From positions 928,001 through 992,000 of the forward strand of contig CAWBKB010000003.1 of assembly GCA_963789265.1 (NCBI GenBank): a stretch of 64,000 bases of DNA, in the 5' to 3' direction. The notes under the pieces were generated by a model. That model searched no databases. It saw only the letters and a list, made by a program, of their open reading frames with translations, and was not told where the DNA came from. The translations under genes and the position numbers were made by a program. Every line of letters begins with the position of its first letter. The stretch's first letter is position 1. Shown here piece after piece: positions 1-64,000 of this stretch. Source of the stretch: an uncultured delta proteobacterium. Lineage in GTDB: Bacteria; Desulfobacterota; Desulfomonilia; Desulfomonilales; Desulfomonilaceae.

Positions 1-328
1 CTGGCCTTCTTCCGCGCCGGATCTGTCGGTGAGCGAACTTACCGAGCTGATTCGGGCTCAGATCCGCTCCTCTGATGTGGCGGCGGAAGGCGATATGGTC
101 TGCCTATGGATATTGCTCCCCGAAACGGACCTTGACGGAGCGCGGGTGGTTGCAGAACGAATTACCAGACGCGTCGACGACCACTTAGCTCAGGAGATTC
201 AGTTGAGTTTCGGGATGACCTGTTTTTCCAGGGAGATGACCGCCATGCCCATGCTGATGGATCTGGCCAAAACCGCGTTGGAAGAAGCAGTGGAAAGCAA
301 GGATAACAGCATTGTGGTGAGAATTTGA
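1..328 (+). CDS. C-terminal part of a GGDEF-like (degenerate) domain protein, truncated by the window edge
   Basis: IRSSD...ILLPETDLDGARVVAERI...LSFG...A..AL..A is a GGDEF fold signature; the GG(D/E)EF motif itself is absent (AEGDMV). Confidence 0.7.
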   Translation, partial: WPSSAPDLSVSELTELIRAQIRSSDVAAEGDMVCLWILLPETDLDGARVVAERITRRVDDHLAQEIQLSFGMTCFSREMTAMPMLMDLAKTALEEAVESKDNSIVVRI

Positions 329-426
329 GGAGGTGGCGTGGCAGAGGTCCTTTGCGGTGGCGGTGTTGTTTTTTAAGAGTCCGCGTGTGAATAAACCTTG
401 ACCTACAGGTAGTGACAAATTCTTGA

Positions 427-866
427 TTGGTGGGACGGGCATCTTGCCCGTCGCCATAAGACGGGCAAGATGCCCGTCCCACCAAGAATCCAGACTGGCC
501 CCGGATAGGAGTCCGTTAAGCGCTAACCTAACGATGTTCCCCCCCTTTTGTAAAGGGGGGTTAGGGGGGATTTTGGTATTTCTCGTTCCCATGCTCTGCC
601 TGGGAATGCCTGCTGCGAGGCTCTGCCTCGACTATGATAGTGAAATAAAGGGAGTTTACGGGCATGGTCCCGCGTACCGCGGGATTCCCAGGCGGTCCCG
701 CGTCTCGCGGGATTGGGAACCAGAACCATTCATTCATTGGTGGTGGCAATTTGTCATCACGAGTCTCGCGAGACCCGGGAAAGCAGCTTTTTCTTCAGGG
801 GGACGGGCATCTTGCCCGTCATTAAGCGACAGCCATTCCCGCGTTGTGCGCGGGACAATCCCGCCG
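427..866. repeat. Cluster of REP-like palindromic elements
   Basis: Inverted pair TTGGTGGGACGGGCATCTTGCCCGTC / GACGGGCAAGATGCCCGTCCCACCAA (427-485), CCCCCCTTT..AAAGGGGGG (~538-572), CTCGTTCCC..CTGGGAA element (581-725) and a further copy at ~800-866. Confidence 0.85.
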
Positions 867-870
867 ATAG

Positions 871-1347
871 TTACTTGCCTTGCGACTCGGGTTTCCGCTG
901 TGGCTCGACAACGATTTCATTTCGTACCCAAACTGCTTCGCTGTATTTGTTCATTGTCTTCTTCAGATCCTGGTCGAGTTTCTGTTTAGTCAGCAACAGT
1001 TCATCGAGATGCGCGTGGTCCCATTGCTTGCCGGCATTTTTCAAATCCTGCTCGATCTTTTCCTTGAAGTCCGGAATCGGCCGAATATCCAGATTATAGA
1101 TCACATATCCGCTTTTTTCATGGCATATATAGTATATTCTTCCGGAGTCGGTTATCTTGATTGATACCAGCTTTCCGGTGGTCGGGATTTTCGTGTATGT
1201 ATTTTCGTACTTTATGGCCCTGAACTCGCCAACCGAATTTTCAGCCATACCAAAGTCCATCGCCCAGACCAGACTCACTGCCAGGCCCAGAATCAAGAAA
1301 GAAACTCCTATTGACTTCATGTGGTGCCGTATTTCCCACTCAATCAT
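871..1347 (-). CDS. Hypothetical exported protein
   Basis: 158-aa ORF with an N-terminal hydrophobic signal-like segment (MKSIGVSFLILGLAVSLVWA); the true start may be this internal Met. Confidence 0.6.
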   Translation of the reverse strand: MIEWEIRHHMKSIGVSFLILGLAVSLVWAMDFGMAENSVGEFRAIKYENTYTKIPTTGKLVSIKITDSGRIYYICHEKSGYVIYNLDIRPIPDFKEKIEQDLKNAGKQWDHAHLDELLLTKQKLDQDLKKTMNKYSEAVWVRNEIVVEPQRKPESQGK

Positions 1348-1578
1348 TTGCAGTCCTCACGAAGGAGTTGGGTTTTGGAAAGCCGGTTCTTGCCCCACCC
1401 TTCCTCAGAAATATTCGGCCGCCGGAACTGTAATGGATTCTCCGATTATCTGCAATTCCTTTGAAAAGTGTCTTCGTATTTCGGCTGCACGTAGCGGCCG
1501 CGCAAAGGTCTTGACTTATCCCGATCCATCTGTTTAGATGATTTTTTTAGAGGTTTTATCAGAACGTCGGGGACCACC

Positions 1579-1713
1579 GTGAAACGAACATTTCAACCGA
1601 GCAATACCTCTCGTAAGAGAACTCACGGGTTCCGCATTCGGATGAGCACCAAAAGTGGAAGAATCGTCCTCAAGCGGAGAAGGGCAAAGGGACGCAAGCA
1701 TTTGTCGGTCTGA
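1579..1713 (+). CDS. rpmH: 50S ribosomal protein L34
   Basis: GTG start; translates [44 protein letters not shown]. Below the ORF-track cutoff, read manually. Confidence 0.97.
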
Positions 1714-2080
1714 CCGACAAAGGTTCAGGCTGACCAAGCAGGACAAAATTCGCCGATCCTCGGATTTTCGGAGGATCATGAAAAAAGGCGTCCGTTATAA
1801 TACGCCTCATTTTCACATCCGCATGCTCAGGAACCCGTCGGGCATACCGCGGTTAGGGATCACTGCCGGCAGGAAAGCTGGAAACGCTTGTGCTCGAAAC
1901 AGGATCAAAAGAAGACTGAGAGAATACTTCAGGCTGAATCGGGACAAAATGCCGTCCGGAATGGACATGGTATTCATCGTCTCGCAGGGGGCCGTCGTGC
2001 TGGAAACCAAACAGATCTTCGGAGAGTTGGACCGATTTTTCGAAATGAAATTTGGAACCTCGGGAAATACTCCCTCGTAG
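1700..2080 (+). CDS. rnpA: Ribonuclease P protein component
   Basis: [25 protein letters not shown] (RNR motif), directly after rpmH; start codon uncertain (ORF is open from 1655). Confidence 0.93.
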
Positions 2081-2082
2081 GG

Positions 2083-2271
2083 ATGATTCGACTCTATCAG
2101 ATCCTGATTTCTCCGCTCTTTCCTACAGCCTGCCGCTTTTATCCCACCTGTTCCGAATACGCCCTACAGGCTGTGCTGGCTTATGGCGTGTTCAAAGGGA
2201 GCTTTCTCGCGACAAAACGCCTTGTGCGGTGTCGGCCGTTCGGGCCCGCAGGTTTCGACCCGGTCCCCTGA
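2083..2271 (+). CDS. yidD: Membrane protein insertion efficiency factor YidD
   Basis: [29 protein letters not shown], between rnpA and yidC. Confidence 0.93.
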
Positions 2272-2352
2272 ATGCACCTCGGCGTGTGAGGATGCGTTAA
2301 TTCGTAGATCATCATCTGTTAGCATGAAGGCCCCACGTCGGGGGAGAGAATT

Positions 2353-4066
2353 ATGGATCGTAACCTTGTCCTTAGCATCATTTTGTCCATAGCGATAATC
2401 CTTGGCTTTCAGTTATATCTTCAGCACTTCGCTCCACCACCGAAGAAACTCCCTACTATCACGGAAAACACAAAACAGCCTGCGCCGGCTCCTCTGACCC
2501 CGCCTTTGCCTAAAGCACCTGAAGAGGAGCTGCCCAGTACGAAAGCGGTTGCGCCTGAAGCTGCTGTGACCACACCGCCTCCAAAGGCTGGTATTGCCCC
2601 GGCAAAAGAAGTCCGGATAAAAGTGGACAGCCCGAAGTACGAGGCCGTCCTCTCGTCGAAGGGTGGCAGGTTAATCTCGTTTAGGCTCAAGGAATACACA
2701 AAGTCTCTGAACAAACCCGGACTGGTGAATCTTTTCACTCCCAAAGGTCCTGATACCTCGGGCCCCTCAGTAATGTTCACGCGGACGCGACGAAACTTTT
2801 AATGATGCTTCGTTGGCATTTGACCTTGAGTCCCCAACGAAGTCAGTCACGTTGAACAAAGCGGGGGAGAAGAAATCCATAACATTCCGAACTACCACTG
2901 CGGCGGGTCTCACGATCGCAAAAACCTATACGTTTCGGGCGAACCAGTACGACGTAGGCTTTTCGCTTACATTGACGAATACTTCTAACGAAGCCAAGAA
3001 TTATCTTCTCACGTTCCCTTGGCGCAAATCCTATACGGGCGAGCACGGGAGATTCACGTGGAACAGCGTAGAAATCCTGCTCGACGGCCAATTGAAGGAT
3101 TACTATTTCACGAAAATCCAAGGAGACGAGGAACCTTCAGGCCAGGTCCAATGGGCCGGATTGGGTGACGTTTACTTCTTCAAGGCACTTATTTTCGGAA
3201 AGAAGCCCGCGAGCAGAGTCACCTTGTTCAAGCCTTCAAAAGAGGGATTTGCCGAGGTCTGGGTAAGGTACGGAGCCGTGGACTTGCCACAGGGTCGGCC
3301 GGTCGAAACAGACCTCTCCATTTATCTGGGTCCCAAGGAAAGACACGCTTTGCAGGTAGCAGGCCACGATCTTTCTCGTGCCCTTTATTACAGCAATTAC
3401 AAAATCCTGGACGTCGTTTCCGAGTATCTCATCTTGTTCCTGCAGTTTTGCAACTCCGGCTTCACGGTAGCCGGGATCAGAATCCCAGGCACTCACAACT
3501 ACGGCTGGGACATCATTTTTATGACGGTCCTTATAAAAATCCTTTTCATCCCGCTCACTCACAAGAGCATGAAATCCATGAAAAGGATGCAGCAAGTTCA
3601 GCCACAGATCACGAAAATCAAGGAAAAATATAAAGATGATAAATCAGCCATCAATAAGGCCACCATGGAGCTGTTCCGAGAGCAGAAGGTGAACCCGCTT
3701 GGGGGTTGCTGGCCGATGTTCCTCCAACTCCCGGTCTTCGTGGCCCTTTACCAGGTTCTGTCGTACGCGATCGAGCTGAGGCACGCTCCCTTTCTTTGTA
3801 TACCGTCGATCTATCTGTGCATTAACGATCTTTCCGCGCCGGACCCATACTACGTCACGCCTATTTTCATGGGCGGCACAATGGTGCTCCAGCAGTGGTT
3901 GACTCCGTCCGGCGGAGATCCTACTCAGAAAAAGATGATGCTTATGATGCCGGTGGTATTTACGTATCTATTCCTCAGCTTCCCTTCAGGCTTGGTGCTC
4001 TATTGGTTGGTCAGTAATCTGCTGTCCATCGGCCAGCAACTTGCCACCAACAAACTGGCTGCTTAA
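2353..4066 (+). CDS. yidC: Membrane protein insertase YidC (split by a +1 frameshift near 2785, probably a sequencing error)
   Basis: N-terminal TM plus periplasmic domain (2353-2802), continuing in the next frame to NPLGGCWPMFLQLPVF, DLSAPDPYY and PSGLVLYWLVSN. Confidence 0.93.
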
Positions 4067-4080
4067 GGAGCAGTGCGAAC

Positions 4081-4899
4081 ATGTCGTTTCACGAGTTTAC
4101 AGGAAAATCAGTCAAAGAGGCTATTGCCAGAGCATGTGAAGAGCTTCATGTGGATGAAGAATCCCTGGAAGTGGAAGTACTCGAGGAAAGCACACGAGGG
4201 TTCTTGGGGATAGTTGGGCAAAGAGACGCTCGGGTTAGAGTAAGAAAGAGAGATGTTCGGGGACGGACTACCAAGGTTGCCCAAGACCAAATTCCGACCG
4301 CCCGAATGGGGATGAACGAGGCGCCTGACGAATCACGCCGGGAAGTTGAACCTCCTGAAAAGGAAGTTCAACCGACGCTCTCCGTTCCGCCACAGACTGA
4401 TTCGACCCCCATAGACCCGGTACTAATCGACGAGGCTCGTACCGTCCTTGAGCAAATTCTCTCGAAGATCCCGGCAGAGGCTGAAGTGGAATCGTCAATC
4501 TTGAACGAGGCAATTTATTTGAATATCAAAGCGGACGGCTCCGGGCTTCTCATAGGAAAGAAGGGCCAGACTCTGGACACGCTCCAGTATCTGGTGAACA
4601 AGATAATCAATAAGGAAAATGCCCCCGGACATAAGGTTGAAATTATTGTAGATACTGAGAATTACAGGCTCCGCCAGATGGAGAACCTTCGCGAAATAGC
4701 CTTGAAAACCAGTCAAAGGGTAAAAAGGACTCTGAAGCCGGTCTCTATGGCGCCCATGCCACCTAACGAACGTCGCATTATGCACATGATCCTAGCCGAA
4801 GACCGCGAAGTCTACACAAAGAGTTACGGCGAAGGCCCACTCCGCCGAATAATTGTCTACCCCCGTCGCGGTGCCGCCAATAAGCGCCGAAGACGCTAG
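4081..4899 (+). CDS. jag: RNA-binding protein Jag/KhpB (Jag_N, KH, R3H)
   Basis: GKSVKEAI..EE..RGFLG N-terminus, LLIGKKGQTLD KH motif, ERRIMH R3H; follows yidC. Confidence 0.93.
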   Translation: MSFHEFTGKSVKEAIARACEELHVDEESLEVEVLEESTRGFLGIVGQRDARVRVRKRDVRGRTTKVAQDQIPTARMGMNEAPDESRREVEPPEKEVQPTLSVPPQTDSTPIDPVLIDEARTVLEQILSKIPAEAEVESSILNEAIYLNIKADGSGLLIGKKGQTLDTLQYLVNKIINKENAPGHKVEIIVDTENYRLRQMENLREIALKTSQRVKRTLKPVSMAPMPPNERRIMHMILAEDREVYTKSYGEGPLRRIIVYPRRGAANKRRRR

Positions 4900-4945
4900 G
4901 AGGCTGTTGAGCGTATAACCGCGTCCGCGGAACTTTAATCCTCGT

Positions 4946-6343
4946 ATGGGAAACTCGGCACAAAATTTTGCTGACACGATCGTAGCTCTCTCCACTCCCC
5001 GCGGCTACTCGGGTATTGGAGTAATCCGTTTGAGCGGTGCTGACTCGATCCGGATCGTCGGGAAAATTTTCAAACGCTCAGGTACGGAAACCGAGTTTCC
5101 CCAACGCACCGCTGTTTACGGCAAGGTCGTGAATCCGGAAAACGGCACAATCCTTGATGACGGAATAGCAGTTTTCATGAAAGGCCCCTCCTCATATACC
5201 GGTGAGGACGTTGTTGAACTGAGTCTCCACGGCAGTCCTGTAATTCTGGACACGGCGGTCCGGATGATAATCAAGCTCGGCGCTCGACCGGCATCACGGG
5301 GGGAATTCACGCGCAGAGCGTTCCTCTCCGGCAGAATGGACTTGATTCAGGCTGAAGCAGTCATCGATCTGATTGAAAGCACGAGTCCGCTGGCTGCTGA
5401 CGATGCCAGGGCTCGTCTGGACAGCTCAGTTTCCAACCAAGTCCGGGGAATCTCTGATGGGCTTAAAGATATCGTGGCGGAACTGGAGGCCCACATCGAC
5501 TTTGACGAAGACGATGCAGAACCCGCGCCGGAAGTTGAGACCCCGCTCCGGGAGATCTTCCTCAAGATGGATATGCTCAAGCAAGATTCCGAAAGGGGAC
5601 GAATTAGGAAAAAAGGCGTCGATACAGTAATTGTGGGTAAGCCTAACGTTGGAAAGTCCACGCTTTTCAATGCACTTCTCCGGACGGACCGTATGATTGT
5701 GACTCCTTACCCGGGCACCACGCGGGATCCTGTGGATGACTGCCTGATTCTAGACGGTATAGCATTTCGCTTCTGGGACACCGCGGGCATTCGCGAAGAC
5801 GCCGAACCTGTGGAAGAGGAAGGAATACGGCGCTCTCTTGCCAAGATGGAAGAAGCGGATGTGATTCTGGCGATTCTGGACGGGACAGCGCCTCCCGACG
5901 CGGAGGATGCCGCGGTACTTGCCGCGAGCAATGGAAAAGAGACGATCGTTGTTATGAACAAAATAGACCTCGGTCTGGCTGTTGGCCTCAAAGACAGCTT
6001 ATTTGGATCCGGCGATATGCCGCGTGTTGAGCTGAGTGCCAAAACAGGAGAAGGTCTCGACCGCCTCGAAAGAATGCTGGCCGAGACGGGACTAAAGCTT
6101 ACCACGGCTGGGCGAACGGAATTGCCGATGGGCCTCAATGACCGATGCCTGATGCTCATGGAAACGGCGAGCATTCCCATCAAAGGTCTGCTGGACTCGT
6201 TGGAGATGGGCGAAAAGCTGGAACCTGAAATCATCACTGTGGAACTGCGCAGCGCCCTGAATTCACTGGAAGAAATCACGGGTGAGAGAGCTGACGATGG
6301 GATTCTGGATCGGATTTTCGAACGATTTTGCGTCGGAAAATAG
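4946..6343 (+). CDS. mnmE: tRNA modification GTPase MnmE
   Basis: DTIVALSTP, SYTGEDVVE, GKPNVGKS, GTTRD, DTAGIR, C-terminal FCVGK. Confidence 0.97.
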   Translation: MGNSAQNFADTIVALSTPRGYSGIGVIRLSGADSIRIVGKIFKRSGTETEFPQRTAVYGKVVNPENGTILDDGIAVFMKGPSSYTGEDVVELSLHGSPVILDTAVRMIIKLGARPASRGEFTRRAFLSGRMDLIQAEAVIDLIESTSPLAADDARARLDSSVSNQVRGISDGLKDIVAELEAHIDFDEDDAEPAPEVETPLREIFLKMDMLKQDSERGRIRKKGVDTVIVGKPNVGKSTLFNALLRTDRMIVTPYPGTTRDPVDDCLILDGIAFRFWDTAGIREDAEPVEEEGIRRSLAKMEEADVILAILDGTAPPDAEDAAVLAASNGKETIVVMNKIDLGLAVGLKDSLFGSGDMPRVELSAKTGEGLDRLERMLAETGLKLTTAGRTELPMGLNDRCLMLMETASIPIKGLLDSLEMGEKLEPEIITVELRSALNSLEEITGERADDGILDRIFERFCVGK

Positions 6344-6469
6344 GATCCGCGCTTATGAGTCTTAGCTAACACTCGGAAAAGTTCCGTGATAAATAGCCCC
6401 AATTAGCCGATCCGACTCGCCGGGCCCTGGTTTTTCCGGATAATGACTCACTTAAGAGCGGTGAATAGT

Positions 6470-6625
6470 TGTCATTGCGAGGAGTGCATGGTGGGACAGG
6501 CTTCCAGCCTGTCTATTAGGGATGACGGGCAATCCCGCGTTTCGCGCGGGACGTCCCACAGGCAATCTGAGCGGCGTTCAAAGGAAAAGATGGCTTTCCC
6601 GCGTCTCGCCGGACTCGCAATGACA
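6470..6625. repeat. Composite REP-like element
   Basis: TGTCATTGCGAG...CTCGCAATGACA outer inverted repeat enclosing a GTGGGACAGGC..GCCTGTC / GACGGGC..GTCCCAC pair. Confidence 0.75.
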
Positions 6626-6857
6626 GGAGACATAAAGTTGCCCGCGTAAGCGAATGATCACGTTTTTCGGCTCCGTTTGTCTTTTCGAAAATTCTATGAC
6701 ACTATAAAATTGGCAATTAGGCTAGGCTGATAATTTTATTGAGCTGCCGGGATGAGCGCACGAAAATTCATTTGACATGTTTGCATGAAAGACCCTGAAC
6801 CTACCGCGGCGTACACGTTATTATCCTTCAATAATACTAAGAAAGGAGCCTCCAATT

Positions 6858-9255
6858 ATGAATGCTGCTTCTTCTATTCCCGGACCGTTGAGCCCCGAAG
6901 AATTGCGGAATATGGACGCATACTGGCAAGCAACGCTTTATTTGTGTGTCGGCATGATTTACTTGCGGGAAAATCCCCTCCTGAAAGAGCCCCTGAAAAT
7001 TGAACATGTAAAGAATCGACTACTGGGGCATTGGGGATCCGACCCTGGTCAGACCTTCACATGGCTGCATCTGAATCGATTGATCAAAAAGTATGATCTC
7101 AATATGGTATTCGTCTCGGGTCCCGGCCACGGAGCGCCTGCGTTCCTTTCTCATGCTTATTTGGAGGGAACTTATTCAGAAGTTTATCCTGATAAGAGTG
7201 AAGATGAAGAGGGCCTGCGGCGGTTTTTCAAACAATTTTCATTTCCCGGCGGAATCGGCAGCCACTGCACACCTGAAACTCCCGGCTCATTTCATGAGGG
7301 TGGCGAACTTGGTTATAGTCTTTCGCACGCTTACGGAGCAGCCTTCGACAATCCGGACCTGATTGTAGCAGTTATGGTAGGCGACGGAGAAGCGGAAACC
7401 GGGCCCCTTGCAACCGCATGGCACTCCAACAAGTTTCTCAACCCGGTGCATGACGGGGCTGTTTTGCCAATCCTGCACCTCAACGGTTATAAAATAGCAA
7501 ATCCCACCATTTTGGGAAGGATTAGCCACAAACAGTTGGAGAGCCTTTTTGTCGGCTACGGTTACAAACCGTATTTCGTAGAAGGTTCAGACGCCTCTGC
7601 CATGCACCAGACCATGGCCCAGACCCTGGAAGCGGCTCTGGCTGATATCAAGGCTATTCAGAACCAAGCTCGCTCTGACGGAATCACTGGTTTGCCCGAG
7701 TGGCCGGCAATTATCCTGAGAAGTCCTAAAGGCTGGACTGGGCCCAAAGAGGTGGATGGCCACAAGGTAGAGGACTTTTGGAGGGCCCATCAAGTCCCCT
7801 TCGATGTGCACGGGAACCCGGCCCATCTGGCATTACTCGAGAAATGGTTGAAAGGTTATAAGCCTGAGCACCTGTTTGATGAGAATGGAAGACTGATTCC
7901 GGAACTCAAAGCACTAGCTCCATTGGGTCAGCGCCGGATGAGCGCAAACCCTATCGCCAACGGAGGCTCGGTACGAAAGAGTTTACGGTTGCCGGACTTT
8001 CGTGACTATGCAGTGAAAGTGACCGAACCGGCAACTGTTTTGGTGGAAAACACCCGACCTTTGGGTGAGTTTCTTGAGGGATACGATAACCCGAAACATG
8101 ACCACCTTCCGATTCTTCTGCCCTGATGAAACTGCTTCCAACCGTCTTGAAGCCGTTTACCAGGCAAGCCCGAAAGTGTGGATGGCTGACCTTAAGCCTG
8201 AGGATGCAGACGGAGGCCATCTCTCTCATGACGGCCGGGCGATGGAAATGCTGAGCGAGCATACCTTAGAGGGATGGCTGGAAGGATACCTGCTTACCGG
8301 TCGCCATGGTTTTTTCGCATCTTACGAAGCATTTACACATGTGATTGATTCCATGTTTAATCAGCACGCCAAGTGGCTTCAAAAGTGTCTTGAGATTTCG
8401 TGGCGTGCCCCCATCTCCTCCTTGAACTTGCTGATTACTTCTACAGTGTGGCGACAAGATCACAATGGTTTCAGCCACCAAGATCCGGGTTTTCTCGACG
8501 TGATTACCAACAAAAGCCCCGAAATCACACGAATATATCTTCCGCCGGATGTGAATTGCCTCTTGTCCGTGGCTGACCACTGCCTGCGCAGTACCAATTA
8601 TGTTAATGTCATAGTTTGCGATAAGCAGCCGCACCTGCAATACCTCTCGATGGAGCAGGCGATTCGGCATTGCACCAAAGGCATCGGTATCTGGGACTGG
8701 GCCAGCAACGACCAGGGCAGCGAACCCGACGTCGTAATTGCCGCTGCTGGAGACATCCCTACCATGGAAGCGCTGGCCGCAACTGCAATTCTCCGGGAGC
8801 ACTTTCCCGATCTCAGAGTACGTTTCATCAATGTTCTCGATTTGTACAAAATGCAACCCCCGAGCGAGCATAAGCACGGCCTGACAAATCGGGACTTCGA
8901 TAGTTTATTCACAACAAACAAACCTATTATCTTCAACTTTCACGGCTATCCCTGGCTGATTCACAAGCTCGCGTACAGGCGCACAAACCACAAGAATCTG
9001 CACGTGCGCGGATACAAAGAGTACGGTAACATCAATACGCCGCTGGAGTTGGCGGTGAAGAACCAAATCGACCGGTTCAATTTGGCTATCGACGTAATCG
9101 ACCGGGTTCCCGGACTGAATGTTGTGGGAGCGCACGTCAAAGAGTGGCTGAAAGATCAGATTATCGAGACGATCAATTACGCCCACGAATACGGCATTGA
9201 CAAGCCTGAACTCACCAACTGGACATGGCGTTTTGGGGTCGGCCAAAAAGAGTGA
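6858..9255 (+). CDS. xfp: Xylulose-5-phosphate/fructose-6-phosphate phosphoketolase (+1 frameshift near 8076)
   Basis: [27 protein letters not shown] (TPP motif), then [13 protein letters not shown] and [13 protein letters not shown] in the next frame. Confidence 0.95.
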
Positions 9256-9826
9256 GCTGGGCATGGGCTTCCGGTGCTAAAGAAAGTGCCTCTAAACTTA
9301 TTCGATGCCCCAAATCGTGCCACGAAAATAGTTGGAGTTCTGGTTCCCAGTCCCGCGTTCCTCAGAGCGGCAATCTGCGTGGAGAGCAACAAGGCGGCTT
9401 CGTGCCTTACGGTTCGTCTTTTCTCGTCTGCCGTTCAAACGCCGGGCCCCCTGCTTGCCGGCCTTGCTTTGTGCCTCCCTATCGCGAGAACAAGCTGCAA
9501 ACGAACAGCTTCTCGTTATTGAGGTTGAATTTGGAACAATTTCTTTGTTAGCCCAAAACGAGCACCAGGCCATTTAAATAAAGTATTACTTTAAGAAAAT
9601 TGGATAACAACGCAGAATAAGAACAAATTAATGTTAGAAAATTCTTGACATTCCTCCCGGTTTGGGATAGGCATCAGGAGCATCATGTGAAGACCCGCCG
9701 CCGCGGGTCCTCTACGCAGCGGGAAAATCCGGTGCACTCCGGGGAAGGGGCAATCCCATTGCTAACGAGCATTCTCACCCATTCCAATGAGGGGCCAGAC
9801 TCTCCGGTTCATTACCACCTGGAGGT

Positions 9827-10798
9827 ATGCCTATGATAGCAAGGGGCTCGATGACAGTTCCCTGCGCTTTGATAACCCTCGCTGTCCTTCTATTAGCAAC
9901 GAGCCGGGCGTCGGCGTGGGAGCAGCAGTATCGCTATCCCGTTAAAGTCAAGGTTTCCGGATTCGGATCCTCCGACTCCAGAGTCGCAGGTATAGGCTCG
10001 AGGTTCCCACATGCGGACGCGGACTGGGACGTGGCGGCAGGACAACCCAGGCGAGAAATACTTTGTCCCCGACGAGGTTACTCAGTAGCTTTGGGAATGC
10101 GGCCGTTTTTTGCTTCCCTTATTGGCTCCAGCAAAGTGCTCAGCAAAGGCGCAGAAGGGGGATGGCTCAATTTTCAAGGTCAACTTCGCATCCCCTCTGA
10201 CAAAACGCAGTGGGAGTTTTATGCCAACCTCGATATGTGGGACAAGATTGGCCTGCGCTTGGAGTATTTGCCCTGGAGTTGGGGCGGATCAGGCCACATA
10301 CCTACTGACGGCAATTTCGGCGGGTTGCTTCTCAAGAAGGACGACGGCATCAATTCCGATCTAAATATCACGTCATTCTTGATAGGAGCGGATTACGAAG
10401 TGGCTTTCGGTCGGGACCTCATCTTCGGTCCCAACGCGGACCTTTACGTTACAAAATGGAGTCAGAGCGTAACCAAGGATACAGGCGAAGGTTTAGACTT
10501 TTCTCAGACAATACTACAGCCGGCGATTGGAGCCCACGTGAGATACGAGCCAACCAATACCGGTTATTTCTCCTGGTTTAAACCGGCCATAGAAGGACGA
10601 TTTAGCTGGATGAGCTTTAATGGATTGGGATTATCAACTTGGGACCTGGGTGCGGGTATAGCTCCTCCAGTGAGCAGGAATGTAGATGCAGGGATCAAAG
10701 TGGGTTACAAACAATGGAAGCTTGATGGTAGCAGGGGCCGGCTTTTCGCTGATGTCGACGTAGAAGGGCTGTACTTGGATTTGTCACTCCAATTTTAG
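9827..10798 (+). CDS. Putative outer-membrane beta-barrel protein
   Basis: Signal peptide, alternating amphipathic beta pattern, C-terminal GLYLDLSLQF (terminal Phe, BAM signal); SD GGAGGT upstream. Confidence 0.7.
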   Translation: MPMIARGSMTVPCALITLAVLLLATSRASAWEQQYRYPVKVKVSGFGSSDSRVAGIGSRFPHADADWDVAAGQPRREILCPRRGYSVALGMRPFFASLIGSSKVLSKGAEGGWLNFQGQLRIPSDKTQWEFYANLDMWDKIGLRLEYLPWSWGGSGHIPTDGNFGGLLLKKDDGINSDLNITSFLIGADYEVAFGRDLIFGPNADLYVTKWSQSVTKDTGEGLDFSQTILQPAIGAHVRYEPTNTGYFSWFKPAIEGRFSWMSFNGLGLSTWDLGAGIAPPVSRNVDAGIKVGYKQWKLDGSRGRLFADVDVEGLYLDLSLQF

Positions 10799-10823
10799 CG
10801 AACTCCGTGTTCTTTGATGAGCG

Positions 10824-10859
10824 AAATCCCGCGGGGCAGACTCCCCGCGGGATTTTTTT
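10824..10859 (+). terminator. Rho-independent terminator
   Basis: AAATCCCGCGGGG-cagact-CCCCGCGGGATTT stem followed by a T run, just after the barrel gene. Confidence 0.85.
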
Positions 10860-10871
10860 CAACTATTTCCC

Positions 10872-10901
10872 TTGACAGTTAATTTCAAACCCTCGTACAA
10901 T
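10872..10901 (+). promoter_or_regulatory. Sigma70-type promoter of the XRE-S24 gene
   Basis: TTGACA-N18-TACAAT about 100 bp upstream of the ATG at 11000. Confidence 0.6.
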
Positions 10902-10999
10902 CTTGGCACAAATTTGCATCCTGGGGCAGTCCATAATATCATATATATCGGCTGATTGAACTCTCTATTCGGATAACCTCGCCGGTTACCGGGGAGAAT

Positions 11000-12043
11000 A
11001 TGAAAACGTTCGGAAAGTACGCTAAAGAGAGAATCACAAGGTTGGGGAAAAGCCAAAAAGATTTGGCCGCTGAACTCGGTGTTTCCCCGGCCTATATCTC
11101 TCAAATCTTCACCGGCAAGAAGAACCCGCCGGACCTTGGAAAACTAAAGAATCGATCTCAGTTACGGACTTGGTGCAGATTCCTTGGCGCATCCGAAGAA
11201 GAGATCCTGGATCTGGTCCGATACGAGCTTCATCGTGTTCCGCCGCGGCCGAATCCAAAGTTTCGCAATTTGCGGGACCTTCTTTTGAAACGCGTCAACG
11301 GCTCTCCGGCTGGGTTGATAGAAGAAATTCGCGGCATGGAGCTCCATCCGGCCGAGAACTTGGCTATTCAGGCGATGGTACAGATATACCTTTTGCTTGT
11401 GGAAGAGAGTGCCGACGGCAGGGCTCACGGCGCAGCGAGATTTAGGGATTTTTGTGCCCGTGCCAGGGCGAACAAAGATTTTGTAGAGGGAGAGTTGGTA
11501 AAGTTTTTCCAAAAGGAACCCTTCTCATGGTCCTGGGATGTCGAAACCAATGATGTCAGGTTCTTGTCTGAATCTGTTCAGATCCGCGAGGCAATGAACA
11601 GCTTGAGAAGCGTTCTCAAGACTCCGGGCCTTACCTACCCGGTGACTGTTCCGGTCGTTGCCCATGTGAGCGCGGGTGAGGGATTTGAATATACCGATGG
11701 AGGATTCGCCGCGGGCGAGGGATTCGATCAGGTGGAGATTCCGCCTGGTGTGGACCACAGGCTTGCTCACGCCCTATACTGTGTTAAAGTTCGAGGCGAT
11801 TCTCTTCGGGAATTCTTCGGCGATGGAACGCTGCTGTTCATAAAGCCCGAGTCATGGGAGGAGATTAAGGATGGGGATATCGTCATTTTCAAAGACCGGA
11901 ATGAGGGCAAAGCATTTGTGAAAAAAGTGGAATTCGCAGGTGAAAACCTGATTCTCAAATCCATGAACCCTCTTTATAAGCATAAGGTGTTGACCAAGTC
12001 GGATCTGTTGTTGCTCGAACGGGTCATGGCAATAATATTGTAA
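11000..12043 (+). CDS. XRE helix-turn-helix / S24 (LexA/CI-like) autopeptidase regulator
   Basis: N-terminal HTH (SQKDLAAELGVSPAYISQI); C-terminal VPVVAHVSAG cleavage-type site, VRGDS (Ser), FVKK (Lys) and LKSMNP. Confidence 0.85.
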   Translation: MKTFGKYAKERITRLGKSQKDLAAELGVSPAYISQIFTGKKNPPDLGKLKNRSQLRTWCRFLGASEEEILDLVRYELHRVPPRPNPKFRNLRDLLLKRVNGSPAGLIEEIRGMELHPAENLAIQAMVQIYLLLVEESADGRAHGAARFRDFCARARANKDFVEGELVKFFQKEPFSWSWDVETNDVRFLSESVQIREAMNSLRSVLKTPGLTYPVTVPVVAHVSAGEGFEYTDGGFAAGEGFDQVEIPPGVDHRLAHALYCVKVRGDSLREFFGDGTLLFIKPESWEEIKDGDIVIFKDRNEGKAFVKKVEFAGENLILKSMNPLYKHKVLTKSDLLLLERVMAIIL

Positions 12044-12044
12044 G

Positions 12045-13130
12045 GTGAGTAGCTTGAGTACGGGCCTAAAACAATGCGCACTCATTTATTTGGGGGCCCT
12101 GGTGATTTTCGGGACATGGGGTGAGGTGAGGTCCAGCTTCGCTGGATGCCGGCCACCTCATTTTGATACTATTCCAGACGGTTTCCGCTACCGATTGCCC
12201 CCACGGATTGAAAAGAACGGGCTCGTATTTGCAACCAAGCGCATTCCAATCCATCGGAGAGACGTCCGTAACCGAATTCTCAAACAATTGAACTATCTTC
12301 TCCAGGATCGACGTTCAAAGGTAGTGTTGTGGCTTGCCAGAGCGGATTCACTCAGACCGATCATAGTGCCGATTCTTCGGAAATACGGCCTGCCAAGGGA
12401 ATTTCTGTACCTTGCTGCCATCGAAAGCAGTTATAACAGTCGCGCTCTCTCTTCCGCAGGGGCCTTCGGTTACTGGCAGTTCATAAAATCGACGGCCCGG
12501 TGCGGGCCCCGCGGATGCGACCAATACGACTGGAAGATGCCTATTACCAGTTGGAAGGATGATCGCGCGGACTTGGTGAACTCCACCCATTCTGCGGCCA
12601 AGTATCTTGCGTGGATGAATCGGGTGAAGAAAGTCTGTCTCGACGGAAAGACAGAACAGTTGGGTTTCAAGGACTGGCTTATTACGGCGGCCGCCTATAA
12701 CTCCGGCCCTACTAGGCTGATTCAGCGGCTAAGTTCTTTCCAAGCGCATTCATATTGGGACGTGCCGTTGCCGGTCGAGACAGAGAAATACGTGCCCCGA
12801 TGGATCGCTCTCGGCCTCATCAGCAGGGACCGAGACTTCTATGGAGTGCAAATCCCCTTATCTCGCACGATCGCTTTCGACGTAGTGCATAAAGTGCAGC
12901 TCGCGAAAGATCTCTCTTTTGCAACCATCGCTCGTCTCTTGGGCACCACGCCGCGCGCTATCTGGTCCTTGAATACCCGGATTCCTCCCGAAAAGGCGGT
13001 TTTCCCCGCCCGCTCCGGCCGCAGGTTCATAACCCATACAATTCATGTGCCAAAGGGGACTCGCGACAAGTTCCTGGCCCAGCTCGTTGCCCACGGCTAC
13101 ATCAAAAGACTGGCGTCGAGAAGGCCTTGA
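12045..13130 (+). CDS. Lytic transglycosylase (SLT/MltD-like)
   Basis: YLAAIESSYN (catalytic Glu), GAFGYWQF, AAYNSG, ETEKYVPR; N-terminal signal-like segment. Confidence 0.88.
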   Translation: MSSLSTGLKQCALIYLGALVIFGTWGEVRSSFAGCRPPHFDTIPDGFRYRLPPRIEKNGLVFATKRIPIHRRDVRNRILKQLNYLLQDRRSKVVLWLARADSLRPIIVPILRKYGLPREFLYLAAIESSYNSRALSSAGAFGYWQFIKSTARCGPRGCDQYDWKMPITSWKDDRADLVNSTHSAAKYLAWMNRVKKVCLDGKTEQLGFKDWLITAAAYNSGPTRLIQRLSSFQAHSYWDVPLPVETEKYVPRWIALGLISRDRDFYGVQIPLSRTIAFDVVHKVQLAKDLSFATIARLLGTTPRAIWSLNTRIPPEKAVFPARSGRRFITHTIHVPKGTRDKFLAQLVAHGYIKRLASRRP

Positions 13131-13357
13131 TTCTTTGATCAGAGGAACAGGGACCGGCCCGTGCCGTTTTTACCGGCAATTGGCGAGTTGCCCTGTGATC
13201 GGGTAAAAAGTATTACTGGACGCAAAGCGCGATCCCCAGAACCTACCAGCACGATTTTCCCGCGAATCGGCCGGTGCCGGCTTGCATCGGATTACGCCGA
13301 ATACGTCTCTAGCGGTTTTCCTTTAATTTGTTATCTACCTTTGCTAGGCCGATACGA

Positions 13358-13771
13358 TTACTTGCTCGCCACGAAACGAGACATCGCTTGGCCGCAAGCG
13401 CACCCGGGCTTGCTTACACGAGCGCATATCAAGTACCTGCCTGGGATGGGAGGGTGCCATAAGGAAACGAATCTTCCGTGTTGATCGGTGTACCCTTCAA
13501 TTCGTTGAAGCCGGTTAGGGAACTTGGAAGCCGTGTCGCCGAGCGACCAGAACTTGAGCACCACTCTTCCGTAATGAAGATCGAAGCCTTCAACTTCAGA
13601 TTTTAAAGCTATTTTTATTCCTTCGCTGCCGTTGACCTTGCAGCAGGCAGCTTCCAGAGAGACTGAAATAGCTCGTTCCGGTACCGAGCTTGCTTTGTAT
13701 TCCCATGCCCAAAATCCAAGAAGCGAGCTACCAAAGAGGATTGCTGCTGCGACCTTCCCCGCTGAGATCAT
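13358..13771 (-). CDS. Hypothetical exported/membrane-anchored Cys-containing protein
   Basis: ATG at 13771 preceded by GGGGAGGG; N-terminal TM; CC and CAC motifs; sigma54 promoter upstream. Confidence 0.6.
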   Translation of the reverse strand: MISAGKVAAAILFGSSLLGFWAWEYKASSVPERAISVSLEAACCKVNGSEGIKIALKSEVEGFDLHYGRVVLKFWSLGDTASKFPNRLQRIEGYTDQHGRFVSLWHPPIPGRYLICARVSKPGCACGQAMSRFVASK

Positions 13772-13821
13772 TGGGTTCCCTCCCCGTGGAAACCTTATTC
13801 GCTGAACACTTGCATTCAACA

Positions 13822-13837
13822 AGCAGGTTCTGTGCCA
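13822..13837 (-). promoter_or_regulatory. Sigma54 (-24/-12) promoter
   Basis: Minus strand TGGCAC-AGAAC-CTGCT with the exact GG-N10-GC spacing, about 50 bp upstream of the ATG at 13771. Confidence 0.65.
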
Positions 13838-14133
13838 CAAAGGTATTAGGCTCCGGTTATTAGAGAAACCTTGTGGATTCGGACTATTACAGCATTCTGA
13901 CCGGTGCCCGGCCCGCGAGCCCAAGTCGGAGCAGTAGTAAATTTAAGTGGAAATTCCACATATTCCAGGGCATATTCGTAATATGCCGAATAATCGAAAG
14001 AATAGATATGTGGAATCCACGATATGAGAATCAGGAGACCATCGTCTACAAATTTGTAAGATTTTTCTGAAGCGAAAAAGCAAGCGACGAATCCGACGCA
14101 TTCGCCCAAATGTAGTGTATGTACCTAAAATGA

Positions 14134-14209
14134 GGGCAGACACGTGGGTCTGCTCCTACGTATGTTGAATTGAACCCGTTTTGGTAGGGGCGGACCCATG
14201 TGTCCGTCC
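14134..14209. repeat. REP-like inverted pair
   Basis: GGGCAGACACGTGGGTCTGCTCCTAC ... GTAGGGGCGGACCCATGTGTCCGTCC. Confidence 0.7.
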
Positions 14210-14440
14210 AATTCCACATATATCCGGCATCAGCACAATCTTCTTTATGCTATTGTCATGCATATCAAAATGAAATTGAATCCTTAGCTGCTATGGGGCA
14301 TTATCCATAACCGTTCTTTCGCTCAATTATAAAGCGCACGCGGCATGATGTGCCCAGGAGCCAAGCCCATTGCCGCCGCGGTTCGCTACAGTTACCCGTT
14401 TCATAGCAAATACGTGCAATTCCCTGTCTCGAGTAAACCT

Positions 14441-15007
14441 TCAGCCGCAAACGTCTTGGGCCTTAAGCGTGACAACAAAGAGGGACGATTCGGGGGTTGT
14501 CAGATTTCGGAAATTTGCCTTTGCCTCGGGCAGTAGATAAAGGCCGTCTCCTTCGCCCAAACTATAAAGTTCAGTATCAACTTCGGCTGTTACAGCTCCG
14601 CGTAGGCAGTACACGAAACCGTCTGTGGAAAGGCTTTCCAAAGAAACTTGCCGACCGGCTCCCTTCAGGATGACAATTTTGGCATCCATCCTCCTAAGAG
14701 AGACTTTGCCTGTGAGCAATTCCGTGGACACATGAGAAGAAAAAGTCTCCAGTTTGTCTCTTCCCCCTTTGGGGCATAATATTGCCTTTTTGTACAGCAC
14801 TTCATCCAAAAACACACCCGGACGGAGTCGGAATGCAGCGGCAATTTTCACGAGCGTGTTTAGTGTAGGTGAGGATTTGCCGAGCTCAATTGAACTGAGG
14901 TTCGAAGCCGCGATTCCGGTTATCTTGGACAAATCAATAAGCGAAAGCCTTTTCTTTTTGCGAAAGGCCCTGATCTGCGCCCCGACGTTGAGTTCGGAAG
15001 ATGACAT
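14441..15007 (-). CDS. XRE-family HTH regulator with cupin domain
   Basis: IRAFRKKKRLSLIDLSKITGIAASNLSSIELGKSSPT HTH; C-terminal cupin (FVYCLRG..LGEGDGLY). Confidence 0.88.
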   Translation of the reverse strand: MSSSELNVGAQIRAFRKKKRLSLIDLSKITGIAASNLSSIELGKSSPTLNTLVKIAAAFRLRPGVFLDEVLYKKAILCPKGGRDKLETFSSHVSTELLTGKVSLRRMDAKIVILKGAGRQVSLESLSTDGFVYCLRGAVTAEVDTELYSLGEGDGLYLLPEAKANFRNLTTPESSLFVVTLKAQDVCG

Positions 15008-15091
15008 GAACGTTTCCTCGTCGAATCGTTAGATATCGATTCACTTTCAAGCGAATAACACCTAGTTTCTGGTAGGGGCGGGTTTCAAACC

Positions 15092-15265
15092 CAATGCTGT
15101 TGACTTAAGGGACCTCCGTCTACCCCACCGTCACCCCGGCGAAGGCCGGGGTCCAGGGGAGATTAGGAAAACCTGGATTCCGGCCTCCGCCGGAATGACG
15201 AGGTGAAGGCCCGTCGAAGGAAAAGTTCCTGGACAAGGGGCATGCGGCTTAAGTCAACAGCATTG
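15092..15265. mobile_element. 174-bp non-autonomous IS4-family-like MITE inserted in a REP palindrome
   Basis: Perfect 18-bp terminal inverted repeats CAATGCTGTTGACTTAAG (15092-15109 / 15248-15265), flanked by an 11-bp direct repeat GGTTTCAAACC (15081-15091, 15266-15276). Confidence 0.85.
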
Positions 15266-15316
15266 GGTTTCAAACCCGCCCCTACGTGTCGTCGTGCCCG
15301 AGTACCCGGAGAACTG

Positions 15317-15430
15317 TAGGGGCGACTGACGGTCGCCCAGGGCGAATGCCATTCGCCCCTACCATATCCGAACGACCGTCCGGGGTGACGAATGGCAGGC
15401 AGTCCCGCGTTCCGCTCGGGACTGCCCAAC
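15317..15430. repeat. REP-like elements
   Basis: GTAGGGGCGA..GGGCGAATGCCATTCGCCCCTAC (a similar copy lies at 62441-62487), plus GGCAGGCA..CTGCCC. Confidence 0.7.
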
Positions 15431-15494
15431 CATATCTTGTCCGGGATTGTCACACCTTTGACTGCGCATTCGTTTTAATGGTTACACAACTTCT

Positions 15495-16886
15495 CTAGTC
15501 AAACAGGAGGTCGGCCAATTCACTGATACGGGAAATCCCCTGCAACTTCATCCCCGCGGGGAGCGGCAGTTGCTCGGAATTCGAGCCCGGCGCGATAATA
15601 CGATGGAAGCCTAGTCTTGAGGCTTCATTGATCCGTGTAACTGCCCTGGACACTCGTCGAACTTCGCCTGCCAGGCCCACCTCCCCGAACACAAGAGTCC
15701 CTCCAGGAACGTTTCGATCCATAAAAGACGAGAGTAAGGCTGCCACTATCGCGAGGTCCGCAGCGGGTTCGGTGGCCCTAACTCCGCCGACCGCATTCAG
15801 GAATATATCTTGGTCGCCCAGTGTCAAACCAAGTTTCTTCTCGACAACTGCAATCATGAGAGCCAGCCGCTGGGAATCCGTCCCAAGGCACGTCCGTCGT
15901 CCCTGGCCCAGAGCCGGCCCGGTCACCAGTGCTTGGATTTCGGCTAGAATAGGGCGAGAACCTTCGACAAGGGCGGTGACTATGGAACCGGAGACCCCTT
16001 CCGGGCGCTCCGACAAGAAAAGTTCCGAGGGGTTGGCCACTTCGGTAAGCCCGCAGTCTCCCATTTCGAAAACGCCTATTTCGCTTGCCGAGCCGAATCG
16101 GTTCTTGACAGCCCTTAAGATTCGGTACGGATGACCCCGTTCCCCTTCAAAATAGAGCACAGTGTCCACTACATGTTCTAGCACTTTCGGCCCCGCCAGG
16201 GCACCGTCTTTTGTCACATGACCAACTATAAAACACGCGGAAGACCCTTTCTTTATGCATTCGAGAATTCTGCTCGCAACCTGGCGAACCTGCGATACGG
16301 TTCCCGCCTGAGCCTCAAAAGATTGGCTGAATACTGACTGTACCGAGTCCAGCACGATCACCGCTGCTTCGATCTGCACGATTTTGTCGATTATGGCTTC
16401 AAGTTCGTTCTCCACCAATACGAGGAAGTTTTCCGCCCCTATCCCGATTCGTTCGGCCCGAAGTTTGAGCTGCTCCGAGGATTCTTCGCCGGAAACATAA
16501 AGGACCTTTTCCCCCGCCTCGGCCATGCAGCTAAGGGCCTGCATCAATAGGGTGCTTTTCCCTATTCCCGGATCTCCTCCCACCAGGATCACACTGCGGC
16601 GCACAACACCTCCGCCGAGCACTCGGTTGAGTTCGTCGATGCCCGTGTCCAGTCTTTGGTGGGATTGGCCCTGTATAGCAGAGATCGGAATTATCGCTCC
16701 AGGCTCTTCATTGCCGCTTGAGGAATGTACCGCAGACGCTGAAAATGCACTGACCTCTTTTTCAACCACTGAGTTCCATTCGCCGCACCCCGGACATCGG
16801 CCCATCCATTTGAGAAGGTGCTTGCCGCATTTCTCACATACAAAAAGGATCTCACTTTTCAATTTAATCTTCACCCCTGAGAGCAC
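15495..16886 (-). CDS. radA: DNA repair protein RadA/Sms
   Basis: C4 zinc finger (CEKC..CPGC), GGDPGIGKST, KNRFG motif, Lon-like C-terminus. Confidence 0.97.
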   Translation of the reverse strand: MLSGVKIKLKSEILFVCEKCGKHLLKWMGRCPGCGEWNSVVEKEVSAFSASAVHSSSGNEEPGAIIPISAIQGQSHQRLDTGIDELNRVLGGGVVRRSVILVGGDPGIGKSTLLMQALSCMAEAGEKVLYVSGEESSEQLKLRAERIGIGAENFLVLVENELEAIIDKIVQIEAAVIVLDSVQSVFSQSFEAQAGTVSQVRQVASRILECIKKGSSACFIVGHVTKDGALAGPKVLEHVVDTVLYFEGERGHPYRILRAVKNRFGSASEIGVFEMGDCGLTEVANPSELFLSERPEGVSGSIVTALVEGSRPILAEIQALVTGPALGQGRRTCLGTDSQRLALMIAVVEKKLGLTLGDQDIFLNAVGGVRATEPAADLAIVAALLSSFMDRNVPGGTLVFGEVGLAGEVRRVSRAVTRINEASRLGFHRIIAPGSNSEQLPLPAGMKLQGISRISELADLLFD

Positions 16887-17011
16887 ATTGATATCAGTGG
16901 CACCTCAATCCTTTTAACTTTTCCCCTCCGAGTCTACAACTACTACCCGCGATTTGCAGACTCTAAGCGCACCGTGTTATCCTACATTTCGTTTCATGCC
17001 GGACTAATAAA

Positions 17012-17992
17012 ATGGCTGCGTCCAACCCACGATATCGATCGTTTTCCTCTTGGCTCAAACAAATGTTCGATGAGCCCGTGCGTAAGATTACTCTTGATGC
17101 GGGATTAGGGTGCCCGAACCGTGACGGCACCTTCGGGTGGGGAGGATGCACATATTGCAATCCCCAAGGTTCAGGAACCGGGGCACAAAGCCGGGGGATT
17201 GGTTTGCGCGAACAAGTGGACAACGGCATTGCCTTCCTTGGCAAGCGATACAAGTGCAAAAAGTTCATTGCGTATTTCCAGTCTTTTACCAACACTTACG
17301 GAGATCCGGAGCGACTTGCCCAGTTTTACCGCGAGGCTTTGCGACGGCCCGAGGTCGTAGGATTGGCGGTTGGCACACGACCGGATTGCGTATCTGACCC
17401 GGTCCTGGATCTTCTTTCGGATCTGGGCCGCAGCCGGCTGGTCTGGGTAGAGTATGGATTGCAGTCGGCTCACCGACGTACCTTGGACCTGATTAATCGC
17501 GGTCACGGGCCGGAGGCTTTCTTTGATGCGGTCAAGCGGACCCGAGCACGTGGAATTAGTGTGGTGGTTCACCTCATACTCGGTCTGCCGGGTGAATCTG
17601 TGAGCGATATGGTGGAATCAGCAATTGCCGCGGCTGATGCCGGTGTAGCCGGCGTGAAGCTCCACCCTCTCTACGTGATACGAGGAACCGCGTTGGAGCA
17701 ACTGTACCTGGATGGCCGATATAGCCCGCTGACAGAGAAAGAGGCCCGGGAAGCCACGCTGTCCGTTTTGGAAGTGCTCCCCCCTGATATCGTCGTACAT
17801 CGGACGACCTCGGACCCTCACCCCGAAGAACTAGTTGCTCCTCTCTGGATGCTTGATCGGCCAGGCGTGAGGCGCCGTCTTCATGAGGCGATGGAAACAA
17901 GGAATTTCAGGCAGGGGACTCACTACAAGCAGCAAGCCCTAGATACTTCCTTCGCCGGTCATGAGCCTTGTGGAGATGAGACCAAGAAGTGA
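17012..17992 (+). CDS. Radical SAM protein, TIGR01212 (YhcC/YtqA-like)
   Basis: CPNRDGT..GGCTYC, YFQSFTNTY, GTRPDC, EYGLQS, GVKLH. Confidence 0.9.
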   Translation: MAASNPRYRSFSSWLKQMFDEPVRKITLDAGLGCPNRDGTFGWGGCTYCNPQGSGTGAQSRGIGLREQVDNGIAFLGKRYKCKKFIAYFQSFTNTYGDPERLAQFYREALRRPEVVGLAVGTRPDCVSDPVLDLLSDLGRSRLVWVEYGLQSAHRRTLDLINRGHGPEAFFDAVKRTRARGISVVVHLILGLPGESVSDMVESAIAAADAGVAGVKLHPLYVIRGTALEQLYLDGRYSPLTEKEAREATLSVLEVLPPDIVVHRTTSDPHPEELVAPLWMLDRPGVRRRLHEAMETRNFRQGTHYKQQALDTSFAGHEPCGDETKK

Positions 17993-18037
17993 GGCAACGC
18001 GGATATCAATAAGTACATAAATCAGTTGAAATCTGGA

Positions 18038-18247
18038 TTATTCCAGAACGAAAATCACTTCCGCTGTTACACGATATTCTTGAATTTGCCCGGCCTCGCA
18101 CATAACCCTAAATTCGGTGATCTTCATCCCGGTGATGTTTCTCAAAGTTTTGTTGGCCCGTTCGAAAGCTAATTTAACAGCATCGTCAAAGTTGTTCGGA
18201 GATCCCGCTATAACTTGAGTGATTCTTGCTACTCTTCCTTCTGCCAT
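18038..18247 (-). CDS. Dodecin family flavin-binding protein
   Basis: 69 aa: VARITQVIAGSPNNFDDAVK..RANKTLRNI..IQEYRV..F; SD upstream. Confidence 0.88.
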   Translation of the reverse strand: MAEGRVARITQVIAGSPNNFDDAVKLAFERANKTLRNITGMKITEFRVMCEAGQIQEYRVTAEVIFVLE

Positions 18248-18379
18248 TGTGCTTCCCTCCCTAGCCGGGTTGCCTCACATGATCAGACTAGAAGATCGTA
18301 ACGGCAGTTGTCAACTTTTCTTACCGGCCCGAACCGAAGTATGATTCCTGGAGCGCGTAGGCAAAAATAGAAAGGAAAA

Positions 18380-19108
18380 CTATTTCAGGATAGCGGCAAG
18401 CTTGGTCATTTCTCTATCGCTGAGGGTCCGCCACTCCCCGACCGGGAGCGTGCCCAATGAGAGGGGACCGAACCCGACTCTTCGTATTTTACGCACCGGA
18501 TGCCTTATCTGAAAGAAGATCCGCTTTATTTCGTTTTTTTTGCCTTCGTAGATCACCATTTTGATCCACGTAGTGGTCTTCTGCTTTTTGATGACAGACC
18601 ACTGCACGTCGCCAAGCCTCTCCCCCTCTCCGATGGACATCCCCCTTTTTATAGTGGCCAGTGACCGGTCGTCAGGCGTACCGCGCACTTTGACGAGGTA
18701 AGTTCGCGGAATTCTGTGCTTGGGATGACCCAATTTCTGAGCGAGCTGCCCGTCATTGGTCAATATCATTAGCCCTTCTACATCAAAATCCAGGCGCCCT
18801 ACCGCGAATAATTTCTTCTTTAGAGGCTTGAGAAGGTCTCCCAAACAGGGCCGTCCTTCCGGATCGCTCATTGTGGATACCACATTGCGCGGTTTATTGA
18901 ACATGTAATATGACCTTACGGCATCAGGACGACGCAGCAATTTTCCGTCCACTTTTATGTAGTCTTTGTCGGGATCGGCGGTCTGCGCGGGCTCAGTCAC
19001 GATGCGGCCGTTGAGCGTAACTCGCCCCTCCAGGATGATCTGCTCGGCTTTCCGCCGAGATGCGAAGCCCGAATCACGTATTATCAATTGAATTCTTTTT
19101 TGTGTCAT
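18380..19108 (-). CDS. rRNA pseudouridine synthase (RluB/RsuA family)
   Basis: S4 domain (SRRKAEQII..GRV), NKP..VVSTMSD, VGRLD catalytic motif; alternative TTG start at 19126. Confidence 0.92.
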   Translation of the reverse strand: MTQKRIQLIIRDSGFASRRKAEQIILEGRVTLNGRIVTEPAQTADPDKDYIKVDGKLLRRPDAVRSYYMFNKPRNVVSTMSDPEGRPCLGDLLKPLKKKLFAVGRLDFDVEGLMILTNDGQLAQKLGHPKHRIPRTYLVKVRGTPDDRSLATIKRGMSIGEGERLGDVQWSVIKKQKTTTWIKMVIYEGKKNEIKRIFFQIRHPVRKIRRVGFGPLSLGTLPVGEWRTLSDREMTKLAAILK

Positions 19109-19122
19109 GACTCTCTCGGAAC

Positions 19123-20350
19123 TCAAACCACGTACTGAAAGACCACTTTTATGGCTTTGCTTCGGGCGCGATCCGCCACCGCGTTGAAAGCACGCTCGTA
19201 CTCTTCTAACCTGAATCTATGAGTCAAAAGCTCAGAGCAAGGAAGTCCGTGATGTGCGGCAAGTTCCATCGCGATGTCGAAAGTCTCCCTCAGTTCTCCA
19301 TTGTGGGAGTCCCTGCCGGAGAAGAGGGTTCCGCTAATTTTGATGCTCTTGAACCACAACGGTGTCATGTCGAAGCCGGACGCCTGATTGACGCCCATAA
19401 GCACAACTCTCTTGCCCTCACCGGCAAAACGGAGAGCATCTCCAATATGATCCCCCGAGCCGGTTGTTTCGTAAACCAGATCCGCGCCGCCTTCCAAAGT
19501 AATGCGTCCCACTTCCGGATAGCGAACTGTGCCGTTCACGAATGCGGCCACCTCTTCGTAGGCTGTCGCGGGGTTGTTCGCTAAGACCGCATCTGCTTCC
19601 GACAATTTACGGACCGCATCGACTTCAAAGGAGTGGGTGCAGACAACAAGAATTTTCACCCTATATCCCAAGAGTTGCAATGCCTCGAGGGTCAGTAGGC
19701 CCAGTGAGGCCGCGCCCATCACGATCACGCGATCGCCCGCCGTGGGAGGATGCTGCAGAAACTGCTCTCACAGCGCGAGCGAATTCCGGTACAAGTATGG
19801 CCTGGTCGCTCTCCATGTTTTGAGGCAGCCGGCGCACCTGGCTTTGATGTGCGATGAAGTAGTCGCCCCATCCACCGGACGTGTCTCTGCACGCTCCAAT
19901 CATCATTCCCGGGCCGATAACTCCCTTGGCGAAGTTTCTGCACGAAGACGGTTCCCCGCGGGAGCAAGACGGACAGGGAGGTTGCACTTGTCGCGGTCGG
20001 CAAGATAAGAGAGGGTCTACAACCACACGCTCACCGGGTTCGATCCCTTGCACCTCTTCTCCGACTTCGGTCACGATGCCCAAATTCTCGTTTCCCGGAA
20101 CAAACGGGAAAGAGAGGAACGCCCCGAGCGGAGATGGGTCATGATGAAGGATCATGGCTTCATCCATGCCGGAAATTCCTGACATGATCGCACGAACTCT
20201 TACCCACTGGTGACTCACCAGCGTCGGTTCGGGAACCTCGGCCGACTGAAGTGTTAAGCCCTGCGGAACTCTTTCTTGGTGCAAAATCTTGGATCGAACG
20301 CGGCCCCACACTTCCTTCCCGAGACTGAAATTTGCCAGAATGGCCTTCAT
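19123..20350 (-). CDS. Medium-chain (zinc-binding) dehydrogenase-like protein (+1 frameshift near 19760)
   Basis: GroES-like domain with structural Zn cysteines (C..CPSC..C) and Rossmann VIVMGAASLG; the catalytic Zn ligands appear substituted. Confidence 0.8.
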
Positions 20351-20490
20351 CGGACTATCCTCCAGCTTTGCCGTTCGCAGCATTTGTTAGTGCGCCACAG
20401 AGATTTTGTCAAACCGTTTTCCTTTTACTGCTGCGGTTTTTCCCGATATGAGTTCGGCAGAGATGTAATGCGCGCGGGCTGTTGCCGAAA

Positions 20491-20519
20491 CTTGACATCA
20501 ACCTAACGATAACCCATCT
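20491..20519 (+). promoter_or_regulatory. Possible sigma32 (heat-shock)-type promoter upstream of ftsH
   Basis: CTTGACA-N14-ACCCATCT resembles the RpoH consensus CTTGAAA-N13-17-CCCCATnT. Confidence 0.35.
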
Positions 20520-20682
20520 TAGAACTAGAGCAGGCTAAACCGGATAGGGATCCTGGCGGCGGACCGTTTGTTATGCCGGCTGGGGCTTAAACTGAGGCTT
20601 TTGTGAACCCGGGGGTTCCAGGTTCGCTATCCGCGCTGATGGAATGCAGCCGCTGTGCCGCGGGCAGGAGCGTTTCCTTTCA

Positions 20683-20711
20683 TTGCTTGGCAGGTAGTTT
20701 CCTGCTATAGT
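20683..20711 (+). promoter_or_regulatory. Sigma70-type promoter of ftsH
   Basis: TTGCTT-N17-TATAGT with an extended -10 TG. Confidence 0.55.
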
Positions 20712-20752
20712 TATTGTAATTGCTTGCGAAAATTTAGTCATTGGAGAATTTC

Positions 20753-22672
20753 TTGAACGGCATATACAAAAATCTGGGCTTATGGCTCGTCATTTGCCTT
20801 GTGATGATTTTCCTGTTTCATCTGTTTCAACAAAACAAGCCCCCTCAAAAAGAAATATCGTACAGCCAGTTTAGGCAAGAGATCGATCAAGGGGCGGTGA
20901 AATCGGTCACGTTGCAGGGTAATCGGATAAAAGGGACTTATGTCGATAGTTCAGGCAAGTTTCGAACTCTAGCCCCAGCGGATACGCAGCTAATACCTTC
21001 CTTGATGAAGCACAAAGTAGATATCAAGGTGCTGCCGGAAGATGACAACCCCTGGTATTTGACGGCTTTGATATCATGGCTTCCCATGGTCTTTCTCATA
21101 GCCATATTTGTATTCTTTATGCGGCAAATGCAGGCCGGCGGCGGCAAGGCCATGAGTTTTGGCAAAAGCAGGGCGCGCCTGATCAGCGAATCGCAGAACA
21201 AAGTTACTTTTCAGGACGTGGCCGGAATTGAGGAAGCCAAGGATGAGTTGGGGGAAATAATCGAGTTTCTGCGTGATCCCAAGAAATTCACCCGCCTTGG
21301 CGGAAAAATTCCCAAGGGAGTGCTCCTGATGGGTGCGCCCGGAACAGGAAAAACGCTTCTCGCCAAAGCTGTGGCCGGTGAGGCCAGCGTGCCGTTCTTC
21401 TCGATTTCGGGATCGGATTTCGTCGAGATGTTTGTGGGTGTGGGGGCTTCACGCGTACGGGATCTCTTCATCCAGGGAAAGAAAAACGCTCCGTGCATCA
21501 TTTTCATCGATGAGATTGACGCAGTGGGGCGTCATCGAGGGGCGGGGCTAGGCGGCGGCCATGACGAACGGGAACAGACGTTGAATCAACTCCTAGTGGA
21601 GATGGACGGCTTCGAAACCAATGAAGGTGTCATCCTGATAAGCGCGACCAATAGGCCTGACGTTCTTGACCCGGCTCTTCTTCGGCCGGGACGGTTTGAC
21701 CGCCAGGTTGTGGTCCCTCCGCCGGACATTAGGGGCAGAACCGCAATCCTTTCCGTCCATACACGCAAGACCCCAATGGCCAAAAATGTGGATCTCGAAA
21801 CAATCAGCCGAGGCACGCCGGGATTTTCAGGCGCGGATCTGGCCAATCTGGTCAATGAAGCCGCTCTCAACGCGGCGAGGCGAAACCAGAACCAGATCGA
21901 GATGGCAGATTTCGAGTTCGCCAAAGACAAAATACTGATGGGAGGTGAGCGCCGTAGCCTCGTCATCAGTCTCGAAGAACGAAGAAATACGGCTTATCAT
22001 GAGGCCGGCCACGCTTTCGTCGCACGAAAGATGCCCGGAGCCGATCCCATTCATAAGGTGACCATCATCCCCCGTGGCCGAGCGCTCGGCGTCACTCAAC
22101 AACTCCCGCTTGACGATCGGCACACTTACTCGAAAGAGTTTCTTATCAGCCAGATCGCCGTGTTGATGGGGGGACGGGCAGCGGAGGAGATATTCCTTGA
22201 CCACATGACTACCGGCGCGGGCAATGACATCGAGCGGGCTACGGACGTCGCAAGGAAAATGGTGTGCGAGTGGGGTATGAGCGAAGAGCTCGGCCCGTTG
22301 ACTTTCGGCCAAAAGGAAGAGCAGATCTTCCTTGGCAAGGAATTTGCCCGTCATAAGGACTATTCGGAAGAAACCGCGAAACAAATCGATTCCGAGATCC
22401 GCAGGATAGTCACGGAAAACTATGAAAAAGCCAGGAAGATCATCGAGGATCACCAGGAAACTGTGACGCGTATAGCTGAAGCCCTGCTCGAGCGAGAAAC
22501 TCTTGATGCCGGTGAAATCGAAGCCCTGATCGAAGGGCGCGAGCTCCCTCCTCTGGAGGAAGTAACAGAAACAAAGACTGCGGACAAAGGACCCATTGGG
22601 ATAGCCCCCCTTGATGACGGCAAGGTTATTGTAGGGCCTACTCCGAGCGCGCCCGACCCCGGGAAGGTTTAA
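20753..22672 (+). CDS. ftsH: ATP-dependent zinc metalloprotease FtsH
   Basis: Two TMs, [15 protein letters not shown], second region of homology, HEAGH; TTG start after GGAG. Confidence 0.98.
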
Positions 22673-22813
22673 GCGCCGTTGCAAAACTTCGCCGGCAGTT
22701 TAGATCGTGCAGAGGTGAAGCGTTTGCAACCCAGCGGGAAGCGAAGCCTCCGCACGCCTCTTCAAAATCTTCCAAGCAAAGCAGACGATTCCATCCAAAG
22801 CCATTCTCCAACC

Positions 22814-23680
22814 ATGAATATTATGCCTCAGCACATTCCTCTGCCTCGCTCTATTCTCGACCTCTCGTCCCGTACGCTGGTAATGGGCGTCATCAACGCT
22901 ACTCCGGACTCTTTTTCCGATGGCGGGAAACACCTCGATCCTGAAATTGCCATTGCCGCGGGCCTTGAAATGTTGCGGGCCGGCGCCGACATCGTTGACG
23001 TGGGCGGAGAATCTACTCGGCCGGGTTCCCTGTATGTCAACGAGCGAGAGGAACTGGGTAGGTCCGTTCCTGTGATCCAGGCAATATCCCAGGCCAGTCC
23101 CGATGCGGTGATCTCCATTGATACCCGCCGCAGAGGTGTGGCGGAAGCTGCTGTCAGGGCCGGCGCTCAAATAATCAATGACGTTACGGGCTTCCGGGAC
23201 GATCCCAGCATCGTTGATTTCGCTCGGGAGGCCGAGACGGGCCTTGTGGTCATGCACATGTTGGGCACTCCCAAGACCATGCAGACAGAGATCCGATATG
23301 CGTCTTTTCCCGGGGATATTTATTCTTTTCTCCAGGAGCGGGTGCAGAGTCTGGAGGAATCGGGCATCGCTCCTGCGAGAATTGTCGTGGATCCCGGTAT
23401 CGGGTTCGGTAAAACTTTCGACCAGAACCTCACGCTCATAAATCGGCTCGATGTGTTCAAGCCTCTCGGCAAAGCCATTTTGGTAGGGCCGTCAAGAAAG
23501 GCGTTTCTGGGAAGGATTTTGGAGGAACCGGTCGCAAACAGGCGCGATGTCGGCACCCTTGGTGCAGTTGCCGCGGCCGTGCTTCGCGGTGCTTCCATAG
23601 TCCGCGTTCACAACGTGCCTTCAGCCGTGCAGGTCTGCAAGGTTGTCGACGCTGTTGTAAAAGAGAAGGCAATCCCATGA
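22814..23680 (+). CDS. folP: Dihydropteroate synthase
   Basis: MGVINATPDSFSDGG, DVGGESTRPG, DPGIGFGK, SRK, IVRVH; follows ftsH. Confidence 0.96.
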   Translation: MNIMPQHIPLPRSILDLSSRTLVMGVINATPDSFSDGGKHLDPEIAIAAGLEMLRAGADIVDVGGESTRPGSLYVNEREELGRSVPVIQAISQASPDAVISIDTRRRGVAEAAVRAGAQIINDVTGFRDDPSIVDFAREAETGLVVMHMLGTPKTMQTEIRYASFPGDIYSFLQERVQSLEESGIAPARIVVDPGIGFGKTFDQNLTLINRLDVFKPLGKAILVGPSRKAFLGRILEEPVANRRDVGTLGAVAAAVLRGASIVRVHNVPSAVQVCKVVDAVVKEKAIP

Positions 23681-24066
23681 TCCTTGGCGTTGGAGTCGAT
23701 CTTGTGGATGTCCGTCGCATGGAAAGGGCATTGAAGTGCCGATGGGGGATGCGGTTCGTCGCGCGGGTCTTTTCGGAAGAAGAGATTTCAGTTTGCAGTA
23801 ACGCTCCTCAGCCCTCTCAGGGGTACGCAGCTCGTTTTGCCGCGAAGGAGGCGCTGGCAAAGGCGCTGGGCACGGGCTTTTCAAGAGGTGTATCCCCTCG
23901 CCGGATAGTGGTGCGAGGCGGCGAACGGCGTCAACCGCGCATAGCCTTGCTGGGCAGGGCACAAGAGCTGGCCCAATCAATGCACGTAACAGCAATTCAC
24001 GTTTCTCTGAGTCACACTCCACAAACTGCCTGTGCTGTGGTAGTGCTTGAAAAAGAAGATACGTAA
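23677..24066 (+). CDS. acpS: Holo-[acyl-carrier-protein] synthase
   Basis: ILGVGVDLV, RFAAKEALAKALGTG, VSLSH; ATGA overlap with folP. Confidence 0.95.
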   Translation: MILGVGVDLVDVRRMERALKCRWGMRFVARVFSEEEISVCSNAPQPSQGYAARFAAKEALAKALGTGFSRGVSPRRIVVRGGERRQPRIALLGRAQELAQSMHVTAIHVSLSHTPQTACAVVVLEKEDT

Positions 24067-24220
24067 GCTAACAAAATACTCCTTTTCTCAAATACGGCTC
24101 CTATTTCGGACAATGTCGTTCATGCTTGCAAACCTGTCCGATCTCGTCACCCTGGGCTCCGATCGGGTCCAGTCTATCCTGTGTCTCGCAAGACCGCGTC
24201 CGCGGGGATGATGCGATAAT

Positions 24221-24499
24221 GGCAGGTTTTCCAACCTGCCCCACATAAGTCTGGATTCCCGCGGGATGGGGAACGGCTTCCAGGGCCCAATGTTACCGGG
24301 GTGCCGGGTGCCACTGACCTGGGTACCATCCTGGTCACCAGATCAGTGCAGCTTTGAATTTCTGGTTCCCAATCCCGCGTCTCGCGGGACTGGGAACCCA
24401 TACCTAGCGGGCTCTGCCCGCAAACTGCCTTAATTTCACTATCATGGTCGAGGCAGAGCCTCGTTGACAGGCATTCCCAGGCAGAGCCTGGGAACGAGA
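24221..24499. repeat. REP-like cluster including a second copy of the ~145-bp element
   Basis: GGCAGGTTTTCCAACCTGCCCCAC, CACTGACCT..AGATCAGTG, and 24360-24499 matching the reverse complement of 581-725. Confidence 0.8.
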
Positions 24500-24545
24500 G
24501 AAGTTTGAGAAAGTTTCGCCCCCCTACCCGCGCTCTGGACGCCAT

Positions 24546-25709
24546 CTATACAATCTGCGCCACAATAACTTTCAAATAACGAGTCTCAGTCATAGATAAA
24601 AGGACAGGATGGTCAGGACCTTGCCCGCGAGTGTCCAGTATCCACAATTCCTTGCCACTCTGCCGCGCGGCTATCGCCAGAGTCTCTTCGAAAGCCTGAG
24701 CATCCAAGTGATGCGAACAGGAGCAGGTCACCAGAATCCCCCCGGGATTCATTTTGGTCAATGCGCGCCGATTTATGTCAATATATCCCTTTTGGCCTTC
24801 CTTTACTTGGGAACGGCTCTTGATAAAGGCAGGCGGGTCAAGGATCACCACCTCCCAGATTTCATGGCTTTTCTTTAGAAATTCCAACGCGTTTTCGCGG
24901 ACTCCGTGAAAGCGATCAGCTAGGCCGTTGAGAGCAGCATTCGACTCGGCCAGATTGACTGCGCTTTGGGATGAATCCACCCCGGTAACTTGTGCGGCGC
25001 CTGCGGCCGCGGCGTGAAGACCCCACGCGCCCGTGTAGCAGAACAAGTCCAACACTTTGGCTCCGGGAAAAACATACTGCTTCATCAAGGGGCGATTGGC
25101 CTCCTGATCCAGGAAGAAACCGGTCTTTTGCCCGTTGACCACATCCACAACGAACTTCAAGCCCCCTGAAGCTATTGTGACTGCTTCCGGAACCGCCCCA
25201 TAAGCAAGTCGTTTGTCTTGCGTTAGTCCTTCCAGAGCACGGGAGGGTGAATCATTGCGCAGATAGATTCCATCCGGCGCAACAGCCTTGACCAGAACCT
25301 CTAAAACTGTGTCCAAAAGGGCGTCCATCCCTGCCGTGAGGCTTTGCACCGCAAGCACTGGCCCATAACGATCTACGATCAGGCCAGGCAAGAGATCCGC
25401 CTCCCCGAATATCAGGCGATAGTAGTCTCTTTCAGGGAAAAGACGCTGCCTCCGCTCCAGGGCTGCGCCGATCCTCTGTTCCAGGAACGTCCCGTCAATC
25501 TGAACTCTTTTCCTGGACAAGATACGAGCGGTAATAAGACTCGCCGGATTGGCATAGACCATCGCCACGAATTCGCCGGCCGCATCGTGCAACTCATGGA
25601 TGGATCCGGGCTCTAACCCGGCCACGGGCGGGTCTGCAATTTCATTGGAAAAGACCCAGAGATGTCCTCTTCGCACCCTCCGGTCTGCATTTTTCTTGAG
25701 TGTGATCAC
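24546..25709 (-). CDS. Class I SAM-dependent rRNA methyltransferase (RlmI-like)
   Basis: PUA-like GHLWVFSNEI, LPGLIVDRYG, GQKTGFFLDQ, VLDLFCYTG, ILDPP, TCSCS; GTG start overlaps the serS stop. Confidence 0.9.
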   Translation of the reverse strand: MITLKKNADRRVRRGHLWVFSNEIADPPVAGLEPGSIHELHDAAGEFVAMVYANPASLITARILSRKRVQIDGTFLEQRIGAALERRQRLFPERDYYRLIFGEADLLPGLIVDRYGPVLAVQSLTAGMDALLDTVLEVLVKAVAPDGIYLRNDSPSRALEGLTQDKRLAYGAVPEAVTIASGGLKFVVDVVNGQKTGFFLDQEANRPLMKQYVFPGAKVLDLFCYTGAWGLHAAAAGAAQVTGVDSSQSAVNLAESNAALNGLADRFHGVRENALEFLKKSHEIWEVVILDPPAFIKSRSQVKEGQKGYIDINRRALTKMNPGGILVTCSCSHHLDAQAFEETLAIAARQSGKELWILDTRGQGPDHPVLLSMTETRYLKVIVAQIV

Positions 25710-26989
25710 GATTTGCTCTTCTTTGGTTCGATGCGTTCCAGCCCATTCATCAATGGGCGCAGAACTTCGGGGATTTTTACGCTCCCGTCGGCATTTTGAA
25801 AATTCTCCAGAATCGGAATCAGAATGCGAGGAGATGCAATGGCCGTGTTGTTTAGCGTGTGGCAGAACTGCGTCTTGCCGTTCTTTCCGCGCCATCTGAT
25901 CCGTAGCCTGCGGGCCTGAAACTCGTGGAGACTGGAACAGGAATGGGTTTCGGAATATTTATTGCGGCTGGGCATCCACGTCTCTATCTCGTGTTTGAGC
26001 ACTTGCCCCTGCCCAATTTCAGCCCCGCAGGCCAACGCGACTCGATACGGCAGTCCAAGCGCCTGCATAAGTTCTTCGGAATTGCTCAGGAGAAGCTGGT
26101 GTTCGGTTCTGGACACCTCAGAGTCGTTAACGCATATCACCACCTGCTCCACTTTGTTGAACTGGTGCAGGCGGTAGAAGCCGCGAGTGTCACGTCCGTA
26201 GGACCCGGCCTCCCTTCGAAAGCACGTTGAATAGCCGCAGTAGTGCTTTGGCAGCTCCTTTTCGTTGAGGATCTCGTCCATGTGATAAGAAACCAGGGCA
26301 ACTTCCGACGTGCCTATCAAATAGAGCTCGTCCTTCTCCACGAAGAACGTGTCTTCCTCGCCGAGAGGGAAGAACCCCGTTCCAATCATGGCCTCACGGC
26401 GTACTAGCTGCGGGACGATCATAGGACCGAAGCCTTTCGACACCAGGTGGTCCAGAGCGAATTTGAATAAGGCGAATTCCAACATCGCCCCTTCATTCTT
26501 CAGGCAGTACATGCGCGCGCCCGCGAATTTTACAGCGCGGGGCATGTCCACTATGTCCAGCGATTCAGCCAGTTCGAGATGATCCTTGAGGGGAAAGTCA
26601 AAAGCAGGGGGTTGCCCGAAGGAACGAACTTCCACATTGTCGTCATCGGATTCCCCTTCCGGGACCTCCGGCAGGGGAGGATTGGGCACCGTGAGCATCA
26701 GCTCTTCAAAACGGTTTTCGATCTCCTTAAGCTCCGGCTCCTTCCGGCCCAAGCTGTCCCTGATGTTTTTCACATGCGCTATAGCCCGCTCCTTGTCCTC
26801 GGCCTTGAGTTTGGGGACTTCTTTTGAAAGCCGGTTGCGGTCCGCACGAAGGTTCTCCACTTCGGCTTTGAGGCTTCTCACCTTTTCGTCCACGGCGAGA
26901 AGCTCATCGAGGTCCATTTTCATCCGTTTTTTTCGGATGCCTTCTTTTATGACGTCAGGATTATTGCGGATAAAGCTAATGTCCAGCAT
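25706..26989 (-). CDS. serS: Seryl-tRNA synthetase
   Basis: MLDI..IR, coiled coil, GTSEV, FRREAGSYGRDTRGFYRLHQFNKVE, HTLNNT. Confidence 0.97.
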   Translation of the reverse strand: MLDISFIRNNPDVIKEGIRKKRMKMDLDELLAVDEKVRSLKAEVENLRADRNRLSKEVPKLKAEDKERAIAHVKNIRDSLGRKEPELKEIENRFEELMLTVPNPPLPEVPEGESDDDNVEVRSFGQPPAFDFPLKDHLELAESLDIVDMPRAVKFAGARMYCLKNEGAMLEFALFKFALDHLVSKGFGPMIVPQLVRREAMIGTGFFPLGEEDTFFVEKDELYLIGTSEVALVSYHMDEILNEKELPKHYCGYSTCFRREAGSYGRDTRGFYRLHQFNKVEQVVICVNDSEVSRTEHQLLLSNSEELMQALGLPYRVALACGAEIGQGQVLKHEIETWMPSRNKYSETHSCSSLHEFQARRLRIRWRGKNGKTQFCHTLNNTAIASPRILIPILENFQNADGSVKIPEVLRPLMNGLERIEPKKSKS

Positions 26990-27026
26990 AAAGTTCTCCT
27001 CAAAAATGGACCGGCCGGCCGATGTT

Positions 27027-27347
27027 TCAGGACTGATCTTTCAATGGCCTCGGTTTCAGGGTCTGAGACCTTGACAATGCGGATCTGAGTGCCTTGGAAG
27101 GCGGGCTCCATACCTTACGACGCATCATTTCTACGCGGTCTTTTTCCTCCGGCTCCTTCGAATCGGGTGTTCCTTTCCCGAACGCGGCCTCTATATATGC
27201 GGCAAGCTCTTGCTGCTCTTTCGGCAACATGTCGGCATAAAGCCTCTCCAGAGTCTGCCGCTCGGTTTTCGTCATGGCACCCGGCCCTATCCTGCGAGAC
27301 GCTTCCAACCATTTGCGCTGTTTTTCGGTTAAGTCATGCTCTTCCAA
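27027..27347 (-). CDS. Hypothetical protein
   Basis: Helical-looking ORF; TTG start preceded by AGGAG; upstream of serS on the same strand. Confidence 0.55.
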   Translation of the reverse strand: MEEHDLTEKQRKWLEASRRIGPGAMTKTERQTLERLYADMLPKEQQELAAYIEAAFGKGTPDSKEPEEKDRVEMMRRKVWSPPSKALRSALSRSQTLKPRPLKDQS

Positions 27348-27475
27348 GTTAATATCTCCTGACCGTCCCAGAAAGAAAGCCTCAAACAAAACCGATGCCT
27401 TTGAATGACCTTCAAGCGGGGGCGGCTCATGCCGATTCACTTTCAAACAAGTGAGAATGGGCCAATAGCACATTG

Positions 27476-27818
27476 CACTGACCTAGCGCCATCATGGCGC
27501 TAGGTCAGTGGCACCCAACCTCCAGTGAAGATAGGGTCCCGGGTGCCATCCCGCGTCCCGCTGGAGGCTTTGTCAGATCCGTGCTGTATTTCCTTGATTG
27601 TCCATCGTTTCATCGCGCCTTGGTATTAAAGAACCGAAGGCCCATCATTTGTTCCGGAGTCAACTTACCAAGTCATCTTGAGTCCCGCAAGCCGTTTCCG
27701 GTGGTTAGGGTAAGCATTTTGACTAGAAAAGATAGATCTTGTCATTGCGAGCACAGCGAAGCAATCTCTGCTCCACTTTGCCGGAGATTGCTTCGTCGTT
27801 TTACTTCTCGCAATGACA
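27476..27818. repeat. REP-like palindromes
   Basis: Perfect 17-bp inverted repeat CACTGACCTAGCGCCAT-C-ATGGCGCTAGGTCAGTG (27476-27510) and a TGTCATTGCGAG..GCAATCTC / GAGATTGC..CTCGCAATGACA pair (~27740-27818). Confidence 0.8.
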
Positions 27819-27930
27819 GGTGCGCGAGATGCCCCAGCATAATTGTAGTACGTTGTTTAGAATCCTTCCCCTTGCTCGTTCTGCTGATTTTGACTATATT
27901 CCGGGGCACGTCACGAAACGAAGGGACAAC

Positions 27931-29601
27931 ATGCCAGCGAAAACGCTCAACCTTTTCGTGCTTGTGGTGTTGGCTTGCTGCTTGGCAGCCGGATGCGGAG
28001 AAAGCAAAGAAAAAGCTGAGACCGCCTCCGGCAAGGAGCAGTCCAATAAACCTGTAGCTCAACAAAAATTCGAGCCCGCGTACGGTGATATGCTGATTCG
28101 AGGCAGCATAGGCGACGCCTCCGTGTTGTTGCCGGTTCTTGCTATTGATTCGGCAAGCTATGACATCATAGGTCTCATCTATAACGGCTTGCTCAAGTAC
28201 GATAAGAATATCAAACTTGTAGGCGACTTGGCCGAAAAATGGGAAATATCCGAAGACAAGCTAAAAATTCGGTTTCACCTGCGCAAGAATGTAAAATGGC
28301 AGGATGGGCAGCCGTTTACTAGCAAAGATGTTGAATTTACGTACAAACTTATCATTGACCCCAAGACGCCGACCGCTTATGCCACTGATTTCAAAAAAGT
28401 TAAGAAGTTTCTGATACTGGACCCGTATACTTTCGAGGTCACTTATTATAAGCCGTATGCTCCGGCCTTGGACTCATGGGGAGTGTCGATGCTCCCCGAG
28501 CATTTGTTGAAGGGGCAGGACGTCACAAAGAGCCCTTTGAAACGTCACCCCGTCGGAACGGGTCCCTATCGCTTCGTCGAGTGGAAGACAGGCCAGGAAA
28601 TTGTCGTGGACAGTAACCACGATTACTTTGAGGGGAGGCCCTACATCGACCGAGTCCTCACACGAATAATCCCGGATCTTGCAACCATGTTCCTGGAACT
28701 GAAGGCGGGCAGAATCGACGAGATGGACTTGACTCCCATTCAGGATAAGAGACAGACCGACTCCCCGTGGTTTAAGGAAAATTTCACGAAGTACAAGTAC
28801 CTGTCGTTCAGCTACACTTACTTGGGTTATAACTTGAAAGACTGGAAGTTCAAGGACAGGAAGGTGCGCCAGGCACTCACCACGGCGATCGACCGCCAGA
28901 GCATCGTCGACGGAGTTCTACTTGGCCTGGGTCAAGTGACTGATACGCCATACAAACCCGATTCATTCTGGTACGATCACAATGTTAAGAAATTCCCGTA
29001 CGACCCGGAAAAAGCCAAGCGGATGCTGGCCGAGGCCGGGTGGAAAGATACAAATGGGGACGGTATCCTCGAAAAGGACGGCAAGCCCTTCGAGTTCACT
29101 ATACTTATAAACCAGGGCAATGAATTGCGCAAAAATACCGCGGTAATTATTCAGAGCGACTTGAAGAAAGTCGGAATAAAAGTGAAGATACGAGTGATCG
29201 AATGGGCCGCCTTGTTGAACAACTTTGTTTATAATCGGAATTTCGAGGCCTGCCTCCTTGGGTGGACCATCGGCGTCGATCCGAACCAGATCGACATCTG
29301 GAATTCGAAAAAGATTGCGCCAAAGGAACTGAACTTCGTCACGTATCGGAATCCGGAAGTTGATCGGCTGCTCGAGGAGGGCGCGTCCACTTATGATCGA
29401 AATGAACGGAAGAAATATTACGACCGATTTCAGGAGATCATTGCAGAGGATCAACCTTACACGTTTCTCTACGTCACGGACTCGCTCCCGATTATAAGCT
29501 CCCGCGTTAAGGGAATAAAACCTTCACCTAACGGGATCGGATATAACTTCATAAAATGGTATGTTCCCAAGCAGTTGCAAAAGTACCATATTCAGCCGTG
29601 A
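27931..29601 (+). CDS. Peptide/nickel ABC transporter substrate-binding lipoprotein (SBP family 5)
   Basis: Lipobox LAAGC, LRKNVKWQDGQPFTSKDV, PVGTGPY, VRQAL..AIDR. Confidence 0.93.
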   Translation: MPAKTLNLFVLVVLACCLAAGCGESKEKAETASGKEQSNKPVAQQKFEPAYGDMLIRGSIGDASVLLPVLAIDSASYDIIGLIYNGLLKYDKNIKLVGDLAEKWEISEDKLKIRFHLRKNVKWQDGQPFTSKDVEFTYKLIIDPKTPTAYATDFKKVKKFLILDPYTFEVTYYKPYAPALDSWGVSMLPEHLLKGQDVTKSPLKRHPVGTGPYRFVEWKTGQEIVVDSNHDYFEGRPYIDRVLTRIIPDLATMFLELKAGRIDEMDLTPIQDKRQTDSPWFKENFTKYKYLSFSYTYLGYNLKDWKFKDRKVRQALTTAIDRQSIVDGVLLGLGQVTDTPYKPDSFWYDHNVKKFPYDPEKAKRMLAEAGWKDTNGDGILEKDGKPFEFTILINQGNELRKNTAVIIQSDLKKVGIKVKIRVIEWAALLNNFVYNRNFEACLLGWTIGVDPNQIDIWNSKKIAPKELNFVTYRNPEVDRLLEEGASTYDRNERKKYYDRFQEIIAEDQPYTFLYVTDSLPIISSRVKGIKPSPNGIGYNFIKWYVPKQLQKYHIQP

Positions 29602-29607
29602 GGTGAC

Positions 29608-30586
29608 ATGGCCCGTTATCTTCTGAAGCGTATATTACTCATGATCCCTATTCTGTTCGGGATCACAATTATTTCTTTCGGGGTCATGAAACTCGCTCCT
29701 GGTGACCCTGTCAGCATGTTTACCGATCTCAATCCGAAGATGAACAAGGAGGCCGTTGATCGAATCAGGGCCCATTACGGACTTGATAAACCCTGGTACG
29801 TTCAGGTACGAAAAATGGCTGAAAAACATGCTGATGTTGGATTTCGGAAGATCGTTCGCTCCTGACAATCGCCCTGTCATAGACAAGATCCGCGAACGCA
29901 TCCCCATAACATTGGCAATCAACCTTCTTTCTTTGATCCTGATTCTCGTGGTGGCAATACCCATAGGTGTGATATCCGCGGTGAGACAGAATTCACTCCT
30001 TGATAAGGGGACAACTGTCTTTGTTTTTCTTGGTTTTGCCATGCCCACTTTTTGGCTTGCACTTTTGCTGATGATACTTTTTGGTGTGCAACTCGAATGG
30101 CTGCCGATCTCCGGGATCTGGTCTCTGAATTACTCGGAACTTACTTTTTCGGGGAAGGTTTTGGACCTTGCACGGCATCTTACGCTGCCGGTTTTCGTAT
30201 CGGCTTTCGGAGGTCTGGCAGGTTTCAGCCGTTACATGAGGTCAAACATGCTGGAAGTGATCCGCCAGGATTATGTGACCACGGCTCGGGCCAAGGGGCT
30301 CGATGAACGCACCGTGATATATAAGCACGCGCTCCGCAATGCGCTGCTGCCGGTGATCACGATCCTGGGGCTCTCTATTCCCGGTCTCATTGGAGGAAGT
30401 GTCATCTTTGAGTCGATTTTCGCCATCCCGGGAATGGGGTTGCTTTTCTATCAATCCGTTATGATGCGAGACTATCCCACCATAATGGGAATACTGGTGA
30501 TCGGTGCGATTCTCACTCTGTTTGGGAATCTCTTGGCCGATTTGTTCTATTCCTTGGCAGATCCGAGAATTCGGGTTACGGATTAG
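29608..30586 (+). CDS. Peptide ABC transporter permease (OppB/AppB-like; +1 frameshift near 29805)
   Basis: [40 protein letters not shown]. Confidence 0.92.
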
Positions 30587-30597
30587 GAAAGGGAAGA

Positions 30598-30665
30598 GTG
30601 GGGCAGGCTTTCCAGCCTGCCATTAGCCAGATTCAGGAATCGGCAGGCTGGAAAGCCTGCCCCAC
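30598..30665. repeat. REP-like inverted pair between the two permease genes
   Basis: GTGGGGCAGGCTTTCCAGCCTGCC / GGCAGGCTGGAAAGCCTGCCCCAC. Confidence 0.85.
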
Positions 30666-30746
30666 AGGTGTCATGGCAGATCCCTCCCGGAACCCGAATG
30701 ATGACCGGATTGCCTGGCCGCCCGTAACAAGGATAAACAAATACTA

Positions 30747-31589
30747 ATGGCTATTCTAGGAGGAGACTTTACTCGGCGACTCGCACGAAACAAGATGGCT
30801 ATGGCCGGGTTGGTTGTAGTTGCCGCTCTCTTTGTGGTGGCCATCTTTGCCAATCAGTTGTCCCCATATCCACCCAACCTCATCGACACCAGGCATGTGC
30901 TTGAGCCGCCCACCTGGGCTCACTTGATGGGAACAGACGTACTGGGCCGCGACGTTCTCTCCAGAATGATTCACGGTGCCGGGGTTTCTCTGAGCGTCGG
31001 ATTCGTGGCAGTTGGCATATCTACTTTAATTGGTGTCCTTCTCGGAGCCATGGCTGGCTATTACGGCGGTATCGTAGAACGCCTGATCATGAGATTTGTG
31101 GATATAATGCTGTGTTTTCCCACATTCTTTCTGATCCTGGCAGTGATCGCGTTCATTGGCTCCAGCATCTGGAATATTATGGTGGTCATTGGCGCCACTT
31201 CGTGGATGGGCGTTACACGCCTCGTTCGGGCCGAGTTTCTCAGCATACGCGAACGCGACTACGTTCAGGCTGCTATCAGCCAGGGGGCCGGGGATCTGCG
31301 TATAATCTTTATTCACATATTACCTAACGCGATGGCGCCCATTCTCGTGGCCGCGACCCTCGGCGTAGCCGCAGCGGTGCTCATAGAATCCAGCCTTTCG
31401 TTTCTGGGGATCGGGGTTCAACCTCCGGATCCTTCATGGGGAAACATGCTCACCGAGGGGAAAGACAACATCGAGATCGCGTGGTGGTTGTCTGTTTTCC
31501 CCGGCCTTGCCATCCTTGTAACGGTGATGGGTTACAATCTGTTGGGTGAAGGGATCCGCGATTCGCTCGACCCACGGCTAAAACAGTAA
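30747..31589 (+). CDS. Peptide ABC transporter permease (OppC/AppC-like)
   Basis: MGTDVLGRDVLSR, HILPN, ESSLSFLGIG..PSWG, GEGIRDSLDPR. Confidence 0.93.
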   Translation: MAILGGDFTRRLARNKMAMAGLVVVAALFVVAIFANQLSPYPPNLIDTRHVLEPPTWAHLMGTDVLGRDVLSRMIHGAGVSLSVGFVAVGISTLIGVLLGAMAGYYGGIVERLIMRFVDIMLCFPTFFLILAVIAFIGSSIWNIMVVIGATSWMGVTRLVRAEFLSIRERDYVQAAISQGAGDLRIIFIHILPNAMAPILVAATLGVAAAVLIESSLSFLGIGVQPPDPSWGNMLTEGKDNIEIAWWLSVFPGLAILVTVMGYNLLGEGIRDSLDPRLKQ

Positions 31590-31602
31590 GAGGTTTGATT
31601 CC

Positions 31603-32487
31603 ATGACGCTGCGAATTGGATGGTTCTCCACGGGCCGTGACCCCGCGGCGCGGAATCTCCTGGAAACCGTGCACGTGGACCTTTTGGCCAACGGAATCCC
31701 TGCGAAAATTGAGTGGATTTTCTGTCATCGAGAAACGGGAGATGGACCGGCAAACGAGGAGTATCGCCAAAGGGAGCTTTTCTTCGACCTGGCCGCGAGC
31801 CTCAACATCCCTGTAGCAACCCTCTCTCACTTTCGGTTCAAACCGGAAATGAGGAAAAAGGGCATCGAGGAAAGCCGTTCCGCAGCCGAAGCTTCGCCGA
31901 TGCTCCTGGAATGGAGGAACTTATACGGCCAAGAAGTGATTAAGACCATCAATGTGCTTCCGCCGGCGGACCTGGTTGTCATGGCCGGGTATATGCTGAT
32001 TATTGGCGAGCCTGAACTTGAGGGGCTAGTGATGGTGAACATACACCCTGCCCTCCCCTGGGGCCCGCGAGGAACATGGCAGGAGGTTATCCACCAACTC
32101 ATCGCGGAGCAAGCGAAAGAGCAGGGGATCATGGTTCATCTGGTCACAAATGAACTGGACAGAGGCCCTGTAATATCCTATTGCCGCTTCCCGATTCGCG
32201 GGGATGAATGGGACCACCTGTGGGAACACTGGAAAGCTGATATAAGTCCCGATTCAACCAGAGAGACCAGGGAAAGCCACCCGCTCTTTCGAAAGATCCG
32301 CGCGGAAGGGGAGAAACGGGAGTTGCCGCTCCTGCGAAGCGCAATCCGGGAATTGGCTTTCGGAAAGATAGTTATTCGAGAACGGCAGATTTTGGCCGAT
32401 GGCTTCCCTCAGCGGGAAGGGGTGGATCTGACTGCTTTAATAGAGGACATCATCGTCAAAGAACCAGGCTGCGGACCCGTGTGTTAG
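31603..32487 (+). CDS. Formyltransferase family protein (PurN-like)
   Basis: GWFSTGR, VMAGYMLI, NIHPALP, MVHLVT.ELDRGP (N/H/D catalytic residues retained). Confidence 0.8.
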   Translation: MTLRIGWFSTGRDPAARNLLETVHVDLLANGIPAKIEWIFCHRETGDGPANEEYRQRELFFDLAASLNIPVATLSHFRFKPEMRKKGIEESRSAAEASPMLLEWRNLYGQEVIKTINVLPPADLVVMAGYMLIIGEPELEGLVMVNIHPALPWGPRGTWQEVIHQLIAEQAKEQGIMVHLVTNELDRGPVISYCRFPIRGDEWDHLWEHWKADISPDSTRETRESHPLFRKIRAEGEKRELPLLRSAIRELAFGKIVIRERQILADGFPQREGVDLTALIEDIIVKEPGCGPVC

Positions 32488-32583
32488 TAAAACGGGACGG
32501 TTGGTTACAGCGAGACGACGAACGACGGTCGCCTCTACTCTGTGCCCCATTTCATCAATTTAGTACCATGCTTCTGGCAGAAG

Positions 32584-32644
32584 TGGTGGGACAGGCATCT
32601 TGCCTGTCGATTAAAAAATGACAGGCAAGATGCCTGTCCCACCA
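32584..32644. repeat. REP-like inverted pair between convergent genes
   Basis: TGGTGGGACAGGCATCTTGCCTGTC / GACAGGCAAGATGCCTGTCCCACCA; same family as 427-485. Confidence 0.85.
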
Positions 32645-32673
32645 ACACAGAACTAGGGCGGCCACGGGCCGCC

Positions 32674-33288
32674 CTACCTGGCCCTTTGACCTTCCACAAT
32701 CCGCTCTGTCAGCACCAGGACCAATGTGAATACCATGTCCAACTCGAACCATCGAGCTATCGACTTATCAAAGAGGACGGAAACCGAAGCGGGGAATTCA
32801 TCGTCTTCCTTCCATAGTACATAAGTCACAGGAATGCCGGAAAAAGGGAGGAAGCGCATGGCCTTGTCACCGTGGGGCACCGGGTACGCGCCGAGTTCTC
32901 GGGCACGATTCTCGAATGCTCCCGGATCATTCCCGTAAAGCCGAACCAAGGGCGCCACATGCAAGGCATGAGGTCCCTGGAAAAAGGTTACGCCGCCAGG
33001 AAAGTCTTTTTCGCTGACGTCTTTGCCGTCCAGGGGTCCTCCATTCTCCGCGACCAAATAGCGTATGAGAAGGATCTGAAACTCCTCAGGCAACACGCGT
33101 TTCGGATTTGGAGAAAGCTCTACAATTCGCTCGGCAACCGGATCTACGAGGTAGACCGAATTAAGAAAATCCACTTTATAGGCTTTACCAGAGGCGGCGA
33201 TTCTCACGCCGTCCCTATTTAAAATCTGTTCCCTGGAACGACTCCTAAGATCCTCCCAGTGGAACGAATTCGGAGCAGCACAAGCCAT
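32674..33288 (-). CDS. DUF3786-like protein
   Basis: ILLIRYL, DFPGG..FF, LW..DDEFPA..SVLFD..I pattern; ATG after AAGGAGG. Confidence 0.75.
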   Translation of the reverse strand: MACAAPNSFHWEDLRSRSREQILNRDGVRIAASGKAYKVDFLNSVYLVDPVAERIVELSPNPKRVLPEEFQILLIRYLVAENGGPLDGKDVSEKDFPGGVTFFQGPHALHVAPLVRLYGNDPGAFENRARELGAYPVPHGDKAMRFLPFSGIPVTYVLWKEDDEFPASVSVLFDKSIARWFELDMVFTLVLVLTERIVEGQRAR

Positions 33289-33394
33289 AGAGCCTCCTTT
33301 TAAGGAAGTGTGATCGTTCACAGCGGAGAGCACAGAGATCGCCTGGAAAAAAGGATAGCTTATATCAATGCCCCGTCAAACAAGCAACGGCATA

Positions 33395-33569
33395 CTGCCT
33401 GCCCCGCGTTCCGCGGGGTCACCCCGGATCCCGATCCGGAGCAGCGACGGCGTCCCTTCCGGCGGCTCGCGGACAACCGGCATCCCGCATCTCGCGGGAC
33501 CGGTCCTACTGGATGCGCGCGTACGCAGGCGTGACGATGCGTAGGGGCGGGTTTGAAACCCGCCCCTAC
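33395..33569. repeat. REP-like cluster with an intact GTAGGGGCGGGTTTGAAACCCGCCCCTAC
   Basis: Palindrome at 33541-33569 (the uninterrupted form of the MITE target), plus CCCGCG..CGCGGG hairpins. Confidence 0.8.
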
Positions 33570-33889
33570 TCGGTGTCACTTGCTTGGAAGCGAATCGGTA
33601 TTATTCAGCAATACGTAAATCACCTCTGCGCACTCTGCGGTCACCTTCCCCGGGCATCTTCCATGAACCTCGGACTATATCAAGCTGCTAATGGTAAATC
33701 GAGCACCTGCTGCACAATTTGCATTTGCACAAAATATTTTCGCGGGAAATAGCATACGAGGTTGTAATACATTGTAGCGTCAGGGCAGATTTTCATAAGC
33801 TTATTGCTCTGCCTACAAATGAGCTTGACTTTATCGGCCAAATAGGCAAACCTAATCAGTAAGGAATTTGCCTGCAGAAACAGGACAAA

Positions 33890-34333
33890 ATGCTGAGTCG
33901 TTTACTAGTCATTATTACTTGCGTTTCTATGGTCGGCATGACTGTGGTCCCTGCTTCTGCCATTCCCTGCTGCTGTAACAAATCAATGCACAGTAAAAAA
34001 ATGTCGGGGGCAAAGGCTCAAATGAGCCCTGCTTGCCTACCGGAGAGCGCGGACAAAGCTCTTCCGTGCTGTCACGGCAAATTTGTTAAAGCCTGCTTCT
34101 CGACGAAAGTCATGAGACAAAACTGCCCCAGATGCCGATGTCTGGAGCAGTTACAGATTATTGCTCTTTCCGGATACGCGCCCACTGAAAACAACATCCG
34201 AGTTTCCACAGTAACTCTCGCGACAGTCGCCTCGATGCCATTTACTGATTTTGAGAAGTCGGCCGTCGTCATGCCATCGTCTGACTGCCGCGATCCCATT
34301 ATCAGCCTCCAAACTTCCATTCTCCGCTGTTGA
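33890..34333 (+). CDS. Cys-rich exported protein heading a metal-handling cluster
   Basis: Signal peptide; CCC, CC and CPRCRC motifs; C-terminal ILRC. Confidence 0.7.
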   Translation: MLSRLLVIITCVSMVGMTVVPASAIPCCCNKSMHSKKMSGAKAQMSPACLPESADKALPCCHGKFVKACFSTKVMRQNCPRCRCLEQLQIIALSGYAPTENNIRVSTVTLATVASMPFTDFEKSAVVMPSSDCRDPIISLQTSILRC

Positions 34334-34467
34334 TACTTCCCCCCAAACATTCTTGATTACCCTGTAGTACTTTAACCCAAGGGCTGCACGAGAATTCTTG
34401 TCTATACTTGATCTCTCATGCCTAACGAAGTCCGTACAATTGGGCGGATGCCAATCGGAGTGTAAGT

Positions 34468-35413
34468 ATGTCCGTTGAAAGACCGATCAAAAAGATCGAC
34501 CTGGAGACACTGAACCAGGCAGATCGCAAAGTTTCTCTGAGCAAATTACGCCGCGTGGGCATTGCGGGGGCAGTACTGCTCTTTCTCGCAGGCGGCGCTT
34601 ACGGCGCGTACAGGCTTATCGCGGGCGAAGTGGTGGAATCCAGATTCGCAGTCAGCAAAATGGTATGCCCTGCCTGCGTCATTACAATAAAGGAAGTTAC
34701 CGGCAAGCTCCCCGGCGTCGTTGAAGCGGACGTCAGCCTCGCGGCTCGGAACGTAATCGTGAAGTTCCGAGATAAACAAACAACCCCGGACCAGATTAGA
34801 GAAGCCATTGCCAGAGCAGGCTATCCTATCAAACTGGACGGTTTGTTCAAGCCTGATGGCACTGGAATCGGCAAGCCGGTGGTGGCGACGGTAAACGGCA
34901 AGCCGATATTTCGAAAAGACCTCAAAATGCCTCTTAACGTGGACAACGCGGCCACAGAAGGTCCTGATCCTGCATCTGCCCTCTTCTCCGCGGTCGGTAA
35001 GGAGATCTTACTTCAAGCCCGCGGACGCTAAAACCGTTGTGATTCAGCCTCAGGAGATTGAAACAGAAATAGAGGCCCTTGCTAAGAATAAGGGCGCCTC
35101 GAAGGAAGAATTCCTCGCTCAGATCACAGCCGGCTTTGACTCCAACGAGAAGTACCTTCAGGTGGTTGGTCAACGGCTTGCCATCCGGAAGCTGCTTGAC
35201 GAACACGTGCTTGAGAGCATCCAGAACCCGCAGGAACGGAAACGCAAAACCATGGAGTGGGTTGGAAATACTTTCAAAGAAGCCGATGTCCAGATTCTTG
35301 ACTCCGGTTTCAGGAATAGGATCCAAGCCACGGTGGGTCAGGATCAGTGGAAGACCTTTTGGCCCAGAATGATTGCTAGGGAAACCGAACTGAAAAGCCT
35401 TCTGGTTCAATAA
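34468..35413 (+). CDS. Membrane-anchored HMA (CxxC) domain plus SurA-N-like helical domain protein (+1 frameshift near 35020)
   Basis: TM, then MVCPACV..I...LPGV..ADV (HMA); VATVNGKPI..EILLQA and helical repeat (SurA-N-like). Confidence 0.7.
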
Positions 35414-35491
35414 CGGTAGACTGCACCAAGCTCCGACCTTCGAGCGGCGGTGAGATTTTGTCCAAGCTTTGATACAGAAAGGATTGAAAAG

Positions 35492-35959
35492 ATGCAGAAG
35501 AAATATGTGGGACTTCTTGTGGCGGCAATAGTTGTTATTAGCATTCTTATGATGATCGGTGTCGCCTTAGCGTGGAACTTCACCCTCCCCGCTATGGAAG
35601 TTAAGCCCGTGAACGGCGTATTCACCTTCCCTGTTTCCACCTTTGAGGATGGAAAGGCAAGATATTTCGAATACAAACATGCGCCCGGCAAGATAGTTCG
35701 TTTTTTTGTCGTCAAAAGCACTGATGGCATTATCAGAGCCGCGTTCGACGCGTGCGAGCAATGTTTTCGTTCCAAGAAAGGTTACATCCAGAGAGGCAAC
35801 GACATGGTCTGCATGAACTGCGGACTGAAGTTCAGAACGGACAAAGTCAATGTGGTGACGGGTGGCTGCAACCCGGCTGGGCTGAGGAGAACAATCCAAG
35901 GGCCCAACGTGCTTATATCCCAGCAGGATGTTCTGGCTGGTCTGCGGTATTTCCAGTAA
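35492..35959 (+). CDS. DUF2318 domain (Fe-S/Cys-rich) protein
   Basis: FDACEQC..GY..MVCMNCG..GGCNP signature. Confidence 0.85.
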   Translation: MQKKYVGLLVAAIVVISILMMIGVALAWNFTLPAMEVKPVNGVFTFPVSTFEDGKARYFEYKHAPGKIVRFFVVKSTDGIIRAAFDACEQCFRSKKGYIQRGNDMVCMNCGLKFRTDKVNVVTGGCNPAGLRRTIQGPNVLISQQDVLAGLRYFQ

Positions 35960-35971
35960 GGGAGACAGTGG

Positions 35972-37129
35972 ATGAAACTTCACGATATAGCTGTGAACAA
36001 TTTGAGGCGTAGGAAGGGGAAGGTATTCTTTCTCGTCATGGGGCTTTTGGTCGGTGTGGCAGCAGTGGTTGCCCTACTCACCACAACCAGCGCTCTGGAA
36101 GCGGATATCGCTCACAATATGGATGAGTTCGGCGCCAATATACTCGTTACCCCCCGATCGGAAGGGTTGTCCCTAACTTATGGCGGAATGAATCTGGGCG
36201 GCCTCTCCTTCGATGTAAAGGAGATTTCAGAGGCTGACCTGAATAAGATAAGAACGATCAAGAATGCCGCCAACATAAGGATCGTCAGTCCCAAGGTTTT
36301 CGGTGTGTTTGAGAACCGGGGAGACAAAGCTCTTGTGGTTGGCGTGAATTTTGCCTCCGAATTTTCCCTCAAGAAGTGGTGGAAAATTATCGGAAACAAG
36401 CCCTCAAAGGATGGGGAACTCCTTGTAGGCAGAGAAGCGGCAGAGCGATTTCAGCTTCAGCCCGGCTCTCCCATCGACATAAAAGGGGAGACTTTTAAGG
36501 TGACCGGAGTGCTTGAATCCACCGGCTCGCAGGACGATGGTCTTTTGTTCATGTCTCTGCCTGTAGCCCAAAAACTGTTCGGCAAAGAAGGCAAAGTTGG
36601 AATGGTGGAAGTGGCGGCCCTGTGCAGGAACTGCCCGATCTCCGATATAGTTGCTCAGATCGCCCAAAAAATCCCCACAGCCAAGGTCACAGCGGTTCAG
36701 CAGGTTGTGGCCGGCCGCATGGATACTCTCCGCAGCTTTCGAAAATTTTCCCTCGGTGTTTCGGCCCTGGTCGTGTTCGTGGGCTCGATGGTGGTGTTCG
36801 TGACCATGATGGGTAGCGTCAACGAGCGCACCAGAGAGATCGGAATCTTCAGCGCAATTGGGTTCAGGCAATCTCACATAATGACGATCATCTTGGTGGA
36901 AGCGTTCGTGGTCTCCTTGATTGCCGGGGTGACCGGTTACCTTGCCGGGATCGGCGTTGCCCGTCTGCTGCTTTCGTTTCTCAAGGACCATACGGCCCAC
37001 TTCTCTCTGGATCCTTTTGTGGCGGTAGGTGCTGTTTTCCTGGCCATAGTGGTTGGTCTCTCGGCTTCTCTCTACCCGGCGATGGCCGCCTCGAAAATGG
37101 ATCCCAGTGAAGCTCTGCGGACTTTATAG
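35972..37129 (+). CDS. MacB/FtsX-like ABC transporter permease
   Basis: NNLRRRKG, GANILV, SVNERTREIGIFSAIG, PA..ASKMDP.EALR. Confidence 0.9.
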   Translation: MKLHDIAVNNLRRRKGKVFFLVMGLLVGVAAVVALLTTTSALEADIAHNMDEFGANILVTPRSEGLSLTYGGMNLGGLSFDVKEISEADLNKIRTIKNAANIRIVSPKVFGVFENRGDKALVVGVNFASEFSLKKWWKIIGNKPSKDGELLVGREAAERFQLQPGSPIDIKGETFKVTGVLESTGSQDDGLLFMSLPVAQKLFGKEGKVGMVEVAALCRNCPISDIVAQIAQKIPTAKVTAVQQVVAGRMDTLRSFRKFSLGVSALVVFVGSMVVFVTMMGSVNERTREIGIFSAIGFRQSHIMTIILVEAFVVSLIAGVTGYLAGIGVARLLLSFLKDHTAHFSLDPFVAVGAVFLAIVVGLSASLYPAMAASKMDPSEALRTL

Positions 37130-37141
37130 GGAGGTATCACG

Positions 37142-37834
37142 ATGAGTTACATAACTGCAAATCGTGTAGTCAAAGAGTTCGGCGATGGCGACGCAAAAGT
37201 GGCCGCGGTCCGAGGAGTAGACCTTTCAATCGATCAGGCCGGCTTTGTATCCATCATGGGAGAATCCGGGGCAGGCAAAACCACCCTTCTCTCAATGCTC
37301 GGCGGCCTGTTAAACCCCACACGCGGTGAAATCCTCATCGGAGGTATCAACATTTACTCCTTGAAGAGGAGCAAGCTGGCGGATTTCAGGCGCGAGTTCA
37401 TGGGATTCATTTTCCAGTCTTTTCAACTCGTTCCCTATTTGAATGTTGTTGAAAACGTGCAGTTGCCCTTGGCCGTCACCCATCATTCGGGGGCAAACAA
37501 GAAGGCGCTGGCCATGTCCGCCCTGGAGAGGGTGGGCCTGCAAGACAAGTGGCGTCGCCTTCCAAACCAGCTTTCAGGCGGAGAGCAGGAACGTGTAGCC
37601 ATTGCACGGGCCGTGGTTAATGAACCACCGATCTTGTTTGCGGACGAGCCCACCGGCAACCTGGATTCCAAGAATTCCGCAGAGATAATGCGCCTCCTCA
37701 CGAGGCTCAATTCCGAAGGCCAAACCATTGTTATGGTCACCCACAGTAATCATAACGCGGAATACGCTGACCGAATCATAGAGGTCGCCGACGGCAATCT
37801 CAAGGAAGGCCTGGCAATAAGGGCGGTAGTCTGA
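37142..37834 (+). CDS. ABC transporter ATP-binding protein (LolD/MacB type)
   Basis: [36 protein letters not shown]. Confidence 0.95.
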
Positions 37835-38070
37835 GCAACTTTAGCGAAAGGCTCTCACAATGCTGAACGATGAGCAGGCTTTTCCTACCATAACAGTCGA
37901 GAATATTGACTTTGCGAAAATATATTTCATCATAAGGAAGTCGCTTAATCGAACGCGGAGTCTGGTGGAAAAATTCATTTGTGCGCGCGCGAGCGATGTG
38001 CAAACAGAGTCTACGGACCGAAGACGGACTTAATATTACAGAATGAGGGCATTATCGAGAGGGAAGAACC

Positions 38071-40314
38071 ATGGACGTCAGCTACATAACTGATCTTTGG
38101 GGCAGGATTCCAGCGAAGAAGCTTCTATTGGCCGTGCTGATCATCCTGGCATTTGTGCTCGGCTATTGCCTGCCGAAGAGCAGCGATACCAAAGTGGCAT
38201 GCGTTGATTCAAAGCATGAGCCGCAGAAGATTTCTACGGCCGCGGGTGCACACGATCACTCATCGGCCGGGTCTTCGAAAAAGGCTGAAAAAGTAAAATG
38301 GTGGACCTGCTCCATGCACCCCCAGATAAAGCTTCCCCATCCCGGTAAGTGCCCCATCTGCGCCATGGACCTTATACCGGTGACCTCGGACCAGGACACC
38401 GACACCAATCTTATACGATATACGATGTCCGAAGCGGCAAAGAAGCTGGCAGCAGTTGAAACCACAGCGGTAAAGCGCGACCACGCGAAGGTGGAAGTCA
38501 GGATGGTGGGGCTGGTGGATCAGGACGAGACAAGGATCGCATACCTGACATCTCGTGTTGCCGGGCGGCTTGACCGAATCTACGTTGATTACACGGGGAA
38601 TTTGGTCAGCAAAGGGGATCCGATGGTGACCATCTGGAGCCCGACTCTGATCACAAGCCAAGTCGAGTTGTTTGAGAGCATGAAGAGCAAGGACAGCGAG
38701 GGTATTATCAAGGGCGCTGAAGAAAAGCTCATGCAATACGGCATGACCCAAAAACAGATAAAGGACATCGAGGAAAAGAAAAAGCCGGATCTATACGTTA
38801 CGCTTCGGGCGCCGATAAACGGGGTGGTCACAAAAAAAACGGCGATCCTTGGCCAATTCGTTAAGGAAGGCTCCGAAATGTACACAATCAATGACCTGTC
38901 CCACGTGTGGGTGATGTTGGACGCCTACGAGTCGGACATGCCGTGGATACGTTACGGTCAAGACGTCACTTTCACCACTTCCGCGGTTCCGGGCCGAAAA
39001 TTCGCAGGTAAGGTCATGTTTCTGGATCCCGTGCTGGATACAAAGACCCGCACTGTGAAGATCCGTGTTGAAGCCGACAACCCGGATTACACGCTTAGGC
39101 CGGGTATGTTCGTTACGGCTGAAGTGAAGGCTGAAGTCGATTCAAAGGGGAGGGTCATCAAGCCGGAATGGGCCGGCAAATACATCTGCCCGGTTCACCC
39201 GTCGGATAAAGGGTGTTCAAAGCCGGGAATTTGTCCGATTAGTAAGAAAGCACTGCGACCTGCCTCTGCTTATGGATATGTGGACAAGCCAAACCCTGAA
39301 TTGCCGCTCGTGATCCCCGCTGCCGCTCCTCTGATAACGGGCAAGCGCAGCATTGTTTATGTGGAGGTACCTAACCAGGATAAGCCTACTTATGAATTGC
39401 GAGAGGTTGTTCTGGGGCCTCGTGCCGGAGACAGCTACGTTGTTTACAAGGGGCTGAAAGAAGGTGAGCGCGTAGTAACTAAAGGCAATTTCGAGATTGA
39501 CAGTGCAATGCAAATAGTCGGTAAGGCAAGCATGATGAATCCTATCGAGCCTAAACAGGCTCCGGCTCCCAAGGTTGCCAAAGCTTCTAACGCTTCCAAG
39601 GAAAATGGGGACGAAGAGGTGATTAAGAAGCTGCAAGCCCCTGAGAAGTTTGTCTTCGCGTTAACCCCGGTGGTTCAGGAGTACTTGAACCTCAAGGAAT
39701 CGCTTGTTTCGGAGAAGTCTGAAGAGGCCGCGGTGCATGCCAAGAAACTGACCGAGCTCGTGAAAGGAATGAATGCCGAAGGACTCGATGGCAAGGCTCT
39801 AAAAACCTGGACAAAACTCTCCGGGGCGATGTTGACCAACCTTAAACAAATCGCGGACAGCCGAGACATCGCGGCCATGCGTAAAGGCTTCGATCCTCTT
39901 TCTGAAGCGTTTGCGAAAGTTGTGATGGGATTCCGCCATACCATGAAGAACCCGCTTTTCTTGTATCACTGCCCTATGGCTTTTGACAACGAGGGAGCTT
40001 ACTGGATCGAATCGTGCAAGGATGCAAGGAACCCCTACTTTGGTAAAACGCCGTATGAGGGGCAATCAATGCTCAAGTGCGGGGAGATGATAGAGAAGAT
40101 TCCGCCCGAAACATTCCCTTCGCCGGACAAAGCAAAAGGTACTAAAGAGCCCGAGGCTAAGTCGAACAAGGAGAAACAAGGAAATGATTCGGCGGTGACC
40201 AAAGACAAGCAACACGTCGAATCGACTACCACCAAAGATAAGCAGGACTCCGATGCCAAGCCCGAGCCACCAAGTGCCGGGTCTCATTCCACGCAGAATG
40301 GGAGAGAAAAATGA
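38071..40314 (+). CDS. CusB-like RND periplasmic adaptor with heavy-metal-binding domains and a DUF3347-like C-terminus
   Basis: WTCSMHPQI..GKCPICAMDL, barrel-sandwich core, YICPVHP, YHCPMAF..NPYFG..MLKCG. Confidence 0.88.
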   Translation: MDVSYITDLWGRIPAKKLLLAVLIILAFVLGYCLPKSSDTKVACVDSKHEPQKISTAAGAHDHSSAGSSKKAEKVKWWTCSMHPQIKLPHPGKCPICAMDLIPVTSDQDTDTNLIRYTMSEAAKKLAAVETTAVKRDHAKVEVRMVGLVDQDETRIAYLTSRVAGRLDRIYVDYTGNLVSKGDPMVTIWSPTLITSQVELFESMKSKDSEGIIKGAEEKLMQYGMTQKQIKDIEEKKKPDLYVTLRAPINGVVTKKTAILGQFVKEGSEMYTINDLSHVWVMLDAYESDMPWIRYGQDVTFTTSAVPGRKFAGKVMFLDPVLDTKTRTVKIRVEADNPDYTLRPGMFVTAEVKAEVDSKGRVIKPEWAGKYICPVHPSDKGCSKPGICPISKKALRPASAYGYVDKPNPELPLVIPAAAPLITGKRSIVYVEVPNQDKPTYELREVVLGPRAGDSYVVYKGLKEGERVVTKGNFEIDSAMQIVGKASMMNPIEPKQAPAPKVAKASNASKENGDEEVIKKLQAPEKFVFALTPVVQEYLNLKESLVSEKSEEAAVHAKKLTELVKGMNAEGLDGKALKTWTKLSGAMLTNLKQIADSRDIAAMRKGFDPLSEAFAKVVMGFRHTMKNPLFLYHCPMAFDNEGAYWIESCKDARNPYFGKTPYEGQSMLKCGEMIEKIPPETFPSPDKAKGTKEPEAKSNKEKQGNDSAVTKDKQHVESTTTKDKQDSDAKPEPPSAGSHSTQNGREK

Positions 40315-43300
40315 CATCCTATCAGGATCAACAGCAGAGCCAAAACGGCCAAATCCGGGAAATGTCATTCTTCTCGAGAATGATGCAGTTTTGGATTGAG
40401 CAAAAATTCCTCATGGTGATCGTCTTGGCAGGGACTATCCTCCTCGGGTTGACTGTGGCTCCCTTTGACTGGGACATTTCCTGGTTGCCGCGCAATCCGG
40501 TTCCCGTAGACGCCATCCCCGACATCGGAGAGAATCAGCAAATCGTTTACACTCCTTGGGAAGGCCGCTCACCGAAGGATATCGAAGACCAAATCACCTA
40601 TCCTCTCACGGTAGCGCTTCTTGGTCTTCCCGGGGTAAAAGCCGTCAGGAGCAACTCTTTTTTCGGCTTCTCAACTATTTACATTATTTTCAACGATAAC
40701 GTTGATTTCTACTGGTCACGCTCGAGAATACTGGAGAAGCTCAATTCCTTACCTTCCGGCACACTACCCGAAGGGGTGCAGCCCACGCTGGGCCCTGATG
40801 CCACGGCATTGGGGCAGGTGTTCTGGTACACCGTTGAAGGCAAGGGCTTTGGTCTCGATGAGTTGAGAACTATTCAAGATTATTATGTCCGGTACGCTTT
40901 GGAATCAGCGGGGGGGGTGAGCGAGGTCGCCTCTGTAGGCGGCTATGTAAAGGAATATCAGATAGATATTAACCCGGATGCCATGAGGGCCAATAACATA
41001 ACTCTTCCCGAGGTCTTGAGCGCAGTCCGCATGTCCAACCTGGACGTGGGGGCGGGGACCATAGAAGTGAACAGGGCCGAGTACACGATTCGCGGCCTGG
41101 GCTTCCTCCATTCCGTCCAGGATCTTCTGGACAGTGTCGTAAAAGTCAATGAAAACGTTCCCCTGTATATAAAGGACATCGCCACAGTTTCGCTCGGGCC
41201 TGCGGTGAGGCGCGGTGCCCTGGACAAGGAAGGGGCCGAGGTGGTCGGCGGCGTGGTAGTCGTCAGATTCGGTGAAAACCCTCTTCAAGTAATCAAGAAC
41301 GTCAAACAGAAAATAAAGGAGATCAGTCCGGGACTTCCCTCCAAGACACTTCCGGACGGCACGGTTTCACGAGTCAAGATAGTTCCCTTCTACGACCGTA
41401 CCACCCTGATCCATGAGACGCTGAACACCTTAAAAAAAGCGCTCTCGGAGGAAATATTGGTCACCATGATCGTGGTTATCGTCATGGTGAATCACATTGC
41501 AAGCTCCGCGTTGATCTCCACGGTCTTGCCGCTGTCGGTTCTCCTGACCTTCGGAGTTATGAAGTTGGTGGGTATCGACGCGAACATAATGGCCCTCTCC
41601 GGCATCGCGATTGCCATTGGGGTCATGGTGGATATGGGCATTATTCTATGTGAGAACATCTTGCGGCACATGGAAGAGGATCATTCGGGGCGGAACATCA
41701 TTGATCTCATCCGCGATTCGGCCGCAGAGGTGGGGGGCGCGGTCATGACATCGTCATTGACCACTATCATCTCGTTCCTTCCTGTGTTCAGTCTTACCGG
41801 TCCGGAGGGTAAGCTCTTCAAGCCTGTCGCATTCACCAAGACATTCGCGGTTGGGTCCGCACTTGTGCTTGCCTTGGCCATAATACCCCCGCTCGCTCAC
41901 ATGGTCTTTTCCAAGAGAAATCTCCGTCGAAACACACTCCTCATTGCTAACGGTCTCATAGCAGTCCTGGGAATCTGGCTGGGGTTCTCCTTTTCATGGT
42001 GGGTCGGACTTCCGGTCCTTTTCGTAGGAGCATTGAAAGCCGGTTCGCAATTCTTCCCCGAAACTGTTAAGGGCAATATTCCGACAGTCCTCAACCTCGC
42101 GGCCCTGGGATTCGTGGTGGTTCTGCTGACAAAACACTGGTTGCCTTTGGGGCCGGGGGTCGGGTTTGTCCGGAATTTGATTTTTGCGTCCGGCCTAATT
42201 TTCGGCCTGCTAGGGATCAGAAAGATCTTCACGGCGTTTTACCGTCCATTCTTGAAATGGGCTCTGTACCACAAGGCCGTTTTCCTGGTGCTGCCTGTCA
42301 GCCTAATCATCTTTGGGCTGGTTATCTGGCAGGGATTCGACAGGGTATTTTTCTTTGTGCCGTGGACGGTGGATAAATTCATTGCCCCTCAGCGGCCCAC
42401 TGTGACTGCGCAAGGGGCGCAGGAACCCCAAGTGAAGAATGACGCTGCTCCCGAGATTCGGGAGACGGTTAGTCCTGTACGACTGACCTGGTTATGGTCG
42501 ACGCTGTCTCATAAGTTCCCCGGCTTGGGAAAGGAGTTCATGCCCGATTTGGATGAGGGTTCGTACCTCTACATGCCCTCTATGATGCCCCATGCAGGCA
42601 TTGGTGAAGCCTTGGACGCCGTTCGTAAACAGGATATGGCGATAAAGGCCATACCGGAAGTGGAGTCCGTGGTTGGGAAAGTAGGCAGAGTTGAGAGCGC
42701 TTTGGATCCCGCTCCTCTTTCCATGGTGGAGACCGTGATCAACTATCTCCCCGAGTACAAGACAGATCCGGTATCCGGAGAACTTGTGGTTGACCCCAAG
42801 ACAGGAAAGCCCATTAGGAATTGGAGGCCGGAGATAAAAAGCTCCGAAGATATCTGGAAAGCAATCGTCAAGGCCGCTCAAGTACCGGGGTGCACATCAG
42901 CGCCGAAACTCCAACCCATAGCGGCTCGTGTCGTGATGCTTCAGAGCGGCATGAGGGCCGCGATGGGAGTGAAAGTTCGCGGGAACAGCCTTGAGGACGT
43001 GGAAAAAGTGGGCCTTGAGATCGAGCGCTTGCTAAAGGAAGTTCCGTCAGTTGAACCTTCATCTGTCATCGTGGACCGGGTAATCGCAAACCCCTACCTC
43101 GAAATTGGCATCGACCGCAAAGCCATAGCTCGGTACGGGATCAAGGTCCAGGACGTCCAGGATGTGATCGAAATAGCAATTGGTGGGAAACGGATCACCA
43201 CGACGGTAGAGGGTCGCGAGCGATATCCGGTCAGGATCAGGTACCAGAGAGAACTGAGGGACTCTCTCGAAGATCTGGGGAAAATACTGGTTCCCGGAAA

Positions 43301-44162
43301 CGGAGGAGTGCAAATACCTCTTGATCTTCTTGCAAAAATTAAATTCACCCCCGGTCCGATGACCATAAAGAGCGAGGATACCTTCCTCGTAAGTTATGTG
43401 CTCTTCGACAAGAAGCCTGGAACGGCCGAGGTTAATGTTGTTGAGGCCGCGGACCGATATTTAAAGCACAAGATCGAAACAGGCGAACTCAAGCTTCCAC
43501 CCGGTACGTCGTTCATTTTTGCCGGGTCGTACGAGAATCAGGTCAGATCGGAGAAAACATTGAGGGTGGTGATTCCACTTGCGTTGATGCTCATCTTCGT
43601 TGTCCTGTATTTCCAGTTCCGTTCCATCCCGACTTCTTTGAACGTATTTTCGGGTATTTTTGTTGCGTGGTCCGGAGGCTTTATGATGATCTGGTTATAC
43701 TCGCAGCCCTGGTTCCTTAACTTCCACGTCTTTGGTGTCAACATGCACGAGCTTTTCCAGGTCCGTCCCTATAATTTGAGTGTCGCAGTCTGGGTAGGGT
43801 TCCTCGCGCTCTTTGGCATCGCGAGCAATGACGGGGTTATTTACTCCACCTATCTCGATCAGGTATTCAAATCGCGTACATTTCGTTCAGTAGCTGAATT
43901 GAGGGAAGCAACCCTGGACGCTGGAGTGAAACGAGTGAGGCCCGCGCTTATGACGACCGCTACAGCTATCCTTGCGCTGATCCCTGTAATGACTTCTCAC
44001 GGCAGAGGAGCGGACGTAATGGTTCCCATGGCGTTGCCAACTTTCGGTGGCATGGCTATAGACATAATAACGATTTTCGTCGTCCCCACTATTTACTGCC
44101 TCGTGAAAGAGACGGAATTTAAGAGGGGATTACAGATCCAAAACAGCGGAAAGGAGTCTTAA
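40311..44162 (+). CDS. cusA: CusA/CzcA family heavy-metal efflux RND permease
   Basis: VDAIPDIGENQ, GPDATALG, EFMPDLDEGS, KRVRPALMT; Met-rich CusA-type motifs. Confidence 0.9.
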   Translation: MTSYQDQQQSQNGQIREMSFFSRMMQFWIEQKFLMVIVLAGTILLGLTVAPFDWDISWLPRNPVPVDAIPDIGENQQIVYTPWEGRSPKDIEDQITYPLTVALLGLPGVKAVRSNSFFGFSTIYIIFNDNVDFYWSRSRILEKLNSLPSGTLPEGVQPTLGPDATALGQVFWYTVEGKGFGLDELRTIQDYYVRYALESAGGVSEVASVGGYVKEYQIDINPDAMRANNITLPEVLSAVRMSNLDVGAGTIEVNRAEYTIRGLGFLHSVQDLLDSVVKVNENVPLYIKDIATVSLGPAVRRGALDKEGAEVVGGVVVVRFGENPLQVIKNVKQKIKEISPGLPSKTLPDGTVSRVKIVPFYDRTTLIHETLNTLKKALSEEILVTMIVVIVMVNHIASSALISTVLPLSVLLTFGVMKLVGIDANIMALSGIAIAIGVMVDMGIILCENILRHMEEDHSGRNIIDLIRDSAAEVGGAVMTSSLTTIISFLPVFSLTGPEGKLFKPVAFTKTFAVGSALVLALAIIPPLAHMVFSKRNLRRNTLLIANGLIAVLGIWLGFSFSWWVGLPVLFVGALKAGSQFFPETVKGNIPTVLNLAALGFVVVLLTKHWLPLGPGVGFVRNLIFASGLIFGLLGIRKIFTAFYRPFLKWALYHKAVFLVLPVSLIIFGLVIWQGFDRVFFFVPWTVDKFIAPQRPTVTAQGAQEPQVKNDAAPEIRETVSPVRLTWLWSTLSHKFPGLGKEFMPDLDEGSYLYMPSMMPHAGIGEALDAVRKQDMAIKAIPEVESVVGKVGRVESALDPAPLSMVETVINYLPEYKTDPVSGELVVDPKTGKPIRNWRPEIKSSEDIWKAIVKAAQVPGCTSAPKLQPIAARVVMLQSGMRAAMGVKVRGNSLEDVEKVGLEIERLLKEVPSVEPSSVIVDRVIANPYLEIGIDRKAIARYGIKVQDVQDVIEIAIGGKRITTTVEGRERYPVRIRYQRELRDSLEDLGKILVPGNGGVQIPLDLLAKIKFTPGPMTIKSEDTFLVSYVLFDKKPGTAEVNVVEAADRYLKHKIETGELKLPPGTSFIFAGSYENQVRSEKTLRVVIPLALMLIFVVLYFQFRSIPTSLNVFSGIFVAWSGGFMMIWLYSQPWFLNFHVFGVNMHELFQVRPYNLSVAVWVGFLALFGIASNDGVIYSTYLDQVFKSRTFRSVAELREATLDAGVKRVRPALMTTATAILALIPVMTSHGRGADVMVPMALPTFGGMAIDIITIFVVPTIYCLVKETEFKRGLQIQNSGKES

Positions 44163-44163
44163 A

Positions 44164-44718
44164 ATGTTTTCACTCTTAAAGGGCCTTTTGTACACCGCGT
44201 TAGCACTCGTAATAGTAGTGTCGGCTCCTCTAATCTCCGGAGCCGCACAGACGGTGAATCTCCCGGATGGGGCAAAGCTTGATCTTTCGGGAACTTGCCC
44301 TGTTTGCAACATGAAACTGGGAAGCAGCCCCTCAGGGCCGGCCGCAGTAGTTTTCAAAGACGGCAAAGTAGTGGGTTTCGACACAACAGCCGATATGTTT
44401 CGATACGTCCTTGCACCCAAGAAATATGACTTCGACGCAGGGAATATCAAGGACATTTTCGTGACGGAACACGGAACCAAGAAGTTTATAGATGCCAAAC
44501 AGGCATTTTTCGTCGTCGGCAGCGACGTAAAGGGACACATGGGCGCCGAGGTGGTGCCGTTCCCGAACAAAGCTGATGCAGAGAAGTTCAGCTCCGAGCA
44601 CAAAGGCAAACGAGTTGCCGCGTACGGGACAGTCACTCTGGCTGACTTGAAATCACACAAAATGATGCTCAAGATGGAGCATGGCATGGGCGGGATGGAA
44701 CATGGCATGAAGCACTAG
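44164..44718 (+). CDS. NosL-family copper chaperone-like protein with a Met/His-rich tail
   Basis: CPVCNM, IFVT..IDAKQAFFVVGSDV.G.MG..VPF; tail MMLKMEHGMGGMEHGMKH. Confidence 0.85.
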   Translation: MFSLLKGLLYTALALVIVVSAPLISGAAQTVNLPDGAKLDLSGTCPVCNMKLGSSPSGPAAVVFKDGKVVGFDTTADMFRYVLAPKKYDFDAGNIKDIFVTEHGTKKFIDAKQAFFVVGSDVKGHMGAEVVPFPNKADAEKFSSEHKGKRVAAYGTVTLADLKSHKMMLKMEHGMGGMEHGMKH

Positions 44719-44850
44719 GAGCGACCCCGTGTCACACGGTTGGAAGGCTCTTTCGAGGGAACTTCCCGGCATCCTGCCTAAATACGGAAACATATCGACA
44801 TATTTTAAAACCTTAAATTCTAACCCTCAACCTAACGGTGAGAATTAAAC

Positions 44851-46599
44851 ATGATTTTTTCTTTGCAACGACGATTTCTGATTCTCCTGCTTCTCCCAGT
44901 GACAGTGATACTAGTTGTCGCAGGTGTCGCGGGGTTCGTCTATTCGCTCGGACTTCTTCTTGAGCAATGGGGCATTGCCACGCGTCTGAAGTTGGAAAAA
45001 GCCGAGCACCAAATCGAGATGCAGCTCGAAGAGAAAGTGGCGCTGATCAGGCTCATCGGACAAGCTGAGGAGATCCCCAATAACGATATTGTCCGGACAT
45101 ATCTAATTCAGCAACTCATAAAAAAGGATGGCATTCGCTTCGTTGATCTGGAGCCGATCAGCGCTAAAGTCAACAAGGCCGCCAAGGGAGGAAAAAACTC
45201 CGACGATCCCGGCGGCAAAACCACGGGTAACGGCACGAGTTATACCACGGTACTGTGTGGCAACATGGGGTTCTGTGCTCCCATCATGGATCCAAATGCC
45301 CCGGACCGGGCTTTAACAATCATAAAACTCATAGGAGCTGACACGCCCTCCCCCAAACGACTAACTGTGCGGATCAGCTTTGATTCGTTCTTGAAGCCCA
45401 TAAAGGAAATGACCCTTTGGCAAGGGAGCACCGCGTGCCTTGTGACAAGCACCGGTCAAGTGCTGGCCCATACGGGTAAATCCTGGCGCGACAGAAAACA
45501 ACTGGGGGAAAACGGAAACGAAGTCGAAAAGGCTGTCCTTCGAGAGATTGGGAGCAATAAGCCTTACGGAACCGTATTCGGCAAAGGACATCCGCCGGAC
45601 ATTGTCGCAGGCTTCTACAAACTGCCTTTCATCAATTGGGACATGGTCCTCTTTTCCAAGGGCGAAGTAATCATGGCCCCCATGATCCAGTACAGGTTCT
45701 ATTACACCTTGGCGGGCATCATTGCGCTCGGTGTGATTCTCTTGTTGATCCGGTTGACCACCCGCTCGGTTGGCCGCTCTGTGGCAGAGATTTCCTCCGC
45801 GACGGAGCGGGTAGAAAAGGGGGATTACACGGTAAGACTGCCGGAGGACCGATACGACGAAATGGGTCACTTGAACCGGAGCTTTAACAACATGATCCAG
45901 GGTCTTAAACAACGAGACCTGATTGAACAGACCTTCGGTCGCTATGTTGACAAGAGTGTGGCCGAAGCCTTGATGAGTAAGCCCGAAGCGTTGCGATTGG
46001 GTGGGGAAAAGAAGACTGTCACGATCATGATGTCCGACATACGGAACTTTACCGGAATATCTGAGAAGCTACAGCCCGAAGAAGTTATCAAAATGCTGAA
46101 CAGGTACTTCGCGCGTATGATAGCCGTTATAGAATGCTACAGGGGCATCATCGTGGACTTTTACGGAGACTCTATTTTGGTCTTCTTCAACGGTATGGAA
46201 TCCGATATCAGTCTTAATGCTCTGGGTGCAATAAAGTGTGCTCTGGAAATGCAGCAGGAACTCGAAGGCTTTGTTAGGGAAAACGTGGCCCAAGGGCTCC
46301 CTGTAGTGACAATGGGCATAGGAATTCATACCGGCGAAGTTATCGTAGGCAACATTGGTACCGAAACTCGAGCAAAATATGGGATCGTGGGAGCCGACGT
46401 GAATTTGACCGATCGTATTCAAGCCTCTGCCGCGGGTGGAAAAGTGGTGATTTCAGAAAAGACTTACGAGGCTGTCGCACACAATGTCGAAATATCTCAG
46501 CAGTTCGAGGTCTGCCTCAAAGGCGTAGAAGACAACCACACGCTGTACGAGGTTCGAACTGCTATGGCCCGATCGAATTGCCTGACGGTCAGTATATAA
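44851..46599 (+). CDS. Membrane adenylate/guanylate cyclase (sensor-HAMP-class III cyclase)
   Basis: Two TMs, HAMP (DEMGHL..FNNM), MSDIRNFT, FYGD, GIGIHTG..VGNIG, GADVN. Confidence 0.92.
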   Translation: MIFSLQRRFLILLLLPVTVILVVAGVAGFVYSLGLLLEQWGIATRLKLEKAEHQIEMQLEEKVALIRLIGQAEEIPNNDIVRTYLIQQLIKKDGIRFVDLEPISAKVNKAAKGGKNSDDPGGKTTGNGTSYTTVLCGNMGFCAPIMDPNAPDRALTIIKLIGADTPSPKRLTVRISFDSFLKPIKEMTLWQGSTACLVTSTGQVLAHTGKSWRDRKQLGENGNEVEKAVLREIGSNKPYGTVFGKGHPPDIVAGFYKLPFINWDMVLFSKGEVIMAPMIQYRFYYTLAGIIALGVILLLIRLTTRSVGRSVAEISSATERVEKGDYTVRLPEDRYDEMGHLNRSFNNMIQGLKQRDLIEQTFGRYVDKSVAEALMSKPEALRLGGEKKTVTIMMSDIRNFTGISEKLQPEEVIKMLNRYFARMIAVIECYRGIIVDFYGDSILVFFNGMESDISLNALGAIKCALEMQQELEGFVRENVAQGLPVVTMGIGIHTGEVIVGNIGTETRAKYGIVGADVNLTDRIQASAAGGKVVISEKTYEAVAHNVEISQQFEVCLKGVEDNHTLYEVRTAMARSNCLTVSI

Positions 46600-47426
46600 T
46601 AGCTCCGTACCCAACGAAGCTGGAGCCGGGCGCAACGTCGTAACTGGTATAGTATTCCAAGAGCTTGCCGCACTGGACCCCGTGGTGTGCCATTGACGTT
46701 ATCAGGGCAGCGATCGCACCTGCGGAACATGTGTTCTGCTTTGACTTCGCATCCAACAGCAGACCTTTGGCATCCAGGGCGAGCGCCTTGTTGATTAGGG
46801 AACGGTCATTTACTTCTTTTACCCATTTCACTGCCGAGGCCCCACTGCCTTTTGGCATGAACTCATAGTTGGGGCCGTAGTGAGTGAGATCGGCCGACCC
46901 AATGCACACGGCAGCCAGAACCCTTTACCTCAAGAAGCACGCACAGGGCTTCGCTCATTCGTATGGCCCGTACTGAAGCCGGTGCGTGAACTGCAATCAC
47001 CGGGATTCCGGGAAAAAACCGCTGGACAAACGGCAGTTGTATCTCCACGGTATTATCTGAAAAATCCCCATGTGCGGGCACAGCTTCCCCCGCGGAGACC
47101 AACTCCTGTGCTGTGGATGAATCCATAGGCTGAGCGCCCAGGGGCGTGTGCCACGAGTCATCGGTGTAGATAATCGGATCATCCGTTTCCGAGAGGTGCC
47201 CCCCGTAGATCACCACCCGATCCGGGCGCGTGGAAACAGCAATAGTATTTATGACACGAGCCGCGGCCCGCCCGGAAAAATACCATCCGGCGTGGGGCAC
47301 GATCCCGCCCACCCACATTCCCCCGGCGGGGCGGAATCCTTTCAAGAATTCGTCTATTTGTCGATTGCATTCGTCGGCGGAGTCAGGATACCAGCCTGTG
47401 GGTAGAACTCTTTTGCGCACAGACAT
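46589..47426 (-). CDS. AmmeMemoRadiSam system protein B (MEMO1 family; +1 frameshift near 46920)
   Basis: GWYP, IVPHAGWYFSG, TVEIQLPF, SADLTHYG, YYTSYD..SFVGY. Confidence 0.88.
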
Positions 47427-47479
47427 CGTCTTATCTCCTCATTCGTTCATGCCGAATTCCCGGTTCTCGTAAACTGATT

Positions 47480-48511
47480 TTATTGCAACCCGAACCACAC
47501 GGCTACGAGCAAGCTGAAAGACACCAGGGAATTCACGTTGAAAAACGCCAAGTCTAAACGGCTCAAGTCGTCGGGATGGAGCAGCCGGTGTTCGAGGTAG
47601 AGCAGTCCGCATGTGACAAGACCTAATAGGTAGAATGTCCGGTTTAGCCCTGCCAACCTTCCCGTCAACATGAACAGGCAGACCGCCGCGATATGGGCAA
47701 GGCCTGCCGAGCGAAGAGCTGCACGGGTTCCGAGCCAAGCCGGCAAAGAGTGCAGTTTGACCATGCGGTCAAATTCTACATCTTGGCAGGCGTAAATGAT
47801 GTCAAAACCGGCAACCCAGAAGAGGACCCCGGTTCCTAAAATCGCCGGGATCCAATCCACTCGTCCCGCGACCGCCAACCATCCTGCCACTGGGGCCAGA
47901 CCAAGACATAATCCCAGGAACAGATGGCACATCCAGGTAAACCGTTTCGTATAAGAGTAGGCCAGCAGAATTGCAAGCGCCACTGGAGACAGGAAGAAAC
48001 AGACCCGGTTCAGAGCCAAAGCGGAAAGGAAGTAGACGCCCACAGCTACCACGACCAGAGCCCAAGCTTGGCGCACATTGATCTGACCGGAAGGAATTTC
48101 CCTGTTGGCGGTTCGAGGATTCAGCGCATCCAAGTCACGGTCCACCAATCTATTGAATGCCATGGCAGCGGTTCTGGCCCCGGCAAACGCCAGTGCTATA
48201 AGCCCCAAAACCTTCAGACTCGGCATACCGCGAGCCGCCAGAATGGATCCGGTTAATGCCAGCGGCAACGCGAACAATGTGTGCTCGATCTTCACCAAAG
48301 AGAACAGGCGTAGGATTATCGCAAAGGGTTTCGTGCGATCTGTCCTTGTCGCAAATCCCGGAGAGCATGCAGTCCGCGTTGAGCCGGTTCCTACAGTGGC
48401 CTCATTCAAAATACAGGGAATCATACAGCTACTGTCACCTTGGCCCTTGGCCAAAGACCTGCTGACGCTATCGGGTGCATCTGATCTGTCGTCAATTTGC
48501 CCTGTCGGCAT
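47480..48511 (-). CDS. UbiA-family polyprenyltransferase (MqnP-like)
   Basis: VKIEHTLFALP, ARTAAMAFNRLVD..D..NPRT.REIP, YSYTKRFT, GFDIIYACQD, AFFNVN; the true start is probably downstream (for example ATG 48424). Confidence 0.9.
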   Translation of the reverse strand: MPTGQIDDRSDAPDSVSRSLAKGQGDSSCMIPCILNEATVGTGSTRTACSPGFATRTDRTKPFAIILRLFSLVKIEHTLFALPLALTGSILAARGMPSLKVLGLIALAFAGARTAAMAFNRLVDRDLDALNPRTANREIPSGQINVRQAWALVVVAVGVYFLSALALNRVCFFLSPVALAILLAYSYTKRFTWMCHLFLGLCLGLAPVAGWLAVAGRVDWIPAILGTGVLFWVAGFDIIYACQDVEFDRMVKLHSLPAWLGTRAALRSAGLAHIAAVCLFMLTGRLAGLNRTFYLLGLVTCGLLYLEHRLLHPDDLSRLDLAFFNVNSLVSFSLLVAVWFGLQ

Positions 48512-48515
48512 TGAA

Positions 48516-49952
48516 TTATCCCAGGTTAAGTTTAGTCCATATTGCGTCGATTCTGGATTTGACCTCTCGATCCATCTCGATCAGCTCGGGCCAGGGTCGA
48601 GAATGACCTTCCTCAGCACCTTTCCGGGTGCAATCAAATCCCATTTTCGTACCCAGGTGGGGCAGGTCCGAGGAATGGTCGAGCGCGTCAACAGGTCCCT
48701 TCACCACGCACAGATCGCGCCCCGGCTCCAGATTGGCTCCCAGGAAAAAAAGCACCTGACCGATGTCTTGAACATCCACATAATGATCGAAAACAAAAAT
48801 CATCTTTGTAAACATCATTTGACCGAAGCCCCACAGCGCGTGCATCACCTTATGAGCCTGGCCGGGATAACTCTTGCGAATGGCTACGAAACAAAGGTTG
48901 TGGAAGACCCCCTCCACAGGCAAGTTAATGTCAACGATTTCAGGGAGCTGTTTCTTTATAAGAGGCAAAAAGAGTCTCTCGGTGACTTTGCCAAAGAAAG
49001 CATCCTCCATTGGAGGCCGGCCGACGAGAGTGGCTGGATATATGGGATTCTTGCGTCGGGTAATCGCCGTAAGGTGAAACATCGGGTACAGGTCGGCCGG
49101 TGAGTAGTATCCGGTGTGATCTCCGAATGGTCCCTCGACTCGTGTCTCACCGGGAACCACGTACCCTTCCAGGACAAATTGAGACTCCGCCGGAACTTCC
49201 AGGTCGCAGGTTACGCACTTCACGATCTCCACCGGCTTTTTTCGAAGGAATCCAGAGAGGATCAGCTCGTCCAAATCTTCGGGCAACGGTGCAATGGCAC
49301 TGTAGGTGGTGATGGGATCGGGTCCGAGAGCTACGGCCACCTGCATGGGCTCCTGAGCCGAGCGAAAGTGTTCCGCTCCCCCTTTATGTATGTGCCAATG
49401 CATGCCGCAGGTTTCGCTATCGTAGACCTGCAAACGGTACATGCCGACATTTCGACGGCCGGTCCGGGGATGCCGAGTGATGACCACCGGCAGCGTGATG
49501 AACGGGCCCCCGTCCCCAGGCCAGGAGGTCAATACGGGCAGCTCCCTCAGGTCTAAGCCCTGCGTCCGGACCACTTCCCGGCACGGTCCGTCTTTGACCC
49601 GCTTGGGAAAAATGCAAGCGATATCCTTAAGTTTGGGAAGCAGTTTCAGCTTGTCGATAAAGCCCTTGGGCGGCTCCAGATTCAGGAATTCCTGAAACCT
49701 GTCACCAAGGTCATTCAGCTCGGCAATGTCAAAGATAGCCTTTATCCTATCCAAGGCTCCGTATATATTCGTCAGAACGGGATAATTGTACCCGGTTGGG
49801 TGTTCGAATAGGAGAGCCGGCCCGCCTTTCTTGACCACCCGATCCGTCAACTCCGCTATCTCCAAATGGGGACTCAAGTTATCGGTAACACAAGCCAGTT
49901 GGTCGGTCCGTTTCAAAAATTCTATTAGATTCTGCAAGTTGTCAAAAGCCAT
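48516..49952 (-). CDS. UbiD-family menaquinone biosynthesis decarboxylase (MqnL-like)
   Basis: GGPALLF, WPGDGGPFITLP, NVGMYRLQ, MHWHIHK, EGPFGDHTGYY, GRPPMED. Confidence 0.9.
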   Translation of the reverse strand: MAFDNLQNLIEFLKRTDQLACVTDNLSPHLEIAELTDRVVKKGGPALLFEHPTGYNYPVLTNIYGALDRIKAIFDIAELNDLGDRFQEFLNLEPPKGFIDKLKLLPKLKDIACIFPKRVKDGPCREVVRTQGLDLRELPVLTSWPGDGGPFITLPVVITRHPRTGRRNVGMYRLQVYDSETCGMHWHIHKGGAEHFRSAQEPMQVAVALGPDPITTYSAIAPLPEDLDELILSGFLRKKPVEIVKCVTCDLEVPAESQFVLEGYVVPGETRVEGPFGDHTGYYSPADLYPMFHLTAITRRKNPIYPATLVGRPPMEDAFFGKVTERLFLPLIKKQLPEIVDINLPVEGVFHNLCFVAIRKSYPGQAHKVMHALWGFGQMMFTKMIFVFDHYVDVQDIGQVLFFLGANLEPGRDLCVVKGPVDALDHSSDLPHLGTKMGFDCTRKGAEEGHSRPWPELIEMDREVKSRIDAIWTKLNLG

Positions 49953-51212
49953 TTAGGCTCCAATCCGGCTGTTTAAAGACGGTCCCGCGCCTATTGACGT
50001 CATGGCCTTGTGCAGTTCCGAAACCGCAATTCCGGCGAATTCCGTGTCGTTGATATGGAAGTCCGCTTCTATCACTTTAACCCGAGAATCCAACAACGTC
50101 TTCAAGGCCGTGACAAAGACGCGATTCGTTTCCGGATCATAAAGGGGCCCACCGGGCGCGTCTGCTTCGGACCACCCTTTCAAGGGAATTACAACTGACG
50201 AGGGACCCTTGGCATGGTTCAATTTGGCGGCTATGACCTCTGCCAAGCGGAGGAGATCGTCCGCGCTGGTGCGCACGCCGGATCGGAAATCGTACCAGAA
50301 TACCTTTCTGTCTTTGAATCTCTCCGGAATCGTTTCCGGTGAGTCAAATTCCAACACGACGCAATCCAGGCCCCCGGGAACGGCCACCAGGGGTATGCCG
50401 TGGCGCCCCGCAGCCTCCATCCTGCCCGGCCCTATTCCACCGCAGTATCCGTTGTATAACTCATCCGCAAATTCATGAAGTGCAAAGTCCAGCACGCCGT
50501 CGATCAACCCCTGCGATATCAGGTCCTCCATTGCCATTCCGCCCGTGCCGTTAGCATGGAAGGGAGCGACATCATAGCCTTGATCTTCGAGCATCTTCTT
50601 TACCAGCATGGCACCTTCGGTTATGAACCCGAACGAAGTAAGACCGATGATGGGCCTTTGCCGATCCATACGAACGGGGCTCGACACCATCCCTGCCATC
50701 GCTGCGGCAGCGTTTGCGAGTATTTTTCTGCTCAGCGGGTTGAGACCCAGGATGTCTATCACCGAGTGCATCATGGTGATGTCTTTCGTTCCTATCAAAT
50801 CACTCATGTCGCGGCTTGCGACGGTTGAGAGCATCACCTTGGGTAGTCCCAAAGGCAGCGAGCGCATGATTCCGGTCCCAATGTGGGTCCCTGTCCCGCC
50901 TCCCAGGGCGAGAATACCCGAAACCACTCCCTGCCGGTGCAGGTCGTTGACTATCCTTTCAGCTCCCCGGGTCATTGTTTGAATGGCCAACCTTCGATCG
51001 CCCTTTTTCAGCAGCTCTTGCAATTGAACTCCGCCCGCGGTCGCAACCTGTTCACGTGAAATGTCCGACTGGATCCCGGGAGCATGGAGAACTCCGACGT
51101 CAATTACGAGTGTGGAACACGCGGCATCTTCGAGTAGCCGCTTCACGTACCCGATTTCCTCGCCTTTGGTGTCCAGAGTTCCTACGATAACGACCGTTGG
51201 CGGCATAGGCAC
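49953..51212 (-). CDS. Tm-1-like ATP-binding domain protein (UPF0261), copy 1
   Basis: GTLDTKGEE, LGGGTGT, LPLGLPKVMLST, FHANGTGG.AME, PGGLD, HIND..FA. Confidence 0.88.
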   Translation of the reverse strand: MPMPPTVVIVGTLDTKGEEIGYVKRLLEDAACSTLVIDVGVLHAPGIQSDISREQVATAGGVQLQELLKKGDRRLAIQTMTRGAERIVNDLHRQGVVSGILALGGGTGTHIGTGIMRSLPLGLPKVMLSTVASRDMSDLIGTKDITMMHSVIDILGLNPLSRKILANAAAAMAGMVSSPVRMDRQRPIIGLTSFGFITEGAMLVKKMLEDQGYDVAPFHANGTGGMAMEDLISQGLIDGVLDFALHEFADELYNGYCGGIGPGRMEAAGRHGIPLVAVPGGLDCVVLEFDSPETIPERFKDRKVFWYDFRSGVRTSADDLLRLAEVIAAKLNHAKGPSSVVIPLKGWSEADAPGGPLYDPETNRVFVTALKTLLDSRVKVIEADFHINDTEFAGIAVSELHKAMTSIGAGPSLNSRIGA

Positions 51213-51290
51213 CTCTTGTGGTTGGGTTGCCAGCTCACATTACAGGAGCCCCCTCCCGTCGGCAACAAAATTAAGGGGTATTGTGCAGAT

Positions 51291-52191
51291 CTATTGAGGG
51301 AGGTTCTTTTCCGCGTATTTCTTCAAAATCTCCAGGAAATGACCCAACGCAGGAGACAATGGCTCGTTTCGTCGAATCACGACATCGCTCTGGAAACCTA
51401 TGGTGCCTTCGAGAAGCAGAATGGGTTTTAGAACCCCACGGGACAGTTCTTCCTCGATCTCGTGCGACAATATGAACGAAATCCCCATCTTTCTCTCGAT
51501 GTACCCAAGTATTGAAACCGAGGCTTTCTGATTCGACCAGTAACGAAGGGGTCACGTCGAATCGTCGCAATAGCTGAAGGATCGCATTACGTGACCCTGA
51601 ACCCCGCTCCCTGAGAATCATGGCTTCTCCGTCAAGCGATTTTATGGGGACAGGATTGCCGGTCGCTAGAGGGTGGTCCGGTCGGGCAACCAGGACAAAC
51701 TCCGCCCGCGCAAACGGAACAGCCCTCAAGTCGGACCCGTACTCCGAACGGGCCACCACCACAAGGTCCTGCTTTCTGATCCGGACTCTATTGATTAGAT
51801 CGGCTGAGTTGCCTTCACTGAGATGCACGCAAATTCGAGGATATTTCTCCTGGAAACGCGCAATAAGATCGGGCATGACGATGCCCGCGTAAGCTTTTGT
51901 GATTCCTATTTTCAATACCTCAGAAGTGGCCTTTCGCGCTTTCTCGAGAAGTCCCTCGGCCTGTTCGATGCGCGAAAAAATACTTTTGCTCAGCAAAAAG
52001 AGCTGGTCCCCTGCTTCGGTAAGCACGTACTCGTGAGCCTGCCGGTAGAAAAGTTGCACGCCGCATTCAGCCTGAAAACTTCTAAGTTGCTGAGAGACCG
52101 CCGGCTGCGTCACATTTAGACACTCTGCGGCCCCGCTCATACTCATGAACCGGCAGAAGTAATGAAATGTTTCAAGATGCTTGAGATTCAT
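51291..52191 (-). CDS. LysR-family transcriptional regulator (+1 frameshift near 51512)
   Basis: MNLKHLETF..S.AAE.LNVTQPAVSQQ HTH; RERGSGSR; C-terminal GISFIL in the next frame. Confidence 0.9.
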
Positions 52192-52220
52192 GGTGGTCCG
52201 GCGAAAAGGGATCTTTTCAT

Positions 52221-52262
52221 ATTATACTATTAGGCAGCCTAATGCATCCATAACTTTTTATG
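52221..52262. promoter_or_regulatory. Divergent promoter region with candidate LysR boxes
   Basis: Minus-strand TATAAT at 52221-52226; dyad ATTAGG-CAG-CCTAAT (T-N11-A) at 52229-52243; CATAA-N4-TTATG at 52249-52262. Confidence 0.5.
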
Positions 52263-52453
52263 ACTTGACTGGCCTTAAAAAATCCCTGACAATTCGTAGT
52301 GATGAAAGCTCTTCCTGAAAGAAGACCTTTTCAGGACAACCTCAAGCTCCACGATCGCAAAGATTCTTTTCACAACCTGTAATTTCCTGAAGGTACATTC
52401 ATGACTTGCCATAACAACCCAGCCGTTGGCCGTACGGAAGCACGGGGGGTCAT

Positions 52454-53017
52454 TTGAAGAGAGTTGTTGTTGCTATTTCCGGCGCGAGCGGCGTCATTTA
52501 CGGCGTCCGGCTTCTGGAGGTTCTTAAGCAGCTTGACGGGATTGAGACTCACCTGATCCTTAGTCATGGAGCAAGCATTACAATGAAATTGGAAACATCC
52601 CTGGATCCTGAGCAGGTGCAGGCGTTGGCAGATAGATCGTATTCCCCCGACGATCTTGCAGCTCCTCTTTCCAGCGGATCGTTCCGTACAGAAGGGATGA
52701 TTGTGGCTCCGTGCTCCATGAAAAGCCTTTCAATGATCGCCTTGTCTCTCAACGATAATCTCCTCATCCGGGCAGCGGACGTGACATTGAAGGAGCGCAG
52801 GAAGCTTGTCCTTGTCCCGCGTGAGACACCCCTACATCTTGGCCACCTGCGGGCCATGATCGCGGTTACGGAGATGGGCGGAATAATCCTGCCGCCTGTT
52901 CCATCGTTTTATCACCGCCCCAGCACCATTGAAGACGTTGTGGACCAAACCATCGGCAAGGTGCTGGATCAATTCGGACTACCAAACAATCTCTTTAACC
53001 GCTGGGGCGGAGGATGA
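52454..53017 (+). CDS. ubiX: Flavin prenyltransferase UbiX
   Basis: ISGASG, SSGS, APCSMKSL, RAADVTLKERRKL..RETP, FYHRP. Confidence 0.96.
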   Translation: MKRVVVAISGASGVIYGVRLLEVLKQLDGIETHLILSHGASITMKLETSLDPEQVQALADRSYSPDDLAAPLSSGSFRTEGMIVAPCSMKSLSMIALSLNDNLLIRAADVTLKERRKLVLVPRETPLHLGHLRAMIAVTEMGGIILPPVPSFYHRPSTIEDVVDQTIGKVLDQFGLPNNLFNRWGGG

Positions 53018-53533
53018 CGAAGGAAGAGCTGGAAGGTGCTGTGATCGCTTACATGGACTCGTTCACTACGATGACGCTCGCGTGCAGTACCAGAAGATAA
53101 GCCTTGGACAGCGGCCGTTTATTACGCCCGGCAAGGTTTGGATTTGATCTTCTTCTCTTCTCCCACCTCCCGCCATTCAGAGATCTTTTCCCGGAATCCC
53201 CTGGCCGCAGCCGCCATACATGGAGACTATCGGGGATGGAAGGAGATCAAAGGGTTGCAGATGGAAGGACGCATCCACTCCGTGACCGGCCCAAAAGCAA
53301 AGGCCCGTGCTATTTCTACCTATGTGAAGCGACATCCTTTTGTTCGTGAATTTGTCTCCGATCCACTGTCTATTAGTTCGGAAATCGCAAGAAAAATGAC
53401 CAAAGTGAATCTCTACTTCTTCCGGCCTGACGCGATTTTGTACCTCAATAACGAGGCCGGCTTTGGAACTCGATGGAAGCTGGAAGTTGAAGGAGGGCGG
53501 GCCTCCGGTCTGGCTGGGGAACCTTTGCTCTGA
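53014..53533 (+). CDS. Pyridoxamine 5'-phosphate oxidase-like (FMN split-barrel) protein (+1 frameshift near 53092)
   Basis: ATGA overlap with ubiX; MTLACS..PW.AAVYY, FFSSP.SRHS, IKGLQMEG, N..GFG.R. Confidence 0.82.
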
Positions 53534-53634
53534 TTGAGTTCTCCATAGCCTCTTCCGACAACCTCCAATGTATTGGCGCTTTTCTGGACCTTCCTCAACT
53601 GAACGTCAACCAACAACAACCAGGAGGTGTAGAG

Positions 53635-55467
53635 ATGGCCGATGTGAAGTTCCCCAGCCCGCACGAGGCGGAAAGCATCCCGGGAACCGAGGGATGGGAA
53701 AGAATGTTCCCGTACCATTATCAGTTCAGCACCAGTGATCCGGAACGAAAGAAGTACGAAGAAAGCATGTTCTGGTTCTACGACGGGCTGCACTACCCGG
53801 AGCCGATGTATCCTTTTGACATCATGTGGGATGAAGCTTGGTTTCTTGCTCTGTCCCAGTACAACAGCCGCATCTTCATTGTTCCGCCGGCCATGGGGAT
53901 AGACCACAGAATCCATAACGGCTACATCTACATCACGCCTCTCCCGGTTGCCAATCCGGAGGATATCCCCAAGCGCGCGGAACTCTTCATGAAGCGCGCG
54001 GGTTATTACTATCAGAATTGGAAGGAACTCGAAAAAAGCTGGGAAGGCAAGATGCGCAAGGTGATCACGGAGCTCATCGAGATCGAGATCCCGTCCCTCC
54101 CTGAAATGGAAGATGAGTCGGTCGTTTTCAAGGGAATAGGCCAGTCTTCCGGGTACAAACTTCTCAATGCCTACGACAGGCTGATAGACCAGGGAATACT
54201 CTGTTGGCAATACCATTTCGAGTTCTTGAACCTGGGATACGCTGCGTACGTCTTTTTCATGGACTTTTGCCAGAAGGCGTTTCCCGACATCACGGCGCAA
54301 CAGATAACTCAAATGGTTAGCGGCATTGATGTCATGATGTTCAGGCCGGACGAAGAACTCAAAAAACTGGCCAAACTAGCGGTAGAACTGGGAGTAGACG
54401 ACATTCTCCTGAAGGGCAAAGACGGTTCAGTGCTGGAAGAATTGAAAGCCTCCGAAAACGGGGCAAAATGGCTGAAAGATTTGGATGCAGCTCGCGATCC
54501 GTGGTTCTATGTCTCTTCCGGCACTGGGTGGTATCACGATCATGTTTCATGGAACGACGATTTCGCCTTCCCGCTCTCTTTTATAAACATCTATGTCGAA
54601 AAACTCAGGGCTGGAAAAAGCATCGATCGTCCCAAGGAAGCAGTGGCCAAGAGGCGCGACCAGTTGACGCAAGGCTACAGAGATCTCCTCAAGACCGACG
54701 AGGACAGGACTACCTTCGATCAGATGTTGACTCAAGCAAGGACTGTTTTTCCTTATGTTGAAAACCATCTCTTTTACGTCGAGCATTGGTTCCACAGCAT
54801 CTTCTGGAACAAGGTCCGAGAAGTTGCAAAAATCCTGGTCGACGCCAAATTCATCCAGGACGTAGAGGATGTTTGGTACTTGACCCGAGCCGAGATCAAG
54901 GACGCTCTTTGGGATGTCGTGACCTCTTGGGCCACAGGCTCCAAACCCCGCGGGCCTCTGGTATGGCCTCAAGAAGTAGTTTGGAGAAAACAGTGCATGG
55001 AAAAATTTCGGGAATGGACTCCGCCTGCTGCTATGGGCACTGTCCCCGAAACTATCAATGAGCCTTTCACCATAATGCTCTGGGGTATCACCTCCGAGTC
55101 AATGGCAAATTGGGCGAAGCTCAAAGCTATAGGCGAGGGGGATGTCTCCAAGATCATCGGATTCCCCGGTTCACCCGGGACGGCTGAGGGTCCTGCGCGA
55201 GTATGCCGCAAGGTATCCGACATTACAGATCTGAAGGAAGGTGAAATCCTGGTCTCTACAACGACTTCGCCGAGTTGGGCACCTGCTTTCCAGAAGATCA
55301 GGGCCGCAGTGACCGACGTCGGCGGGGTCATGTGCCATGCTGCCATCGTGTGTCGGGAGTACGGCCTTCCCGCGGTGGTTGGGACAGGCTCGGCAACATC
55401 AAGGATCAAAACTGGCCAACGAATCAGGGTAGATGGTGTTTCCGGCGAAGTTGATATCCTCTCATGA
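53635..55467 (+). CDS. ppsA: Phenylphosphate synthase alpha subunit (PEP-utilising mobile domain, phospho-His)
   Basis: IPGTEGWERM.PYHYQF, FYDGLHYPEP, WQYHFEFLNLGYAAY, VENHLFYVEHWFHS, HAAIVCREYG closely match my recollection of Thauera PpsA. Confidence 0.9.
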   Translation: MADVKFPSPHEAESIPGTEGWERMFPYHYQFSTSDPERKKYEESMFWFYDGLHYPEPMYPFDIMWDEAWFLALSQYNSRIFIVPPAMGIDHRIHNGYIYITPLPVANPEDIPKRAELFMKRAGYYYQNWKELEKSWEGKMRKVITELIEIEIPSLPEMEDESVVFKGIGQSSGYKLLNAYDRLIDQGILCWQYHFEFLNLGYAAYVFFMDFCQKAFPDITAQQITQMVSGIDVMMFRPDEELKKLAKLAVELGVDDILLKGKDGSVLEELKASENGAKWLKDLDAARDPWFYVSSGTGWYHDHVSWNDDFAFPLSFINIYVEKLRAGKSIDRPKEAVAKRRDQLTQGYRDLLKTDEDRTTFDQMLTQARTVFPYVENHLFYVEHWFHSIFWNKVREVAKILVDAKFIQDVEDVWYLTRAEIKDALWDVVTSWATGSKPRGPLVWPQEVVWRKQCMEKFREWTPPAAMGTVPETINEPFTIMLWGITSESMANWAKLKAIGEGDVSKIIGFPGSPGTAEGPARVCRKVSDITDLKEGEILVSTTTSPSWAPAFQKIRAAVTDVGGVMCHAAIVCREYGLPAVVGTGSATSRIKTGQRIRVDGVSGEVDILS

Positions 55468-55491
55468 ACTGCCTTAGCGGAGGACTTAGCG

Positions 55492-56571
55492 ATGGAAAAC
55501 TCCGAGTACGTGCTCCCCTTCGAGGAATGTGACCTCACCATGGTCGCTAAAGTGGGCGGCAAGTGTGCTAGTTTGGGGGAGCTTTTGAAGGCGCGCATTC
55601 CCGTCCCACCTGGATTTGCCGTTACTACCGACGCTTATGAGCTTTTCCTCGAAGAAAACGGTCTGACTGAAGGAGTAATGGGTAAACTCAAGGACTTGGA
55701 TGAAAGCAGGCTCGATGAAATCAACCGGGCATCTTCTGAAATTCGAGCCCACATAGAAGCGGGGACGATCAACGAACCCCTGGAAGATATTATTGCGGAG
55801 CACTATCGCTCCCTGGCAAAACGTTCCAGGACCCCAGCAGTACCTGTCGCAGTCCGATCTTCCGCCACCGCCGAGGACCTCCCCGACGCGAGCTTTGCAG
55901 GCCAACAAGATACCTTCCTCTGGGTGCGAGGAGTGGACGACTTGTTCGACAAGATACGCAAGTGCTGGTCCAGTTTGTTCACTGCTCGCGCCATTTCTTA
56001 CAGGACGAAAATGGGATTCGACCATTCCAAAGTACTGCTGAGCGTAGCAGTCCAAAAGATGGTCCGGTCCTTTGCCGCAGGAGTCATGTTTACCCTCAAC
56101 CCGTCTACAGGTGACCGCTCGACGGTCGTGATCGACTCGAACTGGGGATACGGGGAGAGTGTAGTCTCCGGCGAAGTAACACCGGACCAATTTCAAGTCA
56201 ACAAGATCACTATGGAGGTTGTCAGGAAGACGGTCTCTGACAAGGCAATGTACTACACGACGGATCCGGAGACCGATGAGGTAAAGAAACTTGAGGTCGC
56301 GTCTGAGCAACGGACGTCTCAGAGTCTGCTGGACGCCGAGATTATTGAACTGGCCAAGATGGCCAAGTTGATTGAGAAACATTACGGCAAGCCCATGGAT
56401 ATTGAATGGGCCACTGAAAAATCCCTCCCTTACAAAGGGGAAGTATTCATTCTCCAGAGCCGCCCGGAAACTGTCTGGAGCCGGAAAGAGGTGAAGCCCG
56501 TAGTGGAGCCCCGAAAGAGCGCGCTTGAGCACATAGTCGCGGGACTCATTGCTGGAAAGAAGATCAGATAA
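55492..56571 (+). CDS. ppsB: Phenylphosphate synthase beta subunit (PEP synthase N-terminal ATP-binding domain)
   Basis: VGGKCASLGE, VAVRSSATAEDLPDASFAGQQDT, GESVVSG, DIEWA, LQSRPET; stand-alone domain next to ppsA. Confidence 0.9.
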   Translation: MENSEYVLPFEECDLTMVAKVGGKCASLGELLKARIPVPPGFAVTTDAYELFLEENGLTEGVMGKLKDLDESRLDEINRASSEIRAHIEAGTINEPLEDIIAEHYRSLAKRSRTPAVPVAVRSSATAEDLPDASFAGQQDTFLWVRGVDDLFDKIRKCWSSLFTARAISYRTKMGFDHSKVLLSVAVQKMVRSFAAGVMFTLNPSTGDRSTVVIDSNWGYGESVVSGEVTPDQFQVNKITMEVVRKTVSDKAMYYTTDPETDEVKKLEVASEQRTSQSLLDAEIIELAKMAKLIEKHYGKPMDIEWATEKSLPYKGEVFILQSRPETVWSRKEVKPVVEPRKSALEHIVAGLIAGKKIR

Positions 56572-56743
56572 CTCCAAATTGACAAGCCTGTAGGTGATGA
56601 TCGCCGCACCCGTGGACAGGGGTTGGGAATGCTGGACTATGACCACCGGGAGCTAGTGGCGAAGTGCGCCCTGAAAAGGGCAAAACAGGAACTCGCGGGC
56701 ATGACCGAGCGTTCGAAAACATCGATCCAAGGAGGATAGCAAC

Positions 56744-58186
56744 ATGAAGGAATTGAGGGACTTTATCAACCGGTGCGAACAAGAAGGGGAACTCCTTCGC
56801 ATCAAAACTGAGGTCGACTGGAACCTCGAGCTGAACCATGTCGCTAAAATCAGCGAGGAGCGCAAAGGCCCAGCGCTCCTGTTCGAGAACGTCAAAGGCT
56901 ATGACATTCCCGTTTTGACAAGTGCATTTACAACTACCAGGCGCTTCGCCATCGCTCTGGACATGCCGCTTGATTCTTCTATTTGCGACATGGCTCGTGA
57001 ATGGATGCAGCTCACGATAAAAAAGCCTGTTAGGGCCAAAATTGTGGACTCCGGCCCTGTCCGTGAAATGGAGATCAAGGGCAAGGACGTCGATATCCTG
57101 TCTTTACCGGTTCCCTTTTTCAACCCACTGGATGGCGGACGATTCATTGGTACCGCGGTTTACCTCGTGACTAAGGACAAGGAATCGGGATGGACCAATT
57201 GCGGAACCTATCGAATGCAGGTTCATGACCGGAATCACTGCGGTGTCCAGATCATCAAAGGTAAACACGCTGACTTCCACTTCAACCAGCATAAGAAAGA
57301 CGGTACAAAAATGCCGGCGGCCGCAGTCATCGGCGCGGACGCGGTTCACTTTCTTGTTTCATCGACTCTGGTATCAGCCCAAACGGATGAATTCGACATC
57401 ATCAGCACGCTTCGTCAAGAACCGTGTGAGATATTTGAGAGTGAGCTCACGGGGCTCAAACTGCCGGCCAACGCGGAGATTATTCTGGAGGGTTGGATCG
57501 ATCCGGCAGACATGCGAGAAGAGGGCCCCTTTGGCGAGTACACAGGCTATTATTCCGGTGCAAAGGGCGAAGAATGGCCGAAGCAGGTGCTCCATATCGA
57601 GCGCATACTAAGGCGCAAGAAACCTGTCTTCTGGGCAACCACAGTCGGCAAGCCGATCACGGACACTCACATGATCCAGTCTCTCAACCGGAGCGCTACT
57701 CTGTGGACGGATCTGGAGAACATGAAGATTCCGGGAATCAAATCCGTTTACTTTCTTCCGGAATCCACAGGCCGCTACTGGTGCGTTGTTTCCGTAGAGC
57801 AGAAATACCCTGGTCATTCCAATCAAGTAGGCAATGCCGTCATCGCAACGACTACGGGGCATTACGGAGTCAAGGGAGTAATCGTGGTAGGTGACGACGT
57901 GCCCGCGGACGATTGGGACAGAGTCATGTGGTCTCTTGCAGTTCGATTCGATCCGAAGCGTGATGCGCAGATTATTGATCGTGGGCGTTCCACCCCTCTG
58001 GACCCGGCTCTTCCCATCAACGCGCGCCATATAACTTCGAGAATCATTATGGACGCTTGCACTCCTTTTGAGTGGGAGAGAAAGCCGATCGAGATCTTTC
58101 TCGATGAAGACATGAAGAAGAAAGTCCTTGCCAGATGGAAAGAATACGGCTTTGAGGATTGGAGCGCAGCTATCTGCAAACCCTGA
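56744..58186 (+). CDS. ppcB: Phenylphosphate carboxylase beta-like subunit (UbiD family)
   Basis: EVDWNLE..HV.K..EE.KGPALLF, EGPFGEYTGYY, PESTGR.W, RGRSTPLDPAL, MDAC.P.EW match recalled PpcB features. Confidence 0.82.
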   Translation: MKELRDFINRCEQEGELLRIKTEVDWNLELNHVAKISEERKGPALLFENVKGYDIPVLTSAFTTTRRFAIALDMPLDSSICDMAREWMQLTIKKPVRAKIVDSGPVREMEIKGKDVDILSLPVPFFNPLDGGRFIGTAVYLVTKDKESGWTNCGTYRMQVHDRNHCGVQIIKGKHADFHFNQHKKDGTKMPAAAVIGADAVHFLVSSTLVSAQTDEFDIISTLRQEPCEIFESELTGLKLPANAEIILEGWIDPADMREEGPFGEYTGYYSGAKGEEWPKQVLHIERILRRKKPVFWATTVGKPITDTHMIQSLNRSATLWTDLENMKIPGIKSVYFLPESTGRYWCVVSVEQKYPGHSNQVGNAVIATTTGHYGVKGVIVVGDDVPADDWDRVMWSLAVRFDPKRDAQIIDRGRSTPLDPALPINARHITSRIIMDACTPFEWERKPIEIFLDEDMKKKVLARWKEYGFEDWSAAICKP

Positions 58187-58310
58187 GATAGTGGGCGCTC
58201 AGGAGATAAGCCGCCTAGGAACACAGTAAGTGTTTCGGCATAAACTCCTGAGCCTTTACCGCAGGACTTGCACAAGCTTAAACACATCGGCAAGGGAGGT
58301 GCACGGGCTG

Positions 58311-59971
58311 ATGAGACCCATACGCTATACCGATGACATGATAGACGAATTTCGATCTCAGGGATTGTGGACGGATGAAACGTTCGCTGATTATTGGCTG
58401 AAGAAACGCCCACGAACGCCCGGATAAAGAGGCTCTGGTAGATTCCACCACGCGAGTAACGTGGGCGGAGGCGGCTAAGCTCATGGATCGCTTCGCTCTG
58501 GCGTGGATACACATGGGGCTGGAAAGGGACGACAGAGTAATCCTGCAGGCCCCGAACTGCGCCTATGGATTCCTGTCCAGGATTGCGTGTGAGCGGGCCG
58601 GTCTGATCAATATCACGGTTATGCCTTATCTGCGTCAGAAAGAACTGACACATCTAATCAACAAGATAGATCCCAGGGCCATGATTATTCCCGGAATATA
58701 CAGGAAATTTAATTACCTCGAAATGGTAGAGGAACTCAAGCGAGAGTTCACCCGCTTGAAATACACGTTTCTTCTCGACGAATCCATTCCCGGCCCTTAT
58801 CCGGAAAACACCCACTCTTTGGTGAAGATCGCGCAGGAGCCGTGGGAAGAGAAGACTGACCCAACCGTCCTTAAGACGACAAGGTTTCATGCAACTGGCG
58901 ATGTGGGGGCTCTAACCAGTACCAGCGGAACGACCGGGGTACCCAAAATCGTCGAATGGCCTCTCGCACCGAGATTGATGACATCCAAATGTCGAGTGGA
59001 AATCTGGAAGCTTACAGGCGATGACGTGGCCCTCGCCGTCGCACCGTTTGCCGGTGGCGCGGCCGGAACCCTGACATATTTTGCAGCTCCTCTCGTTGGA
59101 GCGAAAATCGTACTGCTGGAAGAATTTACTCCCGCTGGTGCTCTGGAGATGATTGAGAAAGAGAAAGTGACCGCGATAGGGGTTGTTCCTACTCATGTCG
59201 TTCGAATGCTGGAGCAGGATCTTTCGAAATACGATCTTTCCTCTCTTAGGTTTATCCGATCCGCCGGCGGATACTTACCACCCAAGGTGGCCATGGAGGC
59301 TGAGGAGCGTCTGGGCGGACGTATAACGTCAGACCTTGGAACCCAGGACGTCGGCTCCGTCTCCGGCTGCTCCATAGACGATCCCGGTGATGTTCGGCGA
59401 CGAACCGTGGGCAAACCTTTGAAAGGTAACAAAATAAGGCTGCTCGATGAGCATGGCAAGGAAGTACCCGACGGAGAACCGGGCATCCTGTATTTGAGAG
59501 GACCTCACTCACCGGCGGGCTATTGGAGAGATCCGGTCGCCACCCGTGAAGTCTTCGATGACAACAACTGGACTACAACGGGCGACATCGTCACTCTCGA
59601 AGACGGCCGTATATGGATCATGGGCCGGCAGAAAGACATGATCATACGCGGCGGCCAGAACATTTATCCTGCGGAAATCGAAGGGTTGCTGAACGAGCAT
59701 CCCAAGGTTTCCGCAATCTCCATCGTGGCGATGCCCGACAAGGAATTCGGGGAGAGATGTTGCGCTTACGTAGTGCCCAAAGCAGGAGGGATGTTCAGCT
59801 TCGATGAAATGGTCTCATTCCTGAAGGAAAAGAAGTTGGCCATGTACAAATTGCCAGAAACGCCTCGAAATCATTGAGGCCATGCCTACTGTAGGCGACT
59901 CGGGCAAAATCGACAAGAAGATTCTGAAAAAGCGGATCGAGGAAAAAATAGCAGCCGAGGGGAAGGTCTGA
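58311..59971 (+). CDS. AMP-forming acyl/aryl-CoA ligase (+1 frameshifts near 58404 and 59860)
   Basis: TSTSGTTGVPK, TTGD, GRQKDMIIRGGQNI, YKLPE, GKIDK; TGATG overlap with the next gene. Confidence 0.88.
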
Positions 59972-61203
59972 TGGAACGGGTCATTCTCCTCATATCAACC
60001 CTTGACACGAAGGGACCCGAAACCCTCTACCTGCGGGACAAGATCCGTGAGAGAGGCCACAATCCGGTGGTGCTGGATGTCGGCATGTCCGACGAAGCAT
60101 CGGGCGCGGATATCTCTCCTGCAGACGTGGCGCAGGCGGGAGGCGCAAACATAGAAGAGATCAGGTCCTCCAGGGACCGAAAAACAATCACCCGGCAAAT
60201 GATCAATGGAGCGATTAAGCTTGCCCGCGACCTTCTGGATTCGGGTCGCTTGGCCGGCGTCATAGGACTCGGCGGCTCGACCGGCAGCCTGATGGCGACT
60301 GACGTGATGCGCTCTCTGCCTTTTGGTATCCCCAAGCTCATGGTCTCCTCTACTGCTGCACTGCCCGGGCTTGCCACACGGTACATCGGAACCGGAGATG
60401 TGGCTATCCTGCACACGGTGATTGAAATTTCGGGTCTTACCCCGCTGTTGGTGAACCTGCTCGACCGGGCCGCCGCGGCCATAGTGGGAATGTCGAGTGT
60501 TGCACCACTTAGAGTGGAATCTACCCGCGTAGGAGGCCGGCCTCTGGTGGCCATGTCAATGTTTGGGCTCACAGAAAAATGCGCAGAGCGCGTGCGCAAG
60601 GGACTGGAAGATGCGGGATACCAGGTGATCGGCTTTTCCGCAGCCGGAGTTTGTGATCGAGCGATGGAACAGATGCTCAGCCGACGCTTCTTCGACGCGG
60701 TTGTCGATCTAGCCCCCGGTGGGGTGGGTGAAGAGATTTTGGGAGGCATGAGAGCAGCGGGACCGGAGCGACTAACAGTGGCCGGGAGGCTCGGGATTCC
60801 TCAAGTCGTCGCCCCCGGAGGAGTAAACCTCACCAGCCCGCGGAAGTCTCATTATAAACCTGAGCATCATCAACGCAGGAAGTTCGATCTGGACGAGCTC
60901 CGAACATTTCTGCGGGTTTCCGACGACGAGATGGAGCGGATAGCCTACGTTTTTGCCGAAAAGCTCTGTCGCGCCACGGGCCCGGTGATACTCCTTTTCC
61001 CGGCAAAGGGGTGGTCGGCTGCGGATCCTCCCTCCGGCCACATGTTCGATGGAGAACAGGACCGAATATTCCTTAAGATATTGAAGGAAAGGACCGGTCC
61101 ACATCTTATAACACGGGAGGTTGATGCAAATTTGGAAGATGAGGCGTTCGCCGGCGAGGTGATCAAGGCGTGCCTTGAAGTGTTTCCCAAGCCGATTTCT
61201 TGA
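59971..61203 (+). CDS. Tm-1-like ATP-binding domain protein (UPF0261), copy 2
   Basis: STLDTKGPE, LGGSTGS, LPFGIPKLMVSS, SMFG.T, RAME, APGG. Confidence 0.86.
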   Translation: MERVILLISTLDTKGPETLYLRDKIRERGHNPVVLDVGMSDEASGADISPADVAQAGGANIEEIRSSRDRKTITRQMINGAIKLARDLLDSGRLAGVIGLGGSTGSLMATDVMRSLPFGIPKLMVSSTAALPGLATRYIGTGDVAILHTVIEISGLTPLLVNLLDRAAAAIVGMSSVAPLRVESTRVGGRPLVAMSMFGLTEKCAERVRKGLEDAGYQVIGFSAAGVCDRAMEQMLSRRFFDAVVDLAPGGVGEEILGGMRAAGPERLTVAGRLGIPQVVAPGGVNLTSPRKSHYKPEHHQRRKFDLDELRTFLRVSDDEMERIAYVFAEKLCRATGPVILLFPAKGWSAADPPSGHMFDGEQDRIFLKILKERTGPHLITREVDANLEDEAFAGEVIKACLEVFPKPIS

Positions 61204-61245
61204 CGAAAAGAGAACGGCCATAGACAACCAAGGAGGAAAGGCATC

Positions 61246-62351
61246 ATGGAAACCCCAAAAATTGGTGTCGGCCCCACAGGTCCGGTTGCCGGGCTTATTC
61301 AGTTCCTGGCCTTTGCAGTTGCCGGAGTTGTCATCTTCGTCTATGCAATCCCTTCAGATCTCATCGTCATGAAGATTATCCCCGCAACACTACTGATGCT
61401 GGTCGCCCTCGGCCATCTTGTGCTGCTTGGAGACAATTTTCCTCTGGCGCCGCCGGGTGGAACGTGGTGGACCCCCGACAAACCTCGTTACGTGGCAGGA
61501 ATAGGGATGACTGTCATTTGGGCCATCTTTACGTTCGGGCTGCTGCTCTTCATGAGATTCGTATATCCAAAATGGCCGTTGGGACCTCTCTATCTGTGGT
61601 TCGGTGTGATTGCGTTCTGGCTGACTTTGCTCTATGGAGTCAACTGGAACGGTTGGCCTTTTAAGGGGCGCATCCATCCATGGGGAACGATGGCGGCAGG
61701 CTTCATCATTGTCATGGGCCTCTCCATCTTGATCTGGAATTTTTTGACGAATCTGGATGGAACCCCTCTTGCCGCTACCCCCATGAATCACAAGGGTCCT
61801 TTCAATGTCAACTGGCTAACTGGATATCTGGTTCTGGTGTATTGCATGGAGCTTCGTGTTCAATCCTGTCTTCATCACACAGGGTTGGCCTTTCCGTTCT
61901 TGGGGACATCCTGGTGCGGCAGTGGGTCAGACCGTTCTTTCTATTGTCTTAGCTTACGTCTTCTGGCAGGGGAGTTTGGCCGTAGGTCTTAGTCCCACCT
62001 TTTCTTTTGCCGCTGTGGCCTCGTCCATCATCTTCTGGTCTTTGGTCTATAGCTGGCATCTCCAATTCTGGGGAGTTACCAAATACACGTTTTTCAAAAG
62101 GTCGATTTCGGCATTCATTATCGAGTGCATCATAGTCATGGTCTCGGCTTATCATATCGAAAGTGATTCTTGGCCCTGTAGCCGAGAAAATAGCAGCAGC
62201 GAAGTTACCCGCAGACGTAAGCATTCTCATAATCTATCTCAACCTCTGTATTGTCGGTCCGGCCCTCATCCTGCACAATGCCTTCTGGTTAAGATGGCCG
62301 TTGACAATACCGACTCCTCCGGGAACACCACCACCGGATCAAGCCGCATGA
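61246..62351 (+). CDS. Multi-pass integral membrane protein, putative transporter (+1 frameshifts near 61830 and 62145)
   Basis: About 10 hydrophobic segments once three frames are joined; repeated (G)WP(F/L) motifs; SD AGGAGG. Confidence 0.7.
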
Positions 62352-62440
62352 AAAAGTGCTTCCGTCGGCATTGCCGGTACTTGGAAGGCGAGGTGTAAGC
62401 CCATGAGACGAATTCGACATGCGGGCTCCATCCGGGGTTG

Positions 62441-62545
62441 GTAGAGGCTACCGTCGGGCGCCTGGGGCGAATGGCATTCGCCCCCACAGTTCCCCCATGG
62501 CGCGGGAATGACGGCCTGTCAGGGCGGGTTTCAAACCCGCCCCCA
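62441..62545. repeat. REP-like elements
   Basis: GGGGCGAATGGCATTCGCCCC and GGGCGGGTTTCAAACCCGCCC. Confidence 0.8.
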
Positions 62546-62659
62546 CGCCGACCCTTCAAAACTCTATGCATAGGATGGCCCCAAAGACATCCTTTGCGGC
62601 AACCGCTTTAGCTGATCGATACTCTTCCGAACTATTCATCCGGTCCAAAGGAGGCCATC

Positions 62660-63301
62660 ATGTATGTGAAGAACTGGATGCTGCCCGCACAATTTTCCAT
62701 ATCCAGTGACGCTTTGGCCACCGACGCACTGTTGCTGATCCGGGAGCATAATCTGAAAATTCTTCCCGTGGTCGACAATGGTCGGCTGCGTGGAGTTCTC
62801 CACCGTCGCGATCTCAGCGAGGCCGCACTGTGCGTCAGCGGCAGCGGTGATCTTTGCGAAATGAGGTACTTTTGTAACAAGCTCAAAGTCAAGGATCTTA
62901 TGGTCCGAATGCCTGTCACGGTTTCAATCAATGACACGGTAGAGAAAGTTCTTATCAAGGGTAAAGAGCTTATGATAAGCAGTTTTCCGGTTATGGACGG
63001 GGACAAGGTTGCCGGTGTTGTGTCGGATCGCGAGATATTTGTGACACTTTTCAAAATCTTGGAGGCAGGACAAGAACGCACACGGATCACCTTGAGGAAC
63101 GTCGCCCTGGAAAGGGGAACGCTTACAAAGGTTCTCGAAGTGGTCGAAGGGGCGGGTTCAAAGGCCCGTTCAATCTTCACGGTCCCGGAAAACGGTTCCG
63201 ATACGGTCAGAGTGGTGCTGCGTTTGGAAGCAGCGGAGCCTACCGTGGTTTACAAGGCCTTGCAAGATGAGGGATATGATATAATGGAAGCATCTGCTTA
63301 A
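62660..63301 (+). CDS. ppsC: CBS-pair protein, phenylphosphate synthase gamma subunit-like
   Basis: MYVKNWM, LPVVDNGRLRG, YF.NK.KVKD.MVR.P, GTL.KV..VVE.AG resemble recalled PpsC; context supports this. Confidence 0.72.
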   Translation: MYVKNWMLPAQFSISSDALATDALLLIREHNLKILPVVDNGRLRGVLHRRDLSEAALCVSGSGDLCEMRYFCNKLKVKDLMVRMPVTVSINDTVEKVLIKGKELMISSFPVMDGDKVAGVVSDREIFVTLFKILEAGQERTRITLRNVALERGTLTKVLEVVEGAGSKARSIFTVPENGSDTVRVVLRLEAAEPTVVYKALQDEGYDIMEASA

Positions 63302-63315
63302 CGAGGCGAGACTGC

Positions 63316-63903
63316 GTGCACGGTATTTATAAGAAGATCTACGAGCTGGCCGGGCCTTATCTGAATACCAGATCTAATGACCTTCACACCCGTACAGCTT
63401 ACTCTTTTGCATTAAATCTCCTGGAGGCTGAGGGAGGGGACGAGGAGATTGTTATCCCCGCTGTGTTGCTTCACGACGTGGGCTGGAAGACGGTCCCCGA
63501 AGAGCTACAGATTAAGGCATTCGGCCCCGGCGACGTAGACCCTGAAATCAATAGAATACATGAAGTCGAAGGTGCGAAGATTGCCAAAGAGCTGCTTGGA
63601 CAGGTAGGTTACGACCCCGCCCTGGTGGACCGGATCGCTGAGATAATTCTGGGCCATGATTCAAGGCGCAAAGCGATCTCACTCAACGACGCTTTGGTAA
63701 AGGATTCGGATAAGCTGTGGAGGTTCTCGCACGCCGCTATCGGAGTGGATCCCTTTCGTTTCCATGTGGACCCGCGTGACCATGTGGCCTGGCTCGGCAA
63801 CAGCATCTACACGTGGTTCTTCACGGAAACCGCTATCAAAACGGCCCTTGCCGAACAAAGATTGCGACTTCAAGAGTTGGAAAATTCACTGCCGTCGATC
63901 TAG
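63316..63903 (+). CDS. HD-domain phosphohydrolase
   Basis: H...LLHDVG...HE..GA...GHD...DSDKL metal-binding pattern. Confidence 0.85.
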   Translation: MHGIYKKIYELAGPYLNTRSNDLHTRTAYSFALNLLEAEGGDEEIVIPAVLLHDVGWKTVPEELQIKAFGPGDVDPEINRIHEVEGAKIAKELLGQVGYDPALVDRIAEIILGHDSRRKAISLNDALVKDSDKLWRFSHAAIGVDPFRFHVDPRDHVAWLGNSIYTWFFTETAIKTALAEQRLRLQELENSLPSI

Positions 63904-64000
63904 TCCGCTGAGAATACCGGCAGTCAGGGCATAGGCGTTAAAATAGGCTCCAAGTCCACTTCGTCCCGGAGGGACGGCACCATAGTAGCCCGGCGCCTCT

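Follow-up and report, generated by a model that had tools for sequence, protein, structure and literature searches.

Gene content of the locus

The window, the whole stretch of 64,000 nucleotides analyzed, carries ten co-oriented genes on the plus strand between 52454 and 63903, in the order that a sequence-only reading had given: ubiX, a split-barrel gene, ppsA, ppsB, ubiD, a ligase gene, a UPF0261 gene, a membrane protein gene, CBS/ppsC, and an HD gene. The first encodes the flavin prenyltransferase UbiX (52454 to 53017; TIGR00421, 255 bits against a cut-off of 109), the only copy found in the genome, with a single tblastn match. It overlaps at ATGA (53014 to 53017) with the gene for an FMN-binding split-barrel (PNPOx-like) protein (53014 to 53533), whose intact copy in the relative G001 scored 29 bits against PF01243 (cut-off, 28.1) and which possibly functions in prFMN handling. 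Next come PpsA, the phospho-His/substrate subunit of phenylphosphate synthase (53635 to 55467; PF00391 and NF006152 above cut-off), its ATP-binding subunit PpsB (55492 to 56571; PF01326, 400.9 bits), a PpcB-type UbiD carboxylase (56744 to 58186), an aryl-CoA ligase-like adenylating enzyme (58311 to 59971; PF00501 and PF13193; 552 amino acids in relatives), and a UPF0261/MarK-like protein, Tm1b (59971 to 61203), coupled to the ligase gene by a TGATG overlap (59969 to 59973). Both overlaps had been claimed earlier, and both can be read in the sequence. The remaining genes encode a membrane protein and possible transporter (61246 to 62351), split over three frames, a PpsC-like CBS-pair protein (62660 to 63301; PF00571 twice), and an HD-domain protein (63316 to 63903; PF01966). 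The membrane protein had no Pfam match, and its nearest atlas cluster (0.94), itself without Pfam annotation, is automatically named "AAT family amino acid transporter."

Divergent from the operon on the minus strand lies a lysR regulator gene (51291 to 52191), intact in G001 (299 amino acids). Downstream of it is a second UPF0261/Tm-1-like gene, Tm1a (49953 to 51212, minus strand; Pfam UPF0261 and UPF0261_C), which retains His219 of MarK, adjoins lysR in most Desulfomonilaceae loci, and falls in a clade separate from Tm1b. This pair (49953 to 52191), overlooked in the sequence-only reading, is part of the conserved unit. The operon core was kept in 20 of the 24 Desulfomonilaceae genomes searched.

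PpsABC homologues and a single PpcB

The PpsABC homologues comprise a split PEP-synthase-like pair, with a phospho-His near position 569 (here His568), plus a CBS subunit. PpsA has 610 amino acids and shares 63% identity with its counterpart in a Thauera-type cluster and 61% with that in a Geobacter one. The aniline kinase of Desulfatiglans anilini is reported to be merely 28% identical to Thauera PpsA and to carry His512 (PMC6114531 / PMC7500099); an ani-type alpha subunit was ruled out by the length, His568, and identity to Thauera-type PpsA found here. PpsC-like homologues stand directly after ppsB in Thauera-type loci. The displaced ppsC had been singled out as an oddity; the displacement is real and is not novel, matching Gmet_2100 to Gmet_2105 as described for Geobacter metallireducens, in which Gmet_2104 follows Gmet_2103 as ppsC follows UPF0261 in the window.

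The UbiD protein scored 580.5 bits against TIGR02724 (cut-off, 468.95), placing it with the PpcB subunit of Thauera-type PpcABCD, and 180 bits, below cut-off, against TIGR02723. R157, E260, and E265 were invariant in 71 of 71 aligned rows. Only two UbiD genes occur in the genome, this sole PpcB and an adjacent menaquinone decarboxylase (48516 to 49952), in agreement with the earlier claim of one UbiD subunit with its own UbiX. In a tree built with Geobacter and Desulfatiglandaceae MAGs, a phylogeny that had been proposed earlier, PpcB fell in a clade of Geobacter MAG operons with the same gene order, at 59 to 60% identity.

The absence of ppcA, ppcC, and ppcD, noted earlier for the window, extends to the rest of the 95.6%-complete genome. 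PpcA was not found there (best score, 180.8 bits; cut-off, 564.6) and PpcC had no match anywhere in it; as a sensitivity control, the same searches gave positives in 24 of 80 genomes. The sole PpcD-like match scored 147 bits against a cut-off of 282, a score that cannot decide by itself, because a PpcD encoded within an operon scores 152 bits. This match is the LPS phosphatase KdsC, encoded as a fusion with KdsA and flanked by pyrG and lptC/lptA-like genes (neighbor names read from translations, not from a family scan), and it was rejected. The sequence-only reading had pointed to the region beyond position 64000; it holds a tungsten aldehyde-oxidoreductase/Fe-S cluster and a TetR gene rather than ppcA, ppcC, or ppcD. 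The cluster holds one PpcB with PpsAB and UbiX and is without the other three ppc genes.

UPF0261 and ppcD/ppcA across PpcB loci

Among 144 PpcB loci, 87 carried UPF0261 of the window clade, 39 carried ppcD/ppcA, 18 had neither, and none had both; since the ppcD/ppcA loci group together as one clade in the PpcB phylogeny, their exchange is a single event there and these locus counts are not independent. When the phylum was sampled evenly, the single-PpcB form was commoner (45 of 76 loci versus 25), and marker searches for ppcA/ppcC/ppcD miss most phenol-type carboxylase loci of the phylum. Whole-genome searches found PpcA or PpcC in none of the 49 genomes having only UPF0261-type loci. On the PpsA tree, at least 13 exchanges between the two cassettes occurred behind one and the same kinase; in one locus pair, PpsA is 96% identical and PpcB 60%. 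UPF0261 subtypes also shift between PpcB lineages, with 12 changes of subtype state on the PpcB tree, which argues against a tightly coevolved pair. Two ppcD/ppcA operons (L147 and L148) hold a UPF0261 of another clade, the UPF0261 gene is missing from the copies of two relatives (L017 and L025), and a nearby sequence end does not explain 7 of the 18 loci with neither cassette.

Other members of the locus vary in their occurrence. The lysR gene was present in 62 of 87 UPF0261-type loci, and the split barrel in 27 of these versus 4 of 39 PpcD/A-type loci. HD genes (17/87 and 4/39, respectively) and membrane genes (7/87 and 3/39) are accessory and lie outside the conserved unit. So rare a membrane gene does not support uptake as a core function of the operon, as had been suggested.

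Tm1b was modeled with a pLDDT of 94, and its best fold matches were Tm-1 and MarK; its sequence matched MarK (9MPY) with an E value of 5.9e-55. By sequence and fold, it is homologous to the aromatic kinase MarK (Saro_1862, PDB 9MPY) of Novosphingobium aromaticivorans, with which it shares the UPF0261 family, the Asp-Thr-Lys nucleotide motif (D12-T13-K14 here, Asp14-Thr15-Lys16 in MarK), and the glycine of the phenol pocket (G199 here, Gly195 in MarK) (PMC12624787). Unlike MarK, it has Ser223 and Leu307 at the positions of the pocket residues His219 and His304, is also altered at that of His348, and has an invariant Asp308/Arg311 pair instead; given the loss of all three histidines, its chemistry may differ. 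Of 50 window-type copies, 40 have Ser at the His219 position, and the N-terminal nucleotide site (Asp/Glu, Lys/Arg, Gly-rich loop) is kept in all three UPF0261 subtypes. The window subtype accompanies the ligase in 62 of 62 cases, the other two subtypes in 0 of 25. MarK, as presented in the available text of PMC12624787, has been demonstrated solely as a forward kinase (ATP and a phenolic to aryl phosphate and ADP) and stands in for a two-part kinase, whereas the window operon has both UPF0261 and PpsAB. The words "phenylphosphate" and "anaerobic" are absent from the main text of that paper.

Tm1b, which occupies the place of the three other subunits of the textbook enzyme, is the strongest candidate for what is missing. 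Phenylphosphate carboxylation by strict anaerobes, and its affordability, is treated as an open question in PMC6114531, in which a carboxylase assay in extracts is reported to have failed, and the gene pattern singles out the UPF0261 protein for the question of carboxylation without PpcA, PpcC, and PpcD. We give somewhat less than even odds to the prediction that UPF0261 replaces PpcD, either dephosphorylating phenylphosphate, with water or ADP as the acceptor, or acting as a required partner. As described for D. anilini, PpcB proteins without UPF0261 gave no phenylphosphate carboxylation in vitro; refolded PpcB plus PpcB2, likewise without UPF0261, carboxylated phenylphosphoamidate, which counts against a need for it (PMC6114531 / PMC7500099).

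It is possible, though rather unlikely, that UPF0261 is instead a forward kinase like MarK, serving as a second phenol kinase, trapping 4-hydroxybenzoate or its CoA ester, or supplying a phosphorylated prenyl donor to UbiX, while PpcB or an unlinked phosphatase dephosphorylates. The reaction of MarK itself, the conserved nucleotide site, and the constant company of the ligase all suit such a role. However, the aryl phosphate is already provided by PpsAB, Ser mostly replaces the phenol-binding His219, and the absence of UPF0261 from all 39 ppcD/ppcA loci, which would benefit equally, would go unexplained.

The preferred reading, that UPF0261 removes or helps to remove the phosphate, also has a bolder form that we regard as improbable, in which PpcB plus a MarK-fold phosphotransferase would be the commoner phenylphosphate carboxylase of the phylum, with the phosphoryl group passed to ADP and not water, the ligase pulling, and the four-subunit enzyme of Thauera derived. 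The conserved nucleotide site and the strict exclusion with PpcD favor this form, as does the energy problem posed in PMC6114531; if true, energy-limited anaerobes would regain one of the four ATP equivalents that activating phenol costs. In vitro, MarK runs strongly in the forward direction, so by our own estimate its reversal plus carboxylation should be uphill, and a derived Thauera form is what the best tree shows, without being established (AU p 0.093).

Comparison with known systems

The operon, whose architecture is not novel, is a member of an already described type. Published examples with a single PpcB are G. metallireducens and D. anilini (PMC1924859, PMC6114531, PMC7500099). The phe cluster of D. 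anilini (H567DRAFT_02049 to 02061) includes PpcB (02059), a 552-amino-acid ligase (02058), UPF0261 (02057), UbiX (02056), PpsAB (02052/02051), and a second UPF0261 (02061) (PMC6114531, PMC7500099). The first four of these are reported as raised on phenol, 02057 averaging 2.47e9 on phenol versus 1.80e8 on benzoate over three replicates (SD, 1.76e9) (PMC7500099). The window shares with this cluster one PpcB, UbiX, PpsA/PpsB, and an adjoining 552-amino-acid EntE-like ligase with UPF0261 beside it, the latter two following ppcB here; their putative orthology goes by annotation, length, and gene order. The second UPF0261 of D. anilini lies two genes upstream of ppcB, with Tm1a as its positional counterpart, and its genome is without ppcC as far as the available text describes it. 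Gene order differs, with Hcr-like genes and a second ligase inside the D. anilini cluster and ppsC outside it (PMC6114531, PMC7500099), and its PpcB of 468 amino acids matches by length a second type in Desulfomonilaceae, not the 480 amino acids of the window protein. The earlier reading had named a match to a characterized cluster as what would count against it, and the phe cluster largely provides that match. The variant phenolic pathway proposed with it survives as a phosphorylate-carboxylate-activate route but loses its uncharacterized status, its core matching a phenol-induced cluster.

In G. metallireducens, Gmet_2100 to Gmet_2105 comprise ppsA-ppsB-ppcB, a 1257-bp hypothetical gene, a CBS protein gene, and ubiX, with a ppcB homologue only, as described in PMC1924859. 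From its size and position relative to the 417-amino-acid UPF0261 of a Geobacter locus, we infer that Gmet_2103 (1257 bp) encodes UPF0261. Unlike the window, the Geobacter operon has no ligase, its UPF0261 type keeps His219, and ubiX is last, not first. With the PpsABC and PpcABCD of Thauera aromatica, as described in PMC6114531 and PMC7500099, the window shares the kinase subunits, PpcB family membership, UbiX, and overall strategy; unlike T. aromatica, its genome is without PpcA, PpcC, and PpcD and has UPF0261 and the ligase there instead.

Proposed pathway and substrate

Altogether, the locus probably represents a LysR-controlled anaerobic phenol-activation operon of the single-PpcB (Geobacter/Desulfatiglans) type that is conserved across Desulfomonilaceae. 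Judging from homology, PpsAB, stimulated by PpsC, would convert phenol and ATP to phenylphosphate, AMP, and Pi via His568. The phosphate, removed by PpcD in the Thauera enzyme (PMC6114531, PMC7500099), would here be removed with the MarK-like UPF0261 as the putative agent or required partner, and PpcB, given its family, would carboxylate the bound phenolate in para with UbiX-made prFMN. The coupled ligase would then form 4-hydroxybenzoyl-CoA, pulling carboxylation. Subsequent steps would be encoded elsewhere, by an Hcr-like reductase, a cluster for class II benzoyl-CoA reductase lying just beyond the window, and Dch/Oah. The Hcr-like genes are 82, 76, and 69% identical to ones within a sister operon, and the best Hcr match stops at 748 bits, short of the curated cut-off of 995; Oah is above cut-off and the adjoining Dch-like gene below it. 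These results would add an unstudied family, Desulfomonilaceae, as likely phenol degraders; in the accessible literature, the matches listed for the family name with phenol are four community surveys, judged by title and the opening of the abstract.

Phenol is the likeliest substrate. Ligase P-loop and terminal Lys motifs are kept across 59 orthologues, and its pocket motif has Phe here (Phe in 14 versus His in 40 of the 59). The window PpcB is 48 to 51% and the ligase about 62% identical to the second type, found in nine Desulfomonilaceae genomes, so a different substrate is possible: the same chemistry might serve a substituted phenol (cresol or catechol) or an amino-aromatic, with the second type as the phenol version. 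The two PpcB-ligase types, seen in 12 and 9 genomes and jointly in G385, occur in the same operon frame, which together with the pocket Phe is consistent with such a division, and D. anilini is reported to have PpcB paralogues for phenol and aniline at 52% identity (PMC6114531 / PMC7500099). We nevertheless consider it unlikely. Within a single PpsA clade (a tree of 26 rows), the two types alternate six times, so the substrate-selecting kinase does not track them; moreover, the window PpcB clusters with Geobacter-type operons, G. metallireducens grows on phenol, and the genome has no second PpcB.

HD proteins are metal phosphohydrolases, and the HD gene ends the operon here and has a paralogue elsewhere in the genome, within a further Pps-like region, but its scattered occurrence, including in loci that have ppcD/ppcA, makes an HD phosphatase in place of PpcD very improbable.

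Frame breaks

Compared with intact relatives, the locus has six frame breaks that the sequence-only reading overlooked: one in lysR (near 51512), one in the barrel gene (near 53090), two in the ligase gene (near 58403 and 59857), and two in the membrane gene. They look like assembly errors. Decay of the operon in this strain, to which six breaks across four genes could point, along with a gap at 58403 that among the matches listed occurs only in a more distant run and is absent from the closest one, is scarcely credible: all breaks are single-base, the same genes are intact in G001 at 90 to 97% identity, otherwise identical contigs show no additional base at 59858 (X1 and X2 runs) or 61832 (X1 run), another such contig ends at 53091, and unrelated genes elsewhere in the same assembly are likewise split.

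Operon content and genomic setting

The sequence-only reading proposed ten co-oriented genes at 52454 to 63903, and all ten were found on the + strand in that order: ubiX, an FMN split barrel gene, ppsA, ppsB, ubiD, an aryl-CoA ligase gene, a UPF0261 gene (59971 to 61203), a membrane protein gene, ppsC, and an HD gene. The two proposed overlaps, ATGA at ubiX/barrel and TGATG at ligase/UPF0261, can be read in the sequence. The UbiD protein scored 580.5 bits against the PpcB model (cutoff, 468.95) and 180 bits against the PpcA model (cutoff, 564.6). That there is a single UbiD carboxylase subunit also holds for the whole source genome, in which just two UbiD genes were found, the operon ppcB and a menaquinone decarboxylase gene at 48516 to 49952. 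The assembly spans 6.06 Mb in 9 contigs, with 95.6% completeness and 6.1% contamination. A whole-genome search for PpcC, positive in 24 of 80 genomes, returned no match in this one. The sole PpcD-like match appears fused to KdsA in LPS gene surroundings; a single 524-aa open frame at G000:C5:61940-63514, either a true fusion or an artefact of assembly, holds KdsA and KdsC. The suggested check for ppcA, ppcC, and ppcD beyond position 64000 found a TetR gene and a tungsten aldehyde oxidoreductase-family gene there instead, and after these a set of Fe-S, Hdr-like, and Nuo-like genes. We take this cluster, with its double-TetR regulator (positions 2116 to 15491 of L001, the stretch just beyond the window end), to be bamBCDEFGHI, encoding a class II benzoyl-CoA reductase. 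A similar TetR/tungsten/Fe-S cluster adjoins the operon in a second locus, L015. Elsewhere in the genome, Hcr-like genes share 82, 76, and 69% identity with genes within a sister operon while scoring below the curated cutoff, and an Oah gene above its cutoff lies beside a Dch-like gene.

Relative to the closest relative and one family member, lysR, the barrel gene, the ligase gene (twice), and the membrane gene (twice) are out of frame. Contigs otherwise identical to the window do not have the additional nucleotide seen at 59858 and at 61832, and one of them stops at 53091; more distant contigs have gaps or ends at 51513, 58403 to 58406, and 62145. At 58403, the matches listed for the closest run have no gap. 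We take the frame breaks as assembly errors. Loose ends of unrelated contigs gather in two GC-rich gaps, at 62420 to 62570 (membrane gene/ppsC) and 63927 to 63995 (after the HD gene), which are therefore probably short repeated elements. A promoter and terminator scan of the window gave nothing usable (3 promoter-like sites versus 7.7 expected), its composition carried no island signal, and no RNA data were among the sequencing runs listed for this sequence.

Relation to published clusters

The pathway proposed as a variant does exist, but it is not new, being of the published strict-anaerobe type seen in Desulfatiglans anilini and Geobacter. The sections of PMC6114531 on the D. anilini phe cluster describe ppcB alone, ubiX, and a phenol-induced "2,3-dihydroxybenzoate-AMP ligase" without known function, and give only a ppcB homologue for Geobacter metallireducens; there, the carboxylase assay failed and the energy cost is stated as unexplained. 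In the proteome table of PMC7500099, the genes between ppcB and ubiX are the ligase, 02058 (552 aa), and 02057, a UPF0261 protein of 403 aa with a mean of 2.47e9 on phenol versus 1.80e8 on benzoate. The table also has a second UPF0261 protein, 02061, flat across conditions, and a further one in the aniline cluster, 03869, detected only with aniline or 4-aminobenzoate and absent from the main text of that paper. A table in PMC1924859 lists Gmet_2100-2105 as ppsA, ppsB, a carboxylyase, a 1,257-bp hypothetical gene, a CBS protein, and ubiX; a Geobacter MAG locus has the same gene order, and its fourth gene is a UPF0261 gene. Since these clusters already show the genes, the window is a combination of published parts. 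No publication tying UPF0261 to the carboxylase was found in a search mostly outside subscription journals that did not cover the key 2004 and 2009 papers. What the window adds is conservation across the family, a carboxylase-ligase pair that comes in two swapped types, and the counts made on the kinase tree.

Two cassettes behind PpcB

PpcB-like genes with at least 44% identity across 300 residues were classed (149 rows, from which 5 duplicates were removed), and the cassette was defined by the genes after PpcB on the same strand within 6.5 kb. Among the resulting 144 loci, 87 have an operon-clade UPF0261 gene, 39 have ppcD and/or ppcA, 18 have neither, and none has both. For 11 of those 18, the sequence runs out within 2.7 kb; this is not so for the other 7, 2 of which have UPF0261 upstream or divergent. 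In L147 and L148, a ppcD/ppcA operon contains a UPF0261 gene from another clade. Two ppcD-like genes occur in 21 of the 39 ppcD/ppcA-type loci (e.g., L070, L112, and L117), some with a CoA ligase gene between them. An even draw of the phylum (401 genomes) yielded 76 PpcB genes above the cutoff in 71 genomes: 45 of UPF0261 type, 25 of ppcD/ppcA type, and 6 with neither. Whole-genome searches for PpcA and PpcC covered 80 genomes (these 71 plus 9 relatives, with 8 more relatives left out); PpcA was found in 24 and a PpcC match in 24, with neither in any of the 49 UPF0261-only genomes.

On the PpcB tree, which like the PpsA tree was built with FastTree only, the ppcD/ppcA loci form one clade nested among UPF0261-type lineages. 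This is a single change, so the cassette counts are not independent. An AU test (29 PpcB rows and 5 outgroups) did not reject a single clade of UPF0261-type PpcBs (p = 0.093), and the nesting, hence the order of events, is thus not confirmed. On the PpsA tree of 87 rows, cassettes change at least 13 times, and 10 pairs lie on branches with good support. The loci L039 and L117 share 96% identity in PpsA and 60% in PpcB and have opposite cassettes. This pattern fits two cassettes that would be interchangeable ways to use the same kinase product, with the reservation that the ppsA nearest to a locus may not be its cognate.

Conservation within the family

Of the 24 family genomes, 21 have a close PpcB, as do none of 16 from the other sampled family. 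The nearest named record carrying the operon is assigned to the Desulfomonilaceae (PpcB identity, 87%), which is thus probably the family in question. The usual frame is UPF0261-lysR, divergent from ubiX-barrel-ppsA-ppsB-ubiD-ligase-UPF0261-ppsC, and ubiD, ligase, and UPF0261 are consecutive in 20 of the 21 genomes. The HD and membrane proteins were rejected as core parts, as the presence of both genes varies among loci. Within this one frame, ubiD and ligase come in two types, one in 12 genomes (78 to 97% identity to the window) and one in 9 (48 to 51%; ligase, about 62%), and the tree of a single PpsA clade shows 6 switches between them. Genome G013 (L031) has two window-type clusters plus a canonical ppcB-ppcD-ppcA-ppcC cluster, and G385 (L151, L152, and L171) has three UPF0261-type clusters from three PpcB clades.

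Predicted pathway and role of UPF0261

The most likely route runs from phenol via phenylphosphate and 4-hydroxybenzoate to a CoA ester. PpsABC would convert phenol to phenylphosphate, PpcB, with prFMN supplied by UbiX, would form 4-hydroxybenzoate, and the ligase would yield the CoA ester, which would continue through Hcr and then Bam. Some protein must do the job of PpcD here, and the UPF0261 protein is a candidate: its gene is the only one that recurs behind ppcB where ppcD is absent (18 of 144 loci have neither). In the relevant part of the published D. anilini work, PpcB proteins without UPF0261 converted phenylphosphoamidate and not phenylphosphate. The result fits a dephosphorylating role, provided that the P-N bond is more labile. 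We tentatively regard UPF0261 as a dephosphorylating partner of PpcB, at a little under an even chance; the narrower form, in which it would recover ATP from phenylphosphate, appears improbable.

The best solved relative of the operon UPF0261 is MarK (E value, 5.9e-55), and fold comparison agrees. MarK makes an aryl phosphate and ADP from ATP and a phenolic (PMC12624787, 2025). A forward kinase acting likewise in the operon would be in keeping with that kinship; we consider it rather unlikely. The operon-associated copies form one clade, separate from lysR-linked and MarK-like copies (SH-aLRT of 99 on the quick tree on which these clades rest); they keep the nucleotide site, have lost His304 and His348 (MarK numbering), and have invariant Asp308 and Arg311. 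A similar Asp/Arg pair occurs in the lysR-linked copy (49953 to 51212, − strand). The subtype found in the window has Ser at the His219 position in 40 of 50 sequences and co-occurs with the ligase in 62 of 62 cases; the other two operon-clade subtypes keep His219, with the ligase in 0 of 25.

Menaquinone neighbors and other aromatic regions

Directly behind the lysR-linked UPF0261 gene lie mqnP- and mqnL-like menaquinone genes (47480 to 49952, − strand). In the genus relatives L023 and L028, radical-SAM genes, presumably mqnE/mqnC, occupy the same place. A role of the operon in menaquinone synthesis was rejected because mqn adjacency was observed only in this genus. As the only ubiX found in the genome, the operon gene (52454 to 53017) probably also serves the menaquinone decarboxylase.

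A second aromatic region (G000:C1:1850835-1885307) has a LysR gene, a third UPF0261 gene, a CoA ligase gene, a distant ppsA (25% identity), a ppsB 11 kb away, and an HD paralogue (50%), with UbiD absent. Its layout resembles the MarK/acetovanillone type, and it includes genes that we take to be acetone carboxylase-like. Two more distant PpsA-like and two PpsB-like genes, labeled from translations and without UbiD, lie at G000:C6:199021-256784, where an aldehyde oxidase-like gene follows one pair and an amidohydrolase-like gene follows one ppsB. By predicted gene content, the genome has a large aromatic/acyl-CoA repertoire. The HcrA/xanthine dehydrogenase family model gave 35 matches in it, and a tblastn search with the ligase gave 53.
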